Source of the DNA: Paramecium tetraurelia
Taxonomy: Eukaryota
DNA length: 20,000 bases
Assembly: GCA_000165425.1 (NCBI GenBank)
Contig: CT868022.1
Coordinates: forward strand, 242,694-262,693
Reading direction: 5' to 3'
The notes beneath the pieces are model-generated. The model searched no databases and was not told the DNA's origin. It saw nothing but the letters and a program-made list of their open reading frames with translations. Position 1 is the stretch's first letter, and each line of letters starts with the position of its first letter. Positions 1 through 20,000 of the stretch are shown one piece after another. The position numbers were made by a program, and so were the translations under genes.

Positions 1-22
1 TATATATATAAAGATAGAATAA

Positions 23-726
23 TCATGATGATGGTTTTGTCTGTAACTGTAAGATCTTCTCAAATTAGGATTAGATTTTCTGTTTTTCCTTGACTTACAT
101 GATTTATTTTCCAGATTTCAGATTATTTTAAGTTTATCCAGAATTTTCATAGGTTGGCTTGTTGCCAAAATTTTGTAAATCGGAAATGGTGAAATCGGTG
201 TACTGCTTATTTCTAACTTTATCTTCTGTTTTTTTGAATTCCATATTGATGATATCAAATATTTGTTCTGTTTCTTCTTATTCATAATCCCACCAACCAT
301 CTAGCCAGCCCTTCGATTCTAATTCAGGATAGACGTATCCATATTTTCTTTTCATTTCTACCATTCTTCTTGGTATGGCAACGTTATGAATATACCAAAG
401 TAAGACTAAGGCAAATCCCATTGGATAGATGAAAGCAAAAGTGAATTTTTTAGGAGTCATTCTAGGAGACCAGAGAATGGAATTTTTATATTTTTCCAGC
501 TATTCAATTTAATCTGCAACAGCCAACTCATATGGTATTTTGTAGGGATTGGTCATTGAATTTCCTCCTTTTATTCTAAGCTTAGGATTCTTATTCATAA
601 CGTGCAACACAATTGCTTTTCTAGTCTAGATTTACATTGAACAATTACTTCGACAGGCAAATTAGCCTGATAATCATAAATAGTCGGTGTTTTGATGAGT
701 ACCTTTTTAGGATTTAATTTAAACAT
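23..726 (-). CDS. Hypothetical single-pass membrane protein, ~226 aa
   Basis: Table 6 translation from ATG (726-724) to TGA (25-23), with one 23-nt GT-AG intron at 626-648 needed to avoid a TGA. Protein MFKLNPKKVLIKTPTIYDYQANLPVE/TRKAIVLHVMNK...WSPRMTPKKFTFAFIYPMGFALVLLWYIHNVAIPRR...GWLDGWWDYEQEETEQ...QTKPSS. One hydrophobic helix (FTFAFIYPMGFALVLLWYI). Includes the supplied 278..460 ORF. Family not recognised. Confidence 0.85.
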
Positions 727-756
727 AATTATTAATTAAATAAAATACAATAGATA
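727..756. promoter_or_regulatory. Very short AT-rich head-to-head intergenic spacer (putative bidirectional promoter)
   Basis: 30 nt, almost pure A/T, between the minus-strand ATG at 726 and the plus-strand ATG at 757. Function is inferred from position only. Confidence 0.3.
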
Positions 757-2006
757 ATGTAAAAAGAAAGAGAGATAATTGATAAAACATTTTGCTGAAG
801 CTAAGTATTTTGATACCAATGATGAGAAATTGATAAAGGAGTAAGCAAAGAAAAGAGGGAGATGAAAAAATCTAATAGGATTGAATAGTTTTATATAGAG
901 AATTGGGAAAATAACTCTATTTGGAAATTAACAATCGTTTGTTAGATTATTTCACAAAGTGTTAGAGCAGTATTAGTAAATGAGATTAATATCATTAATG
1001 AAAAGAACTGAGATTAAGAAAATAATAGAATGATTACTTCAGTTGATTTATGATAATAATAAAATATGAATAAATATACTAATATAGTATTAGGTGAAAC
1101 AGATCAAAAGTTTAGTTGGAATGTTAATGCATGAAATTTCTTTAAAAAATTAATAATTGAAGTGCAGGGCTTGAATATTTGGAGTGATAAATTATAATAT
1201 GAAAAAACTTAATTATAAATCAATTCAATAAAATGTCAATTAGTTAATTGCTACATATATAGCTTCAAGGTGATTGGATATTAAGAATTTAAGAACTCTC
1301 TATTTTATATTCCCTAAAAAGGTTCCTGATATTTATAACCATCAAATTCTAAATACCGTAAGAACATGAAATTTTCTTGTGGTTGCATATTCAGTGATGT
1401 GGATATAGGATTTGAAACTTTCTATATGTTACTAAGAAGAATTGAATTATCAAGACAAATTGTACAAGAGAGAATTAGATTGAATTACAAATTTGGATGA
1501 TCAACATAAATGGTGAGAAAGAAAAATAAAATAGTCTGAGATCATGAAATTCTACATTAGGCTCTTAAAGATGGAACAATTCGAAAGTAGTTTGGATTCG
1601 ATGAAGAAGAGACCAAGAAATAAAAAAAAAATAAAAAAAAATAGAATAATCCAGGAAAACTAGAAAATCTAGTAAAAATTCAAAATCTTCCCCTACTGTG
1701 ACTTTGGCTGAACCTAAAATGACTATTATTTGATAATTTAGATGGTAGGATTTTCAACATAATGAAAATGATGAAAATTAAGCTTCCACTGTAGCTATTT
1801 GATAATCAAAGAGGGATCAAGCCGCATAGTATTTTTAGGAATATATGAGATGATAATTAAGGAGCTGGATTCAAATATAACTGTTTGGCTTAGACTACTA
1901 ATAGGAAAAGTGTTGTTAAATTTGTGGATGATGCCTAATATTAGTCTAATGAGCAGGAGAAGAAATAATGTGATTCTTTATTTATATATATGATCATATA
2001 ATAATG
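757..2006 (+). pseudogene. Probable decayed protein-coding gene (frameshifts and in-frame TGA)
   Basis: ATG at 757 lies 30 nt from the divergent ATG at 726 but reaches TGA at 796-798. Protein-like, purine-rich fragments continue in shifting frames (LIKHFAEAKYFDTNDEKLIKEQAKKRG; HQALKDGTIRKQFGFDEEETKK; DDNQGAGFKYNCLAQTTNRKSVVKFVDDAQYQSNEQEKK). All frames are interrupted by TGA and I found no 20-30 nt GT-AG introns that repair them. Boundaries approximate. Confidence 0.45.
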
Positions 2007-2089
2007 AGAGGGCTATGCTTAGTTTTAGTTTATAATGCGAACATTTTGAAATAAATTAAAAAAGATTTTAATTTTTTCTTGAAACAATT

Positions 2090-2998
2090 ATGGTAAAAAC
2101 TATGTCGATGTCAATTTTAGGCAAGAGGACCAAAGAAACACATGAAAAGAATCACAGCACCCAAAAGTTGGATGCTTTCAAAATTAGGAGGAAATTGGAC
2201 CACAAGACCATCATAAGGACCTCATAAATTAAGAGAATCAATTCCACTTTCTGTCATATTGCAACATAAATTGAAATATGCCTTGTATGCTAGAGAATCT
2301 ACCATGATACTCGCTGATAAGGACGGCAACATTAAGGTTGATGGAAAAGTGAGAACTGATAGTGGATATCCAGTCGGATTATAGGGTATCTACTTTTCAT
2401 ATCATCCTTATAGATGTCATCACAATTGATAAAACAAGAGAAAGTTATAGAGTTTTATATGATGTTCAAGGCAAATTCATCTTAAAATCCATCAAACCAG
2501 AAGAAGCTAAATTCAAGCTTGTTAAAGTCACCTAAAAGAAGGTTGGTCCAAACAATGTCCCATACATTGTCACCAATGATGCCAGAACCATCAGATATCC
2601 AAATCCAGATATTCATGTTAATGACACTCTTAAAATCGATTTAGAATCAGGAAAGGTTGTTGAATTCCTCAAAGAAGAACCAGGTATTTCAAAATTACTA
2701 TTCATTTTAGGAAACTTATGTTACATCATTGGAGGTAACAATATTGGAAGAGTTGGACTCATTCAACACAGAGAAAGACATCTTGGATCATTTGATATTG
2801 TCCATGTTAAAGTAATCATTCATTTCAACATATCACTAGGATTCTAACGGAAAACACTTCTCCACCAGAATCAATAATATCTTCACTATTGGTAAAGGCA
2901 AAAAGTCATTGATCTCCCTCCCAGACGATAATGGTTTGTATTTGACTGCACTTGAAAAAAAATAAGCCAAAGATCACTAGGAAGTTGGAAAGGAATGA
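2090..2998 (+). CDS. RPS4: 40S ribosomal protein S4 (eS4), 265 aa
   Basis: Translates as [44 protein letters not shown]...[20 protein letters not shown]...[16 protein letters not shown]...[29 protein letters not shown]...EVGKE, the classic eS4 signature. Four GT-AG introns: 2093-2120 (28 nt, directly after the ATG), 2386-2413 (28), 2684-2710 (27), 2812-2839 (28). TGA at 2996-2998. Confidence 0.98.
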
Positions 2999-3180
2999 TG
3001 ATTCATTAAAACATATCAGTATAGTACAAAATTATCTATCTAATCATTTATCCTTAGTTTTCTATTCTCTTCATTAATATTATTAGACTGTCTATCTGTC
3101 CATATTTTTAAATGAAAAATAGAGAAATAGATTAAGGGTTTTCAACTTGATCTTTATACAATTAATTAATATATATTAAA

Positions 3181-4151
3181 TCATTTCTTAGATCTTATCC
3201 AAAGTGTTGTTCCTAACACTATAAATATTGAAACTTCAGAAAATAAGAAATGACAGTAAGTTTCGATGAATCTAATTATTATAATTAGTTAATACTGCTC
3301 TTGGTAGCATAAGTAAAAAAAGAAACAAAGAAGGCAAAATTAACTCATGAGTACAACGAACATGATCCACTTCTAATTTATGATTCTTTTAAATGTCTCA
3401 TTTCCATTACTATAATATTTTGAGCATTCTAAGTTCAGTTTTGATATTTGGTATAGTTCATTTATACCCAAATAGAGGAATAATAGGCTGCCATTAAATA
3501 AAATGAGTCTAAATATTGTTATTGTAATAATTACTTCACAAATATTAGTACTACAGTCATAAAACTTTCAAGTAATCTTAGTGAATAAACAATATTTAAT
3601 AACATAAAGATTAATAAGGAGATCTTCATCATAATGTTTGCAGAGCACATCAATTTGTTGTGTTCTTTGTAATTTTGCGAACATATCCAACAAAACTCAT
3701 ATTAACATTTACATGTCATATGATTACATCCCCCATTTTTAAAAATTCTTCTTTGGCATTTCGGACAATCCTTTATAGTGATAAAATTCAAAAATATGCT
3801 TCTTAAATTCCAATTCTCATCTTTTAACTTGAATTGATATCCGCATTCACACTCAAATTACTAGCAATTATTCTTTATTATTCCACCATATTAGCAATCA
3901 TTTCGAGGACATATTCTTATATCCTAAGTAGTTTTAATGTATTTCTCAAGCATGAGATCATTTAATCCCTCCATGTTTTGCATCAATCCTTATACTGAGT
4001 GTTTGCTTTGGCAAGAACCGGGACAATGAATTTCCTCAATCACTTCATAATACTTTGCATCAATTGATTTAAGCATACAGCATTAACAGATTTGACAACT
4101 GCATTGCAATTCCAAAAGTTCTGTCGTATCACAACAAATAGAGCATTCCAT
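3181..4151 (-). CDS. RBR-family (RING1-IBR-Rcat) E3 ubiquitin ligase with C-terminal transmembrane helices, ~306-314 aa
   Basis: ATG at 4151. RING1-like CSICC...CSCQICQCC...CPGSC; IBR-like CPRNDC...CQQFECECGYQF; Rcat [29 protein letters not shown]...H...C with the catalytic GGCNHM motif. About four hydrophobic segments follow. Intron 3509-3534 (26 nt) is required; a possible in-frame 24-nt intron lies at 3272-3295. TGA at 3183-3181. Confidence 0.92.
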
Positions 4152-4496
4152 TTTATTCAGAATAAAACAGAATATATAAAATATAAATTTTTTGAACTCT
4201 TATAATTCAATTAAAAAACTCTAGCATTCTACCATTATAGGATAATAACATATCTAATTAATTAACATCTTACTGTTATAATTTATCGCCTATTAAAATC
4301 TCAAAAATTATCTACAATTTTATAGTTTAAAAATTATCATAAGACAAAGAAGAATTTTGATCAATTGTGCAATTTTAAAGACCCTATAATTAAACAAAAA
4401 TAAACTGAAAAATCTGATATTATAATAATAATAGATAATAAAGATTTTTAATTTAGCGCATAACACATTCCATTTGTTCAATAATTAAATAAAAGA

Positions 4497-7400
4497 ATGA
4501 AATAATTCTCTAAAATGTTAAAGCCTCATGATTTAATTAATCTTTAGAATATAGATTCAAATTTTCAGAAATACTAATTAGTTAGAAATTGTTTTAGATT
4601 GAACATTAATAAGAGTCATTTTGATTAACTACAATAAATCTTAGGATAAACATAGGAATTATTGAATTCTTCTGACTTAGGATTAAAGAATCATCTTCGA
4701 GGAGGAGGCTGTTTAGTTTGCAAGTGCTAAAATACAAATATTAAATATTAATATCCTTCTCATTCCCATTCGTAATATATTACTTAGGTGAATGAACCTA
4801 AAAAGATTTTGGAAGTTAAAGAAATCAAAAAGAAATTAATCGAACATTTCAATTAGAATTCCTAGTTCAAATAATTCATATCAGCGGTAACAAATTGTGA
4901 TGATGATTGTGTCATTTTTACATATTAAACAATATCGATTTATCTTGAAATGTTGTAGAAACAGGAATTTCTCAAAATAGAAAAAAATCAACTCTTTCCA
5001 ATTTATGAATCTATTTAATAAATATCTTAGGATACAGAATGGAAAAAAATAATGTTTTAATTTTATTTCGACTTGTTACAATAAGCAAATGAATTTGGAA
5101 CAAAATCTAATGATCAAATATATGGGCTACTAAGTGACTTCAGTAAATAGGAATAATACACTTAAAACTAATGGGATTAATTAAAAAAGCAAAAAGACAA
5201 GTTTAGCTCTTATGAAACTTTTTATTTTTATTAAGCATACCTGAATAAATTAATCTAGCCTAATAATTTTGGAATTTCGTTGGATACTTTTGCTAATGAT
5301 TTTATTAATAATTAAGATTAAAAGAAATAGATAAATAGCTATCAACTTTTGATAGCAGCATAACTTAATTTGATGTATATATTTAATTTAACAAAATAAA
5401 ATTAGTAGTTAAACAACTTTATAAAAACAGTTTATGAAGTAAAATAGATAATTACAAAAGATGATGAATACTTTGTCAATTCGATCATAAAATAATAAGA
5501 CAAAGGTTATGAAGAAATTTAGATTTGGTTATCATATCACTTTCTCATTCTAGAACATACTTCCATCCTTAATAAGAGTATTTAAGACCATATTACACAA
5601 TTTTTTGAGATTTTGAAAATATATAAAGATAAGGATTTTTTGGAGTAATTGAATTGTATGAAAAATAGATTGGATTAAAAAAATAATTAATTATAAGTAA
5701 TTAATCCACTTGTAAATATAGTTAATGATGGTTTTAAATAGTAATTGAATTATAAAGATTAATTGGATATTGTACGCGAAAAAAAAAAAGACCAAAAATA
5801 CTAGTAGAAATAATATTATATAACTCCTTAAATTAATATCACAACATCTACATCTAAATTAGAGTCAACTTTTGATGAAGAAGTAATAAAAAATCTGTTT
5901 GAAGCATAGGAAGAAGATATATATTGGTTGTTTGGGAAATTTAAGTCTGGTAAAACAGATTTAACAAAGAAAATAATAGACTATTTATGGAAAAATTCTG
6001 ATTAGATCCCAATTTATTTCGATTTAACTGATATAGAATAAAATAAAGAGAAACCAGCTGAATTTTTAAAAACATCTCTAAAATCTGAACCATTTAACCT
6101 TACAGATTAGTAGATTTAAGATTGTTTAAACGCAAATGAAAAATTCGTCATCTTTTTAGATTATTTCGATTAAATGAGCTTAGGGTTTAGAAATAGTAAT
6201 ATCATTAACATGCTTGGCTATAAAGATAAGAAGATAAATTAAAAATTGGTTATAATTACTAGAGAATAGGTGTAAGACCTGCCATCATATCAGCCCTTAA
6301 TTTAAAGAATGATTCGAATTGAATTAAAAGAATTTGATGAAGGGTAAAAGAGAAAATATATTTAATATATCATGAATAAGGAAATTTAAAGCAATTAGAT
6401 TAACATTAATGTTTAGTAAATGATTAGTATCAATTTTAATGATGTCTAAATTTTAATCCAGGAAGACCATGTTAGACAGATTAAGATGTAATTAACTCAG
6501 GAGAATTAATAATCCATTTAAAAAATGGTGCAAAATATGTTATAATTAAACTCTATGATGAAGGACTTATTTGTATCTTGTTTTTCCTTTCATTATCAGT
6601 TCAAATTGCTGCTTAAATTAATTACTTAAAAGAACTCTGAAAAATCTCCTTAAAGATTCTAAGAATATAATAAATCCAAAAATTTAGTTGCTCAGTATCA
6701 AGAATAACAGAAAAAATAATTTAAATAACTATTAGATAGTAATAGTAATTCCTCATCCGACACAAATTCACCCTCTTCCAAAAATGAAGAACCAATTGGG
6801 ATTAATAAAATTTTAGATTCTATACTGACAAAAAGCAATCAGAAATATAGACCTTAATAAGAAGACATTTAAAAAAAATAGATTTTAAATCCTTAACTTA
6901 CAAAATTTGAATATTTTAATTCTCTTGTTGACTAATATATCTAAGATTCTTTTGAAGCAAGGGAATGTATTTGTTCAACTTATAAAATAACTAAAAAAAA
7001 AGTAAGAGAGTTTTAATCTAATCTGGCATTACTAATTTAATAAAAAGGAAATAACGATTAAGAGTCTTAAAACGAATTAATAAAAATATTTTGTCTATTA
7101 AAGTCAGATGGAGAAAAGGAAATATTCATCGACGAAAAATTCAAAGATTTTTTTATTGCAAATTTCGTATTAAGTAAAATTAATCAATTTACAATTGATA
7201 AGTCAATAGAGGAACTTGGTCAATTTAATAATTTGAATTTATGCCAAAACGCTTATGCTGAAGCAGTAGCTTTACTTTCAGATTAACTCTTATTAATATC
7301 TGAAATTAAGAATGTTCTTATTTAATTAATCAAATTATCAAAAAATTAAACTAAATACATAAGATGTTCATCTAATAGTATGTATCTTTTATCAATTCTT

Positions 7401-10400
7401 AAACTAAATTTAGAAGGAGAAGATTTAAGTTAAATCCAAATATCTGAAATACCTATATCAGGATTGAGCTTTTATTATGCAAATTTATGTAATTCACATT
7501 GGGAAAATGTTGATTTAAGTTATTGCAATTTCAATTCAGCAAACTTAACAGGTGCAAAATTGGAAAGTATAAAAGGAATTCTTTAAACACAAACAGACAG
7601 ATAGATTTAGATAAAGTAAAAGGAAGAGAGTAAAATCATCGGAGTTTTAGATCAGAAAAAAAATATATAGTCAAAAGAAAGTCAACATAAGAAAAATTAA
7701 TTAGATTCATTTGATTATCATAGCATTTAAGCAAATGAATCGCAAGTTGAAAATTCATCCAAAAAAAATCATTCAATCTAAAATGATTTATATTCAAACA
7801 TTTCTATTAAAGAAGATAATACGAATAAAATTATATATCAAAAATGCTTTAAGTAACATTGTAGCTCATTTTGTTTTTTAGCATTAAAAGATTAGGTAGT
7901 CTGTGCATTATCAAAGGATAGGATTAAATATAAGATAAATTTTTTGTTTTATAAAAAATAAAATGAGATCGAACCTATAGAAATAGAACACTAATTTGAT
8001 AAAATTACTAAAATGGCTACTTATAAAAATGATTAAATTTTAGTTTTATTAATTAATAACAATAAAATCCTTTTGATTTGGCTTAAGAGAAATTAAGATC
8101 ATTCATACAAACTAGATATTGAAAATAAAACAGAAATCAATGCTGATAATTTTACCATATCAAATTGCAAAATGTTTTTGGCGGCACACAACTGCAATGA
8201 AGTGAAAATCTATGATTAGAAATTGATTGAGGTTTATAAATTTTCATCCGTAAATGATTGGTGGAGATAAATATAATATAAGAGCAAACAAGTCATATTT
8301 GAAAAACCTTAACCAATCAATATTTTTGATTCATAAGTTGAAAATGCTCAATATTCTCCTGATGGATAAAACGTCGTTATATAATTCAAAAGCAAAACAG
8401 AATTTTATAGCATCAAAAATGATGCAGCCGTTTTAGAAATGGAGAAGGTGAATAATTTGATTTTCTCAAAAAATTATTTTGCTACAAGTTCTAATTAAGG
8501 TATTAAAATATATAGCTTTCCAGAATGTGAACTTCTCGATTGGCTACCTTTCAAAGCAAAATTATTAATATTCTCTTATAAATAAGAATAGAAATTGGCA
8601 ATTATAAGTGATTGCAATTTTATTCTTGATTTGAAAGATTTAGAATAAACCTCTCCAAAAATAATTAGGAATTTCAATTAATAAATTTAAGATTCCCCAC
8701 TTATAATTGCTGTTTCAACAAATAAGACATATAAGACAATGGCATAAAATGGATTAATTCATTTTATTGACGATTAGTTTTAAAATGAAAAAAAATAATA
8801 GTATTAAGATGAAACGATTTTATCAATGGGCTTTTTTAAAGATAATATTCATTTAGCTGTTAGAAGCAAAAAGAACAATTAACATATCTTTAGAATGATT
8901 AATTTTAGCACTTAAAAAACCACTTTAGAATGGAAAGAAGATAATTAAACTGAAGATACAGAGTTTTCTAATTAATTCTAATATTTACTGATTGAATAAA
9001 GAATATATGTAATTTCTAATCAAAATAATCGATTAGTCTTTTAAGATGTGACTCAATGGTGTTTAGATTAACGATAAAATGAGAATAATGAGAGAGACAA
9101 ACCTCCAATTATATTAGAACTAACTCATTAAAATAATGAAATATTGTTGGATAAGAGTTAAAAATAAACAATGAATATGGCTTAATTAAATTCAGATATG
9201 CCTGATGAATAATTTTTCTGTTTTAACTTTTCAATTTCTTAAGACCAAACTTATATTGCAGCATGTTTTTCTTAAAAAAAAAATTAATTTAAAAAAAATG
9301 GTTCTACTATCATTATTTGGAAATATATTGATAAATCACCACATGACTATAAATTTGAATTTGACTTTTCTCATGATGCGGGGGTAAATTTATATTTCTT
9401 GGAATACGAAAATCTATTACTTTTGATTTTCAAGTTCAATGAATAATAATGTATTCAACTCGTTTCTATCCAAAATAAAAATAAAACTAGTCTTTGTCTC
9501 AAAACGTCTGACTAACCTATCTAATCTATAGCATTTTCTTCATAGCAACAATAATTTTTTGCTATCCATTCAAATAAGAGCTTTTCTCTTTATGAAATAA
9601 TAAACGAGTAAATAGAATTGAAATATTATTTTAAAGAAACTGAGATACCAATTTATTTTAGTTAAACTGGAACTCATGTAATTTACGCTTTTTAGTAAAG
9701 TATTATTATAAGAAATGTTGATGGTATTCTTGAAAGAATCAAAAATTTCTATTTAAATGGAATAAAATAGCAGATTGATTAAAATGAGGGTATTTGTTTT
9801 TCAGATAATATCACTTATTTGAATCATGAAAATTAAATGATTTATTAATATTCTCAAGATCAATGTCAAAAAATCTCTTTGGGTCATTCATTTATCTCTA
9901 TTAATTGTTCATAATTTTCTTAGGATGAGAACATTTTAATAATTATCTCTGCAAAAGAAAGAGATAAATAATTCTTAAGAATTCTTTTTAAGACTGAAAA
10001 TAACTATAGTTAATAACAAAAAGAATCTGATTTTGATTAAGTTGTTTATTCCTGTAAATTTCTAACAATTAGTTCGTTTATACTTATCTTAAAAGATATC
10101 CTGATTTATGAAATTTCTGATTTTGCAACCAGTGTCAAATAATTAATAAGTTTGCCTAATTTTTTTTACGAGCCATAATAATCGATAGAAACTATAAATG
10201 TTCATCCAAACAGAAAGGATTTTCTCGCAATCACTAAAAGTGGTTAAATATAAATTTATAAGTTGACTCAGGATAAAGAATATAAGTATAAGTTATATAA
10301 AACACTCCCAAGAAATTTATAAGCTAAAGATTGTGTTATATCTAAATTAAATGCTAGCGATTCCATCATAGAACAATTGAAATATTTAGGAGCAATATAT

Positions 10401-10424
10401 GATGAGAAAGATAATTGTAATTGA
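4497..10424 (+). CDS. NACHT (STAND NTPase) - pentapeptide repeat - degenerate WD40/beta-propeller protein (NLR-like), ~1975 aa, intronless
   Basis: One TGA-free frame of 5928 nt in table 6. Walker A WLFGKFKSGKT (G at 5934), Walker B FVIFLDYFDQ (6144-6173), sensor KLVIITR, IELKEFDEGQKRKYI, winged-helix-like FIDEKFKDFFIA (7125-7160), pentapeptide block NLEGEDLSQIQISEIPISGLSFYYANLCNSHWENVDLSYCNFNSANLTGAKL (~7405-7565), then propeller-like blades (AQYSPDGQNVVI, FSISQDQTYIAA, IAFSSQQQQFFAI) and a C-terminal LQAKDCVI...LKYLGAI. The start is the first in-frame ATG; the frame stays open upstream. Confidence 0.9.
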
Positions 10425-11355
10425 TTAAAAATTCAAAATTAAACATTTTTTTTCTTAAATTCAAATAACATTAAAAAAAAAGATACCATTGAAAAAATAC
10501 AAAATACTCTAGACCGACCAAAATTAATCTACTATTTTTGGGTTAATATTGTTTACCTTTCAAATATATTTTTTACATTAATTACTATCTGAAACTATAA
10601 ATAGTTGTATACTACTATTGACATTAATTATTATCATTTATAAGATTAAAAATTAATATTCATATACCTCGCGATTCTAATTCTAAATTAATATTTTAAA
10701 TATTTTTGGAGAAAAAAAAAGGTATTTCTAGAATTGGAATGTAAAATAGATAAAATAAAATTCATCCTTTTAAAATTCAAACTTAATATCTTTAAAAAAT
10801 CACATATAGGATATGATTAACAAGATTATAGTATGAAGATAAATATTAGCAAAATTATTAAAAAATTATTCAAATATTTTTAACTTGATTTTAATAACCC
10901 ATTTTAAAACAAAAAAAGGCAAACATTTCATAACTTCTTAGAGTTGAATGTACTTTGTTACCTTGGAACTACCCCTTTTGAATCAATCTTTTTCGTATAT
11001 ATAATATTTTATAACTATAAATGTTTTATAATCAAAAATTTTATCAAGTTTAATAATAATTTATAAAAATTCCACATCTAATTCTATATATAATATTGAA
11101 TTGAATATTAATTTGGGATTATACAGGAATCGAGGTCTTTTTATAAACATTGAGAGTGAATCAAAAATGGATTATCTTTCACTTAGAAAATCAAGGAATT
11201 ATTTTTCAATTTTTCCTTTTATTACAAATAATCTAAAAGGGAGATCATTTATTTTTTATCATTACAAAGTAGGTAGAGAATTCTCTAAAAAGCAAATTTA
11301 CTGAGGAATTTACTTTATACAATAATACTCTAATTATTAAAAATAATATTTATTA

Positions 11356-13369
11356 ATGATCGTATTGATGATTTCATTGATGCAATATGCATTAGCATAT
11401 GAACTTGATGTAAATACATTCTCAAATTATCTGGATGTCTAAAATAGGCATTTGCATTTAGAATGGTTATTAAATATGGACAAAAAATATATCAATTCTA
11501 CATCATCATACAGATTTTAAGTTGTGGGTCGTTCAATTAATAAAGTATGAAATTTGATGTATCATAGATAACATTGGATATCTATAAGTTAAATATTTAT
11601 TCAACCTATCTTTAAAATGGACTGTCACTTTCACACACAATAGACAACCCATATGAGGACTCTGATCAAGGATCGCGACTGAATATTCAATTAGATAAGA
11701 CATATTACAAAGGATAATATATAGAATTATCTATAAAATACTCTATCGATTCAAAATCTAGATCGATTAGTTTTATGACAAAAGAGTAAACCTCAACAAA
11801 AAGTAACATCAACTACAATAATTATAGCAATGCCCTACATATTTTCATAATGTGAAGATGCAAATTGCAGAGCTTTGGCTCCTTTGTAAGACACTCCTAC
11901 AGTCAAATAGACTTACACTGCAACTGTGATATTTAAAGATACAGAAGCAGCAGATGTATTTATGTCAGCGGATGAAAGCAAAGAAGAATTCCAAGTGCTT
12001 TATAGACCCAAAGATTAAGCTGGTTTCACATGGAAATATAAATATTTTATTCAAAAAGTTCCAATACCTAGTTATCTGATTGCAATAGTTGCAGGTAATA
12101 TCAAGAAAGTGCCTACAAGTACTGGAGGTAGAACATTTTTAGTTAGTGAGCCTGATAAAACAGAGGCATACACTGCTGAACTTAAAGATATGGAATAATT
12201 CATGTAGGCCATAGAACAATATATTGGTCCATACACTTGGGGAACCTACACTTTAGTAATATAGCCTGCTTCCTTTCCTATTGGAGGAATGGAAAATCCT
12301 CTTTTAACCTTTGCTAACCCTACAATTATGACAGGTACTGGGAGCGGATTAGATGTAACTATTCATGAAATGGCTCATTCATGGTTTGGTAACACCATAA
12401 CATGTGTTAATTGGGCTAATATGTGGATAAATGAGGGATTTACAGTGTTCCTTGAAAGGAAAGCATCCTTATTCCATTATCAGATTCCTGATGAAATCAA
12501 ATTAAATGCCATAATTGGAAATACATCCATGTACTAGGACATGCTTGGCTTTGGGCTTGATAGTAACTTCTCATCACTTCATCCTGATACTACCGGACTT
12601 AATCCAGACGATTCATTCAGCAAAATCCCTTATGAAAAAGGATACTAGTTTCTAGCTTATTTGGAATCCATAGTTGGAGAAGCTGATTTTAAATAGATGC
12701 TTAGAGCATATTTGGTTTAATACAAATATTAATCGATTGATCAACAGGAATTCCAAAACTTTTTACTGAGATACTTATATGAGAAATAAGTAGATGATTT
12801 TTCAACTAAGAGATACAAAATCTTAGAAAATTGGAACAAATGGGTTTATTCTCCAGGATTGCCTCCTGTGATTCTAGATTTTTCAACTCCAAAATTAGCT
12901 GAGGCTTATGATTACACTACTGCTTACATCACTGCTGATGGCTAATAGCCTACTAAATGGTAAAATTATTTTACTTTCTTGCATTCCTAAAAATAAGTTT
13001 TCTTAGAAGATCTCTTTAAATAAGCTTAGAATAATTTATTGAAAATAAATGTTATCAATTAAATGGATAAGGATTTAAAATTAACAGAAGAGAAAGACTT
13101 TGAGTTGAAATTTAGATGGTTCAGAGCAATTTTGACAGCAGGTGACAAAACTAGATTTACTTAAATTTCAGACTTTTTAGGATCTGTTGGAAGAGGCAAG
13201 ATGGTCTATCCAGTCTATAGAGCTTTAAATTAATTGGATCAGTATTTATTATCATTATCTTAGTGATTTTGCTGTAAAAACATTCAAAAATCATGAAGCA
13301 TTCTATCATCCGATTGCAAAAAATAATATAAAGAATATCCTTGGATTGAAAGAGAACATTATTTAATGA
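11356..13369 (+). CDS. M1-family zinc aminopeptidase, leukotriene A4 hydrolase-like, with predicted signal peptide, ~647 aa
   Basis: Motifs DVNTFSNY, YIFSQCEDANCRALAPLQDTP, PIPSYLIAIVAG, GGMEN (12283-12297), HEMAH (12364-12378) x18 NEG, IPYEKG, and LTA4H-type C-terminus VGRGKMVYPVY...FYHPIA. Introns 11545-11567 (23 nt), 11803-11827 (25), 13242-13263 (22). TGA at 13367-13369. Confidence 0.95.
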
Positions 13370-13801
13370 ATATATATATGAGGTCTATCAATATTTACAG
13401 TATGTTTATTATATCTAAAAATATCTTAAGCTTTGAATTTTTAGTAGATTGAATTATCATTTATAAATTAATTCTCTACATTTTGTTGTAATTAGATAAT
13501 AATAATCTACAAATTATATTTTCTAAAGATTATTAATTCATTAAGTTAGATTTCCATCATATTAAAATATATACAAAAATTTCCAAAGAGATGAGACATT
13601 TGAGATTAAAATATCTATCGAAATTAAAGTTCAAATTGATATCAATTTTATTCCTAAGCTAATTTTCTTAAATTAAAAAGGATTTTTGTCATTTATAGAT
13701 ACGAAATATAACATGCCTATGATTGCAGAATTACAAATAAATATTTTAGATCCTTATAAAGTATTTATTAATATCTTAAAAAAAGAATAAATAAATTAAT
13801 T

Positions 13802-16033
13802 ATGAAAAGACATAGCATAGGAAAAAAATTTCGCAAAATTAAAGCCTTGAAGAAGGCTGATCCTCATGCAATTATTCCTGAAGCTCCAGAATAATTATAA
13901 CAATATATTAAAGAACTTACTTCAAAAGGATTAAAGATCAATAAAGTTTAATACGCTATGTTTTAAACAAAAAATGGGTTGCGTTATCCTGGTTTAATTG
14001 GTATTTGCTAATTTAGATTTAGCGACGGAGCCCATAAAGTCAAAGGATACTCTGGTCTCTCTACCAAAAGAATTATTATTAACCACTCGACATGCATTTG
14101 AATCTCCATTAAAGCAAGTTTTTATGGAATTCCCACAGCTTTTTAGCCCTAAATTCCTCCCTTAATGGGAAGATTACCAATTTCTAGCATTTTTACTCTA
14201 TGAATATTAGAAAGGTCCTGAGTCAAAATGGCATTTACTCATTTCCAATTTACCCAGAGATATTGATTATGCAGTGTTTTGGAGACCAGAAGATTAAGCA
14301 TTTTTAGAAGATAAATATTTAGTCAAGTTGGCCAAAAAATAACGTTAAGATTTTATGGTTGCCTTTAAAACACTTAAATTCATTACAGATAAATATCGAA
14401 ACCTATTTAAGCCAGGGATAGTAACAGAAGAAAATGCAATCTGGCTTTATACACATATTATTTCAAGATCATTTGGAGGCCAAGGATTAAAATATGTCAC
14501 TATGGTTCCATTTTGTGAATTGTTTAATCATGAACAAGTTGATGTTTGTTATGACTTTTCGTACAAGGACAGGTCTTCAAATTACGATGATGTATTCATG
14601 TCTAAGAAAATAGTTAAAGGATAAGAGGATGTTGATGTTGATGATCTGTCTCTTTCCTCTTCTGATCATTCTTAGGGTTCAGAAGATGATATAAGTGATT
14701 CTGAATTTGTGATGGATGATTATGATGAATATACAGAATTTGATTTCGATTCATTTAAGGAATTTTCTTATAGAAATTTTCTTGAAAATCAAAGGAAGAT
14801 GTCTGATATAAAACCATTACCAAATGAAGAACAAGAGGAATTCTACAAAAGAGTTTAAAATCAATAATTGTTATTGAATAAATTGAGGAAAGAGTTTCAC
14901 ATTAAGTTAAATATCTAAAGAGATGTTTTTCAATTAGCAATTGATTGTAAATCATTTTTATTCAAAAACATTGATTTTGGAGATAATTATTCAATATTCT
15001 TTTTAGGATAAGTATTCAACGTGTTGGACACTACCATCTCAGATTATTTTGAAGATGAAAAATCCTCAGCCAAAGCGAGAGAAGATATCAAGAAAGTCTA
15101 AATAACTTGCACTGTTTACAAGGATTATTTATATGGATTTTTAAATAATGTAATGAAAAAGCCAATCTAGCAGAAAATCAATATGTTTGCTCAAAAAATT
15201 GGCAGGAAAATAATAAGAGGGTTTGAAACTATTGAACAAGTATTATCTCAACCCGTTGATCGTAAATCAGAATATTATAAATCTGATTGGGAAATAGATA
15301 ACTTTGAAAATTTTCATATGCGAACCAGAGATCCATTCGAAAAAGGAGCTTAAGTATACTTCTGTTATAGTCGCTTGTCAAATAGATAAATGCTCTTGAA
15401 ATATGGAATGGCTTTGGAATACAATAAATACGATAGTACATTTTTGAGAGTTGAATATATAAAGTATCTTAAAAACAAGGAAGCTATTTGGATGGTTCAT
15501 AGATTTAAACTCAATAAATTCAAAAGGTTTAAATTAAAATATACCGTTCCCCCTTATGACTTAATAGTATTTTGCAAATTCGTTAATTGGTATTTTATAA
15601 TTTTTAATGATATATAGGACTCTATATGTAAACTCAACTGATACTCTTTTTAAAATTAAAGACTTTAACTTAGAAAGAAAGGCATTATCTTTAGCTCTAC
15701 AAATTTTAGTAGAAGAGAATGCAAGTTTCAAAGAAACAATTGAAGAATTAGAGAAATAACTATTTGACGAAAGCGTAGGATATCACGAATATTTTGCAAT
15801 AGTTTATAGATTGGAAAGGCTTAGAATATATCGCCACAATATTAAGTAATTTAATGTATTATTGAAGTTTAATCAAAATATGTATAGTTGTTCTTGATAG
15901 AATCATGAATGGTGTTCCATTTTAAGAAGCTATTAAAAAAACAGAGTACGATAACGACCTTTACGATACAAATCGTCATATACTACAGATGTATTTTGAT
16001 TAAATGAAATCATTGGTGTAATTATCAAAATGA
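13802..16033 (+). CDS. SET-domain protein lysine methyltransferase, Rubisco-LSMT/SETD3/SETD6-like, ~719 aa
   Basis: Motifs YPGLIATEPIKSKDTLVSLPKELLLT, FLLYEYQKGPESKWHLLISNLP, WLYTHIISRSF, MVPFCELFNH, and GAQVYFCYSRLSNRQMLLKYGMALEYNKYD, followed by an LSMT substrate-binding-like helical tail (TIEELEKQL...AIVYRLER). Introns 14001-14022 (22 nt), 15590-15617 (28), 15846-15867 (22). TGA at 16031-16033. Confidence 0.92.
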
Positions 16034-16682
16034 ACTAAATTTGTTGTTGAAGTATTATAAATGTGTTTTAAATAAATTATAAAGATTACTAGTGACATAA
16101 TGATTTTAAATTTAAATAAGAAGTAAAGTTTGGAGAATAACTAGAGACTTAACATATGAGCTTTTAGGTAAATTAAAACTTATTTTTATCCTAAACCCAA
16201 CAAAAAATTTGGATTTGAACTTAAGTCTTAATTTTAATATATTGTTTTATTGATATTTATAAATATACATAAATTATAAGATACAATTTTTACTACATAC
16301 TGATATCAATAATTATTTTCTCATATATTTATAAAAGAAAATATAAATTAAAATTATGTTGAAACGCAATATTTTGTCTGTAAAGATATCAGAGACAATT
16401 AAATTTTTATAATGTTTGCATAAATATTGATTTTATTTTATGAGGCGTTTACCGATTTTTATTTATTTTGATTTCTATTTGAATTAATCTTTATTGTTGT
16501 CACCAATCTCCTACACTTTATATTTTTCTCTAAATTTTGAAAGCGAAAACTACTTATAATCAATTAATACCTGAAAATGATAGATAAAATTACATAATTG
16601 AAGATTATTATGAAGCATTTAGACTCCATATACCTGAAAAATTTGATAACTAATTTAATATAAAAATTAATATTGTTGTAAC

Positions 16683-18932
16683 TCAAATTTCTTTATATTT
16701 TCTGATTTTTAATTCACTGCTATGACTATCATATGTTACTAAGTAAGTCCCATCATTTGATATACTTCCAAATAATCCACAACAATCACACATATTTTCA
16801 AATTCTTATATTGTTTGAAATTCTCCATTTTCTTTATGTTTAATGATATTTACATAACATCCATTCTTATTTAGTAGGACTAATTTGTCTTTAATATATT
16901 TTTAAGGGAATAACTCACTACAATTTGCACCTGATTTAATACTTACGTCTTGTTTGCTTTTTATAAATTATTTGCTTGATTAATCATATTCATAAATATG
17001 CATTATATTCAAGGATTCAGGTTAGAATGTAAATTTAGTATTTGATATAAAACATAAACTAAATCCATACCTTTCAACCTGTATTTTTTAGATTGTACTC
17101 CATTATTTATTGTTATTTTGTTATATGATTAATAACAATTTATCTGTTCCACATGATATTAATTAATTTTATGACAAATTCAATGCTAAACATCTGACCT
17201 TTTCAGTATGATCCGACAATGTCTATCTGCACTTCCACTATTAATTTTCTTAAATCCAAAATTTGATTGTCTTATCTGTACTACCAGAAATTATACAATC
17301 CTCTTAGTTATTTGTGATTAAACAATTAATTTTATCAGTATGACCTTCTAATTTTTATAAAACTTTCCATTACTTCTTATTATCCATACTCCATATTATA
17401 ATGAACTTATCATCACTGCAAGAAATAAATTAAGAACTATTCTACATAAAAAATAAAGAGTTAATCTAATCCTTATGCTCTTTAAATTATTAGATCTCTT
17501 TCGCTATTCCAGAATTAAAATCATATACTTTGATATTTCCACTACTTTAACCCACAATCATCATAGATAGTTCTTTATTAAATATTATTGATCTGCATTT
17601 AGTATTTTCTTTCAATTAAGAAATCAGTTCATAAGTAAATGATTTTTTAGTTTATGGTAGAGCTACTTACTCATTACAATTAACCTAAAGACTGACAACT
17701 GCTTATGTTATTGATAATTAATATTGAATTTGTGTTTCAGCATCAACCTTATTGATCTGATTTTTAACATCTTGAATAACTGGCTTTGAAACCAATTAAG
17801 AAAAACTAGAATTAATTAGATTCTAGAACTACATCATTTGTGAACTAATCAATTATTCAATAGCTGATTCTTTGGATTAAAATTCTTTTTCTAAGGTTTA
17901 ATTAAAAATAACGATTCTATTTTATTGACTAAGCAGATTCGCAATTCTTATGAGTTCTTCTTTGCTTAATTGATACCAAGCTTTTTAAATTAATTAATGA
18001 TGCTATTCAAGTTCATCATTTCCTTGTGAGGCTTTTTCTTAAATAGATTATATTAATTGGTCAAATTATTAAATCATAACGTCTTTTGATTCCTTCAATT
18101 AATGAATTACTTATTATTGTTTTTTTTAAGTATTACTTATATATATATTAAAAAGAGCCAAGACTTATTCATTATAACTTTTCCAAAGTTCTTGCATTTA
18201 ATCTAAATCAGTATATTGAATAACATATTCAGGAACACATTTTAAGCAAGCCACTCTACTTGGAATGCTCTTTTATGATTATAAATCAACAAAAGCTATC
18301 TAAAGTTAATGTTTTTCACAAATCCAATTAGCAGTTTATTCTTGATTGTAATTTGTCAATAGCCCAAAATCAAAAAATTGGTTTATGATCTCATTCTGTT
18401 CAAAACCTTCAATCCTTTAGATTAATTGATCAAACTTTGATTTACATATGCTTGCAAATAAGTTCCCTATTTGGGTAATAAATGATTATTATAATTCTCT
18501 ATAATTCACTTATTATTTTATGATTGTACTTTTATCTTGGTTGATAAGTTCTATTTGATCAAACTAAATATCATTTATCATCTTCTGAAATTATTAAGAG
18601 GATTATTCAATAAATTGAATTTCTGAATCAATATTTTGGTTGATTTTGTCAATTAAAACATTGATGTTTTTGCAAAGAGTTAAAAGCTGTTCCTTTAGAT
18701 CATTTAATATGCCAATGTTCTACAAATTAATGGATTCTCCTTATTACAAAACTGCAGACTTTGTTTCCTCAAACTATTTTTTTGCATCATCTATCAAAAT
18801 TAAACTCTTTTATTAATCGACTACACATTTATGACAAAGTTTCAGTGCTTTTTATTAAGATTCTGATTTTGTTAAAAATACCGCAACTTCCTTGTGATCT
18901 AAACATTACGCAAAATCATGTAATTTTTGCAT
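16683..18932 (-). CDS. WD40-repeat protein with two N-terminal CxxH-x19/20-CxxC zinc-finger + coiled-coil modules, 749 aa, intronless
   Basis: ATG at 18932, TGA at 16685-16683, 2250 nt open in table 6. Clear WD repeats from ~17640 down: EHKDQINSLFFMQNSSQFISCSDDKFIIIW, LEGHTDKINCLITNNQEDCIISGSTDKTIKFW, LSDHTEKVRCLALNLSQNQLISCGTDK; ends FGSISNDGTYLVTYDSHSSELKIRKYKEI. Confidence 0.93.
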
Positions 18933-19574
18933 TATTAAAAATATTTATGGGTTTTATATCAAGCAAACAAGAGTTGGATCAAGTATTAATTGAAAATGAA
19001 TTCAAGAGTAAATTCCAATAAATTGTAAATTTGTCGATATTGGGTTCACAAAGTAATCAAAATTGTTTATGGTAATTTTTTAATAAGTCTATCAAAATGT
19101 CAATTAAATTATACTTATTTCGAAATATGATTAAGTAAATTCAAGAGAAATATAATTTATTTATAAAAGACAAAAACTAAATAATATATTTATTTTCATC
19201 ATCTATATATCTTAATCTACTACATTTAGGAATAGCTAAACACTTTTAAAAAATATACTTTTTAATTTGAATTTTCAAAAGGTTTACTTATACTTTCATA
19301 ACTTTTAAGGCCTTGAAAAAACTATGAGGTAAATTTTAAATTGTATTACTTACCCTGAGAGTTGATATGAACTATTATTAAATATTTAACTTTAACAATA
19401 AAAAAGACCAAACTCTAAAGAGTAATAGGTAATTTATTGTGTAAAATTATACTTTATTACTATTTAAACATTTATAAATAATAAAATTGTATTTTTTTTT
19501 TTACATTTTTCCAATAAAAGGTTTTAAAAAAATAGATTATTAATTATTCAATTGGTTGATATATAATTTAATTA

Positions 19575-20000
19575 ACTTGTGCTCATATCCTCTCTAATAC
19601 CTTTAAAAGTCTCATAGAATCTGTCAGCCAGATAGTGTAAGACATCATTCTTCAGATCGACTGAAGGTTCACTAGAAAAGAACCCACAGCCAACACACCT
19701 TTTAAGGTGGAGTAACCATCATATAAATAGTCTGTTCGCTCGGGTCTTTCATGCTGAAAATTCACATCCAAATGTTGATAACTTCACAACCCATCTTCTG
19801 CATACCTAACGTACATAAACCTTGGAAAGTTATTAATTATTGCAATCACATCATAACTCTTACCATAATGTGGTTTCTACATAGAGAGGTGAAGAATAGA
19901 GCGAACTATTTCACAGTAAAGATATACAGCAGGCTCTACCGTACAGAGGCCTATGCGGCCTTTACAAATTACCTACTATAACCATGACTGATTTTGGCTA
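19575..20000 (-). ncRNA. Candidate structured non-coding RNA (or ncRNA cluster), 5' part outside the window; family not identified
   Basis: Abrupt rise to ~39% GC (hand count 148/380 over 19621-20000) after very AT-rich intergenic DNA, no convincing gene model on either strand, and a chain of stem-loops whose G-U pairs work on the minus strand. Confidence 0.35.

Follow-up and report, generated by a model that had tools for sequence, protein, structure and literature searches.

Does the sequence Leu-Arg-Gly-Gly, lying 70 residues into a large STAND-like protein of Paramecium tetraurelia and followed directly by Gly-Cys, mark a site at which the chain is cut and then lipidated? The question comes from a window of 20,000 nucleotides (the whole stretch of DNA analysed), for which the original prediction had envisaged a deubiquitinase that cleaves an NLR-like protein after LRGG and thereby unmasks a cryptic signal for myristoylation and palmitoylation.

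The motif and the reading frame that carries it

Residues 64-77 of the window protein read KNHLRGG/GCLVCKC, the slash standing at the putative cut point. We take LRGG to be the same four residues that end ubiquitin, NEDD8 and ISG15. Sequence and translation (NCBI table 6, the ciliate code) place both the tail and the Gly-Cys stretch exactly where they had been described, within the following features.

4497..10424, plus strand: single-exon open reading frame of 1975 aa in the ciliate code, with 173 TAA/TAG codons read as Gln
4497..4706, plus strand: 70-aa leader ending LRGG; length invariant, 9 of 63 body columns invariant, no Pfam or PDB match
4686..4709, plus strand: short linear motif K64-N65-x-L67-R68-G69-G70-G71; 7 of 8 columns invariant
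4695..4706, plus strand: LRGG (CTT CGA GGA GGA), aa 67-70, from sequence and translation
4707..4727, plus strand: GCLVCKC, G71-C77 (GGC TGT TTA GTT TGC AAG TGC), from sequence, translation and pattern fit
4710..4808, plus strand: variable linker, aa 72-104; 2 of 33 columns invariant, 21 gap columns

The GC-rich island described around the motif is likewise present, the 18-nt window 4695-4712 having 61% GC, neighbouring 18-nt windows 6-33% and the 1-kb local background 22-25%; it is simply the product of Arg and Gly codons.

The initiator codon matters here, and no plausible start was found downstream of the motif, the gene-model error that had been raised as an objection to the idea. Downstream of an in-frame TGA at 4065, the first ATG in frame is that at 4497, and the in-frame ATGs that follow it are codon 7 (4515) and then codon 152 (4950), where initiation is implausible because that ATG lies past sequence conserved at the protein level. 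In the databases this gene is modelled as a protein of 1969 aa (P0002) that begins at M7 and from there matches the window reading frame exactly, whereas the position aligned with M1 is the start in all three homologues. An intron-like GTA...TAG of 26 nt at 4955 was rejected, as its splicing would disrupt the frame that aligns with the homologues. Transcript support consists of one read pair (two reads from run X21, over 4619-4741), with 0 reads in runs X19 and X20; two reads in one run of three are too few to place the transcript start from RNA.

Conservation among relatives

Besides the gene's own database entry, homology searches returned two relatives, from P. octaurelia (P0003; 63% identical to the window protein) and P. 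primaurelia (P0004; 41-46%), and the UniRef cluster of the latter adds a protein of P. pentaurelia (P0006). The queries were aa 1-500, aa 440-1040, a leader profile run against longer proteins, and aa 1-450 in an exhaustive phmmer search; those with aa 1-500 and aa 440-1040 scored only the ~8000 most word-sharing candidates, so that absence from them is weak evidence, and the search with aa 440-1040 also returned an unrelated pentapeptide protein (P0005). Every relative found keeps the motif, the P. octaurelia protein reading LRGGGC and the other two LRGGGIC, which bears out the original prediction on conservation across paralogues or orthologues. Specifically, the leader is 70 aa long, free of gaps and ends KNxLRGG in all three, and LRGG occupies aa 67-70 in 4/4 proteins, its di-Gly tail directly before the putative cut point.

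Invariance was counted in a 2091-column alignment of the window, P. octaurelia and P. primaurelia proteins, with the P. pentaurelia protein judged by eye; the counts are few and not independent, as conservation rests on four proteins from about three lineages. KNxLRGGG is one of 13 blocks in the alignment with at least 7 of 8 invariant columns, the Walker A loop being another, and it stands out where the protein is otherwise least conserved. The leader body has no gap columns and is 22-24% identical to the P. primaurelia lineage, and identity in the leader and linker around the motif falls to 22-31%. From the composition of the window protein, the chance expectation for LRGGG is 2e-5 per protein (2e-5 to 3e-5 across the proteins examined), and the position of R68 is unchanged across the three aligned proteins, the P. 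pentaurelia N terminus being the same; judged by composition and alignment together, KNxLRGGG is therefore not a chance occurrence. These figures also bear on whether the motif might be a neutral relic, for instance the remnant of an ancestral ubiquitin fusion, devoid of present function. The very small family and minimal transcript evidence would suit such a relic, but 7/8 invariance is unexpected of one while its neighbours drift so far, as is a string of such low chance expectation, and we regard it as highly improbable.

In metagenomes, a DNA pattern scan for relatives gave 572 pattern matches and 0 relatives. A degenerate KNxLRGGGC DNA pattern matched 33 loci of 35-69% GC, against about 35 expected by chance on our own estimate, and by eye none was family-like or AT-rich in the manner of ciliates. 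At one metagenome locus (L011), the motif peptide lies within an apparent leucine-rich-repeat protein.

The leader fold and the architecture of the ATPase

A beta-grasp was the fold against which the original prediction proposed to check the leader, and no sign of one was found: the leader matched 0 Pfam families at E ≤ 10 and no ubiquitin or UBL chain of the PDB at E ≤ 10, whether searched as a single sequence or with profiles. An AlphaFold2 model of aa 1-90 is built of three helices, with no strand (mean pLDDT 54.6, below 50 from residue 59 on), and a Foldseek search with it gave no match at E ≤ 0.001. By these searches and this low-confidence model, the leader is not detectably ubiquitin-like, which makes the proposed role of a deubiquitinase less likely. 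Cleavage of SDE2 is reported to depend on a UBL that mimics ubiquitin's interaction with USP5 (PMC13572447), so a helical leader would need a different protease, one that reads only the tail.

The same results bear on the possibility that function lies in the released leader, which would be a small modifier or a peptide with LRGG at its end, conjugated or signalling like TUGUL from TUG, with the large C-terminal product secondary. The N-terminal product of TUG ends in diglycine and is conjugated to KIF5B (PMC6747935), and a length of strictly 70 aa would fit such a role; yet conservation is lowest in the leader body, and a UBL fold was not detected in the leader, so that we consider this reading very unlikely. 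Two other readings of the motif, as a bacterial double-glycine leader and as part of an LRR repeat, were rejected by eye, the upstream consensus positions being a misfit and unconserved in both.

Downstream of the motif and linker, the 1975-aa reading frame continues with a predicted helical N-terminal domain, a P-loop NTPase, pentapeptide repeats and a beta-propeller-like C terminus, located as follows.

4809..5846, plus strand: N-terminal domain, aa 105-450; no known family, predicted helical, model unusable (pLDDT 32.9, AlphaFold2 on aa 1-450)
5871..6173, plus strand: P-loop NTPase core, with a sub-threshold NPHP3_N (NACHT-type) match over aa 459-528
5934..5957, plus strand: Walker A GKFKSGKT, aa 480-487; 7 of 8 positions invariant in three aligned proteins
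6150..6173, plus strand: Walker-B-like IFLDYFDQ, aa 552-559; 6 of 8 invariant (I552, F553, D555, Y556, D558, Q559)
7413..7565, plus strand: pentapeptide-repeat segment, aa 973-1023; PF00805 at 26.2 bits against a cut-off of 20.2, and PDB pentapeptide designs
7794..10424, plus strand: C-terminal region of ~875 aa, WD40/beta-propeller-like by homology only

A Walker A sequence (GxxxxGK[ST]) is present, with an hhhhD Walker B farther along the chain, and the NACHT label originally given to the protein stands in part: the Walker A loop is conserved, whereas the best Pfam match, NPHP3_N, reaches only 20.8 bits in the window protein, 21.6 in P. octaurelia and 24.5 in P. primaurelia, all below the cut-off of 24.8. 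Pfam NACHT itself scores 19.3 bits in the P. octaurelia protein (cut-off 26.7), on the same protein region as the NPHP3_N matches; UniRef names the P. pentaurelia protein 'Nephrocystin 3-like N-terminal domain-containing protein', and a profile search of the PDB matched no NLR structure. A C-terminal repeat region of the sensor type is present, its pentapeptide repeats above the cut-off and its WD40-type matches confined to homologues: ANAPC4_WD40 scores 25.6 bits against 22.9 at the P. octaurelia C terminus, and the P. primaurelia protein has sub-threshold matches to WD40 families, the C-terminal region of the window protein having no Pfam match.

Candidate cleavage and lipidation after the diglycine

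The N-myristoylation pattern of PROSITE is G-{EDRKHPFYW}-x(2)-[STAGCN]-{P}. The fit of GCLVCK to the myristoylation consensus, a central element of the original prediction, holds, and in 4/4 proteins the sequence after the diglycine fits the pattern and places a Cys at position +1 or +2 (GCLVCK in the window, GCACCN in P. octaurelia, and GICNSK in both P. primaurelia and P. pentaurelia). As background, the pattern fits 5/37, 6/41 and 8/38 of the Gly residues in three of these proteins, and pattern plus Cys 2/37, 3/41 and 2/38, G71 included. In the window protein, Cys residues stand at +1, +4 and +6 relative to G71; only one Cys column is common to all the proteins. The 20 residues from aa 71 to 90 hold 2-5 Lys/Arg and no acidic residue in the window and P. 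octaurelia proteins, or one in the other two, set against a whole-protein D+E content of 11-12%. As G71 is internal to the chain, GCLVCKC would act as a dual-acylation-type N terminus only if the chain were cut after G70. Hedgehog- or intein-type autoprocessing at G/C was rejected, there being no Hint-domain match and an Ile between Gly and Cys in the P. primaurelia lineage.

We tentatively propose that KNxLRGG/G-C is a maturation site, at which the protein would be cut and then lipidated, a reading suggested by sequence to which we give serious but less than even weight. The precursor would be cut after Gly70 by an L-x-G-G cysteine protease, of the deubiquitinase/ULP type or otherwise papain-like, freeing a 70-aa and probably helical propeptide; N-myristoyltransferase would myristoylate the new N-terminal Gly71, neighbouring Cys residues would be S-palmitoylated, and the basic, acid-poor, length-variable linker would then tether the STAND-type ATPase to a membrane. 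The main rival to this maturation site dispenses with cleavage: GGG would be a flexible hinge after a small helical N-terminal domain, LRGG would be kept for packing or binding, and the Cys-rich basic patch would be S-palmitoylated internally or would bind a metal or partner. Acylation of Cys clusters beside basic residues does not require a free N terminus, as in proteins of the SNAP-25 and CSP types; an invariant leader length is expected of a folded unit; and in the low-confidence model of aa 1-90, one helix extends to residue 68, followed by disorder. Such a hinge leaves unexplained, however, the invariant L67 and R68, the run of exactly three Gly amid drifting neighbours and the myristoylation-pattern fit after the second Gly in 4/4 proteins, and one Cys conserved across lineages makes for a weak metal site. 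We give it only slightly less weight than the maturation site.

For the cut step, the maturation site has precedents in deubiquitinase cleavage. In SDE2, a ~70-80-aa N-terminal leader, a UBL, ends in Gly-Gly, and cleavage after it by a deubiquitinase frees the C-terminal protein in functional form, its new N terminus being defined (PMC13572447). The enzyme that removes this UBL is USP5 (Ubp5/Ubp15 in fission yeast), and the UBL is a true one, whereas the Paramecium leader has no detectable UBL fold. The SDE2 product begins with Lys and is unlipidated, unlike that proposed for Paramecium. TUG/ASPSCR1 offers a second precedent, since regulated cleavage at its internal diglycine by Usp25m, a USP-type enzyme, alters membrane tethering (PMC6747935). 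TUG differs, however, in its tandem UBL domains, in an N-terminal product that is itself a modifier and in that no lipid anchor is unmasked.

For the lipid steps, the nearest analogue of the chemistry proposed here is the AvrPphB family of type III effectors. Once a protease has cut away their N-terminal segment, a formerly internal Gly-Cys pair is laid bare, and these residues are then myristoylated and palmitoylated (PMC8150971). These are bacterial effectors in plant cells, by contrast, with a non-LRGG site and no host STAND protein. AvrPphB processes itself. In caspase-dependent myristoylation (BID, PAK2 and actin), a cut creates an N-terminal Gly that NMT acylates, and the fragment moves to membranes, but caspases cut after Asp and no ubiquitin-tail motif is involved. 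Plant RPS5 and nephrocystin-3 are STAND/NACHT-type proteins whose anchor is a myristoylated Gly2, alone or together with palmitoylated Cys; the likeness to nephrocystin-3 extends to the best Pfam match of the window P-loop region, whereas in both proteins that Gly comes straight after the starting Met, leaving no leader to remove.

Taken at its widest, the sequence evidence might point to a small Paramecium family of NLR-like pro-proteins whose leader is clipped at an LRGG ubiquitin-tail mimic, by a host deubiquitinase-type or a microbial LxGG protease, unmasking a Src-like Gly-Cys dual-acylation signal that would bring the receptor onto membranes. We consider this full sequence of events rather unlikely; it would constitute a protease-gated lipid switch undescribed for any STAND/NLR protein, and keyword searches of the literature, with subscription journals outside their scope, returned no description of LRGG or deubiquitinase processing that unmasks myristoylation and nothing on Paramecium NACHT-WD40 proteins. 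If the chain is left uncut, KNxLRGG would just be a conserved linear motif in a four-member, lineage-restricted family. If it is cut and acylated, di-Gly processing, post-proteolytic myristoylation and NLR-type membrane anchoring would be joined in a new order, ciliates would offer a case in which regulated recruitment of a STAND ATPase to membranes can be tested, and an LRGG tail would prove able to guide cleavage where no ubiquitin fold is recognisable, a point relevant to substrate choice by deubiquitinase-type enzymes.

The microbial protease figures more centrally in a further reading, which we judge distinctly improbable, in which the ubiquitin-tail mimic serves as a tripwire that baits an LxGG or GG-X protease of a pathogen or symbiont (viral papain-like or adenain-like enzymes, or bacterial deubiquitinase effectors), the cut either lipidating and relocating the STAND protein or exposing a Gly N-degron as in NLRP1. 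We know of no pathogen protease for such a pairing with this host protein, and known tripwire sites evolve fast, unlike the LRGG site here. The degron version, moreover, has no need of an acylation-type pattern after the cut, and the window offers no link between the gene and infection. In NLRP1, a protease cuts the N-terminal region of an NLR, and the exposed Gly neo-N-terminus decides its fate by yielding a Gly/N-degron peptide to CRL2-ZYG11B (bioRxiv 10.1101/2024.06.24.600508). What follows in NLRP1 is degradation and activation with no lipidation, in contrast to the Paramecium proposal, and the site is non-LRGG. On the side of the tripwire stand the STAND-like architecture, the expectation that a bait copying ubiquitin's invariant tail would itself stay constant, and the narrow distribution of the family, the only three relatives found being 41-63% identical to the window protein and each from a different species of the aurelia complex.

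The LRGGG junction and its conservation

In the AT-rich window (21-34% GC per kb), positions 4497 to 10424 of the plus strand form one long ORF of 1975 aa in the ciliate nuclear code, with 173 TAA/TAG codons translated as Gln. Sequence and translation bear out the motif of the original prediction: residues 1-77 close with ...LGLKNHLRGG-GCLVCKC, encoded as follows.

4695-4706, plus strand: LRGG (CTT CGA GGA GGA)
4707-4727, plus strand: GCLVCKC (translation, ciliate code)

The GC-rich island described at the motif is likewise present, with 61% GC in the 18 nt of 4695-4712 versus 6-33% in adjoining 18-nt windows, and is merely the codons for Arg and Gly. An in-frame TGA lies upstream at 4065, and the first in-frame ATG after it is at 4497; later in-frame ATGs occur at codons 7 and 152, and the public database model of this gene (P0002) starts at M7. 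An intron-like 26-nt GTA...TAG at 4955 was rejected as an intron because its removal disrupts the frame that aligns with the homologues.

Word-indexed searches (aa 1-500 and aa 440-1040), an exhaustive phmmer search with aa 1-450 against 1.84 billion representatives, and a profile of the leader (aa 1-70) run against longer proteins all converged on one tiny family, to which two metagenome scans added no further members. The LRGGGC-like starts mentioned for other Paramecium NACHT-WD40 proteins were found inside this four-member family only.

Homologues of the window protein
P0003, P. octaurelia: 1970 aa, 62-63% identity to the window protein
P0004, P. primaurelia: 1979 aa, 41-46% identity to the window protein
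P0006, P. pentaurelia: member of the P0004 cluster, 87% identity to P0004

Judged by these homologues, the window derives from an aurelia-complex Paramecium or one closely related to that complex. The position of R68 is identical in all four proteins, each with a leader of exactly 70 residues. Junctions (hyphen, putative cut) read KNHLRGG-GCLVCK in the window protein, KNSLRGG-GCACCN in P0003 and KNQLRGG-GICNSK in P0004 and P0006. The motif is indeed kept relative to the leader, as counted by region in a full-length alignment of three proteins (2091 columns).

Invariant and gap columns by region
KNxLRGGG motif: 7/8 invariant, 0 gap columns
Leader body, aa 1-63: 9/63 invariant, 0 gap columns
Linker, aa 72-104: 2/33 invariant, 21 gap columns

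Only 13 blocks in the 2091 columns reach 7/8 invariance, KNxLRGGG and the Walker A loop GKxKSGKT among them, and leader-body identity to the P0004 lineage is 22-24%. From composition, LRGGG is expected by chance 2e-5 to 3e-5 times per protein. In the alignment, KNxLRGGG has the signature of a strongly constrained short linear motif within an otherwise drifting region, with the caveat that the four proteins amount to about three independent lineages; that it is a neutral relic appears highly improbable.

Leader fold and candidate processing

The original prediction had left open a beta-grasp leader; no ubiquitin-like signal emerged. Pfam gave zero families at E<=10 for aa 1-110, and phmmer plus two profile searches of the PDB, where ubiquitin chains are very numerous, gave zero ubiquitin or UBL chains at E<=10. 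An AlphaFold2 model of aa 1-90 from a three-sequence alignment places helices at 10-18, 22-36 and 42-68 and no strands, with a mean pLDDT of only 54.6 and values below 50 from residue 59 onward; Foldseek found zero matches to it at E<=0.001, and a model of aa 1-450 was unusable (pLDDT 32.9). This evidence, weak but uniform, speaks against a beta-grasp fold, and it is very unlikely that the leader is a released modifier. The SDE2 study (PMC13572447) describes USP5 recognition of the SDE2 leader as ubiquitin mimicry at two sites, so a leader made of helices would have to be cut by a protease reading the L-x-G-G tail alone.

After the diglycine, all four sequences fit the N-myristoylation pattern (PROSITE-type) with Cys at +1 or +2. 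Among all Gly of three members, 5/37, 6/41 and 8/38 (13-21%) match the pattern, and only 2/37, 3/41 and 2/38, G71 counted, also have the Cys. GCLVCK, GCACCN and GICNSK look similar to the dually acylated SH4 starts found in Src-family kinases and in G-alpha subunits. Over the 20 residues directly past the putative cut, acidic residues number 0-1 and basic ones 2-5; Asp plus Glu make up 11-12% of the whole proteins. An uncleaved GGG hinge, with the Cys/basic patch S-acylated internally or binding a partner, is the main rival reading, of only slightly lower probability than the one that we favour. We tentatively favour KNxLRGG-G as a maturation site: an LxGG-specific cysteine protease would cut after Gly70, Gly71 would be myristoylated, nearby Cys residues would be palmitoylated, and the basic linker would promote membrane tethering.

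Each proposed step has a precedent, in SDE2 (PMC13572447), in diglycine cleavage of TUG by Usp25m (PMC6747935) or in AvrPphB, in which an internal Gly uncovered by proteolysis is then myristoylated and palmitoylated (PMC8150971). Literature keyword searches, with subscription journals outside their scope, found no account of di-Gly/DUB processing unmasking an acylation motif or of this Paramecium family. The separate parts are all known; what would be new is joining them as proposed, and finding this in a STAND protein of a ciliate. Conservation of the motif is well supported and the mechanism is an attractive proposal, in a family of four members with nearly nil expression evidence.

The ATPase region and expression

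The NACHT/NLR label stands in part: the Walker A motif is conserved, as is a Walker-B-like IFLDYFDQ, and NACHT-type matches recur, but scores fall under cut-off and strict NACHT membership is unproven. In the P-loop region three family members score 20.8, 21.6 and 24.5 bits against NPHP3_N (Pfam cut-off 24.8), and P0003 scores 19.3 bits against the NACHT profile (cut-off 26.7), matches that are sub-threshold yet consistent; the UniRef name of P0006 derives from the NPHP3 N-terminal domain. Pentapeptide repeats at aa 973-1023 exceed the Pfam cut-off, their PDB matches being designed pentapeptide proteins, and WD40-type matches occur in homologues only. 'STAND/NLR-like P-loop ATPase with a repeat C-terminus' is a fair description. 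It seems improbable that the junction is a tripwire for a pathogen protease as in NLRP1, a protein with a Gly/N-degron peptide that binds CRL2-ZYG11B (bioRxiv 10.1101/2024.06.24.600508).

Of three oligo-dT RNA-seq runs labelled with the same species, two gave 0 reads and one gave 2. The sole read pair spans 4619-4741 unspliced and has its first mate on the minus strand. It fits an unspliced transcript across leader and motif and is uninformative on transcript start or protein. At 4592, inside the leader coding region, a single T>C separates the window from the Logan contig of run X1; strain or allelic variation, or an error, may account for it.

Neighbouring genes and a stray occurrence

2414-2998, plus strand: 40S ribosomal protein S4 C-terminal domain, end of ORF (E=1.8e-18)
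3435-4151, minus strand: IBR/RBR-type (RING-between-RING) E3 ubiquitin-ligase-like gene (Pfam IBR E=1.9e-11)
11830-13266, plus strand: M1-family aminopeptidase/leukotriene-A4-hydrolase-like (Peptidase_M1 E=2.2e-38; Leuk-A4-hydro_C E=8.3e-18)
16683-18932, minus strand: WD40 protein, 749 aa (Pfam WD40 85.6 bits)

The IBR/RBR-type gene is divergent and upstream of the LRGG-bearing gene, its likely start (MECSICCD at 4151) about 345 nt from that gene's ATG, and has a hydrophobic C-terminal tail; the adjacency of a ubiquitin-system gene may be coincidence. The S4 ORF is probably a portion of an intron-containing RPS4 gene, and the start of the aminopeptidase-like ORF falls within the N-terminal domain, which makes further exons upstream likely. 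The 749-aa protein, the second WD40 protein of the window, has a clear propeller at aa 415-660 and a Gln-rich, low-complexity N-terminal half without a Pfam match. On L011, a metagenome contig of 35% GC matched by a degenerate KNxLRGGGC DNA pattern, about 1501-1527 of the minus strand encodes NIKKNFLRGGGCKYL within an apparent leucine-rich-repeat protein, so the nine-residue pattern also occurs in an unrelated repeat context.
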